A DNA stretch of 62,155 nucleotides, counting the filler, from Bipalium vagum (taxonomy: Eukaryota), in the NCBI GenBank assembly GCA_037834085.1. It is 3 parts of 3 records of this genome, joined end to end, with 100 filler letters (N's around TTAATTAATTAA, not from the genome) between each part and the next. Parts side by side here need not be neighbours in the genome. Positions count along the whole stretch, not along the records: positions 1 to 16,125 come from JBBMKC010125841.1; 2 more parts are not named here. One strand, 5' to 3'. Below are positions 1 through 62,155 of the stretch, in pieces (positions within the stretch are counted from its first letter, which is position 1; the number at the start of each line of letters is the position of its first letter). The translations under genes and the position numbers were made by a program. The notes under the pieces are model-generated. The model searched no databases, had not been told where the DNA came from, and saw only the letters and a list, made by a program, of their open reading frames with translations.

Positions 1-1217
1 TTTTAAATAATAGTAAAAAGTAAATATTCCAGACAATTATTTATTTTGAATATTATACATAAACAATAATTCACAGATTTTTTAAAAGTAGATTTTGAAA
101 ATTATGTCCTTCAAATGACCACCACTTTCTGCCTCTCAAAATTTGGATCTTTTTATTGAGTTTTCCATGACATCTGCTAAAACCTCCGGGTCTATTGCTT
201 TAATTTTGTCACGAATATTATTCTTTAATTGTTGAATGGACTTTGGCTTATTAATATAATATTTCCCCCAAAAAAAATAATCTGGTGCTGATAAATCTCA
301 ACGAGGAGGACAGTTGAATGTCGAATTTCTGGAAATTATCCGATTACAGAAAATCTCACGTAAGAGTTATATGGTATGTTTCGCCGTGTGTGCGGTGGCT
401 CCATCTTGTTGAAACCACATCAGTTCATTGTCCGCAACAGCAGGAAGCAAATATGTTTTAATCATATCGGGATATCGCTTAGCATTTATGGTTACAGCAT
501 TCCCATTAACATCCTTAAAGAAATATGGCCCTATAATCTTTTCATATGAAACACCACACCAAACTGTGCATTTCATCGAATGCATTTCTCTTTAGTGAAC
601 ATCCCTTGCATTTTCAGATCAACATATTCTATAATTTTGCTTGTTGACAAATCCATTCAGATGAAAGTGGGATTCGTCACTCATTATCAAATTCTGCATG
701 AAGTTTTCATGAGCCATTTCTTGAAATTTCCGGACATAGGTTAATCTTTGTTGTTGGTCTGCCTGCTTCAAATATTGCACCATTTGAATTTTGTATGGAA
801 ACAGTTTTTGTTCCCTTACCAGAATTCGTTGTAAGGTTTTTCGAGAAATTCCTAATTGCAAAGAACGTCTTCAAGCTGATGTTTCTGGGTCCTCCACAAT
901 ACTCTTTCGACTCGTTCAATATCTTTATTTCTGGTTTGGTGCGGTCTTCCCAATCTATGCAAATCGTTTACGGAGCCCTGGCCTTGGAAACGTTTAATTA
1001 ATTACATAATCATAAATGGTGCTCGTGGCTTCTTAACATTGAAATGTTTGCAATATTTACGTTGAGTTCAGATTATTGAATTATTTTTTTGAAAATTGTA
1101 TTGTATATCTTTGTGACATTAATTTCCTGGAATCCATTTTTATATGTACAATTTCAAAATAAATATTGATTTTTTTATGAATTTTTAAATTTATTAATTA
1201 ACTTTTGCGCCACCATG
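1..1217 (-). mobile_element. Decayed Tc1/mariner element, rosa (DD41D)-type transposase pseudogene; 3' end probably outside the window
   Basis: Frameshifted fragments SDESHFHLNGFVNKQNYRI (619-861), WFQQDGATAHTA (367-585), PPR*DLSAPDYF and a GGHLKDIIF C-terminus. Second-to-third Asp spacing is 40, with an apparent one-codon loss. TIR-like end TA|CATGGTGGCGCAAAAGTT at about 1200-1219. Confidence 0.85.
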
Positions 1218-1821
1218 TATAACCTGGATGTATTTTTCTTCCAGCTCAATATTTTTAGATAGAAATCTTATTAGATTCAATGCTGCTAAGTATTAATATA
1301 TGAATAAATACACAAACACAAAATTCAAAGATAATTTATTTGTTTCATATTCATTTAAATGTAAATATTTTTCTCTATCACCCAACTGGAAAACCTTTAA
1401 AAATAAACATTATTTTTCAATTAGTTTAAAATTTTTACCATACTTCTCATTCGAAGATCGCACTAACTGATTGATTTAAATCAAAATAATCGATCCCTGC
1501 CTGAGAAAATAGTTCGATTCAATTTTTAAAAATATATTCTTAAAAATATCAAAATAAAATATTAACACATGTTATCTCTTAATTATAAATTTTTAAATAC
1601 TTTAAAAATACTATTATTACTATTATTATTATTATACTATACTATTATTAAAAAAAATATTATTTTAAATATTATATATTGTTATTGTCAATATCAAAAT
1701 TATTATTATTTATTATTAATTAACTGCAAGCATTGAATATTTATGACTTATATAATAACAATTAAAACACGATAATCAAAAATTATATTATTTTCCACTA
1801 GTGCTTTATCTTCATAAAATA

Positions 1822-4800
1822 TCAACCTCTGTAATTACCCAACATCATATTGACATCATTCGCAGTCTTATTGTATTCGTCAATATTTGATTGGATAAAT
1901 TCAGTGAAGCTCTGGATAAATATTCGAATATTTGGATAGGTTGTTGATTCAATGTTTATCAGAACATCAAACAAATTTAACCAAATATTTCCAGCTCGCA
2001 AATTTCTAAAAAAGAGAAAATCGATGAACAAAAAAACTACGTTGGTGAAAATATTCCATTTTTAACGAAGCCAATAATATTGATACTTACTAAGTTTTTT
2101 GATAAGTGCGGTTTGTGATTTTATGGTGGGTTGGTGGAAGCAATTGCGTCATATATAATCATAGAATAATAATAATAATTGAAAAACATTATAATTAGCT
2201 ATGTTAGTAATATGAAAATTTTTATTATTCTCATTTTCATTATGCTGGAATTTTGTTTGGGCTTTAGCGATGCATTATTGATGAGATGACTGATATCATT
2301 CTCAGTCAAATGCATTCTAGCTGAACCCATAATGAAACCTCCTGGTACTCCATTAGTTATAGAAAAGGGGAGATGATGATAAAATAATGAAGAGAATAAA
2401 GACGATGAATGAAAGAGAATTAATTACTTTTTATGAGATTCGAGAAATCGCGATAAGAAGCTGTGAAGAGTAAAATTGAGATTTGTATCTTGGCATAATT
2501 TGTGAGTTGCTTTGAGGAAAAGGTGTTTTAAAGAGATTTAATTTGTGGTAATGTGTTAATTAGAGATTTTTAAAAATGTCTTTAGTGGAAAATGAATTGG
2601 TTTGAGATCGTGAAAAAATGTTAACCTTTGGTGACCAATGTGACCAGTATAAAGCCTTATGTAATTTTTAGTGATTAGTCAAATCTGGCTCAAAGATAAA
2701 AAAGTTGAGGTTAGTGAAATTAGGAGTGCGTACGAGAAAATCGTAAAAAACAGAATTGATTAGTAGAAAAGAAAATAATGTATCTAAGAAGTCTATTAGA
2801 GTACGTCAGTTGAAGATAATTGCTCAAAAGTGAATAAATTGTAGAGTAAGAGTTAGTAAAATTGTCGGTGAATGTGTGGGATTTTATGTCGGAATATCGA
2901 AGTGGCTGAAGGTTTGGTTTCGATGATGAACGAATTATGCAAAGATTGCCTATACATTTTTGTGGTATGGAAAGGAATATATCAGCAGATTGAATCGACA
3001 GATTTTTCATTAAAAAAATCAGAGACCAGATGAGGCGGCTAGAAAATGTGTATGAGTTAGTATTATTGGTACAAAGGGTTTGGTTTCAAGAAGCAGTGGA
3101 ATAAGATTGATTAGAAAAATTTGAGGAATGTTTTATTGAAATTGCGCAACCACTGAGGACGACTATAGGATTGGCAGATTATAAAGATGTAGATGAATTT
3201 TTTCATAAAGTAGAGCCGAAATGAGTATTACGGATAATCCACGAATCATTTTACGAATTCGAAATTAGAAAACGAGATATGTATTAACATAAACTTTGTA
3301 ATCAGATCGTCAATTTCATTGGTTTTGGAGGTTACGAACACAACATTTTCCCAATCCAGTAACGTACTTTGTTTCATTAATAATTCTCTTTGTATACCAT
3401 ATCTTTACATTTCGATCCAAATTTGAGAAATTACTGATCTATATTTGAACTCAAAGACAAAATGATTGAATATTTTGCCTCTTCCAATGTTTCATGAGAT
3501 TATTTGAAAAGTTTTTAGTTAACAATTAAAACAGCACACTTTGTTGTACAAAATTATAAATTGGTCTTAATATTAAGAAAATGAAAAATAATAATAATCT
3601 CCAGTTTTTGTCTGATATATCAGTTCAATTAGTCTAAAAGAAAGTTGAAAGATTTATAATAAATAAGATCATGATACTGTATTTTAAAAATGTAAACATG
3701 GAAAAAATGAAAAATTATACCTGAAGTTTGTAAAACTAGAAAATGTGAAACGACCATTTTTCTGAACAATTTTTGGATATTGGTTTTGTAAAAGAACATA
3801 AAGAGTTGTAGCAATGTTAAACAAATCGATCTGAAAAAGATTTATTGTCGATAAAATCAAATTAATAAAAGCAAACTTTTTCACAATCGATTTTAAGAAT
3901 TTTACATTTAAGAATTACTTCAAATATTTAAGTATTTAAAAAATATTTAGTATTTAAAAGTCAATTTTTGGAAAAATATTAAAATTATTTATATCTGATA
4001 CAAACAAGACAATATTTTTTATAGGAAAGATTTCCACAAATCATAGCGGGAAAATGGGATGTTTGGCAATATTTAAATTATAAATAGTCAATGCATGAGA
4101 TGGTTTCAACGATTTAAACATGGACATATAGGTCTGAAAGACGATCAGCATGAACAACCCAGTGCACAAAATCCTCCCAGTTCCACCATACACATATCAT
4201 TGTTTTCTTGGGATGAAGTTCTTTCTTTACTCTTGGCTTAGGCTTGACTCCATTAGCTACCAACTCCTTCCTCTTTCTCATATTGACGTAGAGACACCAT
4301 TTCTCATCTCCTTTAACGATTCTATGCAGAAATCGCTCCGTGTGGCCGCATGTCGCTGCAGGATGTTTCACTGTTGACAAAGTTCAAAACAGTAGAAATG
4401 ATAGATACATCAGATATGCCTGTGAGCGATGTCCCAGATCACATTAAAAGCATTACCAGGTCAAAAAATCCCAGCCATATGATGGTTTTTGGACTGGTGT
4501 CATCAGATGGTAAAAAATGCCTACAGAATTGTTTGACAAAGGTTTTAAATTAAATACTGACGGTTATCTGAAGATTTTACAAGAAAAAGTTCTCCCATGG
4601 GTTCGAGCCAACTATGCCGACATGGGAAAAGTCATTTTTACCCAAGATTTATTACCGTTGATCTCCGATTTATCTATTGTCAGAAATATGTTTTGGCTTC
4701 GAAGATAAATAATGATCTCTGAACAAGTAATTTCTTACTAGTGTTTCAGATGGCAATTTTAAATTCATAAAATCTAAAGATTCAATCATTTCCTTATTTC

Positions 4801-7800
4801 GGGCTTTCTGCAGAGAAAACATAGGGGTTTGTTATTAAATGAACAAAATCGTGTTTAGGTTTTGTTAACCACGGCAATTTAATTTTTGATGTCTGAAATC
4901 ATAGAAAATAAACACGCTTTCAAAATGTATTTATAAACAACTTATCTGCCCATAAAAGTATTATTTAAACAAATAATTTTTAATTGATTTTTTAATTTTA
5001 TTAAAAATACTCAGAGGTTTAATTAAAAATGACTGTTCCAATTTGTTTATACTTAAACCTTTAAGCATTTGGATATGTATCAAAAGATTCATGTTAAAAT
5101 ATAAAATCCTGGGAATTCTATCGTAAGAGTTATTCTGTTTGTCTTCCGTAGAAATTGCAGTTTTTTACTTCATCTAAGACATTAAAGATTATTTTTAGGT
5201 GTAACTCATATCTACAGAAGTAAGACAAAACAAGGAAAAGGATTTGTATTATTTCTTTTAATCTAGGCTTGGTCATAAAGTTATTTATTTATAATATGCA
5301 AAGAATAATCAGAAACAAGGTTACTAAAACCAATTAGTAAACTAGGCGTTAATTATCAATAAACAAAAATAAAAACTGTTATTGTAAAAAAGCCAAACAG
5401 AACAATAAATACATTTTTAGGTCAGATGAAGATAATTATAGAAAATCGAGACAGAGACAGATCGTTTTCATCTGCATCAAGAATATTCTCCACAAGAATA
5501 TTTTTAAAAAATTGAATTATCAAATTTAATGTGAATAACTTACCAACGACACGTTGATATGAAAGAAGTTTTTCGAAATTTTAACATTAAAAACATAATT
5601 ACATGTGATGATTTATAATCTTTTATCATTTTTTTTCCTAAATTATTAATGTGTTTAAAAATTAATTCGGTTTTTAAAGTTAAAACGAAATTAAGTTTTT
5701 TATGCATAAGTACATTTTTAATGAGCAAAAAAATAAGATAATTTTAGGCCTCTTGTCCTTATTTTCGAGGAACCGGGTCAATATGTACCTAGGTTTGAAT
5801 CGAATATTCTACCAACTAATGAATGCTTGAGAAAGCGAAATGAGTAAAAATCTTAAGAAACTAAGTCAAGCAAATATGGTTTATAAGGTGTTACATACCA
5901 ACCACCATACAGGAGGTCCTGCTTATTCATACTCATTCATTCTTTTTACGTTCATGGTAGCCTCCTCGGCTTTATACATTCATTTAATTTTTCCAGTCTC
6001 TGACAGTAAAGTTCAGAATTATTTTTTACTTCTTCCGTAGTAGTTCAAAAAACTTACACCGTCATCTCCTCCATTAGAAACCAGAACTTTCTTTATGTAT
6101 TCCAGATTTGGATATAGTTTGAGATAGTTCACCTCTCTTGACCGCTTTCAACTATGATTACTACATATAGATAATCAGCTGATTATCCGCTGTTATGGTT
6201 CTTTTCAGAAACAGGTAGATATCCCCTTCTGTGAGACTCAGCAGAATGCAAATATCAAGATTTGCGAAATAACTAAGCCGTTTGAAAAAGGTGTGGACAG
6301 TTGAATTAGGCAAATTAAATGTTTTCAATTCTCAAGTTATCAAAAGTAGGTTTTCTTAAACTAAAATCTTCAGCTTATTTGTAATTTGATGTAGCTTCTA
6401 AAACGTTAAAGATTTTGAAAATAAAAATAAACTTGCCATTGATTTTCTTACACGACACGTAACTTTATTCTGGTTTGTTTAACAGAAGTCAAACCATTTG
6501 TGTCGATTTTTTAATGATTAAAAAATTAATAGTTTAGATTTTCATTGCTTTATACAGGATTCTGATAAGCACATTAAAAAATTGCATTTCTAATATTTTT
6601 CAACTTTTTAATTTATAATTCTGTTGCCATTTGATCTTGAAAGAGAACATGAATTTAATTTTGACAAGTATTTTATCAATCGAATATAGAAAATATTGAA
6701 ATATGTAAAAAATTCAATATCAAAAATAATTTTAATTACACACCAATTTAATATTAATATTCAACAATATTTTTTCACATATCTTCATCGAATAACAAAG
6801 ATATTCAAAACAATAAGTTCACGTTTTTTTCCATAATTGATTTGTATCAATGTGTGAAAAATTTGATATGAAAATCTCATAATTAATAAAATCGATAAAA
6901 CTTTAAATTAATCAGTATTTATGAGTCAAATTTTAGAATATCAATTAGATATTTTGAAATAATTGAAATAAGAGGAAAAACTTGTGCAATCATCTGTAAA
7001 TAATCAATATACCTGATAACGCCAAGGTTTGTTTGAAACCATTTCAACACATTCAAGGCCTTTTGGGCTGCCACGAGTGACAAAACCCGAATGAGGTTTG
7101 AATCTCTCAAGAAAAATTGCTTTTCCAAAATCAATAAAGACAATGACTTGAGTTTTACTGGAAAAAAAGACCTCAATTGTGGAATGAAAGGAATATTAAT
7201 GTAGTGATGCTTACGTTAATTTGAAAGATTTCTGCAAATGAGGAAAATTTTCATTTAGAACGATATTATCGGGTTTTATATCACAGTGCAATATTCGTGC
7301 AAAACTATGCAAATAGAAAATGGTCCAAATCAGTTCAATAGCAACATATGCAGAGATCAATTCTATTTGATGAACCCGAAAATGTTCCTTTCTAATCAAT
7401 ACACTCAAATTCAGTAGTGTCCCCTTTCCATAAAACGGCATGAGAACAAATGTATGTGTTGGCGTTACTTGAAGACTGAGTATTTCACAAATGGACGACA
7501 ACTGGAAAATAAGATTATTCGATGATTAGAAAAGAACATTAATCTTTGTACTGTATTGATTTTTTGTGGTTTTTCTTTATAGATATCACGAATATATTTC
7601 ATAACGAAATATTCAATGCAACTAGAGGAATTAATGATCTTGACAACATATTCATTGATTTTTGAAAACTGCTTCCTCGCCAAGTATATCTCCACAGTAT
7701 GGTCACATTTCAATTTGAACTTCGAACTGATAAAAAACTCTTCCATTACATTTCCAATTTCTTAATAGAATTTAGATTTTAAATAAATTGATTTAAATCC

Positions 7801-10800
7801 CAAAAACCAATTTTTGTCACATAACCCTTTAATATTAAAATTAAAAAATTTGATGTACCCTTGATTTTATAACAAATTTTTGAAGTTGGTCTCATTTGAG
7901 TGATTATAAAAAGTAATGTCTAACATGAATCAATTTAAAGTTTTGAGAATGTCGTGTTATGGATTTAAATAAGACAATTTTGAAAATGTTTCACAAATAA
8001 ATATTTGCAAAGAAAAGAAAATCGATCTTTTATAACCACATCACTCCTGGATTGTGGTCTGCAAAGTCTCCTGATTGTAATCAACTTGACTATTACGTTT
8101 TGGACGTGGTTGAAGCGATAATAAATAAGACTGTCTGTAATAAAAATGACCTATTCTCGTTTCAGGAGTCGTGTAGAGACTGTCATTGATTCTGATGGTT
8201 GGTTTATTGAATAATTAAAACCTCCAATGTTTAATATTACTGAAATTTCGAATAAATCTCCAAAATTATAGTTTGAGGTATTTTTCTTTTTTGTATTTTA
8301 CTGTACTCTACCGTAATCAATGAGGATCATCTCAATCATTGATTTTTAAGAATTCATGAAAGTACCGATGGAACACGTCTTTTAAAAAAATATTTACAGA
8401 TCAAATTGTCCAATCCCCTTTCAATTATCAAAATCTTACTGAATTTTAGTTTTTGATAAGTTCGAATACTTTCTGTCACTACCAAAACGTTCTGATCGTT
8501 CATTAATTGTGGCAAAATCTCTTCCCACCAAACGGCTCGTAAACTTTCACTCCATGGACTATCTTCGACAATTGGAATATTACCTGGTACTAAAATTTCA
8601 TTTTGAGTAATATCAAACTTTGTTTTGTCGAGATCATTTTCTGATTGTGCACTTACAGAAAGAAAATGCCTTCTAAAAAAATATAGTGGAATACAAAAAC
8701 TCCAAACGTTACACATAATTATAGTTGATATTTATCCTGAGCCACAATCATCAAAGCTTCGATAATCTTATCATTGGTGTCTTTTGAGTTTTAACAGATT
8801 TTTATTTTGACAGTTAGTTAGTCAAATATTCTATGAAAGCCAATATATCATTTTATAAAATTTTCAAAACTGACAGAAAGTATAACAATTTTTTTAACAG
8901 ACCACGAAAAAAGAAAATTATGTTGACGAGAAAATCGAACTGTATATAATACAATAAAAAATCTCTTCAATTTCATTCTATTTGATACAAGCACAAAACG
9001 TGCAATATTCAGACAAAAAAAAGAAAAGATTTTCAGACTTCTATAGAAGAAAAACATTTTATTATCAGAAGATAGTTTGTATAACGAAGGGATATCTCAC
9101 GAGAAATTTCAAACTTATAACCAGACTTTATGAAAATCAGAAAAGAAATCGAAGTTTCAATTTTCTAAAACCATGAATCATACACAAAAAATTATAAAAT
9201 CGTCAACTTAAAATCAATAATCAGTAAATAGAAAATTTGAAATGAAATACTAAAATTAAGACAGAAAATAAAGTCAAATAATCCTATCGATTGAAAACTT
9301 TTATCGTTTAAAATATTTTTGAAAAATTAAGACACACTCTGAAATAGATGTATTATATGAAATGCACATTTACTTTAAACTCTCCAATTCGTTGCCGATC
9401 AATATTCTGCTGGCATCCTTTTCACTGTCCAACTGAAAATCGGAAGAATTAACGCAGTTTTCTTTACCTGAGCCAACAATGATTTGCGAAATCAATACTA
9501 TTTCATTACCTGAAACCGGTTTCAGAGATACATCCACCATTTCCGTGACAGAAAGAATGTTTTGCAATTTTTCATTCAATTTCAACACATTTCTATCATT
9601 ATCGGTTGGGCTTCGAATATTATGGTCTTTGGAATTCAATTGGAAATCGATAACAGGTTTCACTTTATTCTTAAGCTGTGGTGACTTTAACAGCTTTGGA
9701 ATTTGAGTTCGCTTCATTACATTGATATCGACTTTCTTTTCATTCTTTTCTTCTCTCTCATAACCGTCGTACACATTTTCCGCGATTTTAACAAAATCAT
9801 CGACTTTAGCATTGCTTCCCATAGGTAACTTCTTTGTACTTTCTGCTACTGGTAAATTCTTAAAAAACTCTTCTATGGGATGTATTGAAACTTTCTTGTC
9901 TTGATCGGGAATTTTAGTGCTTTTAGCAATTGGTTTTGTGACAACGAAATCTCTCTTCATAAGTGTATTGTCACAGCAATCGACCTTCTGTTCATCACGC
10001 TTTTTAGGACTTTCGACAATTTTAGGTTTGATTACAACATAATCATCATCTAACAGAACACGATTTTCAAATGGACGTTGTTTTCCATTTTGTGCTATCA
10101 TGTTTTGACTGGATACTTTTTTTGTGCTTTCAGCAATTGGTTTATTTCTTAAAAATTCATCGGGTTCAGCAATCATTTTTTCCGAATCGATTTTTTTCAG
10201 ATTTTTTGTGCTTTCTGCCATTGGCTGATTTTCTAAAAAATCTGCTTCAGTAATCGTTTTATCACTGTCCAATCTGCTCAATCTAGGTGCTATTAAGTCA
10301 ACAAATGGCAGTTTTTTGGTGCTCTCTGCAATTGGGGGATTCTTTAAAAAGTCGACAGGTTCTTCAATTGGTTTTCCAGGCTTATTGATTTCTCTCTGAT
10401 ATTGTGTACTTTCAGCCATCGGTTGATTTTTAAAAAAATCAACAGGTTCTGCCACATTTCCGGAAGATTTTTCAAACAATTTATCATTGATATTTTTCAA
10501 ATATTTAGGGGTCTCTGATATTGGCCTATTTTTCAAAACATCTTTCTCTGTAACAGTTTTGTCAATGTCAACTTCGTTCCATTTTGCTAGCATCGCTTTA
10601 CCGGTCTTTAATTTTTTTGTGCTTTCCGCAATTGGAAAATTTTTTAAAAATTCATCTGGCTCAGCAATCATTTTTTCAGAATTATCGAGTTTTTTCAGAT
10701 TTTTTGTACTTTCTGCTATTGGCATATCTTTCAAGAATTCCGCCTCGGTGATCGTTTTGTCTATTTCCAATCCATTCATTTTCACAACCATTTTATCATT

Positions 10801-13632
10801 ATCAACAATTATCGGAGATTTTGTCTTTTCTGTATTTGCTGCTATTGGTTTGTTTTTCATGTTATTGTCAAAATCTCCCTTTGTTTTCCTTTCAGTCACT
10901 TTTTCTGTCAACTTTTCTTTGCTTTCTGCAATTAATGGGTTTTTGAAATCTTTAATTCCTTTAGTTCTTTCATCGTTCCGATTTGTTGTTATTGGTTTAT
11001 TTACATACAAGATTTTAGTGCTTTCTGCAATAGGTTTGTTACAAGCAAAATCATTTTGCAGAATAGTTTTTTCTAAAAAGTTTTCTTTAGATTCCAATCG
11101 TCGATCACTTTCTGCACCAATCGACGATTTTGTTGATTCATCTGAACCTTCGTTGCCGTTGGAAGGTTCCGAAACTTCTATAATGTTAGATAAATTAGAC
11201 ATTTTAGAATCACATGTTGCCGCAAAAGATCGACTTCTACGCAATGATTTTATGGATTGAGATAAGGAACAATCCATTGCATTTGTTGCCGATTCAGATT
11301 TTTCTTTATCAATTTCATTGGAACTTTGCTTACCATCGGAAGATTGGTCATTAAAACTTGAAGATATTTCTGATGAGTGTTTGCGTGAATTCTCGTTGAG
11401 ACTTTTATCTAATTCTGACTTTATTATATTGGCTGAGTTGTTTTCCTCTTGATGACTACTGTCCAAGCTCGGCGTGGATCTTGATATCGATTTTTTCGCT
11501 TTCATTGGCAAGTTATCCGGCTTTTTGAAAATTCCGTCATTCTTGGAATTCTGCTTGCTCAAATTCATTTGTGCCAGATGGATTTCTCGAGCTTTGTCTT
11601 TGATGGCTTGGTTTATTTCGGGTAACATTTTTGGATCGATATATTTTGGGAAAATCTGATTGAGAGTTACGAGCAAAGATCGTTTGAATTCATTAAAATA
11701 ATCTGTCAACTTTTTCAACGTAAAATGAGTTAGTGGCAAAATAAAGAAAAAAGACTAACCCATTTATCTTCCAAAATTAAACTGAAAAATAAAAAAGCGA
11801 TTAAAATAATAAATTGGTTATGAATAATATAAAAAAATCTATCGGTAAAAATCTATAAAAATTCTTTTAAAAATCAGCTTCTATTCTTGTATTGTCTTAG
11901 ATAATCGTTTTAATAAAATCCATCGATATTTCAGTTTTATTATATAATTTTTATTTTCAACATTAATATTAATATAATATTAAAAAATGCATATAAAAAA
12001 AACGATAATCCGAAATTTCATTTGATTATTTTACTTTTTAATATTGATTTTTAGTACTTTTATGAATATATAACACTATATCTATCCCCTAGTTATAAAA
12101 ATTTCCAAAAATAAAATGTGAGATACACTATAGTATAGCCCGAAATCCTTAATAAGATGAATGAGAACTGGTTTAATACATAAACTTAGTCTATTAAATG
12201 TTTAATTATAATCAATCTTGGTCTTTCATAAACTAATAATTACAAGGAATTATGAAGGAATTTTAAAAAAGTCGATATTCTGACAATTATGATTTAAACA
12301 AAATCGTTAATAAAAAAGCTTATTATTTTAAATAAAAAAATATACATTGTTACTATTTTAAGTACACATACCAATTAAATTTTGAAATGTGGTAAATAGA
12401 AATTGGATAAATCCTGGTTTTTAAGTGCCTAAACTGCTTTTTTTATTTTAAAGTAGTTTGTTTTTGTTGAGAAAATAAAAACCATTAAGGGACTTTCATT
12501 AAAAATTAGTAAAAAGGTAACACTGGAACTTCTCAAGATGATCGGCATTAGATAATTAATTTTGATTGAGAAAATAATATAATTAAGTCAAAATGAAACA
12601 ATTTTATAATTACCAATTCTAAAGATGATTCAAAGTTAAAAAACAAAAAAATTAATTTTCTATTTTATCAAAAATTTTAGAGAAATGTGGGGGAAATGAA
12701 CAAGACATTTCGATCAACTTATGTTGACCAGCTTTCCTTTGATCATTTTTTACATATAAAAAATCAGATATATGTTTGAAGTAAAAATAAAGTTTAAAAA
12801 TAAAAATTGGAAGAAGACAACGTTTGGAAGTGACATTGTTTGAACCTCGTCATATTAATGTAAATAATAAATAAAAATCATGGACTTACGACAGTTCCGT
12901 TTCAAAATACCCCAGTGGTAATTTCGCTTCAGGTTTCTGAAGATCACCCTGGAACATTAATTGGATATTGAACTTAAAATTAACTTACAACTCTTTTGTT
13001 AACATCATTTAGCAAAACACCGAATGCATCCTAATAAAAAGATGTTTCAATAAATAAGATTGTTTAAGTTAAACCCTTATTGATTTCATTTTATTTCTAT
13101 AAATTGTTCGGCAGGACACCGAGGAAGCCTAAAATTAAATCAATATTGGAATGCCTTAGAAAAATCTTACGTCAATGGCTTTTTTCGTGGACAGAAATTG
13201 ATCTGCAATCAAAAGCTGAAATTAAAGATAATCATCTAAAGTTCCCGTGACCAATACTAACTTTAAAATTCTTAATATTGCTTTCGTACTGAAGATGAAA
13301 ATTAAACTTATATAAAATATAAAAATCTCACATTTTCAATAATTTTAGTATATCTCATATTTTCAATAACCAAATCCTAAATCAAAGATTAAGCAATAAA
13401 AAATGAAAATTTATTTAACAGTTTTTCTTTCTTCTGGAGTCAGGAGTTTTATATATGCTTTACAATAATTCCTAAATTCTGAGTGTGTTTCTTATTTTTA
13501 ATTAAATATTTTAAAGATCAGTTTAAATAAAATACTTAATTCACAATAATGTAACCTAAACCATTTTAGAAATTCGTCATTTTTTGATAAACAATCTTTT
13601 AAGGCATTGTCAATTTCATTGTTGGAAGACAT
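1822..13632 (-). CDS. bub1: Bub1/BubR1-family mitotic checkpoint Ser/Thr kinase, 16 coding exons, ~1331 aa
   Basis: Exons (minus): 13536-13632, 13420-13490, 13332-13376, 13171-13215, 13075-13128, 12989-13030, 12890-12948, 12372-12428, 11760-11781, 9374-11709, 8440-8672, 7552-7760, 7215-7501, 7013-7157, 3721-3830, 1822-2005. All are GT-AG with matching phases, 3996 nt in total. Bub1-type motifs: SPWSESL (N-terminal kinase extension), YVVK, [54 protein letters not shown]. The small 5' exons are less certain than the kinase exons. Confidence 0.88.
2040..3250 (-). mobile_element. Highly decayed reverse transcriptase relic, probably Penelope-like, in the last Bub1 intron
   Basis: The minus strand is C-rich and G-poor. 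Frameshifted fragments resemble Penelope RT in the expected order: SKPNLQPLR, ITNGVPGGFIMGS...SLKPK, ENENNKNFHITNI, NCFHQPTIKSQ. Many stops and no intact YxDD. Confidence 0.4.
4114..4350 (-). mobile_element. mariner (DD34D) transposase fragment
   Basis: FLHRIVKGDEKWCLYVN...KKELHPKKTMICVWWNWE. Confidence 0.85.
4390..4650 (+). mobile_element. maT (DD37D-type) transposase fragment
   Basis: RSKNPSHMMVFGLVSSDGKK, frameshift, MPTELFDKGFKLNTDGYLKILQEKVLPWV...IFTQD. Confidence 0.75.
5900..6320 (-). mobile_element. mariner transposase relic
   Basis: Fragments STVHTFFKRL, FLKRTITAD, KRGELSQTISKSGIH, FFELL, NSELYCQRLEKLNE. Confidence 0.7.
8030..8215 (+). mobile_element. maT/mariner-like transposase C-terminal fragment
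   Basis: HITPGLWSAKSPDCNQLDYYV and SRFRSRVETVIDSDG-type terminus. Confidence 0.65.
9835..11090 (-). repeat. Coding repeat array in Bub1 exon 10: about 14 units with core P[IMV]AEST(K), several preceded by (D/E)KT[IV]
   Basis: 8 exact P[IMV]AEST matches plus about 6 degenerate ones (PITTN, PLIAESK, PIAANT, PISETP, PKIVESP, PIAKST) in ORF 9370-11739. Confidence 0.9.
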
Positions 13633-14256
13633 AACAAAATATTTCTGTTTTATCTAAAACAAATTTATAATTTAAAATAAACGACTTAATAAAACAAAGC
13701 TGTCCTTTTTAACAGAATTACAGTAAATAAATTATGTGAAAATAATTAAAAATGTGCTCTTTTAACATATTATTTCTAAGAATTGTATCGCAAATTTTTT
13801 TAAATTCTAATTAAAGTTTATATTAAATATATTTCCTGAAATCTAAATAAATTAAAATTTATATTCATAAATAAGATTTTTCCTATATTAATTGATTAAT
13901 ATTACCAAATAACAATGAAATCATTTTCTTAACATTAATAGTTCAGATATTAAGTGAAAATTATTTATTATAAATATCTATCTTATATATAATAATAGTT
14001 GGAATGATGACAGGATTTCAAAATAAAAAATATTCTCCACATTTTTATTTCCATTGTTTAATTGATATTATTTACTTAATTACAATACAAAATATAATAT
14101 AATATCTGAACCAACTATACCATTTACAGGTCAAATTTAAAGTTTTTATACTATGTTTGTGTAATATGATTATATATGATTAATTTAAGTACGTGGCATC
14201 GAAAAGATGTGGACCTCGTATAATAAAGAATATTCCAGAGATTTTATATGCATTAC

Positions 14257-15000
14257 AGGGTGCGTAAAAAGTCTGTTCACCTCATATAAAAATACAAATT
14301 TTAATTGAAAAGAATATTTTCAACAACGAAGTTTATTAAATACAGAAGTCTTAATATTTAATATGATATTCATTTGATTTTTTGATCAATTCTAATCTTT
14401 TGGGAATCGAGAAAAGAATTTTCTGGCATAAATTACGAGAAAGGTTGTATCATTTGATTTGGACTTCATTCCATAAATCTTCAGCAGAATTATGTTTCAT
14501 TGCTCTTAGTTGCCGTTTTAGGATACCACAGGTATTTTCTATGTTATTCAGATCAGGAGAATTACCTAGTCAAGGTAAGACATCAATATTTTTATTTTTT
14601 AGGAAAGCCTGGGTACTGTTGGCCTTATTAAGTAGAACCAAAACATGTTAAACAACGAATGCTGCTTTTGGAAATACTAAGTATTTTCTAACTGTCTATA
14701 TCATGAAGTATCTTTTTTGATATCCATCGGCATTCATATTTCCATTGATGTATGGATGGATCATGTCCAATAGCTGATTGGTTAAAGGCAGGGTTGCACT
14801 TTTCTCATGCGGCTCTTCGAATTTTCTTGAATTTTTTTCTCATTTTTATTAACATAATTTTTTCTAAATCTATTTCTAGCCACTTTCCTCTTTTAGCGAT
14901 TTCATCTTTCCAATTTTGTAAATCAATTATTATTTTATTATATTTTTATAAATAGGTCTAAAATTTTTATTATAATTTACAGCAAAAGCAAGAATTAATT
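14257..15000 (-). mobile_element. Tc1-type (DD34E) transposon relic
   Basis: SPDLNNIENTCGILKRQL...SIPKRLELIKKSNEYHIKY* on the minus strand. TIR-like TA|CAGGGTGCGTAAAAAGT at about 14255. Confidence 0.75.
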
Positions 15001-15559
15001 CATTAGGTTTATAAGTTGAAAAGATGCTTATTTAGTAAATGGTTCAAAGTCAAAATCAAACCGAAATTATTTATCTTAAATGAACGAATTTTAAATTAAA
15101 GATAATATTTAATTAATACTCATTTTAATGAATATCATCATCAATTTCTTTGGATAAGGTCTTGGGACAAATTTCCGCATTCTTTTCAGTCTTTTAGATC
15201 AGTCTTTTTTTTATAAAAAATTATGGAAAATTTTTTAAAATTTCAAATTCGGCTCAAGTACAACTTTCGGGAGGCAGAAACAAAGCTCATGAGGACAAAT
15301 CGAATTCTACTTTTTTCAAAATTTTAATATTTTTAGAATAATAATTAATATTCGTACTTTTAGTATTATTTTAAAAACATACCTTTGTTTTTCCAAATTT
15401 ATTTGTCTTATATTTCTAGATACTCTTATTATAAACTTATATACTCTTATTATAATCGACTTTATTCCTTGTTCCTGTTCTCTGCTTTATCAAGTCATTG
15501 TCTCTCACAGCAAATATTCTAGCCGTTGTGACTTGTGGCACACTTAGTTCGGTTGATGT

Positions 15560-16050
15560 ACTTCTTCCTCTCTCTAGTTTCTCTGAAAGGGTCACAAATA
15601 TCAATGTAAATCTTCTCAAACATCTCTGACATAGTGGATTTAACAGTTTTCTCTTTCACCATTTTAGTCACAGCCTTCGTTCTTTGACATTGTTTGCAGA
15701 AACTGACAATTGCCTTTACGGCCTCTTTTAGCCCCAAAATTTTGTATAATTTCTTCATGTATTGATATGTTTTCTCTGCACCTACATGGGCCAGTCAATG
15801 ATGAGTGTCGAAACATAGTTCCCATATATCCTTTCCTGTTTGTTGCTCAACTATTGACTTTGGAGATCTAGTTGCCTTGTCATGTCTCCACTGCGAATCT
15901 ATTTCCGTATTCCGTTTAAGACTCTAATGTTGGTCTTCTCTTTTTTGCATCCTCTTGTTCCAATAAGCATTGAGAACAAGTTTCACAAATAACTCTGGTC
16001 AGTACGTCTGCGTTCCAATGATTTATTCCTTTCTTATACTTTATATCCAT
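15560..16050 (-). mobile_element. Ty3/Gypsy LTR-retrotransposon pol fragment (RNase H end, integrase HHCC zinc domain, start of catalytic core)
   Basis: YKKGINHWNADVLTR, HH*LAHVGAEKTYQYMKK...CKQCQRTK, FEKIYIDICDPF. Confidence 0.85.
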
Positions 16051-16125
16051 TGTGAGGATTATTAAAAATATTAATTAATCAATTAAAAAAATCATTTGTT
16101 GTTTAAATAATACGGTTGACAGCAG

Positions 16126-16225
16126 NNNNNNNNNNNNNNNNNNNNNNNNNNNNNNNNNNNNNNNNNNNNTTAATTAATTAANNNNNNNNNNNNNNNNNNN
16201 NNNNNNNNNNNNNNNNNNNNNNNNN
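16126..16225. other. Assembly gap / contig linker (44 N + TTAATTAATTAA + 44 N)
   Basis: Fixed 100-nt spacer with stops in all six frames at 16170-16181. Confidence 0.98.
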
Positions 16226-16663
16226 AAATTACATCTTCAATATTTATTGTTTGTTCTGATTGTAAATTTTTTTCTAATCTTGTAAATAATTGATTTACTA
16301 CTCCTTTTTAACATAAAGGAAAAAAACTATGTCCTGAATAAATTAAAGGATGTAAAGGTGTCAGTTTAACATTATAATTATTATTTGAAATGGTTTCTAA
16401 AATACGATTTAAACAATTAGTAATAGTTGTTTCTGTAATATCTTTCGGAGAAATTTAAAATTGATAAGCTGTACCTAAATTTTTTTATAATAATGAGAAT
16501 TTAAATAAGTTATTTTATTACCTTCAAAACTTAAAAATCTTAGATTATAATCATTATGAAATAAATCGTCAGGTAAAGAACATTTTTCAAAAGGTAAAAC
16601 ATTTTTTATAGTTTGCCATTCATAGAGATTGATGGTAGAATTTGCAGTGTTTCGGCTTGGCAT
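16226..16663 (-). pseudogene. Intronless degenerate ORF, possibly the N-terminal region of a Polinton/Maverick-type ORF
   Basis: MPSRNTANSTINLYEW... continues through a frameshift and stops to ...NQLFTRLEKNLQSEQTINIEDV at the contig edge. A 60-bp tandem duplication (16700-16819) lies upstream. Confidence 0.3.
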
Positions 16664-18366
16664 TTTGTAAAAGAAAATTTGAGTTTTTAAGTTTTAAATT
16701 TTTTATGATGATGAAAAATATTATTTTTGTCCCCACTACAATTTTATTTATTTTTTTACTTTTTATGAAGATCAAAAATATTATTTTTGTCCCCAAAACA
16801 ATATTTTTTATTTTTAAAAATTTTTTTTTCTTAGTTTCTTTTTATACGACACAAAGTGTACTTCGTTTGTAAACACGTTTTTGACGAAGAAATGAGTATG
16901 TGTGCCAGGAGGCACGCATGCGAATGAGTGAGGAAAAATTACTTTGAAGAAATTCATATTCCCAAAATCTAGCAAATTCAAAGGGTAGCTTAAAAATTTC
17001 CTAAAAAATCCATATTAAATATATGTAAACTTGTAATAGACCATCGATTTTTAAACTAAGGAATAATGTTACAACCTAATAATTATGAATGCTTTATTAA
17101 TTATTACTATTAATATTCTTATAAAATTATATTGAAAATGAATTGTTTGTCCGATGTATCGGTATAATAATTTAAAACCCTGAATTTATTAAAATTCATT
17201 CAGTGACAAAAAAATTTTCATGATCTAAAAAATAGATTTCCAAAAATTTCATTTTAGAATTTTAATTTCTTCAGAAATTTTTTTTGAAGAATTCAAAAGT
17301 TCGTTACGATTACTTAAAATCTTATGCTATCGAATTTAATCGAATTTCAAACGTCATTTATTATAATTATTTATTTATTCTTAATGAATTAACTAAAGAA
17401 CTTCAACAGGTCCCAATATTAATTGGATGCTCCATTTATTTCAATTAAAAAACCGAACAAATGGGGAAATGAAAATATAAGTCCCATCTTTGATTGTGTA
17501 CAACATGAAAAAAAAACTAAAATTTTGTGAGTACAATAACCGATTGAAGCACATGCATTTAAATAATATAATCATGAAATTTTAGAACTTGGATTCATCA
17601 AATCACGTTGATTTGTGAAAGCTTTTACTCAACTATTCGAAGATTATAAACATTAAACATTAAGTACTTAAGAATTTCATAACTCATGAGATCAACAATT
17701 CGAGTAGGGATTTCTTTTCAAAATGAATGCAGGTTAGACATAATTCTTCAAACCAACAAAAAACATTTTTATGAATTCAGAAAAATATTTTCTGTAAATC
17801 CTTTTCAATTTCACCTGATGTTTATAAAAAATTTTTATAAAAAATATACACAAGAACAGGACAAGTTTTATAAAGGATTATTTTTAATGAAATAAATAAT
17901 AATAAATAAATTATTTATTGAGCATTACAAAAATTAAACGATTTAATTTCGTATATGAAGATTATGAAAATAATATTTATAAAGTAATAATAAAAAGGTT
18001 AAAATTAAAAATTCACATTATTAGACAGAAAACTGATATTAATAATTTATTATAAAATAAGGCTTGTTACACCATAACATAAAAATGCACATTTATTAGC
18101 TGCCACAATAAATCGAATATTTACATGAAATATCATTTATCTGAGATGAAAATACACATTTATGAGAAATTAGAAATGAATTTTTCACAAGACAAAATTT
18201 ACAGGATATATAACTCGTTCGCTCAAATATATACAGGAAATCATTGATAAACATAAGAAAAAAATAAAACCGATAGGGATTATTTCATTTTCATAAAATA
18301 TTATATCATATTTTTGACACATGACTAATGGAAAATGGTTGTGATAAACTTCGGATATAATTTGTA

Positions 18367-21300
18367 TTATACAAGGCCTCGAGGTTCGAGATATTCAGAT
18401 TCCATTTTTAGATAATTCTTAAATATAAATAAATATATATTATTTGACTATTATATATCAAGAGATATAAAATTTCATTTAATAAACCGACTCCGCCCAA
18501 TCTATGCTTAAAATGATATAATATGAAAAAGTTATTTATCACATATACTAATAATTATAAAATAACTAGTGATTATCAACTTATTAGCTTGGCAAATAAG
18601 TCAGTTCAGTCTTTCAAAATGAAATTAAAATTAGTTTAAAATTATTAAGTTTAATGTTAAATTTAAAGTTACTTTTCAGAATGATTTTGTTAAAATAATT
18701 CTAAGAGGCAAAAACTCAACCGATTTTCAGATCGGATGAATGAATTTCTTAAAATATTATGAGATGCTAAATGTAAATAGACAAAAATCACAAATTATTT
18801 ACAGCTGCTTCGAAGCATAGTCGAATGAGACTATCAATGGATAATAGACAATTACCATCCTGAAAGTAGTCTAAGAGAATTGTTCAGCAATAGGTGTGAA
18901 AGAGATAAGTTCATAACCACTATAAAAATACTGTCAAGATTGTTCAACGAAGAATAATTTGAAGTGGACTGCTAACTTGTACACCAATAGTAAAACCAAA
19001 ATTGAATGACAAAACGATCATAAGTATTAGACCATAGATGAGCATTTAGTGATTTATGAACACCCTTAGCATTTAGTGATGTGAGTTCTTTTCGGTAAAT
19101 ACCTGTAACGTACGGTATATTCGTCAACGCGTGTAATGAGAAATATCTTGGTACACGGCAGAATCAAAGTCAAAATAATGGTATGACTTGGCGTGCTTTC
19201 TCCATTAATGGTTATTCACCACTGTGCAGAGTGCAAAATGGAACATCGAATTCAGAGAGATATCAAATACTACGAAAAATGTTCTATTTTACTAACAACT
19301 GAAGAGCTGTTTCAACAGGATAATTTTCCTCCTTATTCTTTCAGATCAACAAAATGGCTTGGATATAATGCCATGGTCTACTACAAGCCGAGATATGATT
19401 TCCATTGAAAATGGATTGTGTTGAAGTCTCAAGAAAAATGATTAAATGCCAACTAACAGTGATCAGTCATTTTTGTTTTCCATCAAGATAATTTTGGAAA
19501 CTTTAATAATTTATAATCCTAGTTTTGCAAACTTTCATTTTTTTTTAATGTAATTAGAATCGGATAAATATGTTATCCTTTGTTTATTATATCAATGTGT
19601 ATCTGTATAGATTTTGTGGAGGTTTTTTGACATCGAATATGTTTTATATTCATATTTCATAACATTTTTTATTTAAATAAACAAATGATATCATTAATTA
19701 TTGTATATTATAACAATTAACAAAAATTACCATATCAGAATGGTAAATGTTTGGTTCTGGTTCCTCATTGATTGTTTGTAAAATATCATTAAATATATCA
19801 ATAATTTGATAAAAATGAGGTCGGTATTCACTGGATAAATGCCAGCACGCTTGCATTAACCTGTAAATTTCAAAATTTGCGAATTCTGGCTGAGGATTTT
19901 GTACACCTTTTTTGATAAGATCAACTACCTTTTCTGGTAGTATTGAGGAATAGGGAGAATCTCCGAGGCTAAATATTTCCCATAATAATATACCATAGGA
20001 CCATCTAAAAATTTTAAAAATTAATTTCACAAATACTTTAAAGTTTTAAGATAATATTAAATAAAAAATTATTTTATATTACGACAGATACACGATTAAA
20101 GAAATAATATCAATAATCATTATAAGAATTTAACAGTTGTGGTTGTCAGTGGTTATAATTAATATTATTATGAAAATCCTTACACATCACTTTTTGTCGT
20201 ATACTTCTTCTCCAAAAGAGCTTCAGGAGCCATCCATTTTACTGGAAGAATACCCTATAGTTTTATAAATGATCAATAAACGCCGGAAAATTTCTGAGAA
20301 ACTTTAATATATTTCATCAAGAAAATTATAAAAATATTTATCTCAGTTTGCAATTCAATATCAATCACAAAAATGATATTTTTATGATGAAATGATTTAT
20401 GATTGTTTTTCTCGAGAATTATTAGATTAATATTTGAGAAAATTCTCAAAATTAATTTATTATTGATATTGCATTTTGTGATATATATCTAAATTTTAAA
20501 TTGAGATATTTTTCATCTAATACCAGTTTTTCGGATGACCGTGATTAATATGAAAAAATATTCATAAAATGATATATTTATTTATCAAATTTCTAAAGAA
20601 TTGCGATTATCCAGATTAATTTGGTAAAGTCTGTCGGGAATTATATTTAAAAATTGATACACCATTCAAGGGAAATAAATTCTCGTCCTGATTGATGATA
20701 GTGAACCAGAGTCAAAAAATGTGAGGAGTACACATTTTTGACATTCTTATAAATTATCATGAAATAAAAATTAAATTAAACATTTTATTTTACTTATGAT
20801 TTTATGATACATCTACTGAAACCATAACTAGGTTTATTATGAAATTAATAAATTCATCTAAGAAAATTATGTTTTTTTTTAGTAAATTTATAGAAAAAAT
20901 TATCTTTACAAAAATAGATGGCATTTATGAAGTCTAATTAATTGGGCTTAAATATAGACAGACATTACGACTGTCCTCTGTCTGGGAAATCTATTTTTTT
21001 ATTTTAATCAAAAACTTTGAATTTTAGATGAAGAAATGACAGAATATCATTAGTGGCTGAGTTGAAGTCAATTTTCTATCAATCCCAACAAATATTATAT
21101 AATTTAATATTATAATTATTAATAATATATATGGGTAAAAATAAATATAAATACCTTAAAACATTCTATATATCCACACATCATTTTTCTTTAAAAATAT
21201 TTATTTTTACAATTTTTTTTTATAATTTTATGAGATGTTATTACTTTATTTAAAAAGATCCCAAAATTTCTAATTATTTATGAAATACTTTAGTTAGCAA

Positions 21301-24300
21301 GTAATATTTATATTTTTAAATAATTAATTTTATCCAAATAAATAATAAATGATCTTTGGAATATATCTGGTTCAGCATTATTACGACAGACTTTATTTTC
21401 TAGCTGTAAGCAATATCAATGAAGACAAATAAATTTATAAAAGATGTCTTTTTTTCAAAAAATTATCCAACCAAAATTATCACCATGTCTGAAACAAATT
21501 AAGAAAATTTCAAAGAATTACGATCAATATATTGTTCAACTATAATTTGATCACAATAAATTAAAAATTAATCAGAAAATCATCCTAGGTGCATAGAAAT
21601 CAGAGAAAATTGTAATGAATAAACAGTAACCATTTACATCTGTTTTTTTGCGATAATAATAATCCACAATCCTTGTCAAACCGAAATCTGCAATTTTCAT
21701 TTCATAATTTTCTCCGACGAGAATGTTTCTCGCTGATAAGTCTCGATGTACCACCTTAATAAAAAATTAATTTCTAAATAATAATTGATTAATTAATTTT
21801 TATTGCACATCCTTTCAATAGAATATTATTTTTAAAATTATTTATAAAAAATTCAGAAAACACTTAATTTTTTTTAGTAAACTTAATGAGGTAATTATTT
21901 TACAAACATGCATTATAATTTTCTTTAGTAATAAAAATATCACGATAATAATTATTATATAATCAAACATTTATGCACCAAATTATAGAAGTTTTCTATT
22001 TAATTCAAAACGCTTCGTTACAGTATAGATTTTGCATATCAATTCAATTTTAACTAAACAAAAAAGTCGCTTGGTGATTACGATTTTGCAATTATACTAC
22101 CAATAGATCAACGGAAAAGGACATCATTTTATAAAATCAAATACTCTATGTAATCTGACGGAATTTGAGCCACGGGCAAAAATAGTTGATAATTGCAAAT
22201 AAAAAGAGAGGAAAAATATTTGGTTTCCAAATAAAATTTTATTCAATTTCCTATCTCATTTTATCGAAAAAGTTTATTTCTGAAAGTCATTTTTTAAGTA
22301 AAATAAAAAAAATCTTAACAAGTAAAATAATAAGTAAACATTTTCTCATAATATTCTTGTGTACATCTTACTTCATAGAATATGGTAAGCTTTAAGTGTT
22401 AGCCGCTCCAACCTCTGGATCTTCATTCATGTTGTAAAATAATGGAAAAGAGGCATTTGGTTTTTCGCAGAACCTTTCAATCATTTTTTAAACAAAACAT
22501 TTAACATATTAATTAATTAATAAGGAATTAAAGAGTAAGTAAATTTTACATTATATTTATTTGAGGCTTATAAATCATTTATGTATAAATATATTTGCAA
22601 ACAAAGTAAGACTAGAATATCAGAAAGAATCTTACTGAGAACTTTTATTGAATGAAAATGTGTATATTTTTCCATTAATTTTTCTTTAAAAATGTTAATT
22701 TTTGCTTTGTCTTATAATTATTAAAGCAAGCAAATTTCATTTTTCCTACTTCTAGGACATGGTTAAAGAAAAAAAAATCATTTACTCATTTCTTGTGAAT
22801 TCAATGTTGATAATGTGGCAATGTGAAGAGTATTAGTAAAGGTTGATACAGTGGTAGTTCCAAATTTCAAACTGATGAAAAATGATTTCGACTTAAAACA
22901 ATAAGATGAATATTGCTCAGTAATCATGAGGTAAAATAATTCCTTTTAATTTTCATTGCATGATAAAACCTTTAAAGATCAGATATACTGCAATGAAGTT
23001 GAAATTATACACATTGTCCTTCAAAACAGTAGATTTTTGTAAATTGGAGTCAGTTCAAGAATATTATCTACTACTTTGAAATAGTCAATTGAGGTAATTC
23101 ATGATCATGAATATATTTTTATTTATTTTTATTATTATCTTTTATTAATATACTTTTGTGAAGAATTAAAGATGCTTTTCCTAGTTTTAACCTTACTGGT
23201 ACATTTTCACCTTATTCTGGGAAAATTTGTAAAATATTTTTTCAAATAATTGACATGTCAATTATATAGTTTTAGTTATCGGTTCGTTTTCCATTAAAAT
23301 GACTACTTTTGATTTCTAACTTTCAAACTACAATATTTAATCTAGATTTTATCAAAATTATAATTCTTTTGTGTTAAATAGTTAAGTTTCTTTGAGATTT
23401 CCTTTAGTATTATTTAAACTGGGCTTATCACAAGAAAGCATTATTCCCAGAAAGGATATTTATTATGTATGTTACATGGTTTTACATAAAATCTGAACTG
23501 TTAAGTTCAAGTTTAATTTTTTATTTAAATTAAGATTATGGTGTATAAATATCAACAAGTAAAAAGATAGATATTTATTTTATTTTGTATTTAGTTAAAT
23601 CTATAAGAAATGTGAGTACTGTAATCGATTAATACAGGGGCAGAATCTAAAATCCTTACGAATCTGGGAGTTCATCAAAACAAACTTTCAAAATTGTAAA
23701 TATAAACGTATCCAAAATTTACTGAGATTTATTTCAATTAATTGGGAAATCAACAAGCTCAGAAAAGAGAGGGGCTTAAAATTGTTATCAATGCATATTA
23801 ATTCCATAAAAGAATGGCTCGATGAGGACTAGACGTTTAATCTTTCGAGTAGAAAATATGCCAAAACATTATATCAACCTTCGACATAACAGTATACACT
23901 GTCACAGTTAAGCGATGAATTGATAGTTTCAAATATACATTGAAAAGAATACATTTAGTTCCAGTTAGATGAAATGACTATGATACAATATCCGTTTATG
24001 TAAACTCAGCCTTAGATACCCCAAAAGAAGAAATCAAGTGGAGTCAGATCGAGCGAATCAAGAGATCACTCAGCTGAACCTCATCTTTCAATGCAGATTT
24101 TGGAAAAAAATTCCTATCAGTGTCTTACCATATGTGAATATTGTCCCAGATACCGCACCGTGTCGTGAATACATGACTCTGTCACTTTAAACAATAACAA
24201 GTCGTTCAAGGAATTACTCACAGCGATTATGTCTTCAAAGAAGTATATCCAAATATATGATCTTAAGTTAAACCGTGCTATACTATTACTCTAAAATTGG

Positions 24301-27300
24301 AGTTATGAACTGGAATTTCTTAGGATTAAATGGAGGTTAATTACTCCATTTAGCATGAACTTATTTCTATCTGACCACATTTTTTTTCGAAGTGAGCAAA
24401 TATTTTCACACAAAACTCCATTTTTCTACAAAATTCATCTTTACTGAGCTTAATTAAAATTTTCCGTTAAAATGGAAGCCTGTTTCTCTAATGCCATTGT
24501 AGCACTTGCTGTTTACAGTCATAGTCATTTCGAGAGCCTATCGTCGAATTGACAGATTACCTGATTCTTCGAAATTTTTTTGAACTCTGAATATTTTTAT
24601 TTGATAAAATTGAATCAATCAATTGGATTTTATTTTTTCATTTACACTGTCAGTCTCCTAAAAATTATCTGCTAATTTTTGTTTTATTAACTTGCTCCAC
24701 AAGACAGTTTTAATTTCTTCTTCATCAGAAACCGATATATTTTAAATTTTATCAATTGTTATTTCAAAAGAAGTATGTTAACATACATTATAAAAGCCCG
24801 TATATCAACAAATTTCAAAGAACAATAATTTTTCTATAAATTTTGTGAAAATGATGATTTTTCATTTAATATTTACAATGCTTCCAAATCACAGATTCAA
24901 TAAATAAATTGTTATATGAATATCTCATGTAACAAACTACAAAATAAAATTGTTTGAATGGTGGTTTTGTGTTTGAAAGCTTTTAAAAAATTAATAATTT
25001 TTTATTTTTCTAATAATGTCCAGAAACTAGATTTTTGCCAGTACACAAGACAGTCACTTCATTTCCTCTAGTTTTCCTTTTCATTTTTACCGAAATAATA
25101 TCACCTTTTCTTTTTTCGAATTACCGATGTACTTTCTGATTTAATGCTTTCCAAAAAATTTAATTATTTTTGGACACACTTTCTTTTGGTATTACATTCC
25201 CAGACATTTATAGATTCTATTTGGGTTTATAAGTCTATATTAAGAATTACTGGATTAAAATGATTTATTTTTAACAATTTGGATAATTTTTTTCAAAATA
25301 AATAATTTAAATCATTAATGAAATTAACAACATTAATCTATTTCATCCTTAATTAGAATGGATTTTATTCAGAACTTTATCACACTTTCTCATTGTTATT
25401 ATTAAATTGTAATAAAACTAGTGATTATCATAATTAATGAATGCATCATTAAATGAAACTTTCTCATTTAAATATAAAATAATCATATTTCAAAACAAAA
25501 TTATACTTGACTAACATATTTTGAAGATGACATACAGAAACAAAGATGAATATGTTTTCCTTTACCATTTAACACGTGTAAAAAAATAGGAACAAATGAT
25601 AAATATGTAATCTTATGACTTCCAGTTTTTTTCACAATTGTTTTATACTTGAAAATTTATCTAATCAGAAAAAAATCATTGGAAAAACTCAGTTTCGATA
25701 TACCAAAAACGTTGATTGAAAAACGAGTTAGATATAAAAGATTAATAATTATTTAATTATTATAGATTTCAAATGTGTAGTCCACCATTTATAAAGAATA
25801 TTATCTATTACAAATTAGTAAGATTAAGTTTCGAATTAATTATAATGAAACTGTCGAAGATTGATGGGTCTATAACTTATACGCTTGTCACTTTATGGTT
25901 AATAATAATATGTAGTCTCGCAAACGCTATTTCAATTGAAAAAACTGATTTAACTTTTTTCTGAAGTTTAATCATAAATTGAGTCTTTCTATGAATTTGG
26001 TATATTTCCATTAATTTCTTTATCCTATCATCCACATAAGGCGATTTCCATTAATAATTTAAATTTCTTAAGAAAAAAATTACTTAAAAATTTTCAAATT
26101 TATAAAATTTTAAAAATTCTTATTTTCAGCTGTGTTTACTTTTTACTAAGCAAATAAACATGCCATCTGTAAGTTTTTTAGGTTTCAACCTTTGATATCA
26201 CATATTTACTAATTGTCCGTTATATCTTATATTTTTATTTTCATAGTCAAACAAGATACTTAAGCTTATTCAAATATTTTTATAAATTTCTCATTAGTGA
26301 ATCTTAATGATTTTCTGATTCAAAAATTAAAATAAATTCAAGGATATTAAATAATTGTTCTTCAAAAAACATGCACAAATTAATTTATACAGTGAATTAT
26401 TTGTTTATATACGAGGAAGTAATTTTGAAAAATATCATAATTATGAATTAACACAAATACAATAATATTTCTTCATGAATAATTGTATTATTGTTTTTGT
26501 AACTCAAGCTTAAAAAATATTGAAAATTTTATTTAACAAACTATTTAAAAAATTCAAAAATATTGAAAATGTTTTAATGAATCAAGGAATCTTAGTTTAT
26601 ACGAATAACGCAAAATTTGGATTTAAATTTTAAATTTTCATAATTTTAATTCAGGTTTTTAAAGTATGCATTTTAAAATATATCAGTAAAATTTATTATA
26701 AATAATAAGAAATACAAATGTCCAAAGGAAAGGAACGTGGAATCATTATTTCATTGAAGACAAATGATGTTTTCAATTCTGAAATTGCAGTAATGCGAAT
26801 ATTCGTCAAAAAAGTTGAGAAATATGATATTAAGAAAAAAAATAAAGGTAACACGAAACCTTCACCCTTGGCAAAAGGCCGTATTCGAGAAGAAGCCACC
26901 AAAAGTCATTTGAATTCCAAAAAATTATTGAGAACTGCGGGTATCATCAGTGCATATTGTGACCCGTCTTAAATTTGCAAAAGACCAAATGCATTGGATG
27001 AAGGAATGAGAAGATATATTTTAGATGAAAAGAAATTCAACTTGGATGGTCCTGATTTTTATAGTTGTCATTGGAATGATTTAGCAGACAACAATATCAG
27101 TAGATCAAAGCGTAATTTTGGTGGATGTAGTCTAATGATCTGGGGTTTATTTTCATCTCACGGTGCACTTCCTATATGCTCCATTTTCACTCATATGTTA
27201 ACTTCAATGTATGTAAAACTCTTGGAAGATGTTTCGTCATTTAACTTATAGAAAACGATCACATACATTTCACCTTTCAACAAGAAAATGCATCGATCCA

Positions 27301-30300
27301 CGTTTCCAAGGTATCTCAAGAATGGTTTTACATATGGAAATACCTGTCATAGAGTGGCCTTCATGCAGTCCAGATTGTAATCCGGTGGAAAATCTTTGGA
27401 GGATTTTAACAGTAAAAGTATGTGCCAACAAATGACAATTTGACTATTAAAATCCTCAATAACTGTGTTATGTGTTAGAAGGAATCAGTTCCAAAGTTAT
27501 GGAAAACTTACTAAACTCAATGCCTAACATAATTTTTGAGGTCATCAAACATCAAAGAAAACTAAGGAAGTATTAAAATCTAAATAAGAAAACCATAACG
27601 CTTGTAATTTTCTGTATTTTCTCTTCAAAGTAACTTCTCGAATAAACGAATATTTCCTACCTTTCTATGATTTTCAATAAAATTTCTAGCAGCACTGTTT
27701 TCTGACATAATTCAGTTTATTTTTAACACATTGTTAATATTGTGTCAAAATCGTTATCGCCCATAGATTTTCATTTCGGTATCATGATAGGATCTACGAG
27801 TTATTGACAAAAATGACCTTGTAAAAAAATATTTCTTACTGCATAAAGAAATATTTATAAAGCTGGAATTAAATTTTAAATAAAAAATTCTTCATCTTGA
27901 TAATCAATAAAAAATTAATTAACCATTTAATTTTTAAATTTCCTTTCGCCTTTCGACGTTAAATATATTCAGAATCGGATTTTATGATGTCAATGATTTA
28001 AATAATTAGTAAGTTTTCTAAAAATTCGAAAAATTCTTTTATTAAAAAGACATTTATTCCTTATTAATTATTTTTTAAGTAAAACAATTTTTTGGAAAAG
28101 AATCCAAAACTGTTAATGATACTTTAAACACTCCATTTATCAAACTTTAATTAAGATAAAAAAATTCTAAATTTTCTATCTAGTAGTATAATTTCCATAA
28201 ATAAATAGACATGTATTAATATATATACATAGGCTGTTTTTCTGTTGAACCTATTTAATAATTGGTGATATTTTTATTTGATGTTTTGAGGTTCCAGTTT
28301 CTAAAAGCTTTTATTGGGTTTTATTTGGAAATAATAAATATGTTAATGAAAATGCAATTAATCTCCGCAAATTCGCAAGTCGGTCTGTAATCTCTTAATA
28401 AACTGGCGTTGCTTGGAACCAGGTCATAGTTGAATAGTGGATGAGAAACTAAAATTCTTCAGCTACCATAAAAAAGTTATACATTAAATTTTAAATTTTC
28501 TTGGAAATGATGTTTTTTAAGTTCTAGTGCCAAAAAATACCATAGTTCTTGTTTGGAAATAGCGTGAATTATCACCCTTTTATGTTTAGGTTTTAAAAAA
28601 TAGTTAATAATAGATTTTATTATTTATTATATTAATTTTTATATTGAAGACTAATTTTCATTAAAGGTGGGATATGTTCAAAAAATTACAATTAATTTTA
28701 AAGATTTGTTTGAATGAAACTCTACTAAAGAGATTTACCATAATAAGATCAAAATATGTTTTCTCAGTTTGGAGAATACTATTAATAATAAATGGTGAAC
28801 TGCAATTTGTTTGTCATTTCGACCGAATTCAGATAATATTGTGATATATTTAGGTTCTCAAAAACATTGTATTAACGGATCAGTCCTCTAGAGCTTCTTT
28901 GTATAAAGAATAGTTAATGGAAAATAAAAACCTAATGCGAAAAGATTCTAAGTATTATTTTTTACTGACGCAAAAATATGAATAATTTATTTATAAGGTA
29001 ACATTTTTTCATAAAAAATATTGACTTTACTAGATTCAACAGAAAGAGAACAGCCTTCGTATATATTTTTTATTTATTTTACATTAAAATCATATAAATA
29101 CAATATAATATTTTTATTTACCGATCTTGATGCTAAATATGTCATCCCTTGAGCAATTTGTAACGAATAAACACATAAAATGGAAGGAGTTAAATCATTA
29201 TCAATTTTTTTATTTTTTGAGTATTTTACATTTTTTCCACGAATAAAATCTCTTAGGTTACCGTAAGGAGCCAATTCAACAACAACTCGTAATGGACCTA
29301 TTAACATTAAAAATATATGAACATAAATCAAAAAAATATTTTTATATAATATATTTTAAAAAGCAAAAATTTTATAAAATAATTAATATTATTAAATCAT
29401 AAATCAATGTTTATTTAAATATACTTTTGATTGGTTACAATAATGAATTATACAATAAAAATACATTTACTAACGGTTTGAAGCTGAAAAAAAGATATTA
29501 TTATTAATTTCCTTTTCAAAAATACCAAACATGTTTTATAATAATAAATGTTTAAACAGATTTTGTTTTCCATTGTTAAAAAGTATTTATTTCAGTAAAC
29601 TGATTTCTAAAATTTTCATCAATTAGTGAAATAATTATATTAGTTTTTATAATTACTTTTAATAAAACAATAAATTAATTAATATATTTTTATACTTAAT
29701 ATAAGAGAACGTAAAGAAAAAAGTTATTAGTTATTATCATCATTTCCCCTTGTATATATATTAGGTAAATTTAAAAGAAAATAAGTGAGATCATTTGTGT
29801 ATGTATCCGTCATAAAAAGATAAAAAAATAAAAAAATAGATAAAAATAATTATATTTTCAACAAACAGCAGACTGATTATCGAAAATTAATTTTGAAAAT
29901 TTTTTTTGAAAAATGTTATTTTTATTTTATTTTATATATTTATTTATAAACGAATATTCTTTTTTCTATTTATTCTTATCCATAATTATTATTATTAGGT
30001 TGAAAAATTATCATGATGAAATATAATTCCTTGTCCATCAGCTCTATCCAGACGCATGTTAGCCCTCCAGAGTTTCTTATTGACGATTATACTCAACCCG
30101 GTAATAATTTTATTACTATGCAGAAGCTGATAAAAAACTATAGCTTTCCAATGCTACCGAACAGAAAGAAAAAAATGTTGAGATGTAGATTTGTCCTTTA
30201 GTTGGCCTTATTAATATTTTTATAATAATTTTCTTTATGAAGTAGATAATATCTGTATTTCCATCATACAATAGTAATGCAATACTGTCGTTGAAAATTA

Positions 30301-33300
30301 TCTAATCTCTTTCTATTCTGATATGCGTTGTCAAAACAATGAGCATTATAGACAGTTTAAATGTCAAACAATTTTATGATTAAAACGAATTAATTCAAAA
30401 TCATTAAGATCAAAATTAAGAAATTTTTAAATATTTAAATTAAATTAAAAAAAATTAATTAAAAAAATTAAAAATTTTTTACAATTTTTTACACAAAATT
30501 TTTTATATAATTACATAACAGTTTTTTTCAATATTTCATTTCACTCTTGTATAACACGCAGCCCGGTTTTTGAACCAAAATTGAGATAAAAAAGTGCGTA
30601 TTATACGTGAGATTTTACAGTATATCACATGTTATTTTTCTGTTATGTAAATGCAAAAAACTCGCATTCAAATTTTTTTTTGAAATGGTCCCTTCAAAAG
30701 CTTATGGATTGAGTGGGAAGATTATCAAAAAAGACAACTTGCAATCCAAACCTTCTCATCTTAATTAAAAAACTCAAATTTTATTAAAAACTTTCACGGC
30801 ATACTAACTACATTTATTAATTGAAATGTTAATAACATAAAAAAATTAATGATTGTTTTATTAATACTCAATTTAAGTGATAAAATTTTTAAAGTTCTAA
30901 ACAAGTTCTCATTAACGTAATATTGAAAATAAAGAAATTTACTGTGTATCGGAATATTTATATTTAATAAAATAAAATTTAAATTCAAATGGAAAGTTTT
31001 CTTTTTGAAATAAATTTAAAACAATTACTTTGATGAAGAGACAGGAAATAAAAAAAAATTGGCAATCAGATTGTTATCTTACATAAGAAGCTAATGAGAC
31101 TCTAGAGAGTAGATTCTGTCTGGAAAAGAATTTTATTGAAAAATTTTCAAAGACAAAAATAAAAAGAATCTGAAAACTAACTCGAGCTTCGTGCTGATAA
31201 ATTTGTTATGTCAAAATTAAAGTTTGAGTGAGAAGGTTATCAACAAAGACAATTTGCAATCCAAGCCTTCGCATCTTAATTAATAAACGGAAATTTTAGT
31301 AAAATTTTTATAATTTAAGCTTAAATTAGTGTTTAATACAAATATGTCATCAAATATTGATGGCTATTGAAAGAACTAAATTGAGAATGTCGAATAAATG
31401 CCATAAGTGGCGCCAAGACGAGTCTCCAGGGTCGGGTGTGGCATGAACCATGTCCTATACTCTACATGACCAAGGAATATAATTCATGCTGTCATCAAAA
31501 TTGAAGTTAAAACGTGGAGACAGAAGATAAAAAGGTATCTCAACAGTTTTATGATGTAACTTCTTGACTTGATGATGAGAAAATTTTGTGAGCAAAAGAA
31601 ATTAATACAAAACAATATTATTTTGAGATTTTAAATTCTTAGATTTAATGAAAATTAATTTTAAATAACTTAAATTACCATTTATCTTTAATTTAAACAA
31701 ACTAAATGTTAGCAATAAATAATTGGAGATTGTAAATCTGATTAAAAATATAATATTTTTATCAAAATAAAGATATTTAGATTTTCAGCTAAAATGAAAA
31801 TAAATTGCTGTGAAAAGATAATTTATTTATTTACCGAATAAATTTAATAAAAATTATTAACCAAAGTTAATATATGATAATGGTAAACAATGAATTGTTA
31901 AATTGCCAATGAATAATTTATTGAATTTTTCCTGTGAATTAAAAATCACTTGAATAAAACAAAATAATGCTAATACTTAAAATTTTAATTCCAATCAAAA
32001 AATAATGCGGGAAAAATCAAACATTTTGGAAAAACATAATTAAAAGAGAATAAATTATAAGGAATCCAAAAATCAAATAAAAATGTAGAAATCAACGTGT
32101 CTTTGAACTATTCATAATAGAACCAATGGCAATCAATAAATAAGAAATCACATTCTTTAGGATAATCAAAAATCGCCTAAAGACACAACAGGTGAATAAA
32201 ATATTATGATTCTCCTACTTTATGACACACGTCCCATACTGATGTCATGACTCCTAGACCCAGATATTTTCACAGGACATATGTTTACATTTTGAATGAA
32301 ATGGAATTTATTTCTTTTACCACTTGTATACATATCTTTCTGATTTTAATTGAATTAAAATATCTATAGTAATTATGATCAACATATATAAGAAATACAT
32401 ACCATTTTGAGTACATAGTCCCAGGAGTTGGATTACGTTCGGATGTCTTCCGATGTGCTTCATGATTTCCATTTCTTTAACAAAATCGTAAACGTTAGAA
32501 TCAGAGAAGTCTTCTACAAATGACAGAGTTTTAAGAAAATATTTAAATATATATTATTATTATTATTTTATATAGCTAAATAATAAGAGTAATGATAATT
32601 TTTTAAAAATATTTGTAAAAAATAAATTATTTCACTAAATAAATTCATTGTCGAATACAATTAAAAAAAGGTCATTTCATAGATTCCTTCTGAAAAAAAG
32701 TTCTTTCTTTTGATTAGTTCATTGTAAATATAAAATTAAAAAATATATTTTACAGAAAATAATGATAATATGTTGTCAATATGAACTGATGAAAGTGCCA
32801 TTAAATAATAATTAAAGCAAACTGAACACAATAAAAATATAAATTTCACAAGACAATAAAACTACTGGTTAAAAATCATTTTTTGCATTTCAAACCAAAA
32901 TGAATAATTTTCTGATCCTTTCCAGTAAAAGTGCACGAGAAATAAAATATACGATCCTGATAGACAGACTTATCCTTTTTTAATAAAAAAAATGTGCATC
33001 TCAGTGAATTATTTAAGAGTGAAATCCAAATAAATGAAGTCAAACAAGTTACACAAAAAACATCAGGGGGAATTGTTTTTGATATAATATGAAAGTGAAA
33101 AAAGGCGCACAAGAAATAAATCTCAATTTTAATGGATTATTTCAATTGAATATACCATGATTATCAAGAATAATAATTAAGAAAATGATTTAGAGTTTTA
33201 AGAAAAAATTAAAGAAAAAACAGAAAATAAAATATTTTTTTTAAAAACAAAAAATACTCTGTAACGGAGAAAATATAATTAACCTTATATATAATATATA

Positions 33301-36300
33301 ATATATGTATATCAAAATTAATGTAACTCGTTTTGATGATTAATTATAATTTCATAATAATTTTTTGGTAGAAACATTTTTTCATTTGTTTAATTAATAT
33401 TTTTAAAATTGAAATTTATTTAATCTGACACAAAATCAAAATCAATCTGAATTCGAGATTTTTTACACAATTTCCTATAATTTAAAAAATATATATATCC
33501 AAAAATTAATAAAATTTGACAAAAAATAGTGAGAAACATTGTTAAATATATTTTAAAACATACTTAAGTTGATTACTTTTATTTAAATATTGCTAACCTT
33601 GTTGACAATGAATAACTAATTTTTTATTTAATAAATATAAGAATAATAAAGAAATATAACTATAATTTTTATTATTTTAAAATTAATCATGTGTAAATGT
33701 GAAATTATAATTTTTTAATTAAATAAATTTTTTATAAATTATATTTCAAAGTATATATATGATTGATTTAAATAAATAAAGCGATATTTTAAATTTTTGA
33801 AGAAAATGTAATTTCTATTAAATATATAATAATAATAAATAATAATAATAATAATAATAATAAATAATAATTTTCAATTTTTTTTGATAATGTATTTATA
33901 TAATGAAATTATTTTTTAATTAAATTATTATTTCTATATTTTCTATATTTAACAGTTAGTAGACATCATTTCCTATGAACCACTCAAGAAACATGTCTAT
34001 AATAGTTCTTTAATTAATAAAAATTAATAAAACATATAAATATAAATAAATATTAATAAGAATGCAATTTTATTATTTCTTCATTTTATATTAATATTTA
34101 ATATATCAATAAATGAATAAAGTTGAAAAAAAATTTAAAAATTAGACAACTACATTTTTACATATTTACGTTAAGAATATTAATCTTTTTATACATGAAA
34201 GTGAATAAATTATTTATTTCGGAAATCACTCTAAAGAATATTTTGATTTATTGATCCAATAGATTATACTTGTACATAGTCATGTGATCATTTCAAAATC
34301 CATTTTCAAGTGCATTTCAAAATATTCTTTTTGATAGATAATTAATATAAATAAAAAATTTCTTAATATAAATAATAAATTTCTTAAAAATAGTAATATC
34401 CAGTTCCACGAATTGAGTGGAAACATCTATATTTAAATTTCTGGTTTTTTTCAGAAGATCTTAGTTCATTTTTTGGGCATTGTTTAAACGATTCAAATAC
34501 CAATCTAACAACTCCCGCCAAATTGTATTTCGATAATTTACATAGAAATTTTATGAAATGTTTTAATTTTGTTTTTTATATAATATCAAAAATATCTTTG
34601 GAAATGAGTGACAAAAAACAAACATTTGACAATGCATCAGATATGAATTTCAGCAAGGTAAGAATAAAAATGAAACTTTTAAATCGATATACTTTAGTCT
34701 TGGGGAGAATGCATTTTCTCCCTGCACATGAAAGTTTTGTTCTGTAGATTCAAGGAAAAAAAATTTGATGTTACTGTAATCTAAAAACTTGGAAGCATTG
34801 CTGAGTGTGAATACTGTCTAGACGCAAGCCGAACTAGACACATAATTGGAAGTCAACCAAACAGTTGTTAACAGACCGTTACAAGAAAGGGGAAAAAATC
34901 AGAAGTTTGGAAATTGGGTGCCACATGAACTATCAGATATCATTGTCTTTTATACCTGTTAACAATATGTGCGTCACAAAAAGGATTTTTAATGAAATAT
35001 TGTCAATGGAAACGAAAAATAGATTACTTATGATAATCATAAGCGCAGACCTTCGTAGGTGGAACCTGGTATGTTAGATATTCGGTCAAAAAAACAATCA
35101 CAGAAAAAAGATACTATTTTGCATATGGTGGGATATGAAAGATTCTCCTCATTAGAGCTCCTTCAAGTATGTGAGACGATTAATACCGAACGTTACAGCA
35201 ACCTGTTAACTAATTTAGCTGAAGAAATAGAAAAAAAACTTTTTCTGACAAGAATAATTTACTGCATACGCAGGAAAAAAATTACAATTTGGATTGGAGG
35301 TTCTTCCTTACTCAGCTTACTCTCCGGACCTAGCTCCTAGAAATTATCATCTGTTTCTTTTAATTCTACTCTTTTTAGCCTGATATCATTTCAAAAATGT
35401 TTCCAAGATACGAACATTTTTGAATAATTTCCTTGCCTCGAAATCTACAACTTTTTATTGTTCTGGAATTTGCAAAATACATGAAAGGTGAAAAACAATG
35501 ATAGACAATAATGGGTCTTATATTGCTGATTCATCATTTTTACCTCTGTTGTCAAAATAAATAATTATTAGCTTTTTTATTACATTAAATTTTACTTTTA
35601 ATATAAGAATAAAACTTATACTTACTCTTAATAATATTCTCATTTTTCTGATTTTTCTTAAATATCACAATTATGATTTTAACGGGTTACAACTAAAAAT
35701 TTGTACTAATTTTAAATGCAAATAAAATTTCTAAGATATAACCAAATTCAATTCTGTTTAAAATCAATCATAAGCTGGTATGTATTTAATTGATTTAATA
35801 TATAATATCGACTTTTTTAACAAAATTAATCTCAGAAATGACGTCAAAACAAGAAGTACTTCAAATTCGAATTGTACAATTTTATGAAAAATATATTGAT
35901 GTTGGCAAAAAGTTCCCCGTGGATCATATAGGATCAAAACGCACAACCTATAATATTCTAAAAGGTCAACAAGTAAATCGTAAATCAGGATCTGGTAGAA
36001 TACCAGGTATTATGACAAGTAAACGTTTAAAACTCCTGGAGCGCATGTTCGACAATAAAGACAATATACGTCAAAATGAAGCTGCAACAACTTTTCGAAG
36101 GCATTGAAAAAGGTTGGTGTGATAGCCAGGAAGAAGAGCAAGTCACCAGCATATACGGAATCTTATATATTACAATTAATAAGATGTCGTTGAATGATCA
36201 AAAATTACTCGAGAAAAATTTATATTTTGGATTACGAAAGTTATTTCCCTTTAAGTAAGAATAAAATGCCCGGTTATTACTTATTACAATTATTACTCAA

Positions 36301-38079
36301 AGGATCTAAGTGCTGCTGCAGTGGAAGTTAAATTCAAGTTTAAAAATAAATTTGAGTCAAAGGTGATGATGTACATAGTCGTCTCAAGTAAAGGTGTGTC
36401 TGAATCACATTTTAAACCAAATGGTCTGGCAATCAACAAGGAAATTTATGAAAAGAAATGTTTGGCTAAAATTTTAATTCCATTCATTAAAAAATATCAT
36501 GCCAACGATGATTATGTATTCAGGCCCGACAAAGACTCATCACATTATGCGAATACCGTAATCAACTTTCTGAAGTCAAAAAATATCCCATTTGTTCCAA
36601 AAGATAGGAACCCAACAAATCTTCCACAGTGTCGTCCAATTGAAGATTTCTTCGGTTAACTGAGTAGTTTAGTGTACAGAAATTGTTGGAAAGCCAAATC
36701 TATCAAACAATTAAAAGCACATATGAGGAAGTGTTTGAAAGAAATGAACATAACTGGCGTACAACGTGCATTTTGTACAAACAATACAACATTACGTTCT
36801 GTTGCTGATAATGGACCTTTCATTGAAAACCATTAACATTTTATAGTTTGTTAAATATAGCAAATATAACAAAACATTTTAAAACTGTGTTTCTGTTATC
36901 GATGCTTGAGTCTGTAAGTTAGTGAAAATTTTTAGTTGTAACCCGTTATTAATAGAAATTTTGCAATTTTATTAATAATTTTTCATTATTTTAACTTTTA
37001 CATAAAAATTGGCAAAAAAATTACGAAATATATGGATTTAAATTAAATTAATTTAACACTAAGCTTAAGGTAGTTTAATATTAAATTAATTTTTATAAAT
37101 AAATATTAAATCAAAGTTTTCTAGAATTTCTATTATTTATTTGATAATAATAAAAATTTTTGTTTACATCAAACACAAATTTAGATTTTATAAATAATTT
37201 TTATAAAAAATTAAACTAAGGGAGTTAATAAAAAAATTAAACATAATTGTTAAAACATCGTGATCACATTTGATTTGGCAGGTGTTAAAAATTAAAGAAA
37301 ATCAAATAGATTTAAGATATAAAATAAAATAATAACGGAGGTTTTCATTAAGTCTGTAATTTTAAATTAATATTCAGATTTATCATATTATATGCAATAC
37401 AATAAAACAAAATTCTATAGCATTTTACTGAGAAACAATTTATTACCTCTCATCATTTTTACAGCAACTTTTGTACTAAACTGGTGGTTACACATATCAA
37501 TTGCAATGCCTTCATACACCATCCCAAATGCTCCTTCTCCTAACTTTCGATTAGTAATTTTTAATTTATCCCTATGAATTTCCCATTTTGGATCGCAAGG
37601 AAAGTCATACATGGAATGAAATTCCATCGATGATGATCTACGTAATCCATATCTGAGACTTGTTGAATTGTTTGATGGGTTACATTCAAAAACATCGTTT
37701 TCTAACTGTGAAGAAGGTCTTGTAGATTCCAGCCTTGTTCTATCTGTAGACGTGGAAGGTAGCTGTTCACCATAATTTCCACTTCTGAATTTACCGATTC
37801 GTTTAATGGGTTTTATTTTTATTATTGGTGGAACTAAAGGATTTGAATCTGGAAGAAGGTGATTTGTATGCAATACATCGGTTTTGAAATTCTTTGAACC
37901 ATTGATAAAGTTTTTATATATAGGGGATTCATATTCAATAATGATGGCTTTTCTAACCGATAAATGCCTCATTTTTTCATTTCTACGCTTACACTGGAGA
38001 ATTACAAAAGAAAAGACAACTGTCGAAAATATCAATAATGAAATCAAGCAAATCAAAGGAATTGAATTCAATGGAAATT
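18367..38079 (-). CDS. fgfr: Fibroblast growth factor receptor (transmembrane, juxtamembrane, split tyrosine kinase, tail); extracellular Ig exons not found in the window
   Basis: Exons (minus): 37447-38079, 32403-32513, 29122-29297, 21638-21754, 20184-20254, 19731-20004, 18367-18417, all phase-consistent GT-AG. Motifs: [116 protein letters not shown], tail [16 protein letters not shown]. Confidence 0.92.
18690..19480 (+). mobile_element. Tc1-type transposase relic in the last FGFR intron
   Basis: Fragments [39 protein letters not shown], and a PIEN-like segment. Confidence 0.65.
23640..24320 (+). mobile_element. IS630/Tc1-like DDE transposase relic
   Basis: [27 protein letters not shown] resembles the HTH-to-DDE linker of IS630-like elements. 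Heavily decayed. Confidence 0.45.
26718..27575 (+). mobile_element. Tc3-like (DD34E) transposase pseudogene
   Basis: MSKGKE..., [51 protein letters not shown]. Confidence 0.85.
30545..30622. mobile_element. pogo/Tigger-type terminal inverted-repeat end
   Basis: GTATAACACGCA...TGCGTATTATACGTGAGATTTTACAG|TA: internal palindrome and typical pogo terminus. Confidence 0.45.
30709..31305 (+). repeat. Imperfect ~80-bp direct repeat (30709-30790 and 31224-31305), resembling the 3' end of a Buster-type hAT transposase
   Basis: TTGAGTG(G/A)GAAG(A/G)TTATCAA(A/C)AAAGACAA(C/T)TTGCAATCCAA(A/G)CCTTC(T/G)CATCTTAATTAA occurs twice and encodes ...[11 protein letters not shown]. Confidence 0.5.
34600..35530 (+). 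mobile_element. mariner (Mos1-like) transposase pseudogene
   Basis: Signature motifs WVPHEL (about 34915) and YSPDLAP (about 35318), plus [12 protein letters not shown]. Confidence 0.88.
35682..36946 (+). mobile_element. Full-length (1265 bp) but frameshifted DD37E IS630/Tc1/mariner element with TIRs and TA target duplication
   Basis: TIRs ACGGGTTACAACTAAAAATTT at both ends, flanked by TA. FRPD...[16 protein letters not shown] has exactly 37 residues between D and E. N-terminus [19 protein letters not shown]...RKSGSGR. Confidence 0.92.
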
Positions 38080-38899
38080 CTAAAAGTCAATTAAAGGATG
38101 CTAGAAAATTTTTGATGAACATAAACCTATTCAATAACTCTTCTCCCATCAATGTTAAGCAAAAGTTTTAAATATGAACTAAAAAAATATTTTTTACATT
38201 ACTACATTAATTACAATATGATCTAACAAAATATAAAATGCATTTAAAAACAGTTTGGTAATCAATTAAAAAAAATTACTAATTAAAGAAAATTATATTT
38301 GAATTAATTTTTGGATATTTTCAAAATTATATAATTTTAAAAAAATATAAAAAATCAACTATTACTCTATTATAGTTAAACATGAATTAATAATAATAAT
38401 AATAACTATAAAACCACACTTTTTAATGAAGACGGGAGATTTTGCCGGATTTTAATGACAAACTACATTTCCTTTAAGTAATTATTCATGATCTTCAAGT
38501 ATTATATATATTTTTAAAAATAATTATAAATTTAAAATTTCACTATAAATTTCTTATCCATAAATTGTTAAGATTTTATTGTTACAAATTGTTAAATTGT
38601 TAGGAAAGATGACATTTTCAAGAAAGTTTGCTACTAAGATTCGACCATTGCTAATGGTGAAACAAATTGATCTAAAAATTGTATCTTCAATAACCATTTC
38701 TAAAATTAAAAAAAAATACAATTTAAAACAAAAGTCATATCTCATTTTGATAATATCAATAAACGATTAATTATCTATTATCTTAAATATTTAAATAAAT
38801 TTTTCATGAAAATTTTCAAACAATATCATGTCATTAAACATGATGACTAAAAATCGACAAAACATTATGCCTCAACCTAATAGATTTGAATAACCACCT

Positions 38900-39750
38900 A
38901 AAAACTAACTTTAAAACATTTTTTTATTTGCTACGCATCTAATAAATTCCAATTTTCTTTAAGCTATTTCTTCAGTTCATGAAAAGAAGGGACATAATCT
39001 TTCCTGAACTCGATTCTTTATCATACGAATTTATCTACCTATAAGAATTAGTTTTTAAATTGCACTTTAAAGATTTAAAACAACAAGTATCATCAGGTTT
39101 CAAAGGTTCCAGTGCAATTTAAAATCTTTCTTTTGAGTTAATAGGATTACTGATTGCAGTTAACGTGAAATTAATCCACTTTAAAAATTTTTTTGGATTG
39201 ATCTATTCCTTCAAAGAAGGTAATCGAACAATGCCCTCTTTTAAACAAATAGATTCATCTTTTCCTTTGATTATTACTATAGGATCAGCCGTCTTTCAAA
39301 ATGCAAATGAATCACAGACTCAAAATATTAGGAAATTCATTACATTACCGGAAAAAACTATATTTTTCTTTGCACCAACTTTTTCAATGGTTGATTTGAT
39401 TCAAATAAATACTTTCTTGATTAATCTTGATTATAGCTAAGTTTAGAAATTCTATTACCTTTTCACATTGTAAATAAATTTCTTTTCAGAAAACATTCTA
39501 CTCACGTATTCTATGCTATGGCCTTATTCGACTCCTCAGCGATTTCCTTAGTCCATTTCAAGATGTCAGAACTCTTAGCTGTTTGTCTTTGAATTTTCTT
39601 TTCGGATTACTACCAATTCTTCTTCCTTATCAAGGACATTTATTTTGTAGGTATTGTCCTATGAGGACCTTACAGTTGATCATGAATTTTTTAGCCGTTT
39701 TTTGAATTCCTTTATTCATTTTATACTCTACTTTAGCTTTACTTTTTGTT
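38900..39750 (-). mobile_element. pogo-like (DDE_1) transposase relic
   Basis: TIEKVGAKKNIVFSG...DPIVIIKGK fragments. Highly decayed. Confidence 0.4.
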
Positions 39751-41267
39751 TTGTTATATTTTTCATATTTCATCATTACACAATTTTCTAATAAGGTCGA
39801 ATTAAAATGTTCATAAATTAGTAAAGCACATACGGTCTGTTTCTAACGCTCAATAGATGACAGCCCATGAGAAAATATTTCAGGTTATAAAGTATCAAAA
39901 ATAATATAAATGATTAAAAGATAACTGAGAGATCAGTAAAATATTTCAGTAATAATATTTCCCAATAATAAGCAGTAATTCAAGACAATTCAAAATTCAT
40001 CAATAAAAATAATTTTAATGAAATATAGTGATAAAATATCTTAGAAAAGGACTACATTGATTTTTAATTTTATACAATATATTTTTTAATATTATTTATT
40101 AAATTTGCCAATTAAAACATTTATCTTTAATAAATCTATTATATCGATTTATATATATTATATCGATTAAATCGATGATATAAAAATAATTTATAAATCA
40201 TACTTTAAAAAGCACTTAATTAAAGATATTACCATTTTAAAAAACTTCTTAATAATTATATTAGAATGATAAAAATTTTAATTCTTATCTCGACAATGTC
40301 AATAATTTTTGACTTCTGTGATATTTACGGAACCAATAAAGAAAATAAAAAGCTTCTATGAAGATAAAACTTAATGGAACTGCGCGATAACCGTAATTCA
40401 ATTTCATTGATTATTATGATTAATATTTTAAACTTTTTATTTTTATTTTTTCAATTTAAATAGATAAAAAATCTGGATCCATATTTCAATGTACATATAT
40501 AATATAAAATCATTATGTAAAAGATCAGATTTAAAAATATTCTCCTTATATAACTGAATTAAATTAGCAAATGCAATGGAGTGATGTTCATCGTTAATTG
40601 TTAACACATTTAATTTACATATGATATCTGTATATAATATTTATAATTTTTCTCAAGAAAGCTAAATATGGAATTCATTTGTCTCAACGTCCCTTCTTTT
40701 TTTTTAATTATCTTCCTTTAAAGTATAAAAAACAAAAATAAATCAGAAATTTGATATGATTTTATTTGTTTAACAGTTACCGAGAGAGAGTTTTAACTAT
40801 AATTTTTTTTCCACAAATATTTCAAGAATAATAATGTTCAATATAAAAAATATTATTCGATTAATTAAATATTTATTTTTCAAATGATAATAAGAATACT
40901 TCAAAATCATTTAAAATATAAAATTAACAATATTAATTTTTACTAGTTATTAAATAAAATATTCAAAATATAAAACAAATAATTTACGAGAATAATATAT
41001 TCATTGATATTGATCGATGTCTCTAAACTAAGTAATTTTATATGATCTTTGGGAGGTTACGATTATTATTAAACGCCAAAATTGAATAAAAGATTCGTGA
41101 TATGAAATTGTTTGCTTGTATTTCACATTATATTACCTAAATTATTTTTTCAACTTTACTAGAGCATGCCAATCAAAATTTTATAATACAAGCAGGTTTT
41201 TTATGTACATTAAAATATTACTATTGCTTATATTTATGTTTAAATGTATTTTTATATTTATTAATGA

Positions 41268-41269
<2 letters not shown>

Positions 41270-41340
<71 letters not shown>
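41270..41340. repeat. (ATT)n microsatellite at the contig end
   Basis: More than 20 perfect ATT units running into the gap. Confidence 0.95.
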
Positions 41341-41440
41341 NNNNNNNNNNNNNNNNNNNNNNNNNNNNNNNNNNNNNNNNNNNNTTAATTAATTAANNNN
41401 NNNNNNNNNNNNNNNNNNNNNNNNNNNNNNNNNNNNNNNN
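41341..41440. other. Assembly gap / contig linker (44 N + TTAATTAATTAA + 44 N)
   Basis: Same fixed 100-nt spacer as at 16126. Confidence 0.98.
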
Positions 41441-41569
41441 ATTAATAATAGATGCATCTAATGTCATTCAAAACGACATCGAAAAAAAACGGCACGAATT
41501 TATTAGACAACCTAATAATATAATTTTAAATTAAGAACTTATATTAATGTTTAAATATTGATCATACAT

Positions 41570-42460
41570 AGTGGGTATAAAGTCCCTTCACTATTTTAAT
41601 AAGCAATAGAAAGTCACCAATCAATCCATTGATATTGATATAACGATTTCTTCATAGCAAGATGTATATTATTTTTTCCAAGATTTATCAAATTAATTTT
41701 TAAAAAATTATGACACTGGACGAAATGGTTCAAATCATTTTCATTCATAAATCTATGAAAGTAGTCTAGGTAATGGATAAACCTGGAACTGGAAGATCAC
41801 CATGTGACAACAAGCTGTCTTCAATTAGAACTTTGTATTAAGAACATCCAAAAACATCTCTGAGAAGCATCATCTCAACTTATCATAATATTTTTAACAA
41901 TAAGAAAAGCTTTGAAATACAAAATCTGTAGAAGAATATATCATTATTCTCCGGTTTATCAGTTATTATATTAATATTATTATTATTATTAATATTAATG
42001 TTAATATTAGAAGATGCCCACAATGCAAGAATTCATTTTGTAAGAAATGAACTAGTTGTCGATAAAGGTGACTATCTAAAAAAAATTACTCTTTTCCAAT
42101 GAGTCAAGTTAAGATGACCAAATTAATTCGCATAATTGTGTTAAAAGATATGAAAATCTCATCTTTTTATGGAAAAGTAAATAAGATTCTTAAGTCTTAT
42201 TGTTGGAGCTGAAAAGTTTCACAATAAAATTATGGGTTCATACTTTTCTCATGGAGCTGTGACTAGCTCCTCTTATTCCTACTTTAAAGGCTAAAAAAAT
42301 ATTCCAAGACTATTGTTTTCAACAAGATCAAGCATCTCATTAAATGAAAAATTTCCTCAAATATGGGTTGGACTTAATGGTCCAGTTCTTTGGCCACCCA
42401 GAAGTCAAGATATAACACCATTGGATTATTTTCTATAGAGAAATATAAAAGATCACGAAC
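41570..42460 (+). mobile_element. rosa/DD41D-type transposase relic
   Basis: DKPGTGRSP, HPKTSLR, VFQQDQASH, WPPRSQDITPLDYFL. Confidence 0.75.
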
Positions 42461-43249
42461 AATGGTTATTGGACAAACCTGATGGTTTCTTCATACTAGT
42501 CTGGACGTCCGAAGTTTGGCCAGGGAGCTGGGTGGAATTTCAATTGAGAAGCAGGTTTATTCCTCTGTTAATAATCCCATATAGTTGATCTCCATTGGAA
42601 GAAGAATCTTTTGTCCTGAATGATTGTATTCTCATGTTAGTCTCGGTGTGATGATTTCGTAAAGTAAAAAATAAAAAACAGTACAAAAAAGTCAAAGATG
42701 TGAGGATTTTCAAATTCAATCAAATTGAAGAAAAACTAGCAATTAGTAAAAGAAGAAATGGAAAAAATGTCTCATTAAATGTCAATTGACGTTTTTTAAA
42801 TTTTGTAAGCCACTTAGATTTATGCCTCAAAGCTGATAAACAATAATTAATTGTAAAAAACAGGATTGGATTTCTTTGTTCAGTTGTTCATTATTAATTC
42901 TCTGTTTATGAACCTATTTTATGTTACATAAATTTAAAATAACAAAGGAACTCTACACTCATCATACATATTTTATTTATATAAATTATAATTTTAAAAG
43001 TTTAAATTCCCAGAATCTGATTACATTCTTTACAGTCTGAAACACGCGGTAATTTATCGTATTGTCATGGTTTCACTAACAGAATATTCAGCGATTTAAT
43101 ATTGAGAAAAATTATCAATTTCAGAAGTTTACAAATTCTAAGATGACTAAAATACTTAATTATTAACAATCTGAAAAAGTTTTACGTACACAAAAACTCC
43201 GATCTCAGCAAAATCAATTTTATAATATTTATTATTATGTTTGAACAAG

Positions 43250-43770
43250 AGTAGAATGCAAGAGATTAATCTAGAAATATTCATCTTTGTGTAGCATTTG
43301 ATCATAAACCGTGACCACGATATCAATTTGTAAGATTATACCATAATAGTGACAGACGCAAAACCGTCGCAACAAATACCATCATACTTTGGTTGACAGG
43401 ACATAAACAAGCCCAAAAGATGTGATTTATCATATATTTGGATAATAGTTATTGATTACTGTCGAAAACTTAACCAAACTCCCACTGGCACTTACTATTG
43501 TACTTTCATTGTGTGACAGGTTATTTTGAAAGACATTGCTACGTTAGTATTGAAGTCAGCTTGGATCGGTTAATAAAAGGTAGAGTGGTCTGAAATTTGA
43601 AAGTGTATAGTTCAAGTCAACCTATTTCTATTTCTTAACTGTCGAGTTACATACTCATCGTTAAGTGTCCCAGTAATCTGATAATCAATTTCACTGCCTT
43701 TACACTGTATAATAATCAGAAATCTGAATTGAATTCCGTTCTAGTCCCATAGAGAAAGTTCAGCATATTT
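43250..43770 (-). mobile_element. Possible piggyBac transposase relic
   Basis: Weak C-terminal-type fragments (for example STVINNYY). Very decayed. Confidence 0.25.
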
Positions 43771-43774
43771 CATA

Positions 43775-44836
43775 ATGGGTGTCCACTAAAATTTCATAAT
43801 AATGTAATAATAGAATAATGCTTAACGTTATGATAATTGAAAATTTTAGTTTTCATTTTAATCAATGTGTTTTATAGATTCAATTGATTTATATTTCATT
43901 TTTAGATATTAATCAAAATTGCATAATAATGACTAAAGAACAAGAAGGATTAAGAAACATTGTGTAAAAATTTTATGAAAGTAATCATGGAAAAGTATAT
44001 TGCATTGCATTTTTCATAAGAAAATTTCCCAAAAAGCAAACAATTTATTCCATTCTACACCGATATAACAATAATTTACCAGCAGAAAATAAGTCAGGAA
44101 GTGGAAGTAAAATCCACAATTAGATCAATTATCCTTTTGATGATAATGACTTTCTATACACTGTGCGGTTAGAAAATGTAATAATTCGAAGTCATATTTG
44201 CATAAAACATTTTTAAAAAAAGACAAATTAAATATCATAAGAAAAACTATCTAAGGGAACTGAAGCCGAAAACTCTCAAGCAAAACGGAAATGCGATCGA
44301 TTTTATAGAAAGTTCTCGAATAAAAACTTATTCTTGATGAAAAGTTTTATCTTATCTAATACTTCCCATGTCTGAAAATGATGAATTGAACTAATAACAT
44401 TGAAACTGTTCGAGATGGTTCTGGTGTGGACTAAAAAATAGTCCTGGATTTCTTAAAGCAAGACAGGTATAAATTTTGTTTAAAAAGAAGAAAATTCTGC
44501 TACTATTCCAGAAATATGTATTATCAAGGATTTTTGCAATTGTTCTGAAAAGAAATTTCTATAGACAGGGTTGGGAAGATACAATTACTCAATAGCTTGT
44601 TAATCATATTATATATTGTCTTAGAAAATTTGACCAAGTGTAAAGAACAAAACTTATCTGATAACACATTACAAATCATTGATACTGTACGTTGAAAAGA
44701 ACTTGTTGAAATTAAATGATATTTCTCAAATATATACCTTAATGTAGATTTGGAAATAAAATGTTTTTTGTTGATTATTATAAAATTTTTAAATTTAAAA
44801 ATGAAAAATTATTATGAAATTTTGGTAGACACCCAC
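43775..44836 (+). mobile_element. Internally deleted element related to the DD37E element at 35682, with TIRs and TA duplication
   Basis: Left end TA|ATGGGTGTCCACTAAAATTTCATAATAA; right end reverse complement TA|GTGGGTGTCTACCAAAATTTCATAATAA. ORF start MTKEQEGLRNIV*KFYES...ENKSGSGSK. Confidence 0.8.
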
Positions 44837-45391
44837 TATCAAAATATTAAATTAGAAAAGAGTGCATGGAAATATTGAAGTGGGTCACATCTTTAGATCT
44901 GGAACTGTAACAACTTGTGCATATTCCTAAAAAATGGTACAGTTTCGAACCTCTGAAGCTGATTGTTTTGATCATATCATATTTTTTGATAAAATCTGAT
45001 TTTTTTAGACTTTGGTGTCAGTTGAATACTTTGTCTTTGTCTGAATATACAAAAACAGGAGTTCGATTTATTTTATTTTATAAATATTATTGATTAATGT
45101 TACACATTCACTGGTTCATATTGTTTTTTCATTTTGTTGTTTAGTTTGATTACCTTAATTTTCAATTGTCAAAAAACATTCGTTCGAAAACAGTCACCAG
45201 TTCAACTTAGGAAAATTTTTATATATATATTTTTTTTATTTATATATTTTTATTCATTTAAACAAAAGCTTAAGACTAAAATGCATTTGTTTTTTTATTT
45301 AAATTATATATATTAGTTATTTTTAAAGTGATTTGTCTGAGACAGTCAAATATTTCATTATATATTTAATTCAGATTTTTTACTATAATAA

Positions 45392-54625
<9,234 letters not shown>

Positions 54626-54720
54626 CATGAATCATGCCGACCTCACAAAGACAGAGACCAATCTTTAAAAATAACATTAACAATGATAACACTTGTTTTT
54701 TATTATTATTATTATTGAAA

Positions 54721-54726
54721 AATAAA
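54721..54726 (+). terminator. Probable PKG polyadenylation signal AATAAA
   Basis: First AATAAA, about 95 nt after the PKG stop codon. Confidence 0.45.
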
Positions 54727-54809
54727 GAATGTTTGGAAACTTTATTTTAAAAACACTATTAACAAACTGGTTGTTCCATGTAAAATTTCAAAACACGGAT
54801 GATATTTTT

Positions 54810-57800
54810 TCAATTATGGTGGTGTTGCGACGGAGAACTAAAACCGGAGGACTGTTCCTCATCAACTAACTGGTACTGGGCACAAAAGCCCCGGTCCAGC
54901 AATCGCCGCTTCATTTCCTCGACAGAAAATTGCTTGAAGACATAAAGACAGTTCTTAGTGTCATTTTTGTAGTTTAATTTTAAATTTGTTGCTACCGTTG
55001 CTATGACGTTCTTGTCTTCAGCTGTAAAGTCACTGTCGAACTTTAACAAAATATCTTCGTTCGAATCGATGACAGCGCTGTCCAGATAATCTTTTATTGC
55101 ACTTTCCAAGGAGTGGTCGTTGCCGTCATCGTCTTTCTTCAGGTCTTCCCTTTTCAGCGGTTTTGCTCTGTCGAACCGAATTGTGATTTGCGGACGAATC
55201 TGTTTCAGTCGGGCCACCACTTTGTCCGCTGCTTGTCGTTTGGCAACCAAATAATCTCGTGCTTCATGACGATCGATTTCCACTCCATTAATAGTGATAA
55301 CGCACAAGCTGATGTGTGGAGCGTGAGGAAGTTTTTCATGCTGGTACTCAATCAGGGTATTGTTAAACCGAGCGGTCGCGACTAGACTAGCTATTGATTG
55401 ATCTCTTTCATTGGTTGCTGATTCGAGAACGAGAAATAGACCCGGGTCCAGTGCCAGCTTGTCACTGCTCTGTGTCCCAATTGCTCCGGCTCCAATTCCC
55501 TGAGACGATGGAGCTGATGGCTTAACGACACCCGTCGTTGAGACGACGACCTCAGACTCCGCGTCCGTCGGCATGAGAAAAGAGTTTTGAGAAGCCGACA
55601 AATCTGGCATTCGACAAATAGGAGGAAGCTCAACGGCTCCATGCGGACTGGTGCTGATGCAGAATCCGGGCATCTCCTCCCCGTCGGCCTCGCGCGTCGC
55701 TGGAACAACGAAAACATTGTTTTTAAGCGTTTCAAACACCGATTTCGAGGCAGATTCCACGGCGCTCTGCTCGCTGTCGGCGCGTGTTTGGACGATAAAC
55801 ACGTCATCCAACAGTAACTCACACACGAAACTACCATTCTGAGAGCAACAGTTGGCCAAAAACAATTCCTGTGACTCGGCACAGAGAGCCGACTTTATAA
55901 GTGGAAAGTAATAATTGATCTGGATTCGACGATTATGCATCTCTTTGATCTCGCGCTGCCATTGGTCAATCATCATCTGTCGTCGCTTAATAACTGGTGA
56001 TTGCGGAGACAAATTCACCACCACGTCCATCAACTTGACAGGTGGTCCCCCGCTGACAGCTCCACTTGATGCATTGTTTCTCCCGAACGGCTGTTGGTGC
56101 TGCTGATTTCTGTTGGGTTGGAATGGTTCTCTGTTGAAATTTCTTAATCCTCTTGCCGGCTGGGGTCTCAGATTATTGCTACCCTGGAAGTAACCGCCGT
56201 CTCGTTGCTGTTGCCCGCCCGTACGAGAAGGAAATTCTTGATTGTTAAATCCCTGCTTTTGATTGGACGACCACTGATCAGTGTTTCGAGAAAACTTCGA
56301 CTGATCAAAATCCCTTTTTTGACCTTGAGACGACATTACACTTGACTCGTTTCGTTGAGAATACTTTTGATTATCGAAAGACTCCGTTTGGTTGTGGTGA
56401 GAGGGTACCTTGTCCGTATTCCACTTTCCATATCCGGAATCATCTCCCTCTTGAGACTTGTTTTGGAAATATTCTTTTTCGTCATACTCGTTCTGACTAA
56501 ACCCTCGGGCATCAGCGTTTTGTTTGTTATTATTAAACGAATCTTTATCTTCTTCAAACTCGTTCTGAGAAAATCCACCTTTCGTTGTTTCACTTCCTCC
56601 TCCAACGGCTACCTCATTTCTTTCTTCTTCATTTACCTCATCTTCTTGATACCACGGATCGGAACGTTGTTGCTGCTGTTGATAACCTGTGCCCTGGCTG
56701 TCCACGGTTCTTCCTCGATTCATATGGAATCCTCCTCGTCCTCTTCGGTTGCTCATATTGTTTGTTTTAACATTGGAACTATTCATTGAATTATCTTCTC
56801 CGTATTCATTGGTATTGTTGACTCCAAATTGACGACGATCACCCTGATTACCGTACCCCCCACTACCACCGCGATTGAAAGGAGCATTACGATTAATAGG
56901 GTTAAAATTACCCCTATTCCCACTCTGCTGACGAGCACCTCTGGACATGTTAAAATTATTAGGGTTAAATCCCCCAGATCCACCGGCGACTCCTCCTCTA
57001 CCACCTCGATTAGCTGGCTTTATAGGTGATCCGAATGATGGCGGTGGGAACTGTTCCAAGTAACTTGCTTCCTTAGCAACAGTTTGGGGCATTTGATTTT
57101 GTTGGTTTTGTCGAAAATTAGTTGCTGAATTTGCATCGTACATTTTCGGATCCATATAGCCCTGCTGCTGTTGCTGAGGCTTATTTGCGAATTGATCACC
57201 ATACATGCCCAATTGCTGTTGATCTGTCGAATGAGGTTGGTGCGGATGCATCATGGTATTTGGTTCCATCGGTTTGTAGTTTGTTGTTGAAAGCGGTGGT
57301 GGCTGATTGAACGGCTGCAGCTGATCGTATGGCTGAGGAGCGTTATTATATGACGCTGGTTGGACAAAAGCTGGTGGAGGCTCGCTCCAATTTGTAGTTG
57401 GCGCAAGAGGGGCCGCCGGAACGGTGTTGTACGCAGGATATGTGGAGCTTGGGGCAGCTGGGGCTGCAGTTTGAGTATAATCATAGGTTGATGTTTGAGG
57501 AGCTGGCTGGTAATAGTTTGGAGGCGGTGCAGAAAAATTAGCATAACCATATTGATCATAACTATAATTAGTCGGATATTGTGCTGCAGCAGTGGCCGTT
57601 GGGGTTACAGTCGTAGCTGGTGTTGCGTAGCTCTGACCATAAATTGCTTTGTAATACTCATCCCAAGCCTGATTGTAATCCTGTTGATAATTAGTTGTAC
57701 TTGGTGCAGTACTTGCAACTGCAGCTGGTGCGCTTGTAGCCGTAGCTGCGGCCGGAGGAGGTACGGTTGGATAATAATTATAATATTCATAGCCTGTTGA

Positions 57801-58057
57801 TGCTGGCCAAGATTGTGTAGGAGCTGAAGATCCAGGAGTAGACCAACTAGGAGTTGTTACAGCTTCTGATACACTAGCGGTATTCTAAGTTACAGCTTCA
57901 TTAAACATGGGTAACACCATAGCTTACAAATAACTAAATTTATTAATATTTGATGATTTAATTATTTAATCTTAAAGTAAAAGGCAAAAACAAGATATAA
58001 GTTAATCAATAAACAAGTAATAAAAAATATTATTTAAAAACTAAATAACCATACCAT
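54810..58057 (-). CDS. nkrf: NKRF (NF-kB-repressing factor)-like RNA-binding protein, ~1025 aa: Y/P/A-rich and Q/N/RGG low-complexity N-half, two dsRBD-like domains, R3H-like C-terminus, no G-patch
   Basis: The main exon 54810-57884 is open throughout, 205 codons upstream of the ORF-track Met, and starts at a TTAG acceptor. An ATG|GTATGG first coding exon lies at 58055-58057. NKRF-like segments: ASLVATARFNNTLIEY...CVITING..AKRQAADKVVARLKQIRPQI and IKDYLDS...LKFDSDFTAEDKNVIATVATNLKLNYK...LYV.K......L...G..AQYQLV. Confidence 0.8.
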
Positions 58058-58733
58058 TTTATAATTATTGCAGGAAATGTCGTAAAACCAAAACTGAAAA
58101 TTAGGTATTTAAAACAAAATCATAAACAACGCCATTTAATTAAATACATGTTAATATTTATTTAATTTTTTAAATTTTTAGTATTCATTAAGATTGCTAA
58201 CTTTTAATATTAATTTTTTTATTTGATATTTTGCAAAAATATTTTGAATTTTTAAAATCATGTTTTTAATTGTCAATAATTGATATGAAAAATCTAATGA
58301 TACTAAATACTAAAAATATGGTTATATTAAATTAGTCACATTTTTAAATCTTATATAAAACTTTAGCAGCAATCTAGAAAAAAAATGGAAAACATAATAT
58401 ATGAAAAGATTTTTTTCACAACTAAATAATAAATTGAGTTACAATTATTGCAAAGAAAAAAAATATAGTTGAAGAATTTTTTATTTATTCCTAATAATAA
58501 GGTGGATTAGAATATAAACATGTTCATAATTGAACTTCTAACTATAATCAAAATTTTCTTCATCTCAAATAAGTCTTTGCATAATAACAGATTAATGAAA
58601 TAAACTTAATTTATTCCATCACATTTCTACAAGACTTCAATTAATAAAATGGCAATATAACTTGTCAATTGTCTGTGAGCCAATGCCTCCAAGCTGACTG
58701 CGAGGCCAAGTTTGTGTAATTCTCCTTTAGAAT

Positions 58734-59200
58734 TGTTACCCTATTATTTTACTATGAACACTGTCGTAACATTTAGCTTTTGAAGTTTACTGACCCATTC
58801 ACTTTTGTCAAAATGTGTATGCCAATGAATAAATCAAAACAACTACGAACAACACTTTATTAACAAAGTAACAAACAAAATGTCTCAAATGATCAAATTG
58901 AGTCGTCAATAAAAATGTAAGCAGTCACACAATCAAATAACTCTATAAAATCAAAATAAAAAAAATAATAATTAATGAATAATCAAATACTGTTAAATCA
59001 CAATGTTAATCAAATATCTTAATTAAAGATTAATTTAAAACAAAAATTTAAAAACAAAGAATAATAATCCGCTAACCAATCTGTAGACGATAGGTCCAAA
59101 GGGGGGTTTGCTGAGCTCAATCCAGTTCCCTCAGAAATCTCATAACAGCACAGGACCCATCTTAAGCTCCTGTCACATAGAGAGCACAAAGATTGATATT
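58734..59200 (-). mobile_element. Truncated LTR-like repeat, copy 1
   Basis: Colinear similarity to 60665-61110, starting TGTTAC.CTATTATTT(T)ACTATGAACACTGT. Confidence 0.65.
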
Positions 59201-59639
59201 AAAACAATGCTTTAATATCAAAAAGTCTTTAACCAATCTAACAAAAAAATTTCATAAAATTAATAATAACATAATTTCAATTAATTAGTGTGTAAATGAT
59301 GTATTAAGTCAATTACCCAAACCTTGTTTTTCATTTTGTTAATTTTCTTTTTTTCTTTTTCTCAGTTTTTAAATCCATTCAATAAATATAAAAAAATAAA
59401 AGAATCTCCACAGCACTAAATATAATAAGTATTTTTATAAAATAAATGATTGAATTCGGTTCTGATTTTTAGACGATAATACAGAAAAAATTAATCTTCA
59501 TACAAATTTTTGCCAAATTTTTAAAATGTTGATAATAGGAACATCTGGTTCTGAAAATACAAATTTATTTTAATATATAAGACTTCAAATTATTATTTAA
59601 TTTAATTATATTTTCTAAAAAGTTTTATGCAACAAGTTT

Positions 59640-60580
59640 TTCAATATATTAAATTTTTTTTTCAATTACAGTTTACTTAAAGAAGATGTTTATGGAATGT
59701 TTAATATGAAAAAGAAAATAAAATTTCAGGAAAAAATTATAAACTTAAAGAAAGAAAATTAAAAGTTACATTATCTGTTACAGCCAATGAAATGCAACCA
59801 TCAGATAAAGTAGATAAATGTTCAAAAAATTAAATTATTTTTGATTAAAAAAAACATATTATGGAAATGTTTAGAAGAGGAAATGGAAAATACTTTATAA
59901 ATTATATTAAAATGTAAATAAAAATTTATATGAAAAAATTTTTACACAGACTTTTATTAAATTTAACAAAAACCATTCTGTATTTATTTTAACTTAATTT
60001 CTTATTTTTCCTGGTTATTTAAAAAATAAGGAAGTTTTATTTACATGAGAAAAAAAAATAGAAGACTTTTGTAAATATATATAAAATATCAATCTTATTT
60101 TGAAAAATTATTAAAATCAAACATTCCAAATAAAATAGCAAAAGAAGAAAAAAACACAATGAGAATAATATTTTTTATTTTTGTGAAAAAGAACTGCAAA
60201 ATATTTCTGATAAAGTTATCGATCATGATCATTATGATGAAAGTTACAGAAGACCTACACATTCAAATTGTAATATTCAAGCAAGTGTTTCAAAGTTTAT
60301 AACAATATTTTTTCACAATGGTTCTGGTTATGACTTCATTTATTATAATAGATTTACCAAATGAAATAAATTTAAATGAATATAACTCAAATCTAAATGA
60401 TGTATTTTATTTAATTGGAAAAAGTAGATGAAAAATATATTTTATTTATTTATATGAAAATACTTAAATTTAAAGATTCATTAAGATTTTTTATGTTCCT
60501 TAGATGGAACAGCAAAAGCATTAGATGAAGATGATAAAAAATATTTAAAAGAATTTGCTGGCGATAATTTTTATTTATTA
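59640..60580 (+). mobile_element. Polinton/Maverick-type protein-primed DNA polymerase B remnant (endonuclease VII-like region and exonuclease)
   Basis: FCEKEL..KVIDHDHYDESYRRPTHSNCNI....FITIFFHNGSGYD and LKFKDSLRFF..SLDGTAKAL, with frameshifts. Confidence 0.8.
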
Positions 60581-60664
60581 TTATTATTTATTAAATTATA
60601 CAGTTCATTATAAAGTTTAAAAAAATAATCTTACATATATGAAGATAACAAAAGTTCATCAAAT

Positions 60665-61575
60665 TGTTACGCTATTATTTACTATGAACACTGTTATAAC
60701 ACTTAGCTCACAAAGTTTACTGATCCCTTCACTTTTATCAATACGTGTACGCAAATAAATGAATTAAAGCAACTACGAACAATACTTTATCACCGAAATA
60801 ACAATAACAAACGCTGTGTATCAAATAAAAATGTCTTCAATCAAATGTTACAATCGTCAATCACGATAAAATCAAATATAGTGAATAATAATCAATTACA
60901 TTAAAATCAAATAATTAAATATCAATATCAATTAAATGTCAGTAAATATCAATTAATTCAAAAAGAAAAACAACAAAATCACGATATTCTCACCGCTTGT
61001 GACGACAGGTCCAAATGGTGGTTTGCTGAGCCTAAACCGGTCCGCTCAAAACCCCCCTAACAGTACAGGATCCGTCGTGAGCTCCTTTCACATAAAGAGC
61101 ATAAATAGAATCCTTGAAAATCTTCGGACAACAGTAACAAATTTTGGCTCTTCTGACAAAATAAAACCAAATTTTCTTGATCTCTCTTCTGACAAAATAA
61201 AGCAAAAAAAAAAGATTCTCGATCTCTCTTCTGTGGCAATCCACTGCGGATTCCAACTCCTTATATACCATTCTGATCAGACGACTAATCAGTTATAGAT
61301 CAACTTGATTAATGGGGAATGTCAATTCTCTTTTAGATGATAAATTACTAAATCGGTCCCTCCTTGAGGACCCTGATCTAATCTTGGCAATTTAGGTTCG
61401 CCATTGTCAAGATTAAATAGTTTTTAGGAAATAATTAATTGTCCTTTTTGTTTTAATGTACTTTTTAATTAATTTATTATTATTTTATTTCTGACCCTTT
61501 TTGGGTCTTAATAATTAATTTATAATAATAATTTAATTTATAATAGTAATTAATCTAGACCCTATAAATGTAATA
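60665..61575 (-). mobile_element. Solo LTR-like element (~910 bp), copy 2
   Basis: Ends TGTTAC...GTAATA (short inverted termini). Minus-strand TATATAA at about 61261-61267, internal short tandem repeats at 61145-61235, several hairpins. Confidence 0.6.
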
Positions 61576-61729
61576 CCATCTTTTATTTTAACTGGTTTGA
61601 CATTATTGGAAGCAACAATTCAAATAATAATATTTGAGTAAAATAATTTAAAAAGGCAACATAAGACTTTAGTCTTGATTTTTCATGTTTTTTTAGGGGT
61701 TTCCAAACTTTTGACCAGTAGTGGGTATA

Positions 61730-62070
61730 CAATATAATCACCAAAACTATCAACACACGTCTGTCATCATGGTAACTTGTTTATTCTAGCAGTGAAGAAG
61801 TCTGGTGATAGAGTAGCGATGAAATCTAGTAAGAAGTTTTTCGCACCGCTTCTGTATTAAATATTTTCCCAGTCACGGATTGATCCAAAGCTCGGTAGAA
61901 ATGATAGTCAGTTGGCACAAGGCCTGATGAATACGGGGAGTCCCAGAATTCGAGCGTTGTCTTGCAAGAACATTTATTTGTCTCGATTGACCAATCTCTG
62001 GTGCTTAATAGAGAGCAACTTTAGCATAATCCTTAATTCTCCTGTAATAGATTTTCCTGATTTTGAAAAG
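61730..62070 (-). mobile_element. mariner transposase C-terminal relic
   Basis: HQRLVNRDK*MFLQDNAR...PYSSGLVPTDYHFYRALD...CVDSFGDYI. Confidence 0.85.
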
Positions 62071-62078
62071 GTGTAGTG

Positions 62079-62155
62079 CAGTGGTTCTCAACCTTTTTCG
62101 GTTCATGGACCATTTTTTCTTCAAAAAACTCCCATGGACCACTCATACTTTTACT
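62079..62155. mobile_element. Left end of a hAT (Buster/Charlie-type) element or MITE
   Basis: CAGTGGTTCTCAACCTTTTT terminus preceded by the 8-mer GTGTAGTG (nnnTAnnn target). Confidence 0.75.

Follow-up and report, generated by a model that had tools for sequence, protein, structure and literature searches.

Bub1 scaffolds Plk1 through an S-T-P motif, leading to APC/C-Cdc20 inhibition in parallel to the Mad2-containing complex (PMC4773433), and in C. elegans the PLK-1 bound to BUB-1 drives phosphorylation of the checkpoint scaffold (PMC10996584). An extended consensus has been described for ligands of the Polo box, [P/F]-[hydrophobic/P]-[hydrophobic]-[T/Q/H/M]-S-[pT/pS]-[P/hydrophobic] (PMC2920843). 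The features of flatworm MadBub are reported to be lost or very divergent, and planarians are reported to be without Mad1 and Mad2 and still to arrest in nocodazole. We analyzed a window of 62,155 nucleotides, filler included, from Bipalium vagum (assembly GCA_037834085.1), to which all coordinates below refer unless another contig is named. It holds a Bub1-like gene with a selected, multi-copy motif in exactly the part of Bub1 that usually has the binding elements for Plk1 and Cdc20.

Layout and conservation of the repeat array

The array lies on the minus strand in a stop-free frame of 794 codons (9373-11754), at the place where a reading of the sequence only had put it, and we treat this frame as one large middle exon. 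The preferred donor, AA followed by GTAAAT, makes 9374 the last exon base, and the 5′ acceptor probably lies near 11705-11712, after a CTAAC branch-like site. A 257-codon plus-strand ORF (10487-11260) was rejected as a gene, being the antisense shadow of the Lys/Glu/Asn-rich frame. The exon is rich in K, S, E and N, and its single-sequence AlphaFold2 model is coil with a mean pLDDT of 41.8 and short helices only over T-E-A-[DE]-F-L. Composition and model together suggest that the exon codes for an intrinsically disordered middle part in a divergent checkpoint kinase of the Bub1 family.

The repeat follows the consensus [TI]-x4-[DE]-F-[LF]-K-N-x-P-[IMV]-A-E-S-T-K-x-L, with units spaced 27-37 residues apart in the best part of the array. 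Clean cores read P-[IMV]-A-E-S-T-[KQ] or one-off variants of it (P-I-S-E-T-P-K, P-I-A-K-S-T-K). Ten clean cores plus the decayed ones agree with the earlier estimate of about 14 units, and the four units said to follow (D/E)-K-T-[IV] are indeed four, with that element at exon residues 228, 332, 398 and 498. The features of the exon, in the direction of transcription, are as follows.

9374..11754, minus strand: large middle exon of the Bub1-like gene, from the open frame and splice signals read from sequence
11470..11478, minus strand: single S-T-P upstream of the array, of the canonical Cdk-primed Polo-docking type (0.7 expected, not above chance)
9739..11088, minus strand: the repeat array (exon residues 223-672), with 10 units clean and 3-4 decayed
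11080-11088, minus strand: K-E-N ahead of unit 1
11062-11073, minus strand: E-K-T-I ahead of unit 1
11008..11052 (core 11014-11034), minus strand: unit 1, D-F-A-C-N-K-P-I-A-E-S-T-K
10900..10944, minus strand: unit 2, decayed, D-F-K-N-P-L-I-A-E-S-K-E, with a one-residue shift
10822..10866 (core 10828-10848), minus strand: unit 3, decayed core P-I-A-A-N-T-E
10750-10761, minus strand: D-K-T-I ahead of unit 4
10696..10740 (core 10702-10722), minus strand: unit 4, E-F-L-K-D-M-P-I-A-E-S-T-K, first half of the two-unit block
10609..10653 (core 10615-10635), minus strand: unit 5, E-F-L-K-N-F-P-I-A-E-S-T-K, second half of the two-unit block
10552-10563, minus strand: D-K-T-V ahead of unit 6
10498..10542 (core 10504-10524), minus strand: unit 6, D-V-L-K-N-R-P-I-S-E-T-P-K, core now a proline-directed T-P
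10396..10440 (core 10402-10422), minus strand: unit 7, D-F-F-K-N-Q-P-M-A-E-S-T-Q
10309..10353 (core 10315-10335), minus strand: unit 8, D-F-L-K-N-P-P-I-A-E-S-T-K
10252-10263, minus strand: D-K-T-I ahead of unit 9
10198..10242 (core 10204-10224), minus strand: unit 9, D-F-L-E-N-Q-P-M-A-E-S-T-K, in the second copy of the two-unit block
10114..10158 (core 10120-10140), minus strand: unit 10, E-F-L-R-N-K-P-I-A-E-S-T-K
9997..10041, minus strand: unit 11, decayed, Y-V-V-I-K-P-K-I-V-E-S-P-K-K, core now S-P-K-K
9907..9951 (core 9913-9933), minus strand: unit 12, D-F-V-V-T-K-P-I-A-K-S-T-K
9826..9870 (core 9832-9852), minus strand: unit 13, E-F-F-K-N-L-P-V-A-E-S-T-K
9751..9795, minus strand: unit 14, remnant, D-D-F-V-K-I-A-E-N
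9457..9465, minus strand: second K-E-N, after the array, in the exon only with the 9374 donor

The K-E-N boxes (2 seen against 0.8 expected, not significant) and the S-T-P were set aside as evidence on their own, their counts being within chance. The core of the repeat is of a different order, with A-E-S-T found eight times in the exon against 0.015 expected from composition and the exact P-I-A-E-S-T-K five times. Ser-Thr is present in nine of the ten clean units (columns SSSTSSSSSS and TTTPTTTTTT), and these two hydroxyl residues, with Glu at -2 of the Thr, are among the most conserved columns. Pro at -5 is invariant among the clean units, an invariant Phe stands 10 residues before the Thr, and Leu follows at +3.

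Among the units, pN/pS is 0.15 in the core, 0.43 in D-F-L-K-N-x and 0.71-0.93 in the spacers, and pS is 0.64-0.80, a synonymous divergence near saturation. The contrast between core and spacers together with the near-saturated pS marks the array as an old one under purifying selection and not as a recent duplication. A recent DNA tandem repeat is ruled out by that pS, by the different codons that encode identical peptides across units, and by Tandem Repeats Finder, which did not detect the array as a DNA repeat. Over the 15 residues of [DE]-F-[LF]-K-N-x-P-[IMV]-A-E-S-T-K-x-L the sequence has thus been held by selection while the spacers drifted, and the comparison of core with spacer proposed from the sequence, run here within the array, came out in favor of a constrained core. 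Part of the array was built by duplication of a two-unit block (units 4-5 and 9-10).

Nothing else resembles it in the material searched. A profile of the unit, run against the fragmented 440-Mb assembly of 272,664 contigs, gave 12 matches in the array (E 5e-12 to 5e-7) and none of significance elsewhere; a transposon-borne repeat was rejected, as the motif is nowhere else in the genome. For the whole exon, 0 of 8000 scored candidates passed in a word-indexed search of 5.8 billion proteins, an HMMER search through all of 1.84 billion cluster representatives returned 0 matches, and a look-up of the exact product found it not on record. A Pfam scan of the exon gave only an insignificant LEM match, and a PDB sequence search with its N-terminus gave nothing useful. 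The lineage restriction suspected earlier therefore extends over two protein libraries and the rest of the genome. Kept by selection and absent elsewhere in genome and public protein libraries, the motif looks like a lineage-specific docking platform.

The kinase exons and their proposed joining to the array

Downstream of the large exon, four consecutive GT-AG junctions of compatible phase lead into a series of kinase exons, so that the large exon can be spliced in frame to them in a phase-compatible gene model; at the level of sequence, this agrees with the joining of array and kinase that the sequence-only reading had assumed. The exons and the end of the reconstructed part are listed here.

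8440..8672, minus strand: K0, kinase-extension exon, contains D-S-P-W, by sequence reading
7503..7760, minus strand: K1, kinase N-lobe exon, containing the lysine of V-V-K and, in C-I-E-Y-F, the alpha-C Glu, by sequence reading
7215..7467, minus strand: K2, kinase exon with the catalytic loop H-C-D-I-K-P-D-N (Pkinase E 1.1e-6; BUB1 chains among the matches)
7013..7157, minus strand: K3, kinase exon containing D-F-G and, as Bub1-specific activation segment, E-C-V-E-M-V-S-N-K-P-W-R-Y-Q (human BUB1 only)
6994..7012, minus strand: change of frame directly behind W-R-Y-Q, due to a 19-nt GT..AG stretch or to a 1-nt shift

The phase of the K0 acceptor, TTTTTTTAG followed by A, fits that of the 9374 donor, and GT-AG introns of 35 nt (7502-7468) and 57 nt (7214-7158) precede K2 and K3. 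The activation-segment exon, taken as 7007-7195, has one copy in the genome, and its matches among solved structures are to chains of human BUB1 only (E 1.5e-6, residues 213-257 of 4QPM). The catalytic-loop exon, taken as 7214-7525, has BUB1 chains among its PDB matches and is the one recognized by Pfam as Pkinase. K0 and K1 have no database match of their own in Pfam and PDB sequence searches. By these matches the gene is a Bub1-family kinase with a Bub1-type activation segment, as had been proposed. The residues required for catalysis are present (the V-V-K Lys, the alpha-C Glu, H-C-D-I-K-P-D-N and I-D-F-G), the glycine-rich loop of K1 is without any glycine, and the model covers the kinase down to 7013 in the C-lobe.

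After W-R-Y-Q the shifted frame gives I-D-Y-L-Q-M-I-A-Q-V-F, a sequence similar to kinase subdomain IX. A PDB sequence search with this piece gave nothing useful and supported neither reading of the frame change. The contig from the only sequencing run with the locus is the same as the window at this point, with no indel listed; the contigs of that run are collinear with the genome across introns, which identifies it as DNA. Such a change of frame within the C-lobe could be a sign that the gene is damaged.

Each exon was searched separately. The open pieces upstream and downstream on the contig match no Pfam family, and transposon fragments surround the gene. Pfam scans found no TPR (Mad3_BUB1_I) in the window; an exon-sized TPR match lies on another contig (C166309:8431-8529), with E 0.0028 in a single-protein scan and 0.31 genome-wide, and there is no overlap between that contig and the one with the array. 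For GLEBS (Mad3_BUB1_II) there was no match in the exon and genome-wide only an insignificant one (E 0.44) full of stops. A KNL1-Bub1 gene pair or fusion was also considered and rejected, since the 700 bases between the large exon and the kinase-extension exon leave no room for a KNL1 C-terminus. The stretch S-I-K-S-L-R-R-S-R-S-F fails both the SILK and the RVxF patterns.

Candidate readers of the array

There are several possible explanations for a conserved motif of this kind in a Bub1-type kinase. The one we prefer, at a probability of roughly 0.4 for the whole, is a multivalent phospho-docking array in the disordered middle region, partly grown by block duplication, with Polo kinase as leading candidate reader. 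Of the seven positions in the extended Polo-box consensus the motif agrees with five (-5 Pro, -4 I/M/V, -3 Ala, -1 and 0) and departs from it at -2 (Glu) and +1 (Lys); the Ser-Thr core noted at the outset therefore stands as a partial Polo-box match, with both of those residues outside the consensus. Polo boxes occur at six loci or more in the genome, with contigs C53017, C264430 and C258354 among those that encode Polo-box domains, and the three Polo-like kinase loci that were read through have intact phospho-binding residues (W-V-D-Y-S and D-H-[TI]-K).

Under the Polo-docking reading, the array Thr, preceded by Glu (-2) and Ser (-1) and followed by Lys instead of Pro (+1), would be phosphorylated in mitosis by an acidophilic kinase, Polo-like kinase or Mps1. 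Each P-[IMV]-A-E-S-pT would then dock one Polo-box domain, so that one Bub1 molecule could concentrate several Polo kinases close to the kinase domain and the Cdc20-binding elements of Bub1 itself. The array would in effect multiply the single S-T-P site by which human and nematode Bub1 bind Plk1. Phosphorylation, reader protein and checkpoint role of the array are all what we infer.

Two features of the units speak against this scheme. The conserved block is 15 residues long and has its Phe 10 residues ahead of the Thr; this exceeds what binding to a Polo box requires and suggests that some other reader contacts the unit over a larger surface. In two decayed units the core has turned into [ST]-P, which would not bind a Polo box.

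Docking of some other partner, phosphorylated or not, is a less probable source of the conservation and one we would still take seriously; it could be the Cdc20 WD40 domain, through a degenerate motif of the ABBA type, PP2A-B56, through a KARD-like x-P-I-x-E-S-T, a protein specific to the lineage, or an FHA domain, which would read pT-x-x-L. An extended interface is what the long block with its invariant Phe, Pro and Leu at +3 suggests, and T-x-x-[ILV] holds for most units. N-x-P-[IMV]-A-E is spaced over six residues as in the ABBA motif, Pro at position 3 and a polar position 1 being known variants, and ABBA arrays already exist in MadBub proteins of other lineages. The sequence P-I-x-E followed by Ser or Thr also resembles the KARD motif of BubR1. 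The ABBA pattern as applied here, [ILVMF]-x-[ILMVP]-[FHY]-x-[DE], nevertheless has no match in the exon, since F, H and Y do not occur at position 4. The B56 patterns ([LMFYWIC]-x-x-I-x-E or L-x-x-[IVLWC]-x-E) fail in the units, which have Asn at position 1, and their four matches in the exon are none of them at unit cores; the strict RVxF definition fails as well. Two conserved hydroxyls with Glu at -2 speak rather for a phospho-switch, and nothing points to a specific alternative reader.

The resemblance to KNL1 claimed earlier held as a loose likeness of layout and failed by every strict definition. If a KNL1-like function had moved into Bub1, diverged T-aromatic and MELT-type modules would be bound in phosphorylated form by Bub3 or the MadBub TPR; we think this rather unlikely, and equally so its corollary that Bub1 itself would recruit further Bub3-bound checkpoint proteins. 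The likeness consists in D-K-T-[IV] plus an aromatic followed by an acidic-x-Thr core and a basic residue, in units of about 30 residues and in block duplication; D-K-T-[IV] is a perfect Polo-kinase site, as is the nematode TF motif, and the KNL1 repeat consensus is known to drift widely (MSLT, MEET). Yet no unit meets the MELT, TxxF/Y or TF consensus. The MELT core [MILV]-[ED]-[MILVF]-[ST] has two exon matches, both outside units (shuffle mean 1.1), TxxF/Y has two, neither at the D-K-T position, and the nematode motif [DN]-[DE]-T-h-x-h-F has none. Where MELT has hydrophobic residues the array has Ala and Ser, the spacing from Thr to Phe is +6 and not +3 or +4, and only 4 of about 14 units have the Thr of D-K-T, the position being otherwise Met, Asn, Pro or Ser. 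The Pfam MELT model (PF19221) matched neither the exon at E up to 1 nor the genome, in a search whose control also matched nothing anywhere. That Pfam searches of the fragmented assembly found no KNL1 RWD domain and no MELT array elsewhere would suit a transfer of function, although a protein as divergent as KNL1 cannot be called absent on the strength of such searches. Least probable of the explanations is a relic, that is, a decaying or truncated Bub1 gene, or an exon not spliced to the kinase, whose array now has no function. It would account for the frame change, which an independent contig set repeats, for the glycine-free loop, for the lack of a TPR or GLEBS exon on the contig and for the transposon fragments, and a review states that S. 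mediterranea lacks Bub1. Against it, an open frame of 794 codons is very unlikely in 30%-GC DNA without selection, and the low core pN/pS, the four canonical in-phase junctions and the presence of catalytic Lys, Glu, HxD and DFG all speak for a working gene; the frame change may be an unrecognized splice event or an assembly fault, and a putative MadBub TPR exon lies on another contig.

Checkpoint context and comparison with known systems

Neither Mad1 nor Mad2 was detected in this genome, in agreement with what is reported for planarians, as the sequence-only reading had mentioned for Schmidtea; the only HORMA locus is HORMAD1-like, and in an assembly of 272,664 fragments loss is not proven for either gene. 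In a flatworm-like lineage without the two proteins, the checkpoint scaffold might have moved into Bub1 with its own KNL1-style phospho-array, made of Polo-primed D-K-T sites and A-E-S-T cores. Such a Bub1 would recruit Polo kinase in many copies and/or Bub3-bound partners and would delay anaphase by direct phosphorylation of Cdc20, not by a Mad2-containing complex. We consider this quite improbable, a little more so than a KNL1-like function in itself. The array is a concrete candidate, mutable and synthesizable, for the mechanism missing in planarian nocodazole arrest, and if the host is a planarian the locus bears on the published statement that Bub1 is absent there.

Analogous to the repeats of KNL1 and the ABBA arrays of MadBub, the array extends rapid repeat evolution to a new motif in Bub1. 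The KNL1/Spc105 arrays likewise have tandem units of about 30 residues in a disordered checkpoint protein, keep a short core while spacers drift, grow by block duplication, and place an acidic-x-Thr core after an upstream Thr/aromatic element. They differ in that the host here is the kinase that normally reads such arrays and not a kinetochore scaffold, and in the strict patterns and Pfam MELT model that our array fails. The ABBA arrays in MadBub of moss, basidiomycetes and stramenopiles are also a repeated SLiM inside a Bub1/Mad3-family protein, with the same six-residue spacing, acidic end and Pro at position 3, whereas their aromatic position 4 is Ile, Met or Val here and gives no pattern match. 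The array may also resemble the KARD/LxxIxE motif of BubR1 in its x-P-I-x-E followed by a phosphorylatable Ser/Thr; its position 1 is a conserved Asn instead of Leu, Met or Phe, and the pattern fails in every unit.

The Plk1-docking S-T-P of human Bub1 (T609; PMC4773433) and C. elegans BUB-1 likewise has a Ser-Thr core in a disordered region that lies between the N-terminal part of Bub1 and its kinase domain. Positions -5 to -3 of the array (Pro, hydrophobic, Ala) suit the extended Polo-box consensus, and the same exon has one true S-T-P. The array differs in its Glu at -2 and in its Lys at +1, by which priming cannot be by Cdk1. It has 10-14 copies where the known site has one, and its conserved block extends 10 residues further upstream.

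Gene model and surroundings of the repeat array

Identifying putative splice junctions in the sequence allowed us to chain the array-bearing exon to the kinase exons downstream of it. The array lies in an open frame of 794 codons (11754 down to 9373, minus strand), on a contig that is included entire (16,125 bases, AT-rich, GC 21-35%). Canonical GT-AG junctions, with all phases agreeing, would connect this big exon to four kinase exons, K0 to K3.

Features of the array-bearing contig
15522-15794, minus strand: Integrase_H2C2, a retroelement integrase zinc-binding domain (E 6.6e-9), at the contig end, upstream of the gene
4117-4383 and 14453-14569, minus strand: Transposase_1 / DDE_3 fragments of mariner/DDE-type transposases (E 1.9e-9 and 4.5e-4), flanking the gene
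11754-9374, minus strand: big exon, donor AA/GTAAAT at its end, 9374
8672-8440, minus strand: K0, read from the sequence
7760-7503, minus strand: K1, followed by a 35-nt intron
7467-7215, minus strand: K2, followed by a 57-nt intron
7157-7013, minus strand: K3, read from the sequence

Two alternative donors, 9510 and 9468, are phase-compatible with another acceptor (8641), and the array is retained under all three donor options. In the sole public run containing the locus, contigs are collinear with the genome, and the splicing is a prediction from sequence. The GT-AG introns inside the kinase domain are very short (7468-7502 and 7158-7214), with neighbours of about 680-700 nt; such a mix is typical of flatworms.

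The exons were searched individually rather than as one spliced protein. A Pkinase match (7214-7525, minus strand, E 1.1e-6) carries H-C-D-I-K-P-D-N, and this catalytic-loop exon has BUB1 among its PDB matches. The exon with D-F-G and the activation segment (7007-7195, minus strand), single-copy in the assembly, has no PDB match other than human BUB1 (E 1.5e-6). The glycine-rich loop contains no glycine. The frame changes directly after W-R-Y-Q (7013, within 6994-7031, minus strand): the 19 bases that follow resemble a tiny GT..AG intron, while a one-base shift gives I-D-Y-L-Q-M-I-A-Q-V-F, like kinase subdomain IX by eye. Neither reading matched in a database search, and the public run's own contig has the identical sequence; a micro-intron, a genuine frameshift and an assembly fault are the candidate explanations.

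Neither TPR nor GLEBS was found on this contig. Mad3_BUB1_I (TPR) was matched at one place in the assembly, over a single exon (C166309:8431-8529, locus L019, E 0.0028); the rest of that 15.5-kb contig is packed with transposon fragments, and the contig does not overlap the array-bearing one. The match may represent the gene's missing N-terminus or a separate Mad3-like gene. Elsewhere on the array-bearing contig, pieces at 370-870 (minus strand) look mariner-like by eye without a Pfam match, and GC skew at 2001-3500 is strongly positive (+0.34 to +0.41), unlike the remaining contig. A 257-codon ORF antisense to the array (10487-11260, plus strand) was rejected as a gene; a shadow of the Lys/Glu/Asn-rich sense frame, free of stops, explains it best.

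Structure, uniqueness and selection of the units

Anchored on proline, the array comprises 10 clean and 3-4 decayed units between 11088 and 9739, with a conserved block of [TI]-x4-[DE]-F-[LF]-K-N-x-P-[IMV]-A-E-S-T-K-x-L and one fully variable position directly before the invariant Pro. Core-to-core distances are 27-37 residues in the central part. Two unit forms alternate, 'A' (D-K-T-I-T-E-A-[ED]-F-L...) and 'B' (E-K-M-I-A-E-P-D-E-F-L...), and an A+B block is present twice (residues 329-392 and 495-557). The (D/E)-K-T-[IV] previously noticed before units does occur 4 times; in other units the homologous position of the D-K-T Thr is Met, Asn, Pro or Ser. Lys, Ser, Glu and Asn abound in the exon-encoded protein, whereas aromatics and Cys are scarce. 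An AlphaFold2 single-sequence model of residues 215-675 (mean pLDDT 41.8) is coil except for short helices, which coincide with the T-E-A-[DE]-F-L part in several units; this fits disorder, for which a low-pLDDT single-sequence model is weak evidence.

The assembly searched spans 440 Mb in 272,664 contigs. A profile of the aligned units recovered its 12 source units (E 5e-12 to 5e-7) and, elsewhere in the genome, nothing below E 1.9; a degenerate DNA pattern for P-I-A-E-S-T-K found 5 copies in the array and 1 unrelated site. Relatives of the whole exon were found neither by word-indexed protein search nor by exhaustive HMMER search of 1.84 billion representatives. We read the array as lineage-restricted within a fast-evolving disordered region, close relatives seeming to be absent from the protein libraries searched.

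Could the units be chance or recent copies? A-E-S-T was counted 8 times where composition predicts 0.015. Recent duplication is ruled out: Tandem Repeats Finder detected no DNA-level array, the five identical P-I-A-E-S-T-K peptides use differing codons, and synonymous divergence (pS) is 0.64-0.80 throughout the unit (Nei-Gojobori counts, each of the ten clean units against every other). By the same counts pN/pS is 0.15 for the seven core codons, 0.43 for D-F-L-K-N-x, and 0.71 and 0.93 for the flanking spacers; as pairs are non-independent and pS is near saturation, the contrast of core and spacer weighs more than the absolute values. High pS together with low core pN/pS relative to the spacers indicates that the units are old and the core is kept by protein-level selection. 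This constraint comparison had been proposed for orthologues, and within the array it already separates core from spacer. Judged from sequence, the array is confirmed, and on firmer ground than in the sequence-only reading: the middle region of a Bub1-family kinase carries multiple copies of a unique short linear motif that selection has maintained.

Candidate readers of the motif

Motif patterns taken from the literature and from general background were tested against 500 shuffles. The sequence-only reading likened the array to KNL1, and this specific analogy failed the strict tests: no unit fits MELT ([MILV]-[ED]-[MILVF]-[ST]), TxxF/Y or the nematode TF motif, and the Pfam MELT model has no match. 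ABBA, RVxF and SILK patterns likewise fit no unit, and a conserved Asn at position 1 keeps B56 LxxIxE from falling on the cores. K-E-N boxes (2 versus 0.8 expected) and S-T-P (1 versus 0.7) are within chance. The best motif fit appears to be the Polo-box consensus, [P/F]-[hydrophobic/P]-[hydrophobic]-[T/Q/H/M]-S-[pT/pS]-[P/hydrophobic], whose main determinant is S-pT (PMC2920843); P-[IMV]-A-E-S-T-K agrees at -5, -4, -3, -1 and 0 and mismatches at -2 (Glu) and +1 (Lys). From established kinase preferences, Lys at +1 would exclude Cdk priming of the unit Thr, and with Glu at -2 it could plausibly be phosphorylated by acidophilic mitotic kinases, e.g. Polo or Mps1.

Polo boxes occur at at least six loci in the genome, at least five of them above the Pfam cut-off (contigs C53017, C264430, C258354, C65432 and C145809; loci L022-L025), a sizeable Polo-like kinase family. 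In the three loci read through (C53017, C264430, C258354), the Trp of W-V-D-Y-S is conserved, as are the His and Lys of D-H-[TI]-K; we take these to be the phospho-binding residues, as in human Plk1. A multivalent phospho-scaffold, as the sequence-only reading proposed in general terms, with Polo kinase as the leading candidate reader, is the best available reading, at a probability of about 0.4.

Checkpoint context and known systems

The sole HORMA locus in the assembly (C63060:10750-11511, L026-L028) is HORMAD1-like (PDB 8J69, E 1.6e-6), not Mad2, and Mad1, the KNL1 RWD and GLEBS gave no match among the 272,664 contigs; in such an assembly these absences are suggestive only. Like the tiny introns and the transposon load, they give the genome a flatworm-like look. 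For planarians, mitotic delay in nocodazole has been reported despite a lack of MAD1 and MAD2. Other flatworms have annotated BUB1 kinases, and a 2025 review describes Schmidtea mediterranea as without Bub1, BubR1/Mad3 and Mad2 (PMC11794522). If the present genome is planarian, a Bub1-type kinase at this locus would run counter to what the review says on Bub1.

Human Bub1 binds Plk1 via one Cdk-primed S-T-P and Cdc20 via Phe and KEN boxes, and therefore promotes Plk1-dependent Cdc20 phosphorylation, inhibiting the APC/C in parallel to the Mad2-containing complex (PMC4773433). In C. elegans, which is without Mps1, KNL-1 motifs are phosphorylated by BUB-1-bound PLK-1 (PMC10996584). KNL1 and MadBub proteins were already known to carry short-motif arrays, and the array described here therefore extends a known kind.
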